Positions 1 to 64,000 of a stretch of 64,000 bases of DNA are shown here, in pieces (position 1 is the first letter of the stretch; the number at the start of each line of letters is the position of its first letter). The position numbers and the translations under genes are program-made. Below the pieces are notes generated by a model. It was not told where the DNA came from, made no database searches, and was given only the letters and a program-made list of their open reading frames with translations. This DNA is from Gekko japonicus (taxonomy: Eukaryota), in contig NW_015167177.1 in assembly GCF_001447785.1 (NCBI RefSeq), positions 1 to 64,000 on the forward strand, in the 5' to 3' direction.

Positions 1-7
1 GGTAAGT
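1..7 (+). other. FAM102B: Probable 5' splice donor ending an upstream FAM102B exon that lies outside the window
   Basis: G|GTAAGT consensus donor at 1-7. The next FAM102B exon (4759) needs two nucleotides from the upstream exon, and no intervening coding exon was found. Confidence 0.5.
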
Positions 8-734
8 GAATACAAATCTTCCATTCTTAATCATAAATCAGACTTTTGAAAAAATGTGTTTCTTTTGATGCAGTAGGGCCACTGAGGATATACTTCCCAG
101 GATCCTATAGCAAGTTTTGGCTCCCTAAGTAGTATATCTATGAGAGAGCCATGCTTGCAAACAGGGCTGGCATCAGAGGACAAGATCCAAAGTCCAAAGG
201 AGGGTTTACCATCAACCAGAGACGCTTGGCCCATCAGCTTTTCCAAGAAGTGGGAGCAAGGCCCCTGCAATATTCCAATATCTTTATTTCTGGCGGGGGA
301 GGGGGAGTCACCTGGAGGATGTGGAGCGCAGTTCACACATGAGAGAACGATGCTTCATTGCCTCTCCCAAGGCACTCCTTCCATCAAGAAATGAGAAATC
401 ATCATAGGCACTTATACAATGTCATACAAAAGAGATATTGGGGGAAAGCAGCAAGGGAACAAGCAAGAGCCATCCCTCTGTGTCTCCCAGACAACTCTCC
501 CACTAAGAAATGGCAGATTTATTACTCAAAGTCCCCTGAGAGATGAAAGGGGCTTCTGGGGCAATCTCCAGTTTCTTGGTAGGACAGGTTTTGGAGGGCA
601 TGAAGCAGCAACTCTTGGTGCACTCTTAGGACCTCCCTACTGACCCTAGGAGGAAAGCAGGTAGGGTGTGTGTTGCACACATGAATTTTAATTGAAGAAG
701 CAAATGGTGGAGGAAGGTATGGCATACTGAGCAA

Positions 735-2690
735 CAGCAGAACAGTAAAAAGCCCAGTAGCACCTTTAAGACTAACAAACTTTATTGTAGCATAGGCTTT
801 CGAGGAATAAAGCTCTCTTCATCAGATGCATGGAGGGTATGAAGAAACTGGCCAGAGATATATAGGGGGTAAGGGGGGGGGGAGGACTCAGAAAGTGCCA
901 TGTAAATGCAAAGTAGTTGCAAAAGTCATGAAAAAGGTTGAATGTACAATCCAGGCTGGAAGTGACCCCTTCCTTCTATTGATGAATCTGAATGGAATAC
1001 CTGAAAGGCAGTTACTTCTGTTAATGAGAGAACCATCCAAAGTCTCTATTCAATCCAAGTCTGACTGAGTCTGATTTATATATAAATTCCTAATTCAGCA
1101 ACCTCCCATTGGATTTTGTTTTTGAAATGTTTCTGTTGAACTATGGTAACCTTTAAGGCCCTTGATGGAATGTCCTGGTAGATTGAAGTGGCCTCCTACT
1201 GGTTTCTGGACATTGCCATTTCTGATGTCAGATTTCTATCCATTTATTCTTTTGCATAGAGGCTGGCTGGTTTGTCCTATGTACAGAGCAGAGGAGCATT
1301 GTTGGCACATGAGAACATATATCTCATTGGAGGATAAGCAGCTGTAAGAGCCAGAGATTGTGTAGTTGATACCATTGGGTCCTGTAATCGTATTTTCTGG
1401 GTAGATATGTGGGCAGATTTGGCATCTGGGTCCTTTGCAGGGTCTGGTTCCTGTGCTGGTGACTCCGTTAGATGGTTCATAGTTGTTAGTGAGAAGTCAT
1501 TTAAGGTTGGGAGGCTGCCTGTAGGCAAGGAGAGGTCTTCCACCCAGGGCTTGTGAAAGAAAGGCATCATTTTTCAGGATGGGCTGCAGAGCACTTATGA
1601 TACATTGGAGTGGTTTGAACCGGGAACTATGGGTGACAACCAATGGTGTTCTGCTGTTGGTTCTTTTTGGTTTGTCCTGGAGTAGATGTTTCTGGGTACT
1701 AGTCTGGCCCTGTCAATTTGTTTCCTCACCTCATTTGGTGGGTACTGTAGTCCCAAAAATGCTTGTTGTAAATCTGTTAAGTAAGAATCCCAATCAAGAG
1801 CATTGGAGCAGATACGATTGTAACATAAAGCTTGGCTGTAGCCAGTCGACTGAGTGGTATGTTTTGGGTGGTAGCTGGAGGCATGTAGATATGAATATTG
1901 GTCAGTGGGTTTCCAGTATAAGGTGGTCTTTATCTGTCCATCATGTAGTTGTACAGTGGTGTCTAGAAAGTGTACCTGTTGTGTAGAGTGGTCCAGGCTC
2001 ATGTTTATGGTGGGGTGAAAGTTGTTGAAGTCTTGGTGAAATCTCTAAAGGGCTTCCTTCCCATGGGTCCAAATGATGAAGATGTCATCCAAGAACCTTA
2101 AGTACAGGAATGGTTTTAGTGGATGGGAGCTGAGGAAGCGTTGCTTCAAGTCTGCCATGAATATGTTCGCATACTGTGGTGACATACATTTGCCCATGGC
2201 TATGCCATTGACCTGTAGATATAGTTATCACCAAATCTGAAGTAATTGTAAGTACAAAGTGGCAAAGTTCAGTGGCAATGTGTGCTATGGTTTTGTCTGG
2301 GATGATGTTCCTGATGGCATGCAGTCCATCTGCATGTGGGATGTTGGTGCACAGAGCCTCAACATCCATAGTTACGAGGATGGTGTTGTCGGGGAGGTTG
2401 TCAATGGACTGTATTTTCCTGAGAAAGTCAATAGTGTTTCGTAAGTAGCTGGGTGGGCTGATGGCATAGGGTCTGAGGATAGAGTCCATATATCCTGAGA
2501 CTCCTACCGTGATTGTGCCAATTCCTGAAACAATGGGAAGTTCTAGATTACCTGGTTTGTGGATTTTGGGTAGTAGGTAGAATGTTCCTGGCCATGGATC
2601 CTGGGGTGTCATATAGATACATTTTTGCATATCCATGGGGAGTGTATTTAATATTGTATTGAGTTCTCTTTTGTATTCCCCGGTACAGGC
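735..2690 (-). mobile_element. 5'-truncated, decayed Penelope-like element (RT plus GIY-YIG endonuclease)
   Basis: Minus-strand remnants: PGTFYLLPKIHKPGN..PIVSG..SYLRNTIDFL..LVTMDVEALCTNIPH (PLE RT), VHFLDT..TTLYWKPTD..YLHASSYHPKHT, and IYVLMCQQCSSALYIGQT..GHFNLPGHSI (GIY-YIG). Contains frameshifts and stops. The terminal region has AATAAA and gttagtcttaaaggtgctac. Confidence 0.92.
790..830 (-). ncRNA. Minimal type I hammerhead ribozyme motif in the PLE terminal repeat
   Basis: Minus strand reads GCAT-CTGATGA-AGAGAGctttattcCTC-GAAA-GCCTA-TGC: conserved CUGAUGA and GAAA cores, a short stem II and a minimal stem III, as known for PLE hammerheads. Confidence 0.7.
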
Positions 2691-3111
2691 AGCCACTGAA
2701 GTGCTTCTTTTCCTGGCTATGATCAAGTACTTTTACATTAGTGCAAAAACTAATTAATATTGTTGCACCCATTTTGTGGGTTCTTTGTGTTCTTGCTTCT
2801 TGTAGCATTCCGTATGTTGTTTTATGACTCATTAGCAAGTTCTCACTATTAGTGCTTATACTCTAAGTATCAATCTTAGATGTCATTCAGTCAGGCACTC
2901 TTCCCGTCTTTAAAAACAATACTGTAGTTCAGAACTTAAATCTTAAGTTTTGTTCAGCCTGAAAGCTATTCTGTAGAACTGCATGTTATTTGTTTAGTGG
3001 GGCAGCTGGATTGCGTTTGAGTTCAGTTTATCAGCATGTTATTGGACAGCACCATTATTTCCTCAGAGCTGGGGCCATAAATTCCATTTTGGTAAACAAA
3101 ATGCCCTGGTC

Positions 3112-3200
3112 TGGATGACCCAGTCTAGCCTGATTTTGTCAAATCCCAAAGATAGAAAGGGTTAGTATTTGGATGGGAGACCACCAAGGAGGTCCAGGGT
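3112..3200 (+). mobile_element. 5S rRNA-derived SINE head fragment
   Basis: gttagtatttggatgggagaccacc (5S internal promoter box C region). Similar to the copies at 20112-20218 and 52362-52560. Confidence 0.65.
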
Positions 3201-3708
3201 AGGGATAGGCATGAGCCTCATCACAAACCTAATTTCGTGACAAACATAGCTGGTTCGTGCCCATCCCTATCCAAGACCCTCCACATGGTTTTTGGAAGTT
3301 CGCTGTGAGAAGCGGGAGGGGAGGCAAGAGGGATCGCTGAAATGGCTTGCATTCATTTCAGCCTAACAGCAGGACTTGTGCACCCATCAGCTGTTAGGCT
3401 GAAATAGATGCAAGCCATTTCAGCAATCCCTTTCAGTCCTCCCCCCCCCCCCAAGCATTCTCTTTAAATGACAAGCAGTCACCCAGAAGTGGTGAACTCA
3501 CTGCTTGGACTTCAGTCATGTGTGGCGGTACTTGCAAAAGCCATTTAAAGGGAACATTCCAGCAGAAAGGAGGGAGGGAAGACCACCCTACCGCATTATG
3601 AACCTCACAAAATGCTTGTTAAACGGGGAGGTTCATTAAGGTTTGTGGTTTGTGTGACACCATAAACCGGGATGAACTTCCACTTTCCCAGTTCATGCCC
3701 ATCTGTAG
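3200..3708. mobile_element. Decayed MITE-like element with an internal long hairpin (3329-3431)
   Basis: Termini agggataggcatga ... ttcatgcccatctgta. Internal ~42-bp arms gggatcgctgaaatggcttgcat..cagcctaacagc / gctgttaggctg..atgcaagccatttcagcaatccc. Confidence 0.55.
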
Positions 3709-4654
3709 TTTATATTGAGACAAATATTAGCTGCATATCAGTGCTTGAACAGTTCAGGTGTGTAGAACTTGCACCTGTTGAGGCCCCCAAATCCCTGTTT
3801 TTCCCTGTCTGCCTTGGAGCTAGACTATAGGTAGCTGGATGTATTTGGCTTGGAAGGTCACGTCACAGGCCTGGAATAGCAACTCATCCAATATGTGATT
3901 AGTTTGTTTGAAAGATACGGGGAATAAACATGTTTTTAATTCTGCCTTGCCTTGTAAATTCACAGTGCTTAATGATTTTTCTCCTGAATTTACAATAACT
4001 ATGTAAGCCTCTTATGAGATTGCTTATATGAAAAGATAATTGGAGCAAGTTTTGTGTCATATGAAAAAAATTGTTTTCTGCTAATTAAAAATCTTTGTAA
4101 ATCATTACCAACGGTGAAAAGGCAGGGGAATATAGTTGCCAAGTTCCTTTAAAGGTTTTTTTAAAAAAATCTTTTTTATAAAGATGACAAAAATAAAATG
4201 TGAAAAAGACTGCCATTGTTAGTAGCTCCATTTGGATGAATGTGTTCTCTTAAAATGAAAGACGTTTCTTTATTTTTAAAAAAACTTAAGGTAGAAAAAA
4301 GTAGTTATTTGAGATAGTACAGAAAATGGTATTATTTAATTTCTAGTTCTGTGCATAATTAATCAACACAGTGCAGGGAGACAATGACTATAACTGACAT
4401 TTTGCAGCTAGACATTTCTTGTTTCCACCTTATATTTGAAGGTGTGACATAAAATAAAACAAGGCAATGCTAGTAAAATGTAAAATACAAAAAACATCGT
4501 CTTATAATTTGCATTTGAAGTGCAGTCTCACTAATATAACCACTCTTCTGCAAAGACTAATATATGGCCCAGTGGTCTCCTGAGACAGTTAATAAATGGA
4601 CATTTGGAAGTCATTAATTTGCAAATCTAATATGGATTTCCTAGGCATGGGTAA

Positions 4655-4879
<225 letters not shown>

Positions 4880-6471
4880 TAAATTATTGTGCTTTTTCTT
4901 AGCCATCTTGCAGATAACTGGGAATCTGGATAAATAGAACAGTTATTCTGGCTTCTCTTGCTATTGGACTGTATGGAAAGAAACAAAGGTTTTCATACTG
5001 AATCATACTTAATATTATCTAGGGAGGAAAAGGTATGAATAAGACAGATGCATTAATGTTGATTTGTACAATCAGGGGAACGTGTACCTCTTCAGAACTG
5101 GGATGATTTGATGTTTGAAGAACAGGTACTTGAAAACTGAACTCATCTTTGTTTGCAAAGACCATTCTGACATTTCCTGGGGTGAATACTTTAATATAAC
5201 TTCATCTCACCAGTCACTGCTCTAGAAGCTTCACTTTCCCATCTCTGCACTGCAGTGGGGAGACCATAAGGAAGAATGTTCTGGGATAGAATTTGACTTC
5301 GATAGTTGTGATATGAGGTAAACTTGGCAGAGAGAGAATATGGTTTTTCCTTTAAATAGTTAATTAGATAACACAACTGAGGTTATTGACAGCTCAAATT
5401 GAGATATAGGATTACCGGGTTTTATTTGTAAATGCCAAGACACCCCTTTCATAGCAGGCCATAATAATTTTGTTACAAACAAGTACTCTGTGGCCTTCTA
5501 CATTCAGTTTCAGAGGACATAGTAAAAAATTTGTTCCCTGTACAGGTCCCTATCCCTCTCTCCTGTAAAACTACATCTAACCAACCCTCATCTCCAACTG
5601 ACAACTTCCCACTGAAAACTCAACTGTCACTCCTGATTGTGCTTCCCAGACTCAGCTCTTGGAAGTTCATTGGAGCTCCAATCTCACTGGCTCCTGTGTT
5701 GCTGGGTGGTTTTTACTGTTCTGTCTCACCTGTTTTCTGTTCAGTTGAGCATCTTGTGTGTTTATATTGATGTTTAGTGTGAACAGAGTTTGTTTGCAGT
5801 CAGCCACTTCAAAAAGATTTTGCAGAGATGACAGCAAAATTAACTATATACATTCAAAATAAGCAAAGTAGTTTTGTGTCTGCACATTGGCAGTATTCAC
5901 TGTGGCAGGTGGCTGGGTAGCTGCTGTTGATACATGCTGACCATTTACTAAGTTGCTGGGACATCATATGCCACTACCCCAGCAGGATCAAGATAATCAA
6001 AGAAAGCACTCCTTTTGGAAGCTGATTTCTGTTGTTAGGATCATTGGCCAGATGGACGAGGGGGATAGCCACATGAAAACAGTACAAGAATGTGCATGTG
6101 CAAAGGATGCAGGGCCCATAAGGGTCCAAAATCACATGGCTGAAAACCCCTGTAAAAATAACTTGTAGTAGTGCCTTATATCAGCATTATGTGCATGGAG
6201 CACAGCTGCTTAGTATGGATAAGAGATGTGGTTAGCATTATCTATTCATCTAATCAAGAGAAATCTAAAAATATAGAGATCATCAACATAGTTATGCACA
6301 CCAATATTTAGAGAAATATCTGTCAGTTTTCATCAGTCCACTGTCTCCTCATATGCTTTAAGATACTAATGCTGTAGAATATTGAGTTACCCATGAAGGA
6401 GAGATTTCAATAAGCAAATACCTACATTACTGTTACTCAGTATAGGAGAGAGCATTCATCTTACGGAGTAA

Positions 6472-6624
<153 letters not shown>

Positions 6625-7137
6625 TAAATATGTTCACTAGTTCTTATGGATCTGTAAACATTGTAAAAGAAGAGGGGAAATAAAAGCTCAAACATCTTCG
6701 TTTGTGTGTGTCTCTTGAATGTATTTTAAGTGGAAACCATTTTTTAAAAAAATACAGTTCATGTGGGTTACGAGAATAGTGGGTAGGGATGGCTTTCCTT
6801 TCTTTAATAGTATCTTGGGTCATAGAATTTAAGCAGGTGACACTCTTCCCACCACATCTCCATGATGGGAACAAATTAATATCCTGAATTTCTGGGTGTC
6901 AGACTGCTATTAAAGGCCATAGGGGCAGGGTTTGGTTTAAAAAAGTAGCAACTGAACATAAGGGGAGTGTAAACCAGAAAATGAAATAAGACATTACATT
7001 TCATGAGTGGGTACTGCAAGCATGTAGAAGAGCAGATGTTAAGGTTAGCCAATGCTGCTGAGTCATCACAAGCATGAAAGGTGTGGTGAGTCATTGGTAG
7101 CTGAGATGAGATCACTAAATGGATGCTAGCTATTTAG

Positions 7138-7479
<342 letters not shown>

Positions 7480-7504
7480 TAATGCTGTAATGATTACAGT
7501 GTAA

Positions 7505-7660
<156 letters not shown>

Positions 7661-7744
7661 TAATATGCAAATAAATTATAACTATAAGTAAATGCTAAAA
7701 GATATACATAAGGACCAAAAGAAATCCTAATTTTACAAATATTC

Positions 7745-8432
7745 TGATGGTGGGAACTGACCAAGAAAAAAAGCACATTCCATGCTAGGGATCAGCAGGA
7801 AAGGGGATTGAGAATTAATTAAATGGCATCTTACAAGTCCTGTATTCCAAGTCCTGGTGTGGCCATTTTTGGCATACTGTTTACAGTTTTGGTAACCACC
7901 TTTAAAAAGGACATTGAAGAGCTGGAGAAAAGTGCAGAAAAGGGCAACCAAAATTATTATGGGGAGCACCTTCCCGTGAGGCAAAGCATTTGGGGCATTT
8001 TAGTTTTTAAAAAGGCAACTGATAGGTGACATGACAAAAATCTACACAATTGTGAATGGTATTTGGATAGACACTTTTTCCTGTCCTATAACACTAGAAT
8101 TTAGTCACCCTATGAAACAGGTTGGCGGTAGATTCAAGACATACAAAAGGAAGTACTACTTCAGTCAGTGAGCAGTTAGCTTGTGAAACTCAGTGCCCCA
8201 AGATGTGGGTAGGTCTATCATTGACTATCAGCCACACCAGCTGAATACAACTTGTGGATTAGGAGGCAGAATGCCTTTGAGTGTCAGAGACTGGGGATCA
8301 GTCAACAGGTGAGGGCAGTTGCTAGCAGGTCCTGCTCTTGGGATTCCCTATGGCACCTGACTGGCCACTCTGGGAACAGAATGCTGGAATTAACCATTGC
8401 AGGATCCAGCAGGGCTCCTCTTATGTTCTTAA
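7745..8432 (+). mobile_element. CR1 LINE 3' fragment
   Basis: Decayed end of CR1 ORF2 (..FKKDIEELEK..) and a 3' end gctcctcttatgttctta, shared with the CR1 ending at 39880. Confidence 0.8.
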
Positions 8433-8597
8433 AATTGGTGACAGGTTCTTAGTGGATGGCTACAAGCTTCTACCTTCCTAACTGTGCAGTCTGAACCCCC
8501 GTAACATTCCTAAAACTACAAAGTAGGAAATCACTGGGTGCCTAATACATGTTAAGCAGTCCAGAAATAATGAAAAGCTCAAACTGTGTAGGAAATG

Positions 8598-9519
<922 letters not shown>

Positions 9520-10171
9520 TAACAGTACTTAGGGAAGATAATATCAAAGTATGTCTGTGACACATAAGCACTGGTGGGGGGGAGACCTGAGAGTATGCTG
9601 CAATGCCTAAAAACTTCCAAGGTGCCTCTCTAGGCCCCACTGCCATGCTGCTGTAATACTCACCAATGGTCTTAATTTTAGGTTTGCTTGCTCTGCTCCA
9701 TTTCATTGGTTAAGAAAACTCAAAGCACTGTGATGTCACCTCTGCATTCCTCTCCATTCTTGCATCCCCTTCTGACCCCCAGAAAGATCATTATTGAGAT
9801 TGCAAGATCCATGCAGAGGAACAGCTGTGCAGGTCAATGGGCTGGAGGGAGGAAGGACAAAGGGATACAATTGACCTCTTCTCAGCTGAGCAGAATACTT
9901 GGAAAAGGCAGGAGGAGCAATTTCATCCCCTTGTTCTTCACTCCAGCTCCCCCACCCATACAGCCATCGGCCCTGCAGCTATGGGAATTATTTTTTCTGG
10001 GCTCAGAGGGCTGCAAGAACAGAGAAAAATGTAAGAATACTTCACATTTTAGGCACAGAACAGCAAGGTCCCATGCTTTTGTCTTGTAAAATTTAGTCCT
10101 GCCGTATGCATTAAAATACTGTTCCAGGCTGTGCTGCTGTCTAGTAACAGCTTTTTTTGTTGATCTTTCAG

Positions 10172-10214
10172 AGTGGGATCTGGAGCATATGAACAAGTAG
10201 TGATTAAACGCTAG
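10172..10214 (+). CDS. FAM102B: FAM102B terminal coding exon
   Basis: ctttcag| acceptor. Encodes (R)VGSGAYEQVVIKR followed by TAG, matching the recalled human C-terminus. Confidence 0.95.
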
Positions 10215-12810
10215 AAGAACTAGACTAAAATGACACAGTAATCTTTGGAGTTGCAGAACTTGCATAACTCCAAATACTGTCCAAGATGGGCTCTTCTGAA
10301 GTGCTGGTTTGCAGTTGCCTGGATTGTCCATTTGAGTTTGTCATATGGAAAATGCCCTCTTCTGTATCTGCAGAGGCAGTTTTCTTCTTTTGATATTTTG
10401 TGAACAATGTGTTACCTGATGTTGGTGGATTTATTGCATTGTTCTGTAAGTGTTCAGATTTCCCTTTTTGAAAATGAGATAAATGGTGTCTAACTGAACA
10501 TAATATGTTGAAGTTACTTGTTAGTATGTATGGAAATGCATTCAACAACATGCTGTATTTGCTACTTGGCTTTTTTTTTTTAAAGCATGAAAAGTAAATC
10601 TTGGTCACAAGTCATCTATTTCAGCCTCCCCCCTCCCCCCACAATAATCTTACCTTTTTAGTATCGGCTGATTGTTTCTGTCTGATGGAACAGAATTAAT
10701 GTAAAATGGGAATTTCTGGTTCAAGGATATCCCTGCCAGCTGAGCTTTTAGGAAATAAGATTTAATACTATTACAACTGAGCATAACTTTAAGGCCAAAT
10801 TGCATGGGAGAAGGACTACTCTGTTATTTTAAAGGCTTGGTTCTGAGTATGTTTAATAAGATATATGCATGCACTGATTGCTGGTTACAGTAAAACATTC
10901 AGTGCTAACAAAGAGGCTTTGTGTCCCAAAACAAACTACATCTTTAGGTGTTCACTGAGAACATTGACCTCATTGGGTATTCTGCGGTGAACATCTGGGA
11001 GCATGTAGTAGTATGATGTTTAGCTCATGGAGTATTAAAAAATAACAATTGAAAGAGTGCCTTGTTGGGTGGGGGGGACAGAATACCAAACAAACAGTGA
11101 ACAACTGAAAACTACTTCCACTAATCAAGAAAAGCACTTTAAGCAGCAATTTTCTTCATCCAATCTGAAAATCAAACTTTCCCCCCTTGATTAGAGGATT
11201 GATGACTTGGGCCCAGTATGCAGCCACAGGCATATAATTTACTTGTGAAGTTTCTCCCCCCAGTTTGCATCACATTTAAAAGGTGTTTGCCTTATTCAGG
11301 GCTGTACATGTGCACTGATGTTTATCACAGCCCTCAACTCTGTGCACATAAAGGCCAGGCCAGCACATGGAGCAAGTTATCTCTTAAATGTAGGGGGGAG
11401 CTTTGCGGCTTACTGCTGGGTCACATTGAAAGATGATTTCCTTTAGGTCTCCTGTTTTACTGAGCTGTACTTGAACAGTCTTTGTTGATAGCAGTGGAAC
11501 TCGTGTTGTGAAAGGTCCTGGTGGATTTGTGAGTGACCAGTATTGCAAAGATTTGCACAAGTGAAATAGTGCAGTGTATCTCTGCATCTATTTAGAATTT
11601 AGATTTTTTTTCTCCCAACAAATTTACTGACAGCTTTAACCTGTATTATTTTTTGTGAAGGGATTTGTAAGGCAAAAGACCACCAACAACTTAGGAGAAT
11701 CATCAGCTGTTAGTAATTTAGCTTTGATGTCACTGTGGTTGGTTACTGGAACTGATCCATAGGTTTCAAAACAATATGGCTTATGAGAAATTAAACTATG
11801 CTAATTTTTACTTACAGTGAATATGGAACATCTAATATTTTTACTGGTTTCGTGGAATCAGGCAATGTTCCATTTCTTTTTGAAGAAATATAGGATAAAA
11901 ATGAAGAAAATGTTTTATGTTTGTGACTTAGTTTTATAAATGTACTGCATATTGATGAACTCCATTTTTATTTAAATTGTACATGTGAACTGTTAAAATC
12001 AGAACCATTTCTTTATTATGGTACCCACAAATAACTTACTGCTGTATAAAGCATTTTATTAAGTTTGAAATGTTCTGAGTTTCAGTACAAGAGATTTCAT
12101 TTTTAGATTCTGTTAAAATAATGTAGAAGGAATACACAAGATTCATTTTGAAATGTAAATTGTTCTGGGCAAAACTGAGCTTGCCTTTAGTGTGTAACTT
12201 TCTAAAAAATCAATAAGGATAATGTTTCCGAGGAATATTGCAAGTTTCTAAAAAATGTCAATACTGGACAACTGATTTAGGGAGACAAGTTGCCATGAGG
12301 AGACAAAAACTAAACTGATTTATTCAGTATAAGGAATGGCCATGGTACTTGTAAAGGGAAGAGTCTATGACCTCTAATGTTTTAATATGATCAGCTATCT
12401 GATCATTTATGATTATTATTTATGGATTCTGCATTCAAATACAATGTTGGTCATTTCCTGTGACAATACACACATTGCCTGATAGCTGAGTCTGTAGGAA
12501 GACAATTGTCGTCTTGTACCCATCACATTATTGTTAGATTTTTTTAAAGTCCACATGGAAGTTCAAACAGCTAGTGGGATGTTTGAACAATTATCATGCA
12601 CTTTTGTCAATCGAACCAATTTTATGAAGTGATTCCATTTGTGTCTCTATGACATGGAAAATGACCTTCGTATTTGTATATGGCATTTATTTTGTGTAAA
12701 CTGTACAATATCCACAATTGCTAACCCTTTAAGTCAATTTTTTACCATAATTCTCTTGGTGTAAAGCTCTTAAAACTCAATAAAAATCTTTGACCTACAA
12801 GTTGCGTGTG
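10215..12810 (+). other. FAM102B: FAM102B 3'UTR with probable poly(A) signal AATAAA at 12779-12784
   Basis: AT-rich stretch with no recognised repeats after the stop codon. Several TGTA elements precede the AATAAA and a GT-rich tract follows it. Confidence 0.6.
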
Positions 12811-13468
12811 CTACTTTTCCAAATCTGTAAGCAAAATTCTTCCGGCTGTACAAATGGTAGTTTGTTGTCCTTTCTAAAATCATTGACCCCGCAGTTGCAG
12901 TATTTTCTCCATTTCTCTCTTCCAAATAACAAGAATAGCATGAAGAAGCTAAGGAGTGACAGTTTAGGTAGCTTCCCATTTTCAGTTGGGGGAGGGGGGG
13001 TTGAAAAGTTATAAAGCCCCAAGACAGTGTAGCTCTATTCTTTCGGCCTAATGCTTTTGAAATAAGTATGCCATTGGGGTTACAGAATTAAATCAGATGG
13101 TGACTTCTCATGCTCAGCTAGGAACAGCCTGTGTTTTTTTTAAAATCTGTTTCTATCAGCCAAACACAAAAGTAGCACATTTGTGGTAAAACCTGTATAT
13201 TGGCATTGCCCGCCTTTTGCCTTTAATTGATGGCCAGCAAAACAGGTATGATACCAGTCTGTGTAGCCACCAAAATACTTAACTTGTTCCTGATCTCTGA
13301 AAATTGTCTAAACACTTTAGTTGCCTTCTTTCATCTATACTGGAATCATTATATAATTTAGTCTGATTTGAATGCTAAAGAAATTGAGTATAAAACTGTC
13401 CTGTATGATTTACATTGGACCCTGAAGTTTGGTCATCTTTGTTGCCTTCAGATTAGTTTATTTGAATG

Positions 13469-13700
13469 TTACTTGTCATGCTCCATCACTCTGACGCCTC
13501 TCATATTTTTATACAGCTTTCTGTGAATTTTTATAACAGTATATTTTATTTTGGAGGGTTACCAATAGAACACTATATGTTTATATATTACTTGTCATGC
13601 TCCATCACTGACGCCTCTCATATTTTTATACAGCTGTCTGTGAATTTTTATAACAGTGTATTTTATTTTCGAGGGTTACCAATAGAACACTATATGTTTA
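13469..13700 (+). repeat. Tandem duplication, 2 x ~119 bp
   Basis: ttacttgtcatgctccatcact...aatagaacactatatgttta starts at 13469 and at 13588. The copies differ by a 2-bp indel and 3 substitutions. Confidence 0.95.
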
Positions 13701-13933
13701 AATGTTTTAATCCTCCTTATCCTACCTTACCACAACTCAGAAAAGTTAATTTCTGAAAGTTATTATGTGAGTTAGAACGACTCCATCTGCTACATCCCTA
13801 AATTTCAGCATCTCTATTAATCTTACTCTTTATTTTATGCAGCTATGGAATGTTGTCGTATTCAAAGGCAAGCCTGATGTTTACTGGACACAAGCCTCTG
13901 GAATCCACACGCAGTTATAATCAAGTAAACAAA

Positions 13934-14525
13934 TGTCACATTGAGGGCAGAGCCTGATGCTTTTTACTCTGCCCAGGGTTTCCAGGCGACACAAATGCAA
14001 ACACAAAAATTCAAGGCAAGAAATAAGAGCAAGGTCAACAAGCCAGCACAGAGTCAGAAAGCTGAAGGTTCTGTCCACAGGTCTGGGGAAACAGGGAAGT
14101 CGGGGGTTCAGGGTCAAAGCTTGGGATTCAAGGCAGAAGACTGTGTTTGGGTTCCTAACTGAAAAACAAACACAAGTTAGCTGAACAAGTTTCAATGCAG
14201 AAGTCTTTTTGCTGAGCAATCAGCTCACAGAGGAATGGCAAGCAGAGTTGCTTCCACACGCTGAGCCTTGGACAGCATCTTCCTTTTATCAGCCTATTAG
14301 ATGACTCAGCCCTGAAGCACAGGTGTCACTTCTCACTGACTTGTGACTCCTGCTCTGCTTCAGAAACTAGTGCTGACCGCTGTTGAGCAATTAGCCACGC
14401 ATTCCTCCATCTCTCATGAGCTGTGAAACATACCCAATGTTGCCTATGCTCAGCTGGTACAGGAGATACTGACTTTTGTCTTCTTTCTTTCATTTCCAGT
14501 TCGAATGAGTAACCCTGAACTATAC
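13934..14525 (-). mobile_element. Possible solo-LTR-like element
   Basis: TGTCA start, short degenerate subrepeats and ccttttatc (TATA-like on the minus strand). Layout resembles 34306-34984. Ends uncertain. Confidence 0.3.
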
Positions 14526-16408
14526 AAACCAGACGTTGCTGGCCATTAAAAAAATGAAATTCATGAAAAAGCAGCACTAAGTTCCTGTTACATCTCTAGC
14601 ACCTGTGCTTACCTTTATCTTTCCCCTGAGTAGTTATCCCTCTACCGCGCAATAGTGATTTCAAAGACTCCAGGAAGAAGCAGAACTGTGACTAAATTAA
14701 AATCTGCAAGACCTTGATATAACAAAAGCAAAGTAGTGATAAGGAAGCCTTCTGCTTGTTCAAGGAGGATGCTGCTGCAGTACTACTGCAAAGGGAAATA
14801 CTGGATTGCAAGGGAGTAGGAAACTCAGAATGCACTAATGCATAGTTTTCATCCACACAATAGATTTAGTCTGCAGCTCATTTTATTCTTTCATCTTTTG
14901 CATGTTCACTGCATTAAAACCAAGCACAAGGTTAATCTGCATTCCAAGAGCACAATGAAGACATCTTCCCTCAATACTGTGCTGTTCCTGTTACAAGAGA
15001 ATATCTTATTTTTCCCAACAGTAGACTTGGATATCTGGTGCAAATGTGTATCCCCCCCCAAAAAAAAATTTCAGAATTTCTTGGGACTGGGATCGATATT
15101 TGGGAATCCCAACAATATTGTTAGCTTAGTTCCAAATATTTTGGAATATCTTAAGCCCAGCATTTTAAAGATCCAAAGTTTGGTTTTGTTCTTTTTTTGC
15201 AGGTTTCCTGGGAATGGGGAAACAGTGTTCACAGGCAAATGGGATCATGTTAGGGGGAGTTTGGGATTTTCTGGTTTGACGGCCATTCTGTTGGGCTTGT
15301 TTCGTCACACTGGCCCTTAGTTTTACTTGGCTTCTGTAGTTTGAGTTAGGTTCTGCCAGGCTGGAAATGGTGTCTGTTCCCTTAAGTTGGTTTGCATGGA
15401 TTTTCTGGTTTGACGTTGATTCTATTGGGCTTGCTGGTGGTTTGCATTGGGACACTTTTGGCCACTGGTTGGTTTCTCTTGTGTGTTTGGCTATTCCTTG
15501 CCCTGGAGAAAACATGAAACTCCCCCCCCCCCCAGGAAATAATGTCACCTTTTCTGGGGGTCCACAGAACTGGTACAATTACTTGGGGATCTTTAGTGAG
15601 CAGGCATTGCCAATTCTGCTATAATTTTAGTGTCCTTTGTTTTAAAAAGGCCACTGCAGCCTCCCTATACAGAACAATTTCAGAATTTTTAACCAATCAG
15701 TTTTTTTTCCTGGCACACATCTTCAATTAGATGCTCTTGCTTGTGTATACGGAAAAGGTACCTCTACTCCCACATAAGAGTGTCACCTTTTCCATATACT
15801 GTGCACAATGTCTTTGTATATGGTACAGATGCACACAGGACACTAAATTAATTTAAATTCATTATATGGGCAGTGGGTATGTACTAATTCAACACTGATT
15901 TTGTACTAAGTAATAGGAATAGGGCTACCCTGGGTACCAGGTTTCTGCTGCAGATTTGCTGATGCTAGAACCTTTATAAAACTCTTAAACACCCCGCACA
16001 GCACTCTAATTTAGGATCAAAATATATAGCTTCTACAGGAAACAATGCCACCTCCTGGTAGAAAGTGATAGCAAAGGACTAGTTTTGATTTTTTTTGTTT
16101 TTGAATATTTTTCTCTCATTTCAGACATTTTTTCAACATAGAAAATCCATGCATAAGGACTTCACTAGTACAGGGAAAGGACATGATGACTGTTATTTGC
16201 CAGATGTACTTATGTGCAGAACGTACACACAGGATGAAATATTGCATGGGCAGCAGTATTTTATACTTCCTAAAACATAACACACCTTTACCTACAGTCA
16301 GCATGAAGCAAACCACCCTGTGTATATGCAGGATAGCATCAGTTAGTTCACTTCAGTGTTTCAAATGAGAGCAGCAGCCTATTCAACAGAATAGGCTACA
16401 TAACTAAG

Positions 16409-16931
16409 TGTGACAGACAGGAGGTTGTCCTGCCCTGAAGGAAAAAACAGTCCCTTGGTTGTCTCATACTTAAGCCTAGAGGAGTGTTGCTCCAGCATCC
16501 AACCACCTTTCAGAGGGGAAGATGAAAGCACAGCTGTAGTTGGTTCAGGTCTGCCTCAGGGAGAGAAGACAGTTTGGCAGGTAGTGCTCCCTGGTAGCAC
16601 AGCAGAGTAGCTTAGTCCTACCTCTGGGAGAGGACAGAGTAGCTGGTTGTGAGGCCTGTCTCTGGTGCAGACCTCATACTGTTTAGCCTGACTCTTGGGA
16701 AAGGGCAAGCTGGTGTGGGTGGAATCTCTCTATATGAAAGGATCAAAAAACCCTGCTCTTAAAGCCATATTTAGCTTAAACATCTGTGCCTCAGCCAGGC
16801 TTCCCTTGACCATCTGGGCTCTGGAGCCCTGTGCTGCTGATCTGTTCCTTAAAACCAACCTGTTAATAAATAATCTTTGTTATTTGCATATAACTGCATC
16901 AGTGATCTCCGCGTTCTTCTTGCTCCCCACA
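16409..16931 (+). mobile_element. Possible solo LTR
   Basis: TGTG...CACA termini, TATA-like sequence at ~16731 and AATAAA at 16865 in LTR order. No TSD seen. Confidence 0.4.
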
Positions 16932-17562
16932 AAACTTGCCTCATGGTAATGAATCCAAAGCCTTTACAGTTGCTACCCTAAGATCATCTTATAACTGAGA
17001 GGAAGGTTTGCAGTTCAAAACAAACCTGGTTCCCCAAAATCGTAAGAGGCTGTGTAGGTCCTCTCAGTTGCTGGAAAGGGCCTGCAACACCAAACTTTGG
17101 GACTGGGCACTTAAGGAGCAGGGCTTACTGCCTGGTGTTGGTTTCATCTTGACAAAGGCCGCTGTCTTGATGGAGGTTTATGTGTGAGAAATATGGGTTA
17201 GTTCCTAGTTTAAACAAAATTATTCTTTTACTACGTGGTAGCAAACCACTGGAGGGTACCATTAACAATTTAAATGTTGCTACCAAGAAACACAGCCTGT
17301 TGTATTATTTGTGCTACAGGACAACTCATCCTCATTATGTATAGCAAAATATTTTTTTCACTATTACCAGACATACTTACACTGAAAACTTGTAGAACTT
17401 TTAGGCTGAAGAAAAAGAAAGTGTTAACATGCCATAAGATGTTCCATTATTCACACAAAATTGGGGGGCTATTTTAACTTACAGCCCATTGTAAAGCGGC
17501 CATAAAACATGTTTTAAGTATTAATTTCAGTTTAAGCATAGAAGAATCAATGTCTGATTTCT

Positions 17563-18009
17563 TCACGGTTTGCTAGAAGGAAAAAGATGCTCATTCTCCA
17601 GCTCTTCATTTTCATACTCTGTATCAATCAGCAGTGCAGATCCATCATTGCTGAGTGCAACTTTACCAGTGATAAGTTTGCTTAGTGTTTCAAAAGTGCC
17701 ACATAGTTGCTTCACTTTGGGAACAGAAAAGATTTTTGCCAGAGGCATGTAGACAGTTTGTCCATTAATGAATGGTTCAATATGTGGATTGTCAGCTTTG
17801 GTTAAAGAAGGATCTTCAACATCTTTCAGGAAACAAGATGTCAGGAATGGAGGGTCAGTTTCAACACCATCACGTACTTTCTTGTATTTGGATTTTCTTT
17901 TGTCCAATAGTCTTCTTGCAATTGTTTGTGATGTCCGCACAACTTCATTGACCACTGCAGTTTGCAAATACTTTTCATCTTTAAGGCTTGGATATACTGC
18001 TTTGAAAAT
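17563..18009 (-). CDS. HENMT1: HENMT1 terminal coding exon
   Basis: ttaaag| acceptor. Encodes IFKAVYPSLKDEKYLQ...LSNDGSALLID...SSKP followed by TGA. The six exons total 1173 nt = 390 aa plus stop, all in frame. Confidence 0.92.
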   Translation of the reverse strand: MFKAVYPSLKDEKYLQTAVVNEVVRTSQTIARRLLDKRKSKYKKVRDGVETDPPFLTSCFLKDVEDPSLTKADNPHIEPFINGQTVYMPLAKIFSVPKVKQLCGTFETLSKLITGKVALSNDGSALLIDTEYENEELENEHLFPSSKP

Positions 18010-18384
18010 CTTTAACATGTAAAAAAAATTACATATACTTAATACTTATACAGCTCATTTCAAGGATCCATAGACCTTCACATACAGAAAAATTACTATT
18101 CATGTACAGTATTTTGCATTACCGAATTATGAATCGCACCATTTCCAATCTTCAAGCCTATAACATGCTTTCAGAGTACCACCATCAAGCATAAGAGACA
18201 ACTGCTTTTTAGCAAACATAAAAGCTAGTAGCAGAGTAAGACCCACTCACCTTCTTTCTACAGCACCTGCAGAATGTGGCCTACAAACCTATAGTTTTCT
18301 AACCGCAAGATCATCACCATTTACTACAATCTTTCCTGCTGCCAATTTTGCTTGGGTCATAAGCCAGCCTTGTTTAGATGTGTA

Positions 18385-18585
18385 TATCCTACTTTTGCCC
18401 CCAATGAGGATCCAGTGACTTACAACATTCTCACCTCTGTTTTATCCTCACAACAACCATTCTGTACGGTAGGTTCAGATGAGAGTGTGTGTGACTGGCC
18501 AAAGGTCACCAAACAAGCCTCCACAACAGTGTGGATTCAGACCTGGATCTCCCAGGTTTTAGTCCAATGCTTTACTCTCTATAAC
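18385..18585 (-). mobile_element. tRNA-derived SINE (Squam3/MIR-like), decayed
   Basis: ttttatcctcacaacaacc..gtaggtt..gagagtgtgtgactggccaaaggtcacc..ggattcagacctggatctcc, the reverse complement of the family at 22339. Confidence 0.7.
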
Positions 18586-18999
18586 GTTACAGGACTAAAT
18601 TTTCATGTCAAGTTTAGATAATCCTTCTGCAATCTGGTAGTAAACTTAATAGTTACTAGAGGCAGAGACAGAGTAAAATTACCACTTTGTACAAAAACGA
18701 GGGGGGGTGGAAATTCAAGTAATGTTGAAGGAAACAAAAATAAATGTAAGCTAAGTAACACAATTATCCTGCCCTACAGTCGTCATCATACAAAAACTTC
18801 AATTCATGTTCAGAGTTGTCCACGCAACTGCTGAACATCAGTCTGAAGGTCTGTATCTGTTATCAGTGTGCCTCGCAGAGTATTTTCTTTCAATTTGTAA
18901 CAATGGAAACCAATATCAGATGTTCATAAGAAGCATTTTCTTCTCATGAAATGTGCATGAGGTGTAAATAATTTGGGTGGAAATGCAGCCACTTTCAGT

Positions 19000-19260
19000 A
19001 CCATCAAGACTGGTACCCTTGTGGACTACCTTTTGGGGTTGGGACTGGGGCAGCACTGTTTTAAGTGGTTTCAGTTAGGTTTGTGAAGGTGGTGCTGGAG
19101 GACTGCTGTTCGGCCCCTTGACTGAGGTACCCACAAGGTTCCACCTTGTCCCCCAACTTCTTTAACATCTACATGAAACTGTTAGGTAAAAAACATCCGG
19201 AGACTTTGGCTGGGCTGTTAACAATAGGCAGGTGATAGCTCTATCTTATGCTTCCAGCAT
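19000..19260 (+). mobile_element. Old L2 RT fragment
   Basis: ccacaaggttccaccttgtcccccaacttctttaacatctacatgaaa encodes a decayed PQGS.LSP.LFNIYM motif. Confidence 0.65.
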
Positions 19261-19354
19261 ATTCCATTTCTAAAATACAGAAAATTTTTAAACATTTAAA
19301 ACATTTCTAGTATAACTTATGAGATAGCAGAAGGGTTCTCTACTTGTGTATCTA

Positions 19355-20218
19355 AGGTGCCATCAAGTCGCAGCTGACTTATGGCAGCCCCATAAAGCTT
19401 TTCAAGGCAAGAGATGTTCAGAGGTGGTTTGCACTGCCTGCCTTTGGGTGTGTTCAGACGCAGCGTTTGCAACAGTATAGGTGCCGTTGCAATCGGTGTA
19501 CTTACCGGCGTTCACACGTAGAACAGCTGCCGTCCCTAAATGTTGCAAAGCCCTTTAAACCATTGTACTCTGCCACTAAGTCCCCAAGTGGTGGTATCCT
19601 GAGTACAACGGTTGTAATCGCTTAACCCCCCATCTGATTGCTCTCCACCGTTGCAGAGCCACTTCCATTCGGAAGCCTGAGGCTTCCGATTTTCGCCGGC
19701 CATTTTTTTTTTTAAAGGTTGGCGATATGCGCTTGGGTGAAGCTTCGCCCTGGCGTTTGTTTTTTAAAAAAAGAAAAGGGCCTTAGTTTAGCATTTCGGA
19801 GGTGTCTGGGACCTCAGGGAGGCTACTTTGCTCTTTAAACTTTAAAGGTAAGTCCTTACCCTTTAAAGTTTAAATGTAACACAGGGTTTTTTGCGCATGC
19901 ACGAAGATCGCCATTATATGGATGGCTGCCTATGCGCATGCTCAAACTGAGTTTAAAAAAAAAACGCCGACGCCCGCTGTGTGTGGACGGGCATAAAGCG
20001 ATGGGATCCGCAGACAGGAGGTGAGTGTGATCGCGTTTCAGTCGGCATAAACTGCACCAGTTCCAACCGGTACAGTTTATGCCGGCTGAAACAGCGCGTC
20101 TGAACGCACCCTTTGTGTAGCAATCCTGGCTTTCCTTGGTGGTCTCCCATCCAAGCCCTAACTAGGGTCAACACTGGTTGCTTTCAAGATCTGACAAGAT
20201 CAGGCCAGGCTGGGCTAT
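19355..20218 (-). mobile_element. 5S-derived SINE with RTE-type tail, split by a MITE
   Basis: Tail at 19355-19445 (gtgccatcaagtcgcagctgacttatggc..ttcaaggcaagag) and 5S head at 20112-20218 (tggtctcccatccaagccctaac). The halves rejoin once 19446-20111 is removed. Confidence 0.8.
19446..20111. mobile_element. PIF/Harbinger-type non-autonomous DNA transposon (666 bp)
   Basis: TIRs GGGTGTGTTCAGACGC and GCGTCTGAACGCACCC, a 3-bp TSD (TTT), a CpG-rich interior and an internal palindrome at 19833-19874. Confidence 0.8.
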
Positions 20219-20672
20219 TACAATTTATGAAGGTTGTAATAAATTTTAAATTGATATGTTATGGCAATAGCAATAAATTAGTGTTCAGTTTTTATTTAGG
20301 ATGTGAATAATAAATAGAACACTTAAATCACTGGTTTATATCCACAGTTGGGCAGGATTCCAATCAATCCACCATGTGGCCAATATTTTAGACAACCAAA
20401 ATGAAGTACAAAAAATTATTCTTAAACACTGGGTATCATTTTAAATACCCCAGTACCTCTCCATGCTATTGGCTCATTGACTGCAAACATCAATGTTCAA
20501 CTGAAGTTCAACTTCGCTCCTAGTAATTTTTTTAAATCCTGAGTGGCTGGTCAGCCATGAGGCCCTTTGACATCAACAAGGCATAATCTCAAGGGTTTTA
20601 TTTCTCGTATCTTAAAGCAATCCTTTCCTATTGAATTTATTCCTCCCTTCATTATGCAGAAAATACACTTAC

Positions 20673-20850
20673 AGTTTTATAAACATGTTCTTTGTATTCC
20701 TCAACTGTCTCAGGTTCTCCATTCTTTAGATACTTTCTCACAAATACACCTATTTGTGTACAAAATCCAACATCATCTTTTCCAGGTGGTGGGGCTCCTA
20801 ATCCAGTAAATTCTACTGTGTAGTCATAGCGAGCAGCAGCATCAAGAGCC
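20673..20850 (-). CDS. HENMT1: HENMT1 coding exon 5
   Basis: cgtag| acceptor and ACT|gtaagt donor. Encodes ALDAAARYDYTVEFTGLGAPPPGKDDVGFCTQIGVFVRK...EHVYKT. Confidence 0.95.
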
Positions 20851-22338
20851 CTACGTTTTTGAGAAAACATCAAAAGAGTCAAAACAATAAGGGCATTGTC
20901 CAAACAAACCTAGCTTGCTTGTCATGAATGTCTTAGTTGCACTAGTATACTATCGTCCGTTTGTGTTTATTAAATCCTCTTAATAAGTGAGTGCTGGAAT
21001 GAAAGAGGTTAATACAAGCAGCAACTACTGGAAACCCCTCACATCACAAGCATCACAAGTGATTCCCAGCCACCGTGCCTTATCAAATACCGGTGAGGAC
21101 AGAAGAAAGCACAGGCAGTTCTGATAGCAGACACGGTTCTTTGCTTCCTTCCCAGCACTGCCTGTATTGATGAGACAGTGGAGGATATGAGAGTGCCAGG
21201 GAATAGAGGAAGTACATATATGTGGCCATCACACATGCATTTCCAGCTCTGGGCTTTATGGAACTCACGTCTTTGCGCACACAGATTGCAGATTGATGCG
21301 GCATCTTCCCCATAAAAGAATGAGACCATTCTGTTAAAAAGGTTAAGAATGACTAGACTGAAGGCAAGAGAAAGGAAATGTAAAGAGCAGTTGGCAACCA
21401 AAACATTGGTCAAAATGCCTATTTTGGCAAGCCCTGATCAAATAATTAGTAAAAACTTTGATAAGTAAGATGCCAAACTGTGCTTCACTCTTGGCTAGGC
21501 CAAGAGAGAGTTCTGTGGATGTGTGTGTGTCTGAAAGATACAGGAAGAAGCACCAGATATGAGAGAGAAAGAGACTGAAAGGATGTGCAAGGAAGCTTGA
21601 GGATCTGTGAGGGAGACATGGACAAATAAGGAGAGGGCTGACAGGAGCCAGAGAACCAGCAAGGGGCTTTGCAGGAGATAAAAGAAGGCTCCATGACTAA
21701 GCAATAAGGGAGGAAGAGTGTGGGAAACATGGGCCACTGTGAGAGAAAAGGGGAGAAGTTAAGTCATACCTACGAGTCCTGAAGAGCACATGTTGTCTCC
21801 TAAGTGGTGGAGGTACGCTTAGATGAAAAACCTTACCTGAAGTATATGATTAAATCCCAAACCTTATGTAACCTGATTTCCCTTGGTGGTGGTAGGGGGG
21901 TTCCAGTTCTCACAGTCAAATTAAATTATTTTATTTGCCAACTTCAGATTTCAAAGGAACATATTTCCTAGTAGAGCAAAAGCTGACTGTGACAGGTACA
22001 TGAGAGGAGTTTAGCCATTATGATTAACTAATTCAGGAAGGATACTAGCTTGCTCTCTCCAATATATTAGTGACAGAAATATTAAACAGATTTTAAGGCA
22101 ATATCTATTTGTCCTTCTCTGTTACAAATAACTACCCCTTATTTTTGTGACCCAAGTCTAAAACAATTCCAGTGAGCCAGGATGTTTGCCTTTAAGATTA
22201 ATCTTCTTGCAGAGGGTACCTAAAAAACTCACTTTACATTTTAACTAGTTGTAGCTGGCAATTTATTCCTCTAAATCTGATCAACTACTTCTTCCCTGGC
22301 CTTTTGGCATCTGTACAATGGGTCTGAGGTGATGGGAG

Positions 22339-22542
22339 TGCCAGTTTGGTGTAGTGGTTAAGTGTGCGGACTCCAAGTCTGGGAGAACCAGGTTTGATTC
22401 CCCACTCCTCCACCTGCACCTGCTGATGTGACCTTGGGTCAGTCACAAGCTCTGGCACAGCTGTTCCTGAAAGAGCAGTTTGTGTCAGAGTTCTCTCAGC
22501 CCCACCCACCTCACAGGGTGTCTGTTGTGGGGAGGGGAAGAT
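22339..22542 (+). mobile_element. tRNA-derived SINE (Squam3-like)
   Basis: A box tggtgtagtggtt, B box ggtttgattcc, and body gtgaccttgggtcagtcac..cacctcacagggtgtctgttgtggggag. Confidence 0.85.
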
Positions 22543-23252
22543 GGCGCTTGCCCTACAATCTAGATTATCATAAGGGGCCTAAAATTTCCATATGCATGGG
22601 GGCACAAGTTTCAGGTCCAGTGGCAGACCTATGAATCCACCTTAAATTATTTCTGGGGATTCCCCATCCCTCAGAAGCAGCATGGGAGGACAGTTTGGGA
22701 TGCAACAAGAGAAAGCAATCAGGGAAGCTGCATGTTCATGGATGGAAGTCCTTCCTTCTGTGGAAACTTTAGGCAGAATCAGATACATCAAACTGAACTT
22801 GTAAAAAACCATTACAACTTCTAAGAATGTTAGGTAAACCTTCTATACATGTGAACAATTGAAAGAAACTTCTCATCTTTAGCCTTTGTCTTATATACCA
22901 GAATGGGCCCAGAATTTAATAATTTAAAGCAAAACTGAAGCAAAAACAATAATTAACAAACAGGTCTGTTTGGACGTGCCTGCAGTTATAGCAGGTAGCC
23001 TGGAAAAGCTTTTGCTTCTTACAGCTAGGAGGTAGGCAGCCACCAATTCTGTCTTGGTATCAAATTATACCACCAGGGAATAGAAAAAGATAGTAAGTCA
23101 CCACCTACAGAAAGGTATTCTTGTCTTGAGGAATAATTTTGCATATGGTCAAATCAGTCATTAACTGACCTATTTAACTGCTCAATTGACGAATGCATCA
23201 GCCCTGCTTTCTGGAAGCCAGAAGCTTTATTAAATCTTGTATAATAAACTTA

Positions 23253-23483
<231 letters not shown>

Positions 23484-23669
23484 TCACCTTCCTGACCAAC
23501 TGAGTACATCTTTAATAATGCAACTAAACTACACCGAAGTAGTTATTTTGAATTGATATAAAAATATTTGCTGAGCATATAGTTAATACATGATCTATAC
23601 TTTTTATCATGAACATATAAAGCTACTTAATACATGATCTACTGACCACTGGGGATGCGGGGGAGTGAG

Positions 23670-23862
23670 CATGGAATCACATGAAGCTACCTTATACTGA
23701 GTCTATAAAGGTCAGTACTGCCCAATCTGGTGGGCTGCAGCTCTCCAGGGTCTCAGGGAAAGCTCTTTCATATCATGTACAATCTGATCCTGTTAACTGG
23801 AAATGTCAGGGATCAAACCTGGGACCTTCTGTATGCAAAGCAGATGCTCAGCTCCTCAGCAT
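23670..23862 (-). mobile_element. tRNA-derived SINE (Squam2-like)
   Basis: Minus strand gagcatctgctttgcatacagaaggtcccaggtttgatccc is a tRNA-like head with a B box. Tail cagtataaggtagcttcatg. Confidence 0.7.
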
Positions 23863-24185
23863 CAGCATATACTCTGTTTCTTCCATCCATATTCTCCTTG
23901 AATGTTAGACCCCCCCATCTTGCTGTACTCTACTTTTCACAATTCACATCTCTGTATCCTTTGCCCCCTAAGTACAGTGCCTGCATTAAACAGCAAGAAT
24001 GTGAGTAGAATCTAACCCTCCTAACTACATTAATTTGTGCAATTATGTTAAAATATAACCTAAGAAGTTCATGTAAAAGGAGTATACCAAATCAACATTA
24101 TTTATGAGCAGAAGCTTAGAGTCAAGAGGTTCTCTAAAGAGTATGAAAAGCCCTTTTTAAAATGGTATTTTAGTAGAATACTCAC

Positions 24186-24320
24186 AATTCAATACATGTT
24201 ACCATGTCGAAGCCCAGCATATGGGGGTCTTTCTGAGCAACTGAACCCTGATGAAGGATAACAGTCAGTGATCTTTCAGATGGCTGAAGAAAGTCACCGG
24301 GAAGGGGATACAGCATATGC
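24186..24320 (-). CDS. HENMT1: HENMT1 coding exon 3
   Basis: ttttag| acceptor and TT|gtgag donor. Encodes HMLYPLPGDFLQPSERSLTVILHQGSVAQKDPHMLGFDMVTCIE. Confidence 0.95.
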
Positions 24321-24514
24321 CTAAAACCATACAACATGTATGTGTAATGGAAGAATCTCCAAGGAGACAAGTTTTATCACTTCAAGAATCATCTGCACTT
24401 ACTGTCATCAGGAGTTGGAAGACATTTGTAATGAAAAAGAACTGTACAATGCAATGATTAAATTTTAGTATTTCTCCCCAAACCAGTAAAGTTCAAAGGG
24501 CAACTAGATAATAC

Positions 24515-24667
24515 TTGTGAGTCAGCCATGCTAGTCATGCCGGCCACATCACCACGGAAATGTCTCTGGACAGCGCTGGCTCTTTGGCTTGGAAATGGAG
24601 ATGAGCACCGCATCCCTACAGTCGGATTCGACTGGCTTTCGAACAAGGTAAACCTTTACCTTTTACT
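24515..24667 (+). mobile_element. Sauria-type SINE 3' part
   Basis: tctttggcttggaaatggagatgagcaccgc..cagtcggattcgactgg..acctttaccttt: BovB-like tail plus (ACCTTT)n. Confidence 0.75.
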
Positions 24668-26122
24668 AGTTCTCCTTTAATTTGACAACAGCATATACCA
24701 GGAGACATATATTGAAACAATGACCCAAAATCTTAACACAGAAATATCTTACTTAATACGATTTTATAACACATCCAGTAGGATTAATTTATCTTGGTAT
24801 CCTGAGGGATGGAGCAGGAAACAACTTTGGAGACAAAGGATTCTCACATAGACATAGGGTCACACAAAAAGGGCTAGGTGAAGTACTGGAGATAGAACGG
24901 CAATTCACCAAGTGGCCTCTGAATAGCTTTAGAAATGCAGATACTACACCTAGAGGAACCTGCCTTCATTGTCGCTGTTGGAGAAGGGGAGGTTGAAGAT
25001 TGCCTTTGAGGGATGCCTTGTATGAAAACCTGAACATGAAATCCCCTTTTTGCAGAGTGTTCACACACTGACTCTGAGGTTCAAGCTGAGGGTGCTTGAC
25101 TTTTGGGGGACTTTGGTTCAGGTCAATAGCTGGGTGCCCCTGCTATATGGCAGCATATACCACACATATGGCAGCACCTCTGGGCTACACAGACATTTCT
25201 GTGCATAGCTCTTCAGTTTTTCACAAATCATTGTACGGCCCCACATTTGGGGGAGCTAACTCTATAAACACAAGTCCTATTTACAAGAGCTATTTTGATC
25301 TCTTAAGGGTACCCTACCCTGGCTAGGCAGTCTGAAGGCCAAACTAGATGTGGCATCTGCCATGAGTCAAGTCAGGTTTCCTTGACCTGCATTAGACAGA
25401 CATAACATTGGGGGACTAACATGCTCCAAGGCCTCGGTAAGTGCTTTCCTTTAGTACATACATACTGAAAATACGACAACATTTTAAAAAATGAAATGGG
25501 GACACTTTCTTCAATGTGGCATCGTCAAACAAAAGCAAGATATACAATATTTGCTTGACACTTGGCAGGGAGAACTCCTTGGGTGATAAGTATAGTCCCC
25601 AAGAATTTCATCCCAGCTAGGTGACAGGGAAAAAATCGGCCTCTTCCACTTAAGCCAAAAGAAACAAAGAACCCCAAAAGGAGTGATAACTATAAAGAAA
25701 ATGAATAAGGAAGATCAAATTAATCCAATAAAATTTCTGTACACATCCCCAGCACAGCCAGGGGCTATAGCAGAACCAGCATCAGCTATAGATCAGTGTT
25801 TGCCAACCTGTGGGTTGGGACCCAAAAGTGGGTCACAAAGCCTTTGGAAGTGGGTTGCAGGCCACCCTTCTCTAATGGCCACTCCTGCCTTTTGCAGAAT
25901 TCTTTCTCCCCTTGTCCTCGTCAACTTCTCACATTCTTGCCCTCCACCTCCCCTTCATGACAATTATACGGGGGGGGGGGGAATCTGTCTGGAAACTAAT
26001 AACTTTGCAGCTGGAAGGAGGGGGAAAATGCTGGAGAGTTCCTGCCAATCTGCTTCAAAAGGAAGACAACCAAATTACTGCAATACAAAACACAACTTTT
26101 CCAAATGAATTTTTTTCCTTAC

Positions 26123-26235
26123 ATTTTTTCCTTCATCACATCCTCGCTGATATCTAATCCAACAAGCATTTCAATACAGTTGCAGAATTTCAGCATCCAC
26201 AGCAGTCTACAGTCAGCACATCCCAAGTCTGCCAC
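26123..26235 (-). CDS. HENMT1: HENMT1 coding exon 2
   Basis: tttacag| acceptor and AT|gtaagg donor. Encodes VADLGCADCRLLWMLKFCNCIEMLVGLDISEDVMKEK (SAM-binding motif I and the motif II GLD). Confidence 0.95.
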
Positions 26236-26911
26236 CTGTAAATTAGAATTTGGAATAGTGGTTTCTAGGGTTATATTTAAAACTGGTGTGACTTGCAGGT
26301 CATTATAGTCTGAGATAGTAATCAAACAACATCTCAGGGCTTCTCTACATTAGTCAATCTAATGTGCAATGGTGCAGAGTTGAAAACAAATAAATACATG
26401 ACTGATCTGCCTACACTAAAAATATACCTAGAGACCTGTAGTAATACAATAAAAACCTGTTTTGCTGTTGTTCTAGCATTAGCACTTTAAAAAGAAGTAC
26501 CCCTCACTACCGCTTACAGCTACAGATAAACCTCCAACTAGGCCACTGTTACTGCATTGCCCCCCTGCTGTCTTTCCCCATTCCCTCTGAGATGCAAGAT
26601 TACAAATACCTCAGAAAGCCTATCTGCCATATGACTCTCCCACCTGGTGTGAAGGGGAAAGGTAAATGGTTCCATACACATTAATGTAAGTAGAATGCAC
26701 AATAATCCATTTCACCATTCAGATGTTTTGTAAAGAAAAACCCACAGGATGCTAACAAGCTAGGCATCATGCATCAACAGAACGCAGCAAGAAAAAAAGA
26801 ATACACCTACACTGCAGTTTAGCTGCTGCTGACAGAACATCAGCTGAAGACCAAGACCATTACATTTGTAAGTTGATGTTTCTGGAATCAAGGCCTTTCC
26901 ATTCTGTGCCT

Positions 26912-26958
26912 GCCCCCCCCTCCCTCCCTCTCCCTCCCTCTCTCTCTATATATATATG
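26912..26958. repeat. Compound microsatellite (CCCT)n(CT)n(AT)n
   Basis: Read directly from the sequence. Confidence 0.9.
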
Positions 26959-27853
26959 CAATAAATGCATATCAGTTGAACACAATCTGGATCAGGCCAT
27001 TGTGGTGCTTCTGTGGTAAAGATACTGCATTTTCTAAGCACAGTCTGGAAAAAATTAGATTTTTTTTTTCTGATAAAAGACTCATCCAGATCATAGGTGG
27101 CCATTTTACCTACATATGCTTTCAGTCTATTTTATGAAATATTGAATTTAGCCACTGAAGAAAAGGACGCTTTAATGATCTTCAAATGGGATTTTGCTTA
27201 TGGTAGTTACTTGCCCTCCAGCCACCAGGTAATATTACCCAATTTACTTCTGCTGTCTTATGAGGGACCATGTGTCATTTATTCCTGGAGAGGCTATTTA
27301 ACTGCAGCTTTTTATATTTAGAAAACTATTTCCTTTAGTGCAAACTGAAGATGTTTTGTATCCAGCAATATCAAATCCATCTAAGTATGCAACACACCTT
27401 CCACTCCGTTTTAAGACAACAAGCTGCAGACGTGGTGCCTTTTCACTGTGATTCGAAATAATTATTCCCCCCCACCCATACACACACTTCTTTTTTGCAC
27501 TGAACAGTCAGATTAAGAGTTCTTGAAAGCCCAAGAACCTTGCACACCACCTGGTAATATTTTGGTTGGTCTTAACTGAAAGTATTACATGACGTTAGCT
27601 ATTGGAATTTCTCTTACATGTGTAATTGTTACATACAGTCTTTAAGCAGACACTGTGAGTGACCAGAAATCTTCCCTACGCTTGCCAATATGCAAACATT
27701 GTTTCTGGTTTAAGCAAAGCAAGTCTTTTACAGCCTATCATGCTGTCCCACACTGTACACTTCCTCCAGGAACATCAGCAAGACTGTGCCTCTAAGGAAT
27801 GACAATCCTGAAGTCACTAAGTATAAACAAATATTTTCCAAACACATACCAAC

Positions 27854-27970
27854 CTTTTTGGGCTTATGCTTGTTCACTAATTGTTTAATGAACTGGTAGC
27901 GTTGCTTGTACAATGGTGGTGTGAATTTAACTGTCCTTGTAAGTTCATCTTTTCTCAGCTTTTCATCCAT
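27854..27970 (-). CDS. HENMT1: HENMT1 first coding exon (small RNA 2'-O-methyltransferase)
   Basis: Encodes MDEKLRKDELTRTVKFTPPLYKQRYQFIKQLVNKHKPKK with the Hen1 FxPP motif. Donor AAG|gttggt. An acceptor (ttttag|) 8 nt before the ATG implies an upstream non-coding exon. Confidence 0.93.
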
Positions 27971-29379
27971 AATCAGCACTAAAATCATATAGAACAGTAA
28001 TGTTTCTTAAATACTATGTTTACACCAAATGTCCTGCATATTGCCATTTCTTATGCTTATTCTGCAGTAATGCAAACTTTGCAGAGAGCAAGACTTGAAC
28101 CAAGTGAGAAGCTCAACAAGTATTACAGCTGTTTGGGTAAGCTAACATTTAATACCACTTGTTAGCATATTCTGTTGACTTTTCTCTTTCCTTCATGAAG
28201 TGGTATGCAATACCGTCTTCATTAGCCTCACTTAAAATATATTATGACTTATACAATAAAACTATTCATATTGTGTTATTGTTAGTACATTTTAGACACA
28301 AGAAGGCTGACTACAATAATCTTTACACATTTAATATACAGAATAAGACTACTGCTAGAAAGGCCTATCCCTACATGAGCCAAGGCAAGATTTCCTTGGA
28401 AGTAAGCTACTCTAAAAACCAATGTTTTTCCCCTCAGAAAATACACTTAAGAATGAGATATAAATGTAAATTCATCTTTCAAGAACCATAGTTCTAAACA
28501 GACTCTGCATGCAGCAGATAAGCACTTTTTAGAACAGTGTTCAGGCTTTCCACTTGCTACAAAGACTGCAGGCAAGTTTAAGTAGCATGAGCTACAAAAT
28601 TAACCCCAAAAAGTGTTTTGCGTTTTGACTGGGTACTGATAACACAAGCTTAATGAGACTGTCTCATCACGATGATCTTTTGGACTACATAAGTCAGAAA
28701 TTTATTTTGGTCTGCTTATTCTATTCTACATAAGTATCATCCATAGAAGACTTTGATCACTTTCTGAGAACTGCGTGATTTGAATCCCGCTCTTCAACTG
28801 CAGTGCAAATACTATATTATTTTACACTGTCGGGCACAAGAAATCAGTGAATCAGCTCACACCACATAGCACACCCCACACGTTAAGCACTCTTCCTTCT
28901 TCTCCCCATTAGTAAAATTGCAACACTTGCTCCTGCATTAGACCCCCCTCCCTCAGAATCCAAAATCAGCCACTGGGGCCCTGCGTCAAGCAACCTACAG
29001 AGGCACCCTCAATATTGAACGCTATTCCCTAGGAAGTTTGTCACACCTCTTTCGAGTTGCATTATTATTATTATTATTATTGAGTATGGGTAGATGTGTG
29101 CCAGCCAGCCATCTTTTCAAGACCCTAACTGTTTTTTTAACTCTAATTTATTTTTAACCTAGGAGTTGATTTATAAATTCCTCTTATATTTTTAATGACA
29201 GAACAGTTAGAATAAACTACATACATTTTACTTTTTAAAAAAGAGGTATGGCGTAACTGCATTGTACTAACGCAAGCCACTTTAATTAGTCCATAGAGTC
29301 ACATGAAGATGCATGAAAATAAGCTTCTTAAAACGCAGAACTGCCCTTTCCCATCATTTAAACGCCTAACTCCCTATAA

Positions 29380-30000
29380 CTCAGCAGTTTGCTTCCCCAC
29401 CACCCACACGCATCTTATCTGCTAACCCATACCCTAACCCAGAAGATTTTCACTCAACACCCCCACCCTTATTTCTTCACAGTCAGCCCTCTGGGCTTGT
29501 TGATCTCGTTCCTTCTCTCACCCGAATTGCTAACACTAGGCAGCGGCTTCCCCGTACCGCCAACAAAACTGTTGCAACTACCCGGCTTCCCCCAGTCCTC
29601 TACGCAGCTCCACCCCAACGCCCAACGTACGGGAACGGAAGACGGCAACCGTAGGTCGTTCACTCCTCCCCCTTCTCGTGCTGCCGCGAAGGGTTTCTGG
29701 CTACAAAAACTTATTCTGTTAGAGCAGCTAAGCCACCTGCGGAGCTCCCGTCGCCCGGAAGCCAAAGGCCTTCTGTGTTCTTGGCGTAAAGGAAATGGAC
29801 AAGCCCCTTTCTTACCACTATGAAGCCGTACCGAACCGCGGACTTCAGAGCTCACCCCAAAAAGCCACACAACCCATTGTCTGTTTACTCAGAAGTCCTA
29901 GAGCTCCAGTGGGCTTCCTTACGAGAAAGAATTCACTATATCAGAGCCGCTTCAGCCATTCCTTCCTCTCCACGCTCCCAACCTCCATTCCCCCAAGCTT
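29380..30000 (-). promoter_or_regulatory. HENMT1: CpG-rich region, probable HENMT1 promoter and non-coding first exon
   Basis: Local CpG enrichment 1.5-2 kb upstream of the first coding exon. Several minus-strand donor-like sites: GCG|GTACGG at 29557, GTG|GTAAGA at 29815, GGG|GTGAGC at 29855. Confidence 0.55.
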
Positions 30001-30313
30001 TAAAAATGCGCCTTATCGTGCTATCTTCCTCTCACACATGGGCACAATCAGATCGTCACCTTTTCTTGACACAGGTGCCACTAAAGCTTTTTTTTAAAGC
30101 ATTTTCTGTTTCTTCTAGCAGTGGTATGAGGCGGCTAACAAATCCAACAGGTGCAGCTTTTGTTGCAGTGATGACGGAAATCATCTCCTGTACTCCTTGG
30201 TGTCCTGCAGCTGTTTAAAGGCACAGGTCCGAGCCTCAGGTGTTTCTATCATCCACCAAGGTTTGATCACTTTAATTTAATGGGATTTATAAACCAGTAC
30301 TTCTAATGTATGT

Positions 30314-31170
30314 TAAGTTGCCAACCTCCAGGGGGTGGCTGGAGATCTGTTATTACAATTGCTCTTCAAATGACCAGGATCAGTTCCCCTGGAGAAACTG
30401 GGTGCTTTGGAGGGTGCAGCTCTATGGCATATACCCAGCAGAGGCCCCTCCCCAGCCTGTGCTCCAAAATCTCCCAACCTAAAGTTGGCAACCCTATTAT
30501 ATGTGCAATTTCCATTTCAAACAACTAATTGCTGGGACTGACCTACTTTAGGATGACTTGTTCTAGAATACTTTGGAGAATCAGTGTGGTACAATGGCTG
30601 GGAAGCTCTGACTCTGAAAATGTTATACTCCAAAAATCTTGAAGGTCTCTAAGGTGCTACTGGACTCCAATCTGGCTGTTGTACTGCAGATCAACAGGGA
30701 GAAAGGCCTGGAGATCCCTCAGAATTACACTGATCTCCAAAGGACAGAGAGCTGTTCTCCTGAAGAAAATGGCTGCTTTGGTGGCTAGACTCTATGCCAC
30801 TATAACCCCCAGGACTCTCCCTCCCTAACCACAGGCTCTCCAGGCTCCACCCCCAACCCCCCAAGAGTTTCCCAACCGAGAGCTGGCAACTCTAGGTTGG
30901 GTTGTTGGACTAGGACTTCGGAATCCTATATTAACTTTACCACAAAGCACTCTGGGTGACCTACCTCCAGGTGGTGGTGGGAGATCTCCTGCTATTACAA
31001 CTTATTTCTAGATGACAGAGATCTATAAACCTGGAGAAAATGGCCTCTTTGAAAGGTGGACTCTATGGCATTATACCCTACGGAAGTCCTTCCCGTCCCC
31101 AAACCCTGCTTTCCTCAGGCTCCATCCGCCAAATCTCCAGGTATTTCCCAATCCAGAGCTGGCAACCTTA
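30314..31170 (+). mobile_element. Three copies of a ~190-bp (T)AGGGTTGCCA-ended MITE (30314-30496, ~30705-30894, 30962-31170), nested with PLE and SINE fragments
   Basis: Shared body ggagatct..ttacaa..gaaaatggc..gactctatg..caggctccacccc..ttcccaac..ggcaac(c/t)(c/t)ta. A PLE-end fragment ctaaggtgctactggactc lies at ~30600-30695. Confidence 0.75.
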
Positions 31171-31219
31171 GTCTTGTGGCACATTAAAAACTAATAATTT
31201 GAATGGTATGTCTTCTTGA

Positions 31220-31289
31220 GAAAATGGTGTGTCTTCTTGAGAAAAAATAAATATAAGACAGTGTCTTATTGTCGGGAAAACACGGTATA
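31220..31289. mobile_element. Tc1/mariner-pogo-like terminal fragment
   Basis: ataagacagtgtcttatt..gggaaaacacggta ending at TA. Confidence 0.45.
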
Positions 31290-31291
31290 TA

Positions 31292-31778
31292 CAGGGGTCA
31301 TTTCGTAGAAAAAGAGCTAGGGGAACTCATTAGCATAACTCATTAGCATATACCACACCCCCTGACATCACCGGAAGTGTGTCATAAGGCCACACCCCCT
31401 GACATAAGGCCACACCCCCTGACATCACCGGAAGTGTGTCATAAGGCCACACACCCCACCCCCAACGGTCCTGGTCGCCGCCGCCGGCCTTGCAGCTCCA
31501 CTGCTGAGCCCCATGAGGGGCCCGGCGGTGGACCTGCAAGGCCAGCGGGAGTGCAAGGAAGCCCCGCGAAGGCCCTCCCTGGCCGCTGGCAGGCAGGGAT
31601 GTGGAGAGGCAGGGAGGAAGCAACTTACCCTTCCTCTTCTCCTGCCTCCTCCTAGCTGAATGAGGGCCGGAAGCGGGGCGGCCAGAAGCAGGGGGGGGGG
31701 CTTCGTCATGTGCCCCGCCCCCAGTACCTCACCCGGGGGAACTGCGTTCCGCCGCATTCCCCCCCGAAATGACCTCTG
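31292..31778 (+). mobile_element. hAT-type MITE with an internal motif array (copy 1)
   Basis: TIRs CAGGGGTCATTTCG and CGAAATGACCTCTG. Highly similar to the inverted copy at 35024-35358. Confidence 0.85.
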
Positions 31779-31869
31779 CCTGAAAGACGCAGGCCTGATG
31801 ATCTGGTTTCTGTCGCTGATCACAGTCCCAGTTTGGGGAAGATAACTAGTTACTGACTTCACTGGTACC

Positions 31870-32076
31870 CAGGGTTGGCAGCTCTGGGTTGGGAGATACC
31901 TGGAGATTTGGGGGTGGAGCCTGAGGTCGGTGGCCTTTGGGGAGGGGAGGGACTTCAATGGGGTATAATGCCATAGGGTCCACCTTCCAAAGCGGCTACT
32001 TTCTCCATGTGAATTGATCTTTGTCGCCTGGAGATCAGTTGTAATAGCAGGTCTCCAGCCACCACCTGGAGGTTGC
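31870..32076 (-). mobile_element. AGGGTTGCCA-family MITE (fourth copy, inverted)
   Basis: Reverse complement of the 30962-31170 body. Confidence 0.8.
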
Positions 32077-32146
32077 ATGTGGCTGTCCCCTGGGCTCTTT
32101 ACTGCGGGAGCTCTTGCTCCTGTGCATTCCAGCAGGAAATAACCCC

Positions 32147-32168
32147 TGTGTACATATGTGTGTGTATG

Positions 32169-32201
<33 letters not shown>

Positions 32202-32209
32202 ATACACAC
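32147..32209. repeat. (TG)n/(TA)n microsatellite
   Basis: Read directly from the sequence. Confidence 0.9.
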
Positions 32210-32900
32210 TAGGGAGAAGGCCCGTTGTGGTAAGGAAGACAACAAGCCCTAGAGAGGCCGCGGTCCCCTTGTTTGTTCCTGCACCCAAAAGACCGCCGGC
32301 CGAGGCCCCAGCAGGCCAAGCCAGAAGCAGTCGCCCATTTCCTGGACCCGCTGGAGGCGGTGGCGGGCTTGGGCGCCAAGCGTCCTCCCCCCTGATCAAC
32401 ACCCAGCAGCATCAGCTGTGTGAGGCTCATCGGCCTCGACTCCCCCCCATTCAAGGTCCTGGTGGGCCAGGGCGCCCAGCCTGGCCCTTCCCGCTAGTGC
32501 GGCTCCCCACAGCCTCAGCTGCCTCAACAGCACCAGACTCAGCAGGCTCGTCGCCCCCCCCCCCCCCCCCCCGCTGGAGGCCCCAGCGGGCGAGGCCACC
32601 CCGCTTTGTCCCTTCCCTTGGTGCAGCTGTCCCAATCCCCAGCGACAGTGGCAGAGTGACCATCCTCCTCCCTTCTCCCTCCCCCTTGAGCACCCCACCA
32701 GACCCTTCCCTCATCGTCCTTTCCCTCGCCGCAGCATCTGTCCTGTGTGCCTGAGATGAAGTTGTCTTGTGAGTTGAGTTCCGGCGCCTGCTGCCTCTGT
32801 GGGCAGGACGTAGCCAACCCAGCCAGTTGCCAGGGACCCGTTTGTGAGTGGCAGTCCAGGCGACCAACTGATTTTGGCGTGAATCAAATCCTGCCACCCC
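32210..32900. promoter_or_regulatory. Second GC/CpG-rich island of unknown role between HENMT1 and PRPF38B
   Basis: High GC, many CpGs and a poly-C run at ~32554-32572. No recognisable protein. Confidence 0.35.
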
Positions 32901-33757
32901 ATAGGAGAGAGGGCACCCCAAATCAGCTTTATAATATAGAGAGATACCATTTCCATGTCTTCACAATGCACGTCTGGCAAAGTAAGGTCAATATTGTCTA
33001 ATGTGCAGCCTGATTCTATGTATGTTTGTTCAGAAGTAAATACCACTAAGTTCAATGGAGCCTAGTCCTCCGTAAATGTACACAGGATTGCAGAAATATT
33101 AAAATGTTCCATAAGAATATTTTTCTAAAATGTAGAAGTCATAGTTATATTCCAAAAGAAACAGAACAGAAATAGCTTTAAGTTCTAAGTTACTAGAAGT
33201 CTTATTAAAATGTTTTAATAACTTCTAGGATCAGAGTATTCTAGATTTGTTTACCATACCCTATTTCCAGCATCTTTTAAAATATGGCATAAAAAAGATA
33301 TTTTCACTTGTCATGCACTGTACTTTGATCAAAATTATAATTGACAATGATAGCAAAAGAAGCACTGGCAGAGATGCTATCAGAAGACATTCAACACCAG
33401 AATAACTGAATAAATATTGTTAACATTGCTTATATTTCAAGGGAAATCCACCTCAAAGGAACCTGCAGAGAAGTCATTACTAGAGATAGATATTGGAATA
33501 TTCTTCACACTTTTTCCTTTTCTGTGAAGATCCTGTGATCATTATATACATGAGTTCTCCCCACCATCACCACCCATCTTCCAATATGACTTGGGTCAGC
33601 AATTATGAGAATTATCATCAAATTGCCTTCATCCAGAATCTTTAACTGGCCATTTACTCATCTGCTTGAATCATATAATGGCATATCATAAATCCTTAGG
33701 CAGTTCTAAGAGCTATTACTACTTTACAAAACAGTAGCGAATGCCACAGATAGTCTG

Positions 33758-33848
33758 TGGCAGCAGTAACAAAGAAGTCTACAACACTATACAGACTTAT
33801 GTGACACGAGCATTTGTGGAATAGAGCTCACTTCATCAGAGGCAAGAT
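33758..33848 (-). mobile_element. PLE terminal fragment with a degenerate hammerhead motif
   Basis: Minus strand tCTGATGAagtgagctctattccacaaatgctc: CUGAUGA intact, GAAA core mutated. Confidence 0.55.
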
Positions 33849-34305
33849 GTGCATTCTCAGTTGGCAGATATATATACACTGGAAAAAGAAATGTAAGTAA
33901 TGGAGTCAAAAGTCAATGAAAAAGTCCAGTCTGTGGACATTGACAGCTATATATATCTCATGTTGGAGGATTAGCCATGAATGAACTCCTGATGGTATGA
34001 TTGATGCTACTAGGCCCTGTCGTAGTGGGGTGGATTCTACACCTATACTATCATTCCACAGAGCAAACTTTATTAATTAAAATATTTATATTCCACATTT
34101 CCTTTTGGTTCAAGAAATCCACTTGAGAGGAAGAGCAACTTAAGAAGGAAGAAGGGCTAATTGGAGGATGATTGGATCCACCCGAGTGTTTCATTAATTG
34201 ATATGGAAAGAGATTGCATCTGGGTTTGTTGATCTCTGGGCTGGTGGTTCATTGTTGCTGGTCAGCAAACTTTCATGTTAAGAGGAGTCCGTCTGATAAA
34301 ATGTC

Positions 34306-34984
34306 TGTGTCATGGGTCAGCCAGAGTTCACCAATACCAAAGACTCCTTTGGGAGAAGGAGCCCAGCCTTGAATTATCAGAAGTTGAATGAGATGCAGAC
34401 TTGTCAGGATTCATAGCCAACAGCTGGTGCAGAAACAGTGATTCAGCCCTGATTCAGCAGGTGAACCTCAGCCATTCCCAGCCTACCAGTATCTCCTACA
34501 CCCTTAGAGCACAGCAGACAGAGGCTGAGAACAGAACTACAGGCAATAAGGCAGAGTAAATGCCTTTTAGACCGATGCCAGCTGCTTGCTGATGACAAAG
34601 ATGAGTAGTTGCAGGATTACTTCTGAGCAGCTGCTGCAAGCATGACCCTGAGGCATGGGGTTATAAAAACCAGCCAAGAGAGGCTGTCGGAAAGCAATGT
34701 GCACAATAGATGCTAAACCACTGATTCTACCTTGCCTAATTCTTGGAAGCCTGACCTTGGACTGAATGTCCTTGCCTAGCCTGACTTCTGGAACCCTGAC
34801 TTTGAAATGTATGACCCTGCCCTGCCTGACTTCTGGAACTTGGTTCTCAGAGCCTGCAAGCCAGTACAGCATGCCACATGCCACTCAAGGCCTGTGAGAG
34901 AGAAGTATCATTGTGTAGGACAGCCAGTTAAGATATGCCTCCCTGCCTGCCAAGATGGGTGGCAGCTAGAGAAAGGCTGTCACA
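34306..34984 (+). mobile_element. Solo-LTR-like element
   Basis: TGTGTCA...TGTCACA termini, flanks ATGTC / ATATC, TATAAAA at ~34662 and downstream subrepeats gcctgacttctggaac. Confidence 0.5.
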
Positions 34985-35009
34985 ATATCTCTCTTAATTT
35001 GCGTGGTTA

Positions 35010-36169
35010 GGTATGATGTGGTTCAGAGGTCATTTCGGGGGGGAACGCGGGGGAACGCAGTTCCCCCGGGTGAGGTGCAGGGGGCGGGGCACATGATGAA
35101 GCCCCGCCCCCTGCTTCCGGCCGCCCCGCTTCCAGCCCTCATTCAGCCAGGAGGAGGCAGGAGGAGGGTAAGTTGCTTCCTCCCCGCCTCTCCCCACCCC
35201 TGCCTGCCTGGGGCCAGGGAGGGCCTTGGCGGGGCTTCCTCGCACTCCCGCTGGCCTTGCAGGTCCACCGCCGGGCCCCTGATATCAGGGTGTGTGGCAT
35301 ATGCTAATGAGTTATGCTAATGAGTCCCCCTAGCTCTTTTTCTATGAAATGACCCCTGATGTGGTTTAAAATTTCTTTTATTTCTTTCTCTCACTCAGGT
35401 AGGTAACTCTGCCATCAGGAAATTAATTCCAGTCTTATTAATTAACCTTTTCCACAGTACTATGTCCAAGCTCTAAGGCTCCTTCGTTGGACTATGTGGT
35501 CCTGAGGATGAGACTCTTATATTTTAAACAGCATATGACTCTGGGTTAACAATCGGTTAACAATAAACGAGATAAAACTTTATTTGAACAAGAAGCCTAT
35601 TGGTTACAAGATGTTTGTAACTTGTCTCTTCAGTGAATAAAACATAATATAAAACAGTGTATGTTAATAACTACCAACTGAGATATCACACTCTCTTACT
35701 CTCAACCACTCCTCTTTCTCAAACTCTTCCTTCTTTCAGAATGTACCTTCTCCAACCTTTATTATGTTGTTCAGTTAAATCTTTTTAACTCAGGTTTCTG
35801 TCAGCTTTTTTCTCTCACACTCTTATAATACTCTGACAATATTAGATTTTGACTCTCTCTCATTGCTAATATGCTCCCTGAAGTACTTTAGTTTCTCCTT
35901 TAGAATCTTAATACCTTTCACAGCACTAATATGGGATTCTAATTAGAAGACTGCTTCTCCTACTACTGACCACAACTGACAGCTGCTGACTGAACAGACT
36001 GCCTTCTCTCTCTACACACACACACACACACTTCTTAGCTCCGCCCATACACTCTCAGTCACCAACCAATCACCTCACTCCCTCATCTCCCTCTTTTACC
36101 TCCCTTGTTTTTCTGAAACTTACCAACCATTTAAAGAAACACACACTCATAACTTGAAATCATTATACA
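35010..36169 (-). mobile_element. Solo-LTR-like element with a MITE inserted 14 bp from its left end
   Basis: Termini GGTATGATG...CATTATACA (imperfect inverted repeat), flanks GGTTA / GGCTA, and minus-strand AATAAA at ~35578. Confidence 0.5.
35024..35358 (-). mobile_element. hAT-type MITE (copy 2, inverted relative to 31292-31778)
   Basis: TIRs CAGAGGTCATTTCG and TGAAATGACCCCTG. Perfect 8-bp TSD ATGTGGTT. Confidence 0.9.
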
Positions 36170-36325
36170 GGCTAGTTTCATTGGTGGCATCTTGCCTTTG
36201 AATACCCTTCCCCTGAGGTGTGCCTAATGGTTGTTCTGTTTTTTTAAAAAAAAATTGATGTTTTTTATTTTCTTCATTTATACCCCACCTTTCTCCATGA
36301 TCGGAAACCAAAGCAACATACATTG

Positions 36326-36327
36326 TT

Positions 36328-36362
<35 letters not shown>

Positions 36363-37950
36363 TTCGATTTATATCCCACCCTCCCCACCAGGCTCAGGAT
36401 GGCTTACATAAAAAGTTAAAACACACATAAAACAACACAGATATGAAAGAATAATAAATAATACTAAACACTTATACCAATCATAAAGTGCTAGTAAAAT
36501 GGTGAAGGCAGTAATAGTATTGCATAGCGATGATAATAACAGGTCATGGTGGAATAGTCCTAATGGAATATAGTCAGTGTTGGAATTCAGGTTATCTAAC
36601 CCATTTATACTGGCAGGTGCAGGCTGCTGCTGGTGATTCCAGGAGGGAAGGCATGGTGGAAGAGCTTCGTCTTGCAGGACCTGTGGAACTGTAAAAGGTC
36701 CCACAGGGCCCTGATGTCTTCTGGAAGCTCGTTCCACCAGCATGGAGCTGCCACTGAGAAGGCCCTAGCCCTGGTTGAGGCCAGACTGGCATCTTTGAGA
36801 CCAGGGAGGGTCAGACAATTTTGAGACCCTGAATGCAGTGCTCTCTGGGGAACATGTGGGGAAAGGTGGTCCCTCAGGTATGTAGGCCCTTGACCATAAA
36901 GGGCTTTAAAGGTAAGAACCAGCACCTTGAAACAAATTCAGTATGCTATCGGCAGCCAGTGTAGTGCTTTCAGTACAGGCTGGATGTGCTCCCACATGGA
37001 GAGACCCATCAAGAGCCTGGCTGCAGCATTTTGCACTAGCTGTAGCTTCCGGATTTGCGACAAGGGCAGCCCTATATAGAGAGCATTACAGTAGTCTAAT
37101 ATCAAGGTGACCATCACATGGATCACTGTTGCCAAGTCATTGCATTCAAGGAAGGGAACCAACTGCCTAATCAGCCGAAGATAGTAAAAGGCTGACTTGG
37201 CAGTGGCTGCTACCTGGGCCTCCATTGTTAAGAAGGCATCCAGGAGCACTCCCAAACTCCAAACCTTCGGTGCTGGCACCAACGGAGCCCCATCAAAGGT
37301 CGGGAGTGGGATCCCTAATCCTGGGCCACTCCAACTCAGGCCCAGGACCTCCGTCTTCGTCGGATTCAATTTCAATCGGTTCAGTCTAAGCCATACGGCC
37401 ACAGCTTGTAATACCAGGTCCAGATCTTCTGGTCTAGAGTCAGACTGACCGCCCAACATCAGATAGAGCTGGGTGTCATCCACATACTGGTGATATCCCA
37501 GCCGATGCTTCTGGGGAATCTGGGCAAGGGGGCACATGTAGATGTTGAATAACATTGGGGAAAGCAGCATCCCTTGGGGCACTCCGCAAATCAGATGGTG
37601 CCTTTGGGACAGCTATTCCCCTAATACCACCCTTTGTCCCCCACCCTGGAGGAAGGAGGTAAGCCATTGCAAGGCAGACCCCTGGACCCCATTGTCGGTG
37701 AGGCAGTGGATCAGTAGCTGATGGTCGACCATGTCAAACACTGCCGACAGGTCCAACAACAACAGCACCGCCGATCCGTCCGGATCCAGATGTCTCTGGA
37801 GGTCGTCCGTGAGAGCAACCAGTGCCGTCTCCGTCCCATAGCCTTGGCGAAAACCAGACTGAAAGGGATCTAACATGGAAGTGGCATCCATAAAGCTCTG
37901 CAACTGTGTTGCCACTGCTCTCTCAATTATTTTGCCCATACAGGGCAATT
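36326..37950 (-). mobile_element. L2-clade LINE, 5'-truncated and decayed
   Basis: DPFQSGFRQGYGTETALVAL..DLSAVFDMVDH, PQGMLLSPMLFNIYM..YVDDTQLY and DYCNALYIGLP..LQLVQNAAARL. (TAAA)n tail at 36326-36363. Confidence 0.92.
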
Positions 37951-38171
37951 CTGCTCACCTCCATTCTATCTGCACAACAATCCTAAGCAGGTCTACTCAG
38001 AATCCTACTCAGGTATATATTCAGTAGGGCTTACTCCTAGGAAAATGTTCTTATCAATCACACTATCCCATTACATAGAAAAAGAGTATCCTGGTTCCAT
38101 AGGGTGGGTATTGAAAGATGAACATGATTAGATCCTACATTATTTGATGTCAGTTGAAATCAACCATATGG

Positions 38172-38382
38172 CGGAGGAAGAGGAGGAGAAGGAGGAGGAA
38201 GAGAAAAAGGAGGAGAAGAAGAGATTGGATTTATACCCTGCCCTTCACTTGGAGTCTGAGCAGCTTACAAATCTCCTTTCCCTTCTTCTCCCCACAACAG
38301 ACACCCTGAGGTAGGTGGGGGCGTGGGGCTGAGAGAACTGTGACTGATCCAAGGTCACACCAGCAGCTGCATGTGGAAGAGT
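38172..38382 (-). mobile_element. Squam3-like SINE 3' part with a (CTT/CCT)n tail
   Basis: cttctccccacaacagacaccctgaggtaggtgggg..gctgagagaactgtgact..aaggtcac is the reverse complement of the 22339 family. GGA/GAA repeat at 38174-38224. Confidence 0.8.
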
Positions 38383-38384
38383 GG

Positions 38385-39880
38385 CCTTCATTCCTGAGGA
38401 CTGGAATGTAGCTAATGTAACTCCCATCTTTTAAAAAGGTTCCAGAGAAGATCTGGGAAATTACATGCCGGTCTAACGTCAATACCATGTAAATTTGTGG
38501 AATCTGATATTAAAGATAGAATTAGTAGGCACATTGATGAACAAAAGCTATAGAGGAAGAATCAGCATGTATTCTGTAAGGAAATATCTTATCTCCTTAA
38601 CCATTGAGTTCTTTAAAGGGTGACCCAGTAGATGTTGTTTACCTAGACTTCCAAAAAGCTTTTTCTTCATCAAAGGCTCCTAAGTAAATTCATCAGTCAT
38701 GGGATAAGGGGAAAAGTCCTCTTGTGGATTAAAAACTGGTTAATTGACAGGAAATATTGAGTCTAAATGGGCAGTTTTCACAGTGGAAGGTGGTAAGCAG
38801 TGGTGTACCGCAGGGCTAGGTACTAGGTCCCATGCTTTTTAACTTGTTTGTTAATGATTAGGAGTTAGGAGTAAGCAGTGAAGTGGCTAAGTTTGCAGAT
38901 GACACTAGGTTTTTCAGGGCAGTGAGAACCAGGGAGGACTGTGAGGCTCTCCAGATGGATCTGTTGAGGCTGGGCGAATGGGCATCAACATGGCAAATGA
39001 GGTGCAACGTGGGCAAGTGCAAAGTAATGCAAATTAGAACAAAAAATCCTAACTATAAATATACATTGATGGGGTGCAAACTGGCGGTAACTGACCAGGA
39101 TAGAGATCTTGGAGTCATAACTCACTGAAGATGTCAACTCAGTGTGCGACTGCAATAAAAAAGGCAAATGCTATACTGGGGATCATTAGGAAGGGGACTG
39201 AAAACAAATCAGCCAGTATCATAATGCCTCTGTATAAATCAATGGTGTGGGCTTGTTCGGAATACTGTGTACAGTTCTGGTCACCGCACCTCAAAAAAGA
39301 TATTATAGCATTGGAAAAGGTGGAGAAAAGGGCAACTAAAATTATTAAGGGGATGGAACACCTTCCCTATGAAGAAAGGTTAAAGAGGTTAGGGCTCTTT
39401 AGCTTGGAGAAATGACAACTGAGGAGTGACATGACAGAGGCTTACAAAATTATGCATGAGATAGAGAAGGCAGAGAAAGAAGTACTTTTCTCCCTTTCCC
39501 ACAATACAAGAACTCGTGGGCACTCAATGAAATTAATGAACAGTAGGCTTAGAACAGATAAAAGGAAGTGCTTCTTCACCTAAGGAGTAATTAACACATG
39601 GAATTCACTGACACAGGAAGTGGTGGCGGCTACAAGCATAGACAGTTTCAAGAGGTGATTGGATAAACATATGGAGCAGAGGTAAAGATGAACCCTATGG
39701 CTGGGGCAGTGATGCTCTGTATTCTTGGTGCCTGGGGGACAACAGCGGGAAGGCTTCTGGAGTTCTGGCCGCACTGGTGGACCTCCTGATGGCACCTGGG
39801 TTTTGGTCACTGTGTGACACAGACTGTTGGACTGGATGGGCTATTGGCCTGATCCAACATGGCTTCTCTTATGTTCTTAT
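38385..39880 (+). mobile_element. CR1 LINE, 5'-truncated and decayed
   Basis: KFADDT..WQMRCNVGKCKVM and EYCVQFWSPHLKKDI..YEERLKRLGLFSLEK. 3' end ggcttctcttatgttcttat. Confidence 0.95.
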
Positions 39881-40759
39881 AATTAACACAGCACCCATCT
39901 CAAGCTGCCAGGAGCTGTTTCCCAAACTTCTCATACGAAAGGCATATTTTTTCTGAATTAAAACTGCTGGCACATCTAATTTTTACAAGGTACTGCACAT
40001 GGAAATGCAATAGGCAGCATCCTCTGAGGGCAGGGAATTATGCTCTTTCTGCTTCAGGAGGGATGGAAGGCCCAATCACACTCAATGCACACCTAAGAGC
40101 AGAATTACCCACCTCTCAGCAGCAACTGATTGCACGGAGGAAGGCCAGAGAAATAAATCATGCAGATTCAGGGGAAGCCATTTTAAATTCCAGAAGCAAT
40201 CTTTTCAATTATGGGTTTTTCTGACATAGATCTTCAGTCAAAAATATCTGATGAAACACATTCAGGCTGATATTTAATATACACAAAGCCCTATTAGCTC
40301 ATTTAATTAGTTGTTGTTATTATTATTAATTTAATTTATAGACTGCCCTACCCCGGGCTCAGGGCAGTGCACAACAGGTTAAAATACAAATAAGTCAATT
40401 CCAGTTACAATAAAATCAGCAGCACCAATCAATGGGATAACATTGTGCTTCATTCCCTCCCTCATTGCAGCAGGTATGGTGACAGCTGCTCACTTGGAAG
40501 GCTTTAAAAGAATTCACACATTCATGGAAAATGGGTCTATCACCAGCATTTACTCATGATGATCAGTAACTGGAACCTGGGAGTTCAGTCTAAATCACAC
40601 ATTGTCAGGAGCAAAACAACATGGAAAGACAAATATCTTTCTACTAGGCTTGAGTGCTTCCAGAGATCTCTGGCTACCTAAGATTCTTCTACTCCAAATT
40701 TCCCTCTCTGCTGTTCCTTGCCTTTTCTACTCCTGCCCTGCCCCACCCTCATAAAGAGA

Positions 40760-40960
40760 CCTAGTGGCATAGTAGTTACAAGTATTAGGTTAGGACAGAG
40801 GACATCTGGGTTCAAATCCCTATTCTGCCATGAAGCTCACTTGGTGACTTTGATTCAGTCTCACTTTATAAGCCTACCCTCCTCTAAGGCTTGTTGTGAG
40901 GATAAAGTGGAGAAAGACAGAACCATGCATGCTGCCTTAAGATCCTTGGAAGGAAGAAAT
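40760..40960 (+). mobile_element. tRNA-derived SINE (Squam3/MIR-like), decayed
   Basis: B box ggttcaaatccc; body ggtgactttgattcagtc..ggcttgttgtgaggataaa. Confidence 0.65.
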
Positions 40961-41085
40961 ATAATGGTTAAAGGAAACCCCTACTTTTCTCCAACCAGAA
41001 GAAAAGGTATAAACTTGTGAATGCCTTCTGTCCAACACGTCCTCACTGACGCACTCTGATGGTCAGCCTACATTCCCAGTGTGTC

Positions 41086-41600
41086 GTGACATCAGAAGAC
41101 AAGGAATGAACTATATTTGTTCTCTAGCACTGGTACTAGGTCAAAGCTTAAAAGAATATCTGTGTCAGAACCCACAGCCAACAACGAAGTACACGCATTC
41201 AGGAACGGTTATACTTTTATTGCAGAGCTATAGATGCAAGAACATAGGCACTGTTAAGAATGGCGGTGGCCCCATGGGCATAATAGGATATAGGGTATTC
41301 GTATGCACACACACACCCCACAGCACTGGCCAATTAGGCACCCTCCCGCACGCGGGATAAAGCTTAGAGACCGTTAGGTAGCTGAAGCTGAGAATGAACA
41401 CTCTCCCATGACACCAAGGGAAAACCCAGACACCACAACACCCTCCTGCACATCTGTATAGATAAGCATATCGGCGCACAGCAGAGAAAGCACAGAAAGG
41501 AATGCAGTAGCAATTAACCTGAAAGGAAAGCAATAGCAATTAACCAGATACAGACCAAACTCCCCAACCTTCATGGCAGCATAGCTGACAATCTGTCACA
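41086..41600 (-). mobile_element. Possible solo-LTR-like element
   Basis: (C)GTGACA...TGTCACA termini, minus-strand AATAAA at ~41216, CpG retained. TSD unclear. Confidence 0.3.
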
Positions 41601-41815
41601 TACATGTATGCTGATGTTTAAAGAATTTGTCCATGCCCTTTTTCTATTGAATAGCACTGTACCATGAATAAGAATGTGCCACTGAGTGCAGCCCGCTTCA
41701 CAGGTCAACTAACTGCATCCTTTCAACTTCTTATGGAAGAAGTTTCTCACTGTACACCGTCCCACTGGACAAGGTGGGATTTGCTTCCAAATACGGATAT
41801 GTGCAAGATGCAAGT

Positions 41816-43845
41816 TTATTATTTATTATTTCCAATTTATAACCTGCCTTTCCTGCACAGGTAACCTTAAGGTGGCGTACAACATGTTAAAATACAATAC
41901 AATAAATACAATAAAACAGATGCATAGATGCAATACTATAAAATTTACGTAACACACAGTGTACATACAAAGTGCAATTGAGTGCAGATGGCGAGCAATG
42001 CTCCCTCTAAGCCGTGGAGCCTTGTGAGCAAAAATTCTACTTTGTGAGCTACTGGCATTAAAATTGTGAGCCAGCAATTTGGCTACCGCAGAAATTAGTT
42101 TGCTCTGGAGCCATCCTTCCGGAGCGAAGACAAAAAGGTGTGAGCCGGAGGCTAAAAAACTGTGAGCTAGCTCACACTAACTCAGCTTAGAGGGAACACT
42201 GATGGCAAGTGCTGTATGATGGTCCATAGTTGTTCTTGGTGCCACTGACATGGGGGCCATGATGGTTCAGTTTTTAAGCTTGTTCCTCAGTGGCGGCTCC
42301 TAATCGAAGGCCTCGTGGAAGAGCTCCGTTTTACAGGCCCTGCGGAACTGTAAAAGTTCCTGCAGGGCCCTGTCTTCTGGGAGCTCATTCCACCAGTGTG
42401 GAGCCATCACTGAAAAGGCCCTAGCTCTGGTAGCGGCCAATCTGGCATCTTTCAGACCAGGGAGAGTCAGGCGATTTTGTGACCCTGACCTCAGTGCTCT
42501 CTGGGGGGCATATGGGGAAAGGTGGTCCCTCAGGTAGGCAGGCCCCTGACCATAAAGGGCTTTAAAGGTCAAAGCCAGCACCTTGAAGCGAATGCGGTAT
42601 GCTATTGGCAGCCAGTGCAATGCCTTCAGCACAGGCCGGATGTGCTCTCGTATAGAGAGGCCCATCAGCAGCCTGGCTGCTGCATTTTGCACCAGCTACA
42701 GCTTCCAGATTTGGGACAAGGGCAGCCCCAAGTAGAGAGCGTTGCAGTCGTCCAATCTTGAGGTGACCATAGCATGGATCACCATTGCCAGGTGACTGCA
42801 TTCGAGGAAGGGAACCAACTGCCTGATCATCCGTATATGGTAAAAGGCTGCCTTGGCAGTGGCTGCTACCTGGGCCTCCATTGTTAAGGCGGCATCCAGG
42901 AGCACTCCCAGAATCCTGACCCTCAGCATTGGCACCAAAAGCACCCCATCAAAGGTTGGTAGTGGGATCCCTACCCCCAACCCGCTCCGACTCAGGCACA
43001 GGACCTCCGTCTTCGTTAGATTCAATCTCAATTGTCTCAGTCTAAGCCAGCCTGCCATGTCCTGAAGCACCCCATCCAGGTCATCTGGGGTAGAGTCGGA
43101 CTGACCACCTAACAACAGATATAGCCGGGTGTCGTCTGCGTATTCTTGACACCCTCGCCTGTGCCTCCAGGCAATCGGGCGCATGTAGATGTTAAATAAC
43201 ATCGGGGATAGCACCGCTCCTTGAGGAACCCCGCAAGTCAGCAGGTGCCTCTGGGATGTCTGATCCCCTAATGCCACCCTCTGTCCCTGACCTTGGAGAA
43301 AGGAGACAAGCCATTGCAAGGCAAGCCCCTGAATCCCAGTGTTGGCAAGGCAGTGGATCAGTAACTGATGGTCGACTGTGTCAAACGCCACCAACAGGTC
43401 CAACAACAGAACCACCATGCCGCCCCAATCCAGATGCCTCCGGAGGTAGTCTGTGAGGGTGACCAGTGCCATCTCTGTCCCATGGCCTGGACGAAAGCCA
43501 GACTGGAAAGGGTCTAGCATGGAAGTGTCATCCATAAAGCTCTGCAACTGAATCGCCACCACTCTCTCAAGTAATTTGCCCTAGTTAGCCAATTCAGCCG
43601 GGTCCAAGGATGGTTTTTTTAGGAGAGGGCAGACCATCGCTTCCTTGAGTGCCCCGGGAACAGTCCCTCAATTAATGACTTGTTGATAATATCCCTGAGG
43701 GAATCTCGAAACCCTTCACAGCCAGCTTTTATAAGCCATGAAGGACAGGGATCCAGGCTACACGTGGTAGGGCATACTGTTGAGAGCAATCTGTCGACTT
43801 CCTCAAGTGGACTGAAATAATCCAGAATAGGACCAGAAGACCTGC
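41816..43845 (-). mobile_element. L2-clade LINE, same family as 36326-37950
   Basis: 288-aa RT ORF at 42696-43562 (DPFQSGFRPGHGTEMAL..GVPQGAVLSPMLFNIYM..EYADDTRLY) plus a C-terminal ORF at 42300-42692. Tail at ~41816. Confidence 0.93.
41996..42201 (-). mobile_element. 206-bp hAT-type MITE inside the L2 3'UTR
   Basis: TIRs CAATGCTCCCTCTAAGC and GCTTAGAGGGAACACTG. 8-bp TSD ATGGCGAG / ATGGCAAG. Inverted sibling at 61346. Confidence 0.9.
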
Positions 43846-44379
43846 GTTAATTAAATATAGGATAGGCATGCACAAGATAGAAAGAAAGCAGTCCAAATTA
43901 TCATCTTAACTAAGAACGAATTGTTTTGGAACCACTCTTTAGATATCACAAAACTTCTCCAGATGGTTTAAAGATTAAGGATGAAGTCCTGAACACACTT
44001 CCTAGGGCATAAATTCCACTGAAGTCAACTGGATTTTCTTCTGAGTACAAATTGTTAGGGTTGCACTGTAAATTTATTGCAGCAGTATAAGCTAAATTGC
44101 ACAATAACGTTTCATACGGTAAAAAAATTATAATGTACTGTCTTCTACGAGCATCAAGGCAGACTACATTTCTTTGATACTTAGATACCGCTTTTTGCAA
44201 AAAGCAGAACGAAGGCTGCTGCCGGCTTGGCGTTCAAATTACCTGTAATAAAAGATCCCTCGTCCTCGAAACCTAACTTCTCTACATCAAAGGGCATCTC
44301 TTTCGACCTACGAACATTTGTTCTATTAAACGACTCCCTAACCCCATTTGTCCCCGCATAACTGAATATGCTGGACGCG

Positions 44380-45090
44380 ATGAAAGGCCTCATTGGCCCG
44401 ACTTCCCGCTCAGCTCGCCGCAAGCCTCCGCGCGCCTCTCTCAGGCCTGCTACAGAGAGACGCACTCTGCCACCTCCCCTCACCCTCGCTCCACAATTGG
44501 CTGCCTCCGTCCCGGAAGGCCCGTGCGTCATTTCCGGGGAGGCCGCCATCTTGTCGGCGGTTGGTGGAGTTCGACGCGGCTCAACCTGGGACGCCTCCGC
44601 CTGCCTCGTTGCCGGCCTGTTTGCCCGCTTCTTCGGTCGAAGCCGCCTGTACCGTACCGCCGCCGGTCCCCGGTGCCGCCATGGCCCACAACTGCCCTGT
44701 TGTGGGCGCCGGGAATTGCCATCCGCCGCCGCAGCACCAGGGGGCCCAGCCGCCGCATCCGCAGGCCGGAGCCGTCTTGTCGCCCCCGCTGCCGCTCCAA
44801 AGCGCGGGCCCGAAGCCGGCAGCCTCGGGCAAGCAAGGCAACGTCCTGCCCCTGTGGGGGAACGAGAAGACCATGAACCTGAACCCCATGATCCTCACCA
44901 ACATCCTCTCCTCGCCTTACTTCAAGGTGCAGCTCTACGAGCTGAAGACCTACCACGAGGTGGTCGATGAGATCTACTTCAAGGTGAGCGAGTCGGGAAG
45001 GGGATTGGGAGGGTGGCAGCGGCGGAGGCCCGCTCCTGCCTCGTGGGTCGTCTCCAGCTCCGGCTTCTCCCGCTGCTGCCGTCATTCCTT
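44380..45090 (+). promoter_or_regulatory. PRPF38B: PRPF38B CpG-island promoter
   Basis: Strong CpG island. YY1 consensus GCCGCCATCTT at 44542-44552, ETS-like CCGGAA/TTCCGG at ~44512-44537, ATTGG boxes at ~44392 and ~44496, TGCGTCA at 44524. Confidence 0.85.
44681..44983 (+). CDS. PRPF38B: PRPF38B coding exon 1 (pre-mRNA splicing factor 38B)
   Basis: Strong Kozak context gccgccATGG. Encodes ...SGKQGNVLPLWGNEKTMNLNPMILTNILSSPYFKVQLYELKTYHEVVDEIYFK. Donor AAG|gtgagc. Confidence 0.97.
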
Positions 45091-45635
45091 TATAGATGTG
45101 TGAGAATCTGTCTCGGTTTCGCATTCCCTTCTGCCATATTTTTGCGAAACAATATTAGGCATTTTTTTACGATCCCAAAATCAAGTCAAGGACTGAGCTT
45201 CATTGCTCTTAAAAGAGCTCAGTGTGGCTGTAAGAATTCTTTGTGGCTTTTATTTTTTCTATGATGAATAGCTGTAAAGCTCTCTGCTATAGTCTGAACC
45301 ATATTGTTCAGGTTGGGGATATTTCGGTATTATTCGTGTATGGAGGGGGCGACACATTATGCAACTGTTCCACGTTGTCGAGATTTGGGCTGGTCAGACT
45401 CCTAAACCTGATGCTGGTGCCAGTTGAAACATTATATCTGTGTGTATAAGCAAGGGGGGGGGGAGAGAAACTGGAGAGTGTCATTGTTAATGTTATTTAC
45501 TCTAGATATTTGTAATCGTATTTTTCCCAACAACTGAGACCCAAGGCAGACTTCAAAGAAAAAACATAATTTCAAGTAAAACATGCACCATTATTTAGCA
45601 TTTAAAAGTCTCCTTGAAGACTTGCAGTTATACAG

Positions 45636-45826
45636 TTTATATTCCACCTTTCAACACAGTAGGGACCAAAATTAATTTACATTGTTGTCTTCATTTTCAT
45701 AACCCTGTGAAGTAGATTAGGATGAGAATGTGTAACTGATTCACTCAGCACTCAGGAAATTTCCATGGCAGAGTGGGGATTTCCCCCAGATCATAGTGTG
45801 ACAATTTAACCACTACATCACACTGG
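45636..45826 (-). mobile_element. tRNA-derived SINE, decayed
   Basis: tttatattccacc..aaccctgtgaagtagattagg..ttaaccactacatcacactgg (A box on the minus strand). Confidence 0.6.
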
Positions 45827-48709
45827 TTGTTGTGCCTTGAATGGTTATGATAGTGCATTTTTCTATTTTGCTCAAGTCCTGGCACAGAGCTATTTTATCT
45901 CTGTGTTTATTAAGGCTCATAATTGAAATATTTGTGCATATGAGTTATGTCTCTTTTTTTAAAATGAGGTACTTGTCCTGATATGGAGAGTAGGATCTCT
46001 TCAGCTTGATATATTTGGTCCCTGTCTTTAGTCTACTGTGTCCATTTGGTAGGGCCTCTTGTCAAGCAAATACAAATTCTGCAGTCTGAAAGTTGATCAG
46101 GAGTTGCTTATTTTCTGAATGCTCATTCTAACTTTAAAGTTGATTATTTTGTGCTGGAGTGGGAAAGAGGGATCCTCTGGAGTTAGCAAAATACCTTGAA
46201 ATTGATCCAACAACTAGATGGGTCAAAAGTTCACCTATTATCTTTGTGTCCTTATGAACCCTTTGGCCCTTTTAAGATGAGACCTGACTGACTGACTGAA
46301 TAACATGGATAGAGACCTGGAGTTTGCATTTTTTTAAATGAAAATATATTATGATGTTGGCATAATTTGATATGCTAATAGATCGTGTTCTTTCTGTAAC
46401 CTAGAGGGAAATTGTTAAATGTATTTAGCTGTGCTGAACTGTGGCCTTTTCCACTTCTGTGTCTGAACTGTGTGTATCTCCAAAATGAGAGAAAGAGGCA
46501 GCTTTCATTGTATTAGCTTTTTCTTCCTGTGATTGTGATGCAGCATGTCTTTTTATAATTGATAAAACACTTACCTTGTGCAATCTATTTTTGACTAGCA
46601 GATATTCTCAGCTCTAAAGTTTGGTATGTCTAACCAAAATGAAGTTGTTTCAATTGAAGAAAAAATGTTGCTTTAATCTACTTTGCAGGAGGTAGTTCTG
46701 ATTTTAAGACGCAGTGTTGTGTTTCAGTTTAAATTAAATTTGGGAAATCTGTCAAGATAATGTATTATATTTGTCAAGATGGCTTTGTTCATTTATGTGA
46801 ATTCTAAATAATATAGACAAAAAAAGATGAAATGCTCTCCAGTGAGACATGCTATAAATACTTTCAAAGGGATTTATAAAGGATGTGCACTGCACGCATA
46901 TTCGCTCAGAAGTAAGCTCCACTGACATTGGGATTTACTCTCTTGTAAATGGCCGCAGCATTGTACTTGGTGCCTGTATACATGCATCCCAAACGTTTGG
47001 AATGGCACCCACAACCTTGGCAATCCTTAAACTGCGCCAAACTGAATTATTCAGGAGGGTGTGTACAGGTAGTAGGGCTATATGATAATGATTCAGGAAG
47101 ATGCTTTAAGAAAGGGAAAGGGACTAAACTATACTGATATGTATAGCAAGTACTATCTGTCATTGTGTGTATTAATGTGTAACTTTTTCATTGTTTAACA
47201 AATCATGTTAATACTTTCACCTTCTTTCTACTTTGTTTTGGATTTTTGCTTCCTTTCAGATGTACACAAGCCTAATTGTATTACCTTGTTCCTTGGATGT
47301 CCTATCCTATTGATTGTATTGAATGATACTGTGTAATCTGCTTTGCATCTCCATGAGAAAGGGGAATTATACATAATGTAAATATATTATCCAGTCTCTT
47401 TGTTCCTCTGGCAGAATGACATTCCATTTGCAGAAAAGGGAGTGGTAATTTCTTTCTTCTACTGCAGACCCTCACTTTTCCCCCATGTTGTTCCAAGGAT
47501 CTGCTGATCCCCCCAGGAAAAAACTTTCCAGTGTGCTCAGGTGACCCTCACTGGGAAAGTCCAAATCTATATAGTCCACAGGTGGCTGGATACACACCAG
47601 TATATTTGTTCATGAAGGGGCTGAAATGTAGACATTTAAATTTTTTGTCCTCCAATGGGTTAAGTATTAATATGCCTAATTATTCTAATTCAGCACTCAG
47701 TTTCAGAAAAGAGGATGACTGCCTTACGCTTTTTCTGTAGTCTCATTCATGAAGGTTTTGAGCAACTTAAACATAATTTAATTAGCATGGGAGGTCTGCT
47801 GCCTAGGCAAATTCCAATTGCTGTTTACTATAGCAGAGAACCACTTGGGACAAGTGTGCTGCCCCTTCTATACAATTTTTTGTATCGAAACAATTTGTTG
47901 GTTCCTTTTTGTTATTAAAATATGATTTATAATCTAGAAGAGTGAGCAAAGACTTTCACATTTAATATTCTATCTGATTTTTTAAAAATTGCAATATTTA
48001 TACATTACTTTGAAGCCACAGAAGCTCCCAAGGTGGTCTACATTAAAAACTGAAGCATTTCATCATAATAAAATAAGACTGTTGTAGGTATTTTATTTAT
48101 TTATTTATTTATTTGATTTATATTCTGCCCTCCCCACAAGTGGGCTCAGGGCGGATTACAGCTGTTTTTTCTTCAGTGGTGAAGCCAGGGAACATAGCAT
48201 CCCTTTTCCCTGTAAGGATGATGCAGGGCAGAATCATGAAGCATTAATCTTCCCTAGAGAGTTGTGCAACTGCTGCCTGCTTGGTTGCTAATGACAACAT
48301 GTCTCAGGTTCTGTTTGATGTTTCAGAGATGTGAGAGGGCAGGGCTGTCCAATTACCACTGTCTCCCAGATAAAGATTCCCTGGTGGGTCAGCCCACACT
48401 GTCCAGGCATTGTATGACTTGTTTCACAGCCCTTTGAGAACCTTGTCCTGTCTAACTCTGTCCTCTTATCTGAGCAGACAGGACATTCAGTGCTCCTTCC
48501 CAGCCCTCTCAGTGTTCTACCCTTTTCCCTCTTTATAAGGCCATTTGAAAGTCCCAGGACAACACTAGTGACCTACAGCACCAGATTTTGATTTCCATAA
48601 TACCATAATATTATGATATCATAATCATGATATTGATTAGATCCTCCCCACAGCAATAAACCTTTCTCATGGCTCATTCTCTTTTGGCCTGACCTACATT
48701 AGACAAATA

Positions 48710-48866
48710 CAGGGCTTTTTTTCTGGGAGAACGTGCTGGAATGGAGTTCCAGAACCTCTTCAACGAAATTCTTCTAAAAATGTTTAAAAGTTCATGAGTT
48801 TTCAGTACAGATAGGAAACTTCATTTCCCTCTTGAGAGTTCCGGCACCTCTTTAAAAAATGCCCTG
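48710..48866. mobile_element. 157-bp hAT-type MITE
   Basis: Termini CAGGGCTTTTTT and AAAAAATGCCCTG. Perfect 8-bp TSD GACAAATA. Confidence 0.88.
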
Positions 48867-49380
48867 GACAAATATGAGGATAAAATGTATACAAAACTAT
48901 TGATCATTGTAGAAAAGGCAGGATAAAAATGTGACAGGAGAGGGACATTGACATCATGTTGTATTTTAGAGGTGCTTAGACTTAGATGGCAGATGTAGGC
49001 TAGCTTTAAATTATTTATTTTTTTCTTTATCAACAGCTTCTTCCTGTACCGTATTGTAACTACTTTTAAGATGTGCTTATATTCAGAATGAATCTGCTGT
49101 GCAACTTGGCAGCTGTTCCAAGAGGGAAAGTCCAGTAAAGTATGAGATGGGCAGATGTGTTTAGTAGATTATGTTTTATGAAATACATGTTATATTTGTG
49201 ATATATGTCACTAATTTAAAGATTTACAGTCTGATTCTACATATGCTAAGTTGGAAATCGATATCAGTGAATTCAGTGGGGCTTAGTCCCTGCTAAAGTT
49301 ATAGAGCTGCAGCCTTAGTTTTATGGGCAAGTGTCTATCCCTGCTTCCCCCAGCTCATCACAGAATGTAATATGGTTTTT

Positions 49381-49765
49381 GTTGTTGTTCAATTGCACAG
49401 TCGAGTCCAACTCTTCACGACCCCTTGGACCACATCACGCCAGGCCCTCCTGTCTTCTGTCGTGCTCTGGAGTTTGCTTAATTTCATGTTTGTTGCCTCG
49501 ATAACACTGTCTAACCATCTCATCCTTTGCCGTCCCCTTCTTCTTTGACCTTCAATCTTTCCCAGCACCAGGGTCTTCTCCAGTGAGTGCTCCCTCACTG
49601 TATTTGAGTTTCAGCTTCAGTATCTGGCCTTCCAGGGAACAGTCAGGGTTGATTTCTTTTAGGATTGACTGATTTGATCTTCTTGCAGTCCAGGACACTC
49701 TCAAGAGAGTTCTCCAGCACCGTAATTCAAAATAATCTATTCTTCAGCGCTTGGCCTTCCTTATA
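49381..49765 (-). mobile_element. RTE-BovB LINE 3' fragment
   Basis: SLEKTLVLGKIEGQRRRGRQRMRWLDSVIEATNMKLSKL..DRRAWRDVVQGVVKSWTRL, the BovB C-terminus, followed by a (CAA)n tail. Confidence 0.93.
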
Positions 49766-50464
49766 GCAATGGTATTCCCAGTAGTACTGTACTATGGTAC
49801 TTTCCCCAAAATCTGAATACTGAGCTCCCTTCAAAGTTTGGTTCAGTTATGCTCTTGATATTCTCAAAAAGCTGAGTACCCCAATATCATTCCCTTCCCC
49901 TAAAACATACTTGAAGGTTGGCTCTGAATCAACATACTGGTGTACCTTTTTCTGGCAGTACCCACTGTCCAGCAGGTGAACTCTTCACCAGCAAGCGTTT
50001 CAGTTGTATAAAGATGTAGGAAACAGAGACATAAATAAATCTAGCAGTGACAAGGGAGCCTTCCAGCAGAGCATCCAGTAGCCTCCTTCTCCTGCCGCAG
50101 TCTTCAGGGCACCAGGAATCCTGGGAGAATGTCATTCCCAAGGGTCTGGTGTTAAGTCTAGCTTGAGAGGAGAAAGGAGTGGTAGCAGGGAAAGCTGTAA
50201 TAGGATGAGACCATTCCACACCAAGACCAGATTTTGTAGCACTGTAGGCTCAGTTAGGAATGTACTAGGAGGGCACATCTTACAGCAGCATCTTTACAAC
50301 ATCTTACAGCAGCAAATTCATTAAGATAGCAGGCTTCCTGGTGATGTCCAGCGGCCTCATCAGAGTTCTTCTACACATTACAGTAGGCCAAATGATTGTG
50401 TATATTTAAACTTGCTATATTTAGGGTATATCATTAACTTCATTTCCATTAGTAGTAACAATCT

Positions 50465-51842
50465 CATTTAATGACCTCCAGAGACATCTGGATTGAGACA
50501 GGTCGGTGCTGCTATTGCTTCTTGACTTAACAGCGGTATTCGACATGGTCGATTACGATCTCATGATCCACCGCTTCACCAATGTAGGAATATGGAGGAC
50601 TGCCTTACAGTTTTTTTTATCCTTTCTCCACGGTTGAGGACAGAGGGTGGCACTTGGCAAGAGGGTCTCTCTGTGATACCCACTTGAATGCAGGGTGCCA
50701 CAGGGGTGATCCTCTCACCAATATTGTTCAACATCTACATGCACCGGTTGCGCCCCGTTACCCAGCTCTATCTGTTGATGAGCCAGACTCAGCCCCAGAT
50801 ATTCTGGACAGCAGAGCTGGCTGAAACTAAATCGAACAAAGATGGAAGTTCTGTACCTGAGCTGGGGGGAGGGGGGGTTGGATCAGGAATCAGGCTCCCA
50901 GCCTTGGATGGGGCACCATTGGCGTCAGTGCCGAGGGTGAGGAGCCTGCAAATTATTCTGGATGCCTCACTCTCTATGGAGGCCCAAGTTACCACTGTTG
51001 CCAGGTCAGCCTTCTATCATCTTCAGCAGATCAGGCAACTGGTCCCCTATCTCTCCTCCTGGGAGTTAGCTACAGTGACCCATGGAGTGGTTACTTCCAG
51101 GCTAGATTACTGTAACTCGCTTTACATTGGCTTACCTTGAATCTGATCCAGAAACTCCAGCGAGTGCAAAATATGGTGGTGCGCCTGCTCACAGTCACAC
51201 CTGTGCAGGCATGCATTCAGCCGGTGCTACACCAATTGCACTGGCTACCAATTGAGTACCAGATCCATTTCAATGTATTTGTATTAACCTTTAAAGTCGT
51301 ATGCAGGCTGGGACCAACATCTCTAGAGGACTGTCTCTCCCCATATGTACCCTAGAGAGTCTTGCAGTCTGCTGACCAACATTTGCTGATTGTTCCTGGC
51401 CCAAGGGACGTCCACTTAGCCTTGACCAGGGCCAGGCCTGGTGGAATATGCTCCCATTTGAGATCAGGGCCCTGTGGGACTTATTGCAGTTTCACAGGGC
51501 CTGTAAAATGGAGCTGTTCCATCAGGCCTTTGGCTGAGGCAGCAGATGCCCAATCATTTGGCCTCCCCTGCTGAGAACTTGCCCTGTGAAATCTGCCTAT
51601 GTGAAAGACCTACCATCACAACTTCGGTCAGCGGGTTTCCTGTTTCTGTTGCTTGTTTATTAACATTGTGAGATCCATGAATTGCTGCTAACTAGACCAA
51701 TATTTTCTTGTTTTAACTTTTAACTATTATTGCTTATTTAATCTGTTTTAATTGTTGGATATGTTCTGTTGTTACCTGCCCTGAGCCCGCTTGCAGGAAG
51801 GGAGGGATATAAGTCAAATAAATTAAAATTAAATTAAAATTC
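50465..51842 (+). mobile_element. L2-clade LINE, decayed, in PRPF38B intron 1
   Basis: LSPILFNIYM, SRLDYCNSLYIGLP and LHWLPIEYQIHF motifs. 3' end cctgagcccgcttgcaggaagggagggatataag with an (AAATT)n tail. Confidence 0.9.
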
Positions 51843-51934
51843 ACAATACACAGTGCTTCCCAACAAAGAATCAGAAGGTCATAAATGGCAGCCTGAAATT
51901 AAAGCGAGTTTGATCATTCCCTTTTTGTTTGCAG

Positions 51935-52003
51935 GTCACACATGTCGAGCCTTGGGAGAAAGGGAGCAGAAAAACAGCAGGCCAGACAGGGATGTGCGGA
52001 GGG
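51935..52003 (+). CDS. PRPF38B: PRPF38B coding exon 2
   Basis: tttgcag| acceptor and GGG|gtaagt donor. Encodes VTHVEPWEKGSRKTAGQTGMCGG. Confidence 0.97.
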
Positions 52004-52361
52004 GTAAGTAGAAGTACGTGCCTTCTGAATTTTTGCAGTTTTTTTTTATGAAACCTACTTGTGTATAAAATGAACACTGAACATCTGGCAAATCTAGGAT
52101 TGCTAGCTTTAATCAGTTTAGTTGTTATATCAGTCTCCTAAAGCCTCAGTTAATTAATTGTTAAGGGCATATTTTTATTGGTAGAACTGAGATGGAAGTT
52201 TCCTGTTAAACTGACTCCAAAAAGTTGACTCTGATTTGTTACTGAATCAAAACTTGGGGTGGGGGGGATATTAAATATGATGCTTCTTTCTAAAAATGAG
52301 AGGGAGATTTTTTTCTTTTTTAAAAAAAGTGTATAATTCAAAATGGTAGCCTATAAGGAAG

Positions 52362-52560
52362 CCGGCCCTGACCAGGATAGCCCAGGCTTGCCAGATCTTG
52401 GAAGGTAAGCAGGGTTGGCCCTAGTTAGTATTTAGATGGGAGACTCCCAAGGAATATTAGCGTGGCTATGCAGAGGCCAGCAATGGCAAACCACCTCTGA
52501 ATGTCTCTTGCCTTGAAAACCCAACAGGGTCACCATAAATTGGCTGTGACTTGATGGCAA
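52362..52560 (+). mobile_element. 5S rRNA-derived SINE with RTE-type tail
   Basis: 5S-like head gatcttggaaggtaagcagggttggccctagttagtatttagatgggagact. Tail gcaatggcaaaccacctct..gggtcaccataa..gacttgatggca. Confidence 0.85.
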
Positions 52561-53079
52561 AAATAGTAATAATAATGAAGCAGATTAATCTTAATTGCTT
52601 AGAAAGTATGATTAATTGGTTGATGGTCATAGAAAATAAGTTTAGATTTTCCTCCAAGCATGTCTTCGATGTATTTACACCTGTGCTTAGGCCATTTACT
52701 TGTCTAAGTGCTCCTTCCTAGTTGTAGGAATAACTACATGTACAAGTGGCTACTGCATATAACGTTTGCCACTTGTGACATAGTCCTTGTTGAAGTGTTG
52801 GCATCAGTGGTACATGCTGGGTAGAAGGAGGGGATAAATACAGTTATCACTTTCCTCCTGGGTGATCATACACAACTCCTGAATGGACCATTTCAACTTC
52901 AGAAAACCACTACTCTAGCCACCTGTAGCTGATTCAGAACTTCCTCCTAAAGTTCTGAGCCTGCTTATTCAGGAAAAGGAACGTTGGCATTTATATAAGG
53001 AAGTAAAAATTTTTAAAACCCTGTGTATTACTCTCAGGTGTTCAATCAGTTGCCATTTTTTTCTTCCTAATCTCTCAAG

Positions 53080-53231
53080 GTGCGTGGTGTTGGGACTGGC
53101 GGCATAGTGTCTACAGCCTTTTGCCTGCTGTACAAGTTATTTACCTTGAAGCTTACCCGTAAACAAGTGATGGGATTAATAACCCATACAGACTCCCCAT
53201 ATATCAGGGCCCTTGGATTCATGTATATTAG
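53080..53231 (+). CDS. PRPF38B: PRPF38B coding exon 3
   Basis: ctctcaag| acceptor and AG|gtaagt donor. Encodes VRGVGTGGIVSTAFCLLYKLFTLKLTRKQVMGLITHTDSPYIRALGFMYI (PRP38 domain). Confidence 0.97.
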
Positions 53232-53314
53232 GTAAGTAGTAACATGTGTAGCTGCCAACTAATTTAGTGCTCAAGAAACATTATTAAATTTACACAGTCT
53301 CTTTGTACTTCAAG

Positions 53315-53375
53315 GTACACACAGCCTCCAACAGATTTATGGGACTGGTTTGAATCCTTTCTTGATGATGAGGAG
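53315..53375 (+). CDS. PRPF38B: PRPF38B coding exon 4
   Basis: cttcaag| acceptor and GAG|gtatgt donor. Encodes YTQPPTDLWDWFESFLDDEE. Confidence 0.96.
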
Positions 53376-54193
53376 GTATGTCAACAAGGGTAATAATTTG
53401 TTTTCCTTTTTTCTTTCGTTTTCTTTCCAAAATCTTAGCTAAAGAAGCTTTGAAATAAAATGCTATAGGTTCCAAATTGTGAATTAAATTAAGATAGACT
53501 TTTTAAACACATGTGTCAAGCAGTAAAAATCCCATCTTTAACTTTATGCAAACTTATTAGGGACTAGGGTGTAGAGCCATGCTAACCATGTCCAAATAAA
53601 TCCAAGAGAAATTTAGTCTCTCCTGCCCGGGTGGGGGGGGGGGGACCGAACACATCCTCAGTGTGATGGCCAAGGTTTGGAGAAATATTGCGGGTTTCAT
53701 ACTTCATGAGAAATTGTTTTTAAAAACAAGTGGACAAAATGTTAAAGAATTAAAGAATTAATTTGGGTTTTGACCAAGAAAATGAACACTTTTATGGCAC
53801 CTGGCCTCTTCATATTTGGTGTAGAAGACATGATGTTCCCTTTTTTTAGGTGAGATTATTTTTTTGTGCCCCAGTTCTTGCTGTAGTATATGATATATTG
53901 AAATATAATTTTTTTGCCCTTTATATGGTAATACAGAAAGATGTTAGTTGTTGAACTCCCCAAAGTCATGGTCATTTTTGGTCCCTCTTTTCCATATTAG
54001 TAAAAAAATGCAGTAATACACAGAGTTAGAGTTTGCCTAAGTTTGTTAAAGATGTGGAAGCTGGTCAGCATTGTATCTCTGTTACATGTACTTGCCTAAG
54101 TGTTGTTAATGCTTTGACTACTTTGTTCATACTCTATTTTTGTGTGCACCTTTTAGGTACTTCATTAAGCTAATGTGTTGTTTTCTTCTTTAG

Positions 54194-54247
54194 ATCTCTG
54201 TGCACCGATTTTATTTGGAAATACTGTATATGAACACTTAAATGTGT
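54194..54247 (+). other. PRPF38B: Candidate poison (PTC-containing) cassette exon in PRPF38B intron 4
   Basis: Branch-like CTAAT at 54170-54174, ttttcttctttag| acceptor, in-frame ISVHRFYLEILYMNT then TAA, and TGT|gtgagt donor. Confidence 0.55.
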
Positions 54248-54281
54248 GTGAGTGCAAGCAGTTTTACATTTAGATTTTGTC

Positions 54282-54469
54282 NNNNNNNNNNNNNNNNNNN
54301 NNNNNNNNNNNNNNNNNNNNNNNNNNNNNNNNNNNNNNNNNNNNNNNNNNNNNNNNNNNNNNNNNNNNNNNNNNNNNNNNNNNNNNNNNNNNNNNNNNNN
54401 NNNNNNNNNNNNNNNNNNNNNNNNNNNNNNNNNNNNNNNNNNNNNNNNNNNNNNNNNNNNNNNNNNNNN
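54282..54469. other. Assembly gap (188 N)
   Basis: Run of N. Confidence 1.
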
Positions 54470-54991
54470 TATTTTTTTGCATAACTCTAAATTAGAAACC
54501 TCACTGCTTCATGGCAGTTGGTTTGCTATTGCTTCCAATTTAAGTAGGGTCCATTTTGTGCCTACAGCTTTTTCTGATCATTTTAGACAGGAAATGAAGT
54601 CGTCCTAAATCTGGTTGGGCCACAGTGTTGAGTGTGATCACTGTCCTCAAAAATGTTACAAATTTAGCTCTAATTATTTTCTATTTGGTGGCATAAAGAT
54701 TCAAGATGACAGTATATGCACCGGCTGTGTAAGGGAATTCGCTGTTAAGAAATGGACCCTTTGGTGTCTGACTGCAGGACTGGTACACACCTGCCTGCAT
54801 ACACACTAAATCAAAATCCCAGCCAGTAACCTATTTGGCCAAATACAAAGGAACAGGAGTTGAAGTGCTTAAGTGATCATATTTGAAACAGGAAAGATGG
54901 CAGTCAGAATAGTTGCATTTGTTTTAAACTGAACCTTAGGCGGCTTCTCACAGTCAGAATCTGTGTTCTGTTTTGTGTTTTATTTTTTAAG

Positions 54992-55215
54992 GACCTTGAT
55001 GTGAAAGCAGGTGGCGGCTGTGTCATGACCATTGGAGAGATGCTGCGCTCTTTCCTTACTAAACTTGAATGGTTTTCTACGTTATTTCCGAGGATTCCAG
55101 TACCAGTCCAGAAAAACATTGATCAGCAAATTAAAGCCAGACCTAGAAAAATCAAGAAAGATGGCAAGGAGGGAATAGAAGAAGTGGAAAGACATACAGA
55201 GCGTAGACGTTCAAG
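54992..55215 (+). CDS. PRPF38B: PRPF38B coding exon 5
   Basis: tattttttaag| acceptor and AG|gttata donor. Encodes DLDVKAGGGCVMTIGEMLRSFLTKLEWFSTLFPRIPVPVQKNIDQQIKARPRK...ERRRS. Confidence 0.97.
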
Positions 55216-55994
55216 GTTATACATAAACTTTAAGAATAACTGCTGTATTTAAATGTTGTCTTTCTTTAAATTTATGTCATTGACCTGTGTTCCTTTTTAC
55301 AACATGCTTCTAAAAGTTAGTGATATTTATGTGCTGTAGAGTATATAAAGAAATTAATATTCACTAGCTGGGCAATCCTTATAAAACTATTTGATTCCTA
55401 TACAGTTGTGGGGAGAGGGCTAGAATGGGTGTTAAGTCTTCTAAATGTAATTGTGTCCAGTATTCCACAAAATACTACTCAGTGGGAAAGATTTTTTTAA
55501 AATCCTGGCTAGTGTTTTAAAATCTGAAATCAGATTTGCTACTCATGTCTACTAAAAGCTTTTTCCAAACCCAGCCAGGAGGCCTCAATAATGTTTGATC
55601 TGATCATATGCATCTTTACTAAAAAGTGAAATCCCAGTGGGCTTAATGGTACTTGCTTCAGGTTAGTATGCGTAGGATTTCAATCTTAACTATATCAAAT
55701 ATCTTTTTATTGAATCAAGAGCTTTGTGGTATTCAGTCCAGCCTATTCTGAAGATGATCCACCAGAAATTTGCCAGTCTAACATCTACTTTATGTCTGTC
55801 TTTGCTGAACACTACAATAGCTGTAGTGCAGTTGATAGACGCTCATTCAAAAATGTTAGAAGATGGACTAATTTTGAAAGTTTAACAGTTACAGTAACAT
55901 GGAGTGGAAAATGTATAAAAGAAAGTACAAAGGCTTCTGTGTAAAACCCTAATTAGGAAAAAAATGAGTTTCTTAAGCATTTCTTTTTGTATAG

Positions 55995-56840
55995 GTCTCC
56001 AAGAAGGTCCTTGACTCCCAGGAGGTCACCTAGAAGATCAAGAAGCAGAAGTCGTCATCGTGAAGGTCGTGGGTCATCCAGCTTTGATAGAGAACTGGAG
56101 AGAGAGCGAGAACGACAAAGACTAGAACGTGAAGCGAAGGAGAGAGAGAGGGAGAGGCGAAGATCCCGAAGTTCTGATCGGGCATTGGAACGGAGGCGAA
56201 GCAGAAGCAGGGAGAGGCACAGAAGTCGAAGCCGTGATCGAAAAGGAGACAGAAGAGACAGGGAAAGGGAGAGAGAGAAAGAAAATGAACGTAGTAGGAG
56301 GAAAGAGCGGGACTATNNNNNNNNNNNNNNNNNNNNNNNNNNNNNNNNNNNNNNNNNNNNNNNAAATCAAAAGACAGAAAAAGTAAGAGTGAAATTGAAG
56401 AGAAGAGGCACAAAGAAGAAAAAGATGAAAGGAAGCATAGGGATGAGAAAAGAGATGCCAAGAAAGAGAGGAGACACAGCAGGAGTCGAAGTAGGGATCG
56501 AAAGCGTAGGAGTAGAAGTGTGAGTAGGAATGCTGGGAAGCACAGTAGAAGCAGAAGCAAAGAGAAGTCAAGCAAACACAAAAGTGAAAGTAAAGAGAAA
56601 TCAAACAAGCGGAGTAGGAGCAGGAGCAGAGGAAGAACTGATAGTGCTGAAAAGTCCCGAAAACGAGAGCTTAGTCCCAGTAAAGAGAGATCACGGAAAC
56701 GTAGTAAAAGCAAAGAAAGTTCTCATAAGCATGACCCCAGTGATAAGGACCACTCAGACAAACATGATCGTCAGAGGAGCCAAAGTACAGAACGAGAGAA
56801 TCAAGAAAAACAATCTAAAAACAAAGATGAGACTGTATGA
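55995..56840 (+). CDS. PRPF38B: PRPF38B terminal exon (RS/RE-rich domain), interrupted by an assembly gap at 56317-56363
   Basis: gtatag| acceptor. Reads SPRRSLTPRRSPRRSRSRSRH...RDY, then 47 N, then KSKDRKSK...QSKNKDETV and TGA. The frame changes only across the N run. Confidence 0.93.
56317..56363. other. Assembly gap (47 N) within PRPF38B exon 6
   Basis: Run of N. Confidence 1.
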
Positions 56841-57181
56841 ATGTTCAGAAGTGGATCATATTGAATCCTGTAAATGTTTGAAATCTTGCTTATTTTTTTT
56901 CCTTAAAGTTGAGGTTGTGCAGTAGTTGATGAGCACTCTTCTTCAATCTCCCTCTAGGCTGCAGATTGTCATTTCCTCTTTTGAGTAGGGAAGTGCCTTT
57001 GTAATCCCATTAAATGCATTGACTATTCCAGCCCATTGTTTAGTTAAAATTCAAGATACAAATCTGTGCATTTTTTTAACTTGTTCAAAATGTATCTGAA
57101 ATGTACAATCTGTACATATGTCCTGAAACTGTTCTAATCCCTTTGGCATGGTTTGCCATGTTGGTTAAATTTGTATACGGC

Positions 57182-57187
57182 AATAAA
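57182..57187 (+). terminator. PRPF38B: Probable PRPF38B proximal poly(A) signal
   Basis: AATAAA with several upstream TGTA elements (57091-57176) and a T/GT-rich downstream tract. Confidence 0.6.
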
Positions 57188-60100
57188 ACTGCCACTAATT
57201 CTACTTTGTTTTATAGATGTGGAATTATGGTTTCTCTCTCTGAATTAGCATGGCTGTGCTTTGCATAATAGTATGGCAGAAGCTTTTGAGGGTGGGTCTT
57301 GAACGTGTATTATAGCTAAAATATTTATGTGCATTCAACATCCATGAAGGCTGAAGCTCTAAAACTCGTGTGTCCATTTGTACTTCTTGTCTTCGAAAAG
57401 CATTTGAAATCTGTTTTTTATTTGTGACGTTCAAAAAGGCATTACTTTTAGGCTATGCTGTTCCAAGGGGGTAGCAATTTTTAAGGCAGGGATTTAGGAG
57501 TTGCTGAGGCTTATGTAGTAGTTCATGCTACCTCATAGGGATATTGATACGCCTATACCATATCTACATAGACTTTCTGGCTCACTTTTATTGTTCATGT
57601 AAAGATTCCATACAATATCCCTAGGGCTTTTTGTTGTTGTTGTTAAAAACAAAATTGGTGCCACCACCCTATCACTTATAAAGGAACCCCATGCTAACAA
57701 GACTGAAGAAGATAGAAAGAGGGAGCCGGGAAAGTGAAAGAAGGTCAAGCAGCAAACTTTAGTTTATGGCTTCCAAATCATTTTTTATAAATGAAAGACA
57801 CATTTAAAGTATCTTCATAGTGTTCTTTTTTTAATGCATCATTTTTTTTACAAAGACCTTGTGAGCATTGCTTGAGTTGAAGAATTTTCTCTCTAGCAAC
57901 GGGAAAACTAGGCAAATTTTTAAAACACTGATTACTTGTGAGATAATGTTAAAAATGCAGTATTGAAAAAAAATCATATCACAAAAGCTCATTTCTGTTT
58001 GGTAGACTTGTTCTAGTGACTTGTATAAGAAATATAAAATCTCTGGAATAAAGACTGGATTAATTTATTTGTGGCTTTTCCCCAGTTGTTCATTGCCAGC
58101 CGCCAAGTCATGTTGGTCTTTTCTGACTCATAAAAAGGAACAGTATGGTAGACTGAGCAGTTTAACATATAAAGAATAGACTTCCCAGCATATGAGTGGA
58201 ATGGTGGCAATTTGATACATCAGTTAATGGCTTTAAAAATAAGGTTTAGATCGATGAACTGCATAGTTATCTCTTTGCTTCACTTTTTGTCTATCCACCT
58301 GCAAGAAATGCAAAAAAAGTCCTGTATTTTGAGTGTGTGAAGGTTAACTGCTATTCCCCTTCCATGTTAATTTCCAGAGGCTTTGTCTTACAATGAACAT
58401 TTCCGTCTCATGCACTATATATCTGAAAAAGGCTCTTAGTATTCACTCAGCAGGTGAAAGAAGAGGTATCAGAATTGTGGTGTGGTACTTTCATGGCAGC
58501 CAGAAAGCTGTTATTTTGCATGCATGTATTACAAAATACTCTGATTGCTAGAAGTTCCTTAATGTATCGAGGAATCCTCAGCTTTAGGTGTTCTTGCAGT
58601 CCCTGCAAAATGCGGACAAGATGTAATATCAAATGGGTAAGTCGCTCTGCCTTGCTTACTAGGAATTTTGATCTGTACTGACATGTCACTGCTAAGACTG
58701 CTGCAGCAGTAGAGGAGCAACATTATCAGGGTGAACACAGTGGTGCAGTGAATACAGAATGGGAATTGATAAGATCCTTCTACCCTAGTCCAAACAAAAT
58801 TGCCTTGCACTGATGGTTTCTTACCTGTCTATCTCAGTTTGTTTCCCGTGAAACCTGGTGGTTGTCAGCATTCTTCTTTCCCTTGTAGATTACTGCAAAA
58901 ACAAACCAAAATACATATTTCAGATTTGGCAGATTAGGCTAAGTAGATGGGCAAACTATATTTACCCTGCCTGTTTTAATCCCATTTTCCTAGTCTCTCC
59001 CCCCCCCCCCGGGTTTTGGGGTTGTTGCTCCTGTTTCCTGGGACTCACAATCACTTTGAAAGGCATTACCTGCCCCACCCTGCTTGTGTGGGGAGGTATC
59101 TTTAGAATGTGGTGATGTCCAGCATGAAGTCCAAGATGAAAACTCATGTTGCAGGGGGATAGCCCTAGGGCTGAAAACTAGTTTTGATTGAGTCCTGGCA
59201 CAAAGTAGCTTAAAATGTTGTGTAGTATAATATTTATATTCCAGGTTATTTCCTTAGACTCAAGGTAGCTAACAAATAAGCAGCAAGTTGAAAACATATA
59301 AATCAAGTCCATCAACAAGATGGCATCTACACTGGAGTTGACCAACAATGACTGGGTTTTGTTTTGTTGTAGGTTAATTGGTTTTTCTTTGTTGAGCAAA
59401 TTTTCCCAGGTTGGAAACTGATCTTTCTTATTTTTACTTTCTATAGTATATAGCTTGGGCTTGTTTCCTTGAACTATCTTTTAAGACACATTTCAGGGAA
59501 CCTTTATATTTTGTGGTGCCAGGCCTGCACAGGGGGAAAAAATTGAGACTCCAAGTGCCAACACCAAATATGTATGAGCCCAAGTGACCAGTGCCCTAAG
59601 ATCTTCCAAACCCAAGTCTAGATCACAAAAGCTAGAAATAGAAAAAGCTAAGGATCTGTGAACACTTCTTATGCATCAGATTTTATGTGGAGTTAATGAT
59701 GATTATTCTTGACCACTCTTTTTAAAAGCTGAATCCAAAAGTGGTGAAACTGAGACTGCCAGCAAATGATTTCAGAATAGGTAAACCAAATTCCCGCTCA
59801 TCCAATATCCACCAAAAGTAACCCAAATGGCCTACTCACCCATTCCTACTGAACTTCCAGAACAAGTCACTAGAAATATAAGAAATATACAAAGTTCAAA
59901 ACCTTAATATCTGTGATAAATTGCACATTAATAATGAACACCATCATCATATATTCCAAGTCTCAACCCAGCCAAATCCAAGGATACAAAACACCTAGAT
60001 CTTTCCACAAACCTAAAAAATGCCTCAGGTTTGCAAAAAAATAAATAAATAAATAAATAAAAATAGGGGATTAAAAAACAGTCAAAATAGTAAAAAGAGT

Positions 60101-60319
60101 GTCTGTAGCTTTTAGAAATGGAGGCCTTCAATGGCCAATACTAGGCAGCCACTACAGTTATGAAAGCATTCTGGGCTTGGTTTGTCAGGAAAAGGCAGTG
60201 GGAGGGGTAGGCCTTTAAGGGAGGACTGCAGTGACCACTCAGCAGCTTGCTAGCCTGCAACTTGCATGACTCAAAGAGGCCACCACTGTTGCTATTCAAC
60301 ACCAGCTACCCAATGAAAA

Positions 60320-61630
60320 GCAGTGTAGCGTGGGTAGAGTTTCAGACTAGGTCCTTGAATCCCAGTTGCACTGTGAAAATTCAGTGGGTGACCTAGGTCA
60401 AGTTGCACATTCTCATGCTAATTTGCTTCAGTTCCAGTGGGCTGATGGGCTCCCCCTCACACCTGGGCCAAGCCATGTGACCGAAGGGCTGTCCAAGATG
60501 AGGCAGCAAGAGCACCTGGCCTGCCTGAACATTGTCCACCCAAGCCTCACACAGGGCAGGCAGCGGGGCCTAGCCTACCTGAAACCCATGTGAGGGGGGC
60601 AGCAAGGGTACCCTTCCCCCCCCCCAAGCATGACATGAATTGGGAGGAGCAGCAGTGCCTGGCCCACTGAAGCCCTGTGTGAAGTTAGGAAGGTGGTGAC
60701 ACCCAGCCTGCTTGAGCTGTACGTGAAGGTAAGGCAGGTGGTAACCTGCCTTACCTGAGCCCCATGTGAGGTGGCGATGCTCAGCCCAAGCCCCAAATGA
60801 GGCAGATGGCCACAGCCGTCCTGTCTGAGCACCACACAATGGTAGATGGGCTGCAGCATTGGCCAGCCCTGTGTGAGGCAGGCAGCAGTAATTCACCCAA
60901 CTCCTACGCAAGGCAAGGGAGGCAGCAGTGCCTAGCCTGGCCCATGTGAAGGAGAAGGTAGCATCTGGCCTGTCCCACCCAAGGCTGCAGCCAGCTCATC
61001 TGATCCTGAGGTGAGCAAGGACATGGCACCCAGTTCACCTGAGACCCACGCAGAGAGGTTCACAGCCCTCCTGAGGCCCACACAAAACCAGGGAAGCAGT
61101 GCCCAGTCCTCCTAAAGTGGCCCAAGGTCTACCTGTGCCCCATGCAAGGAAAGCAGCACCCAGCCAAACTGGTCAGGAATGCTGCCTTTTCCTTCCTACT
61201 TTGAGAGGATAAAGCAGGGCCAGGCAGACTGCCTCTTCCGCTCTCCCATGCTCCTTCCTTGGGTGGGGGGGGGGCTGTTCCAGGGTTTCTCTCTCCCAGT
61301 CTGCACCTTTTCACAGGGTTGTTGTGTGGCTAAAATGGAGGTGACCAGTGTTCCCTCTAAGCTGAGTTAGAGTGAGCTAGCTCACAGTTTCTTAGCCTCC
61401 GGCTCACACATTTTTGTCTCAGTTCAGGAAGGAGGGCTCCAGAGCAAACTAATTAATGCAGGAGCCAAATCGCCGGCTCACAACTTTAATGCCAGTAGCT
61501 CACAAAGTAGGATTTTTGCTCACGAGACTCCACAGCTTAGAGGGAACATTGGAGGTGACATGAATTATGTAAGCTGCTTTGGGTCCTCATTGTAGAGAAA
61601 AGGTAGGGTGTATATTAATTAAATAATAAA
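60320..61630 (+). mobile_element. Split tRNA-SINE (head 60320-60425, tail 61305-61630) with nested insertions
   Basis: Head gcagtgtagcgtgg..gggtgacctaggtcaagt; tail ttcacagggttgttgtg..taagctgctttgggtcc..ggtagggtgtata. Confidence 0.55.
61346..61551 (+). mobile_element. 206-bp hAT-type MITE
   Basis: TIRs CAGTGTTCCCTCTAAGCTG and CAGCTTAGAGGGAACATTG. Perfect 8-bp TSD GAGGTGAC. Confidence 0.92.
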
Positions 61631-63141
61631 TGTGGCTGAAAATGGGGAGGGCAGATAAATGTTAGGTTGCTTGGTGGGTGGGAAGGACAGAAGGAAGCAG
61701 GCAAATTTGCCCAGGAGAAGAGAAAGATGAAATAGTGCAGGGAAGGTGATACAGGGGGAAATGAGGTGCCATTCTCTACTTGCAGTTCCCCAGTATGCAA
61801 ATAGACCTGGCCTGGCACTGCAACTGGACCGTAATTTTCCAAGTAGAGGCTGCCATGGGTTGAGAAAGAAGGAAAACTGAAGACTAGTGAGGAGGGTGTG
61901 TGTGATAAAAGTAGGTTCATTGTTGGGGAGGGGGGAGAAGGAGGCAGGAAAAGGGGAGAGCTTTAAGGGAAGGGAAAGAAGATAGTGGGAGCGGGATTGA
62001 GATACTCCCACAAGTCCTTGCTGGTTCCCACTTGTGTATTCTAACAGCCAAGTGTGATGCCATCTGGAGATACTTAAATCCATGGATTGGGGTCATGGAG
62101 AAAGAATGCTTTTTCCTGCAAACTTGGGCATTGTCTGCACAAGCACAGACAACACAAACACTCTTTTATTGGCCTGCTGCTTGGAGGGTGGGGGGAGCAA
62201 GAGTTGCAGCTCTCCTCAACCAGGGAGGAAAACAAGGTGGTGGCTGTCTAGGGATGGCACCATTCTCAAGGCTGCCCCCCCCCAATCACTGTGATCCACA
62301 ATGAGGCAGTGAGGTTGCTGCAGCTTTGCTCCAGACAGCCTCCCCACTGCGGCCAGCACAGATCCCAGGGGCTCTGCCATTCCTGGTGGGACCAATGCAG
62401 CTCTGCCTCACCATCTGCCCACCACAGCCTGAGAAAAGCAAGGAGGCTGACCCACAGGCTCCTTATATGTGGCTTTGACTTTCACTGCTGGGGAGACTGC
62501 TGGTGTAGGATCCAGCTGAAGTCTAGCCTCAAAGCAGTCCACAGAAAATGCCAGCTCTAGTGGCCCAGGAGGAAGCCAAGGCAGGGCCAGAGAGGACAGC
62601 CCGGGCACAGCCCTGGGGGAAGCTGGGCCTGGTGGCCTACACCAGCCAGTCCCCTGACCTAATCAGTGTAGGGAGGCAGCTGGAGGGGGTGTGTGAAAAT
62701 GAGGAGGGGGTTGAAAAAGGGATGGAAAGGGCTGGGGAGCAGGGGAATCAGAAGCAGTGCAGTAAAAGAGAGGAGAGCGCTCTGGGGGAATCCCCTCCTG
62801 TGAGTCAAGGGGGCAAAGAGTGACCAAGGGGAACAGTGATGGAGAAGGGGGGGGGAAGGGGAGAAGGTTGACAGAGAAAGGATTGGGAGAAAGAGAGTGG
62901 GGGGAGAACGATAGAGGGGGGGAAGCAAAAGCAAACAATGGGATGCCACTTTCCTGCAAGTTCCTTATGTGTCCCCGCTTGTTGTTTTGTAATATTTGCA
63001 AAATGAATTTCACAAAATAACTTTTAAAAAGATCCACAGCAGTCAAGCTAAAAAGGATAGTTAAATGTTTTAACAGTGTTAAATGTTTTAAGTTTTAAAT
63101 GTTTTGACTGTATATGAACCTTGGTACACTGTGCCAGGCAA

Positions 63142-63205
63142 TGTGAGCCGCCCTGAGCCTGCTTGTGGAGAGGGCGGATTATAAATACAACAAATACATA
63201 AATAC
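63142..63205 (+). mobile_element. L2 3'-end remnant
   Basis: tgtgagccgccctgagcctgcttgtggagagggcggattataaata. The same terminal motif occurs at 51775-51812 and, inverted, at 36363-36410, 40330-40372 and 48115-48160. Confidence 0.7.
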
Positions 63206-64000
63206 TTCCGGATTGTTGGCTTTTAGAACAGCCAAATGTTTAAATTTCGGTGTACAAACTTGCAAAACATTAGCATGTGAAAGCATATTAGGATCAAAGT
63301 GATCCTAAATGTATAGTGCTGCAACAACAGCATAATTATGTATACATTTACTGGGTGACATCCTGCAATCTATAAGTGGAAGGTGCTCTCCAACTTGGGA
63401 AAGTTCATTTGCAGAGTCATGAGATCCATGTGTTCCAGTACTCTTGGATTGGAAGGCTGCTGTGAGGATGAGAAGGTGGAGAAATCACCTTCTGTCAGGA
63501 GAGCTCTGCTGCCAGTAAAGGGAGGAGAGGGGAATTTTGCTGTCATCTCCTAAATGCAGTCTCCCATCCTATGTGGCTACTAGTTCATGCTGGACTTGTG
63601 AGCACAAGACTAAACTTTTTTAGGGTCAGAAGGGACTGCTGAAGGGAGTAGAATATGAAAAAGATCCAGTCTTTGCATCTATGGAACACTGGATCACATC
63701 AATTTTCTGTATGTTCACAGCTTTTCCTTAACTCACCAAGCTTTTCTGTGTCAGCAGACCAGATACTGATCCATCTGTGGAAGCAGGTGTGTGCCCTTTC
63801 CATTACCAGGTCAAGAGGTACTGTAGTATCTTTCACAGCAATTTTGTGGTATGATTGCAACAAGGAAATCAAATCCATGCAATAACTAATTATTAATCAA
63901 GCCTCTTGTGTGGAAAGCTGACTGCCATTGTCAACCATTAGCAAGAATAGCTGGTCATTGGATGGAAATTCAGTATGTGGTAGCACTTTATATGCAAGAG

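What the first reader, a model, noticed from the sequence alone, without database searches (positions are those of the whole stretch)
54121..54281. Candidate poison exon in PRPF38B intron 4: a splicing-factor autoregulatory NMD switch
Seen: branch-like CTAAT 20 nt upstream of ttttcttctttAG, a 54-nt exon (54194-54247) and a GTGAGT donor. Spliced to exon 4 (phase 0) it reads ISVHRFYLEILYMNT then TAA. The stop lies 230 nt upstream of the final exon 5/6 junction, which satisfies the 50-55 nt NMD rule. A second acceptor 37 nt upstream (ttttAG at 54155-54156) also reaches an in-frame stop (VLH*), so both choices are unproductive. Known: SR proteins and core spliceosomal genes use conserved poison exons for homeostasis. 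Inference: PRPF38B is regulated the same way. The ORF track does not show this exon, and it abuts an assembly gap.
Basis: partly seen in the sequence, partly recalled or inferred. Interest (0 to 1): 0.7.

Follow-up and report, generated by a model that had tools for sequence, protein, structure and literature searches.

The report
Conserved poison exon in lizard PRPF38B
A lizard splicing-factor gene (PRPF38B) holds a 54-base stop-carrying exon-like stretch in its fourth intron whose splice sites match a cassette in fish gene models, so it is likely an old 'poison exon' that would send the message to decay, a kind of switch already recorded for this gene in mice.

Summary
In detail: acceptor, branch motif, 54-nt exon (54194-54247), donor, in-frame stop 230 nt before the last junction. 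A teleost PRPF38B locus (L002) has a homologous 59-nt cassette in intron 4 that kills the frame by a shift instead of an internal stop. Of 350 retrieved proteins, 27 gene models splice exon 4 to this cassette and 10 use the same acceptor with an inner donor as an in-frame 6-residue microexon; all named ones are ray-finned fish, none shows the lizard peptide. A second conserved route, a donor 14 nt into intron 4, also gives an early stop (coral-snake model P0124). Mouse Prpf38b already has two NMD-stimulating cassettes in supplementary tables: 53 nt in intron 1 and 71 nt probably in intron 4; whether the 71-nt exon is this one is open. Splicing in this lizard and autoregulation are untested. 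The adjoining N block is not an assembly gap. The scan had no earlier PRPF38B note. Verdict: a real, deeply conserved poison exon of a well-known kind; modest interest.

The parts
44681..44983 (+). PRPF38B exon 1, coding part
   Evidence: translation and GT donor; 120 PRP38-family hits
51935..52003 (+). PRPF38B exon 2
53080..53231 (+). PRPF38B exon 3
   Evidence: 98% peptide identity to teleost L002
53315..53375 (+). PRPF38B exon 4, ends in phase 0
53376..53400 (+). Conserved start of intron 4 with a second GT donor 14 nt in (53390-53391); its use would give an early stop
   Evidence: 23 of the first 25 intron bases equal the teleost locus (read by eye); predicted 8-residue tail, stop 211 nt before last junction; same 8-residue tail in coral-snake model P0124
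54155..54156 (+). Weak upstream acceptor AG; use would give 3 residues and a stop
   Evidence: tile not conserved in fish (29 of 100 shuffles reach its score)
54170..54174 (+). Branch-point-like CTAAT
   Evidence: a TTAAT lies at the same distance before the fish acceptor
54179..54193 (+). Polypyrimidine tract and acceptor AG of the cassette
   Evidence: 14 of 15 bases equal the fish acceptor
54194..54247 (+). 54-nt cassette exon with in-frame TAA at 54239-54241 (likely poison exon)
   Evidence: homologous to 59-nt cassette L002:1942-2000
54248..54253 (+). GTGAGT donor of the cassette
   Evidence: 14 consecutive bases across the donor equal the fish donor (read by eye)
54992..55215 (+). PRPF38B exon 5 (224 nt); its 3' end is the last junction
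55995..56840 (+). PRPF38B exon 6 coding part (Arg/Ser/Glu-rich tail)

Best explanation
The stretch 54194-54247 is an exon-like cassette in PRPF38B intron 4, with splice sites shared with a teleost cassette, that is likely spliced in part of the time and would then put a stop 230 nt before the last junction and send the mRNA to nonsense-mediated decay. Shown: the sites, the stop, the homology to fish, and fish gene models that use the homologous acceptor. Inferred: inclusion in this lizard, decay, and dosage control. What has been kept since the split from ray-finned fish is the splice sites and the unproductive outcome, not the stop: the fish cassette is 59 nt and shifts the frame into a stop in exon 5. 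It is one of several unproductive routes in intron 4 (cassette, a donor 14 nt into the intron, read-through). Any escaping protein would lose the last third of the PRP38 domain and the whole Arg/Ser tail. That PRPF38B itself drives inclusion is an untested analogy (about 0.35); cross-regulation by other splicing factors is as likely.
For: Only strict acceptor-donor pair in the window; 11 of 2000 simulated introns have one. Of 37 tiles of lizard intron 4 aligned to the fish intron, only 54157-54226 beat all 100 shuffles (37 vs max 32) and it lands on the fish acceptor; 35 of 47 aligned columns identical, against 20 of 50 third codon positions in exon 3. Fish cassette L002:1942-2000 gives a stop 220 nt before the last junction. 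27 of 350 retrieved proteins join exon 4 to the cassette, 3 of them (P0032 eel, P0202, P0311) with the frameshifted exon-5 tail; 10 of 350 use the acceptor as an 18-nt microexon. Mouse Prpf38b 71-nt cassette rises from PSI 0.14 to 0.33 (day 0) and 0.135 to 0.27 (day 3) under cycloheximide (PMC11188260 suppl. file 7) and starts 2416 nt after exon 2, against 2259 here. Truncated models stop at Pfam PRP38 position 121-125 of 173.
Against: No read or junction evidence for this species. 0 of 350 retrieved proteins show the lizard-type tail in a tetrapod (cluster lists showed at most 15 members each). Only one orthologous vertebrate intron was available. One tile in 37 at p<0.01 is weak by itself. 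The mouse exon is 71 nt, not 54, and 8 mammalian models splice exon 4 to an acceptor giving 4 residues and a stop, so mammals may use different boundaries. Most of the 27 fish models end at or read through the donor rather than joining exon 5. Gene models are predictions whose RNA support I could not see.
Confidence: 0.72

Rival explanations
1. The conserved block is real, but in amniotes the exon actually used is a neighbouring or differently bounded one (the mouse 71-nt exon, the mammalian four-residue-then-stop acceptor), and the 54-nt exon as drawn is minor or vestigial.
For: Mouse exon is 71 nt. 8 of 350 models (pig, cat, dog, baboon, bat, panda, meerkat, lion) end four residues after exon 4. 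Reverse-translated, these tails fit the lizard polypyrimidine tract only second best (3.75 mismatches, against 2.9 at 54103) and in fish fit a segment 18 nt after the donor better than the tract, so their place is unresolved. The N block after the donor was not examined and could hold a further donor.
Against: Lizard acceptor and donor both match the fish sites that fish models use. A 15-nt upstream extension of a 56-nt inner exon would also give 71 nt with the same donor (inference).
Confidence: 0.13
2. The conserved sites mainly keep intron 4 unspliced or half-spliced (detained intron or alternative last exon), limiting output by nuclear retention rather than by cassette inclusion and NMD.
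For: 20 of 350 models read straight through the exon-4 donor and most of the 27 cassette models stop at or run past the cassette donor. Human PRPF38B shows intron retention among its isoforms (bioRxiv 2022.12.06.519414, section 7). [quoted passage not shown]
Against: 3 fish models carry both cassette junctions; mouse cassettes respond to cycloheximide and Upf2 loss. Read-through models also arise from pre-mRNA or genomic contigs.
Confidence: 0.11
3. A chance pseudo-exon with no function.
For: Criteria were fitted after the fact; no expression data for this species.
Against: Collinear homology of both splice sites to a teleost cassette that public models use; 11 of 2000 by chance.
Confidence: 0.04

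Closest known systems
Mouse Prpf38b 71-nt NMD-stimulating cassette exon, GRCm39 chr3:108813234-108813304 (PMC11188260, suppl. file 7; 2 of 5 rows seen)
   Same: Same gene, cassette type, NMD-stimulating, cycloheximide-stabilised; begins 2416 nt after exon 2 against 2259 here, so probably intron 4 (inference).
   Different: 71 nt against 54 nt; homology of the boundaries could not be tested without mouse DNA.
Mouse Prpf38b 53-nt poison exon in intron 1 (PMC3446288 Table S7, read whole; PMC11188260 suppl. file 9)
   Same: Same gene and logic: inclusion rises from PSI 0.04/0 to 0.43/0.55 in Upf2-null macrophages/liver, gene level up 2.1/3.8-fold.
   Different: Lies between exons 1 and 2 (555 nt = 506 of exons 2-5 plus 49); a different exon despite the near-equal length. 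No clear counterpart found in lizard intron 1.
Poison cassette exons of SR, hnRNP and core spliceosomal genes (SRSF3, SRSF6, TRA2B, HNRNPL, LUC7L rows of the same Table S7)
   Same: Conserved short intronic cassette with a premature stop in a splicing-factor gene.
   Different: For several of those, feedback by the encoded protein is established (recalled); for PRPF38B none was found. Here the stop mechanism differs between fish (frameshift) and lizard (in-frame stop), and teleosts also use the acceptor for an in-frame microexon.
Human PRPF38B isoform complexity in single cells (bioRxiv 2022.12.06.519414, passages and section 7)
   Same: [quoted passage not shown]
   Different: Coordinates are in a figure I could not see; no NMD or conservation analysis in the text read.

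Membership tests
Poison cassette exon (AS-NMD) | Canonical acceptor, branch site and donor bounding a short intronic exon | tested here: met
Poison cassette exon (AS-NMD) | Inclusion places a stop more than 50-55 nt before the last exon junction | tested here: met
   230 nt in lizard, 220 nt by frameshift in fish
Poison cassette exon (AS-NMD) | Evolutionary conservation of the splice sites | tested here: met
   one teleost locus and 37 of 350 models using the homologous acceptor; no second tetrapod DNA available
Poison cassette exon (AS-NMD) | Conservation of the stop codon itself | tested here: not met
   fish cassette has no in-frame stop; the premature stop arises in exon 5 by frameshift. 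Not a required feature of the class
Poison cassette exon (AS-NMD) | Exon is spliced in, in this species | tested here: inconclusive
   no read evidence obtained; only fish models show the junctions
Poison cassette exon (AS-NMD) | Inclusion isoform stabilised when NMD is blocked | not testable with these tools
   shown in mouse for a 71-nt exon of uncertain identity with this one
Autoregulatory poison exon (SR/hnRNP type) | The encoded protein promotes inclusion of the exon | not testable with these tools
   no paper found
Ultraconserved element (200 nt identical in human, mouse, rat) | Listed ultraconserved element in PRPF38B | tested here: inconclusive
   a recalled uc number found no paper; mammalian DNA not available
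PRP38 family (PF03371), PRPF38B | PRP38 domain and best hits named PRPF38B | tested here: met
   exon-1 peptide retrieves 120 PF03371 proteins, best a gecko (89%) and Pogona PRPF38B (87%); Pfam on relatives

The most novel reading that the evidence does not exclude
PRPF38B intron 4 is a bony-vertebrate-wide feedback switch with several exits: one conserved acceptor that in teleosts yields either a productive six-residue insert inside the PRP38 domain or a frameshifting poison exon depending on the donor, that in squamates has become a pure stop-codon poison exon, plus a conserved +14 donor; PRPF38B protein level itself sets the choice.
Probability: 0.25. Interest if true: 0.5.

Novelty: new member of a known kind. 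Interest (0 to 1): 0.32.

Why it matters
It adds PRPF38B intron 4 to the list of deeply conserved unproductive-splicing switches in spliceosomal genes and shows that the outcome can be kept while the way of making the stop changes (frameshift in fish, in-frame stop in lizard). It gives exact sites for a minigene test of feedback. It does not change the general picture: AS-NMD of Prpf38b is already in mouse supplementary tables, and poison exons in splicing factors are textbook.

Tried and rejected
Sequencing runs: 22 listed, no RNA holder listed among indexed rows, three raw RNA runs added by species label; no read tables were obtained, so this is no evidence either way. Further vertebrate introns: 19 metagenome loci gave one vertebrate gene with intron 4 (L002) and one intronless piece (L003); genome contigs gave 1 irrelevant locus and viral contigs none. 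'Assembly gap' rejected. I first took the mouse Upf2-knockout exon (53 nt) as the counterpart because of its length; Table S7 places it between exons 1 and 2, so rejected. A lizard counterpart of that intron-1 exon: two AG-Asp-stop sites (45191, 49663), neither with a donor at 53 nt; the second lies in repeat-like sequence; not supported. Placing the mammalian four-residue tails by reverse translation was inconclusive. My first fish and lizard exon ends were off by one and were corrected. Supplements without PRPF38B: PMC10123112, PMC6547761, PMC11387194 (one file unreadable), PMC11632617, PMC13187750; main text of bioRxiv 2025.06.26.661736 has 0 mentions, its supplements not seen. Four recalled paper ids (core-spliceosome AS-NMD, ultraconserved-element and poison-exon catalogues) were not held; these catalogues may list this exon. 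A recalled ultraconserved-element number found nothing.

Full report
Gene and observation. The window holds a six-exon PRPF38B gene on the + strand of a squamate, probably a gecko (best hits to the exon-1 peptide: a gecko 89%, Pogona 87%). Exons: 44681-44983, 51935-52003, 53080-53231, 53315-53375, 54992-55215, 55995-56840. The stretch is single-copy in the own genome. The N block that follows is not an assembly gap, because the own-genome locus holds no N there; what it contains was not examined.

Chance. With strict splice-site rules the candidate is the only acceptor-donor pair on either strand of the 64-kb window, and with relaxed rules the only one in the gene's five introns; 11 of 2000 simulated introns hold such a pair. 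The rules were chosen knowing the candidate. The upstream AG fails them (8 of 12 pyrimidines, no branch motif).

Conservation in DNA. A search with the exon-5 peptide gave 19 metagenome loci, one of them (L002) a teleost-like PRPF38B gene with the same exon structure. Of 37 70-nt tiles from lizard intron 4 (53408-54226 and 54470-54991), only 54157-54226 scored above all 100 of its shuffles (37 against a maximum of 32); the next best were reached by 1 and 2 of 100. One in 37 is weak alone, but the alignment lands on a fish acceptor at the collinear place: 35 of 47 columns identical, 14 of 15 in the tract and AG, while third codon positions of exon 3 agree at 20 of 50. By eye, 14 consecutive bases across the donor and 23 of the first 25 intron bases are the same. 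The fish cassette (L002:1942-2000) is 59 nt, has no stop of its own, and shifts the frame to a stop in exon 5, 220 nt before the last junction; an inner donor makes an in-frame 18-nt form.

Use in gene models. Two protein searches and two cluster look-ups returned 350 proteins (clusters listed at most 15 members). By what follows exon 4: 155 canonical, 27 long cassette, 10 in-frame microexon, 20 short read-through, 10 +14 donor or longer read-through, 8 mammalian four-residue tails, 50 other, 70 with no recognisable exon-4 end. The named cassette and microexon models are all ray-finned fish (eel, salmonids, pike, carp, medaka, stickleback, perches and others). Three (P0032, P0202, P0311) carry the frameshifted exon-5 tail, so both junctions; most others stop at or run past the cassette donor. 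The eel tail starts ISLV, close to the lizard start. No tetrapod model with the lizard tail was retrieved. A coral-snake protein (P0124) ends in the 8 residues predicted for a donor 14 nt into intron 4 joined to exon 5, with a stop 211 nt before the last junction in this lizard; fish models P0099 and P0330 use the same donor. These are database models; their RNA support was not visible (that RefSeq/Ensembl short isoforms and the salmon ACN11493.1 entry rest on transcripts is recalled).

What is in print. PMC3446288 (passages; Table S7 whole): mouse Prpf38b has a 53-nt PTC-upon-inclusion exon between exons 1 and 2, PSI 0.04 to 0.43 and 0 to 0.55 in Upf2-null macrophages and liver. PMC11188260 (passages; supplement rows: 2 of 5 in file 7, 2 of 2 in file 9, file 13 not searched): the same 53-nt exon, PhastCons 0.91, and a second 71-nt NMD-stimulating cassette, PSI 0.14 to 0.33 under cycloheximide. 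Using the shared 53-nt exon to convert coordinates, the 71-nt exon starts 2416 nt after exon 2, against 2259 for the lizard cassette, so it probably lies in intron 4; whether it shares boundaries is unknown. bioRxiv 2022.12.06.519414 (passages and section 7) reports two cassettes, alternative donors and retention in human PRPF38B without coordinates in the text. PMC6356181 (passages) reports stress-dependent PRPF38B splicing with primers that by eye lie in exons 1 and 2. PMC12629991 (passages) shows the PRPF38B Arg-rich tail can trap GA-rich mRNAs in speckles, another possible dosage route. Ten searches (listings and abstract starts only unless named above) gave no paper describing an intron-4 poison exon, its fish conservation or autoregulation; key catalogues were not held and bioRxiv supplements are closed, so the exon may be listed there.

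Mechanism. Most transcripts join exon 4 to exon 5. Inferred: a fraction includes the cassette (or uses the +14 donor), ribosomes stop 230 (211) nt before the last exon junction complex and the mRNA is degraded, which caps PRPF38B output; any escaping protein would end at about position 121-125 of the 173-position PRP38 domain, as in truncated relatives, and lack the Arg/Ser tail. Shown: sites, stops, homology, use in fish models, NMD sensitivity of mouse Prpf38b cassettes. Not shown: inclusion in this lizard, decay of this isoform, feedback by PRPF38B.

Verdict. A real, old poison cassette in a core splicing-factor gene (0.72), with different amniote boundaries (0.13), retention-based control (0.11) or chance (0.04) as rivals. 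New member of a known kind; the fish-to-lizard switch from frameshift to stop codon and the teleost microexon option are the only points not found in print. Interest 0.32.

Noticed in passing
window 55995-56840 (exon 6): The coding frame differs before and after the short N block inside exon 6 (frame of the Arg/Glu run before, KSKDRK... frame after), so an indel or true gap in the assembly probably lies there; the joined model stops at 445 residues.
   Followed up: partly
window 53376-53400: Conserved start of intron 4 with a second donor 14 nt in; models from a coral snake and several fish use it and reach an early stop.
   Followed up: yes
L002:1942-1959: Teleosts have an inner donor that turns the cassette into an in-frame 6-residue microexon inside the PRP38 domain (10 of 350 models); the lizard has no GT at that place.
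   Followed up: partly
window 44984-51934 (intron 1): The mouse 53-nt intron-1 poison exon has no clear counterpart here; two AG-Asp-stop sites without a matching donor. Beaver and cat models end one residue after exon 1, fitting that exon (P0016, P0021).
   Followed up: partly
window 52004-52020 (start of intron 2): Rodent, tenrec, elephant-shrew and some fish models extend exon 2 by a few bases and shift frame (P0017, P0122, P0153, P0329), suggesting another conserved alternative donor; not checked in the lizard.
   Followed up: no
window 49300-49750 and 50500-51600: Fragments of retroelements (RTE/BovB-like and L2/CR1-like reverse-transcriptase pieces, names recalled) in intron 1, seen in the ORF list.
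   Followed up: no
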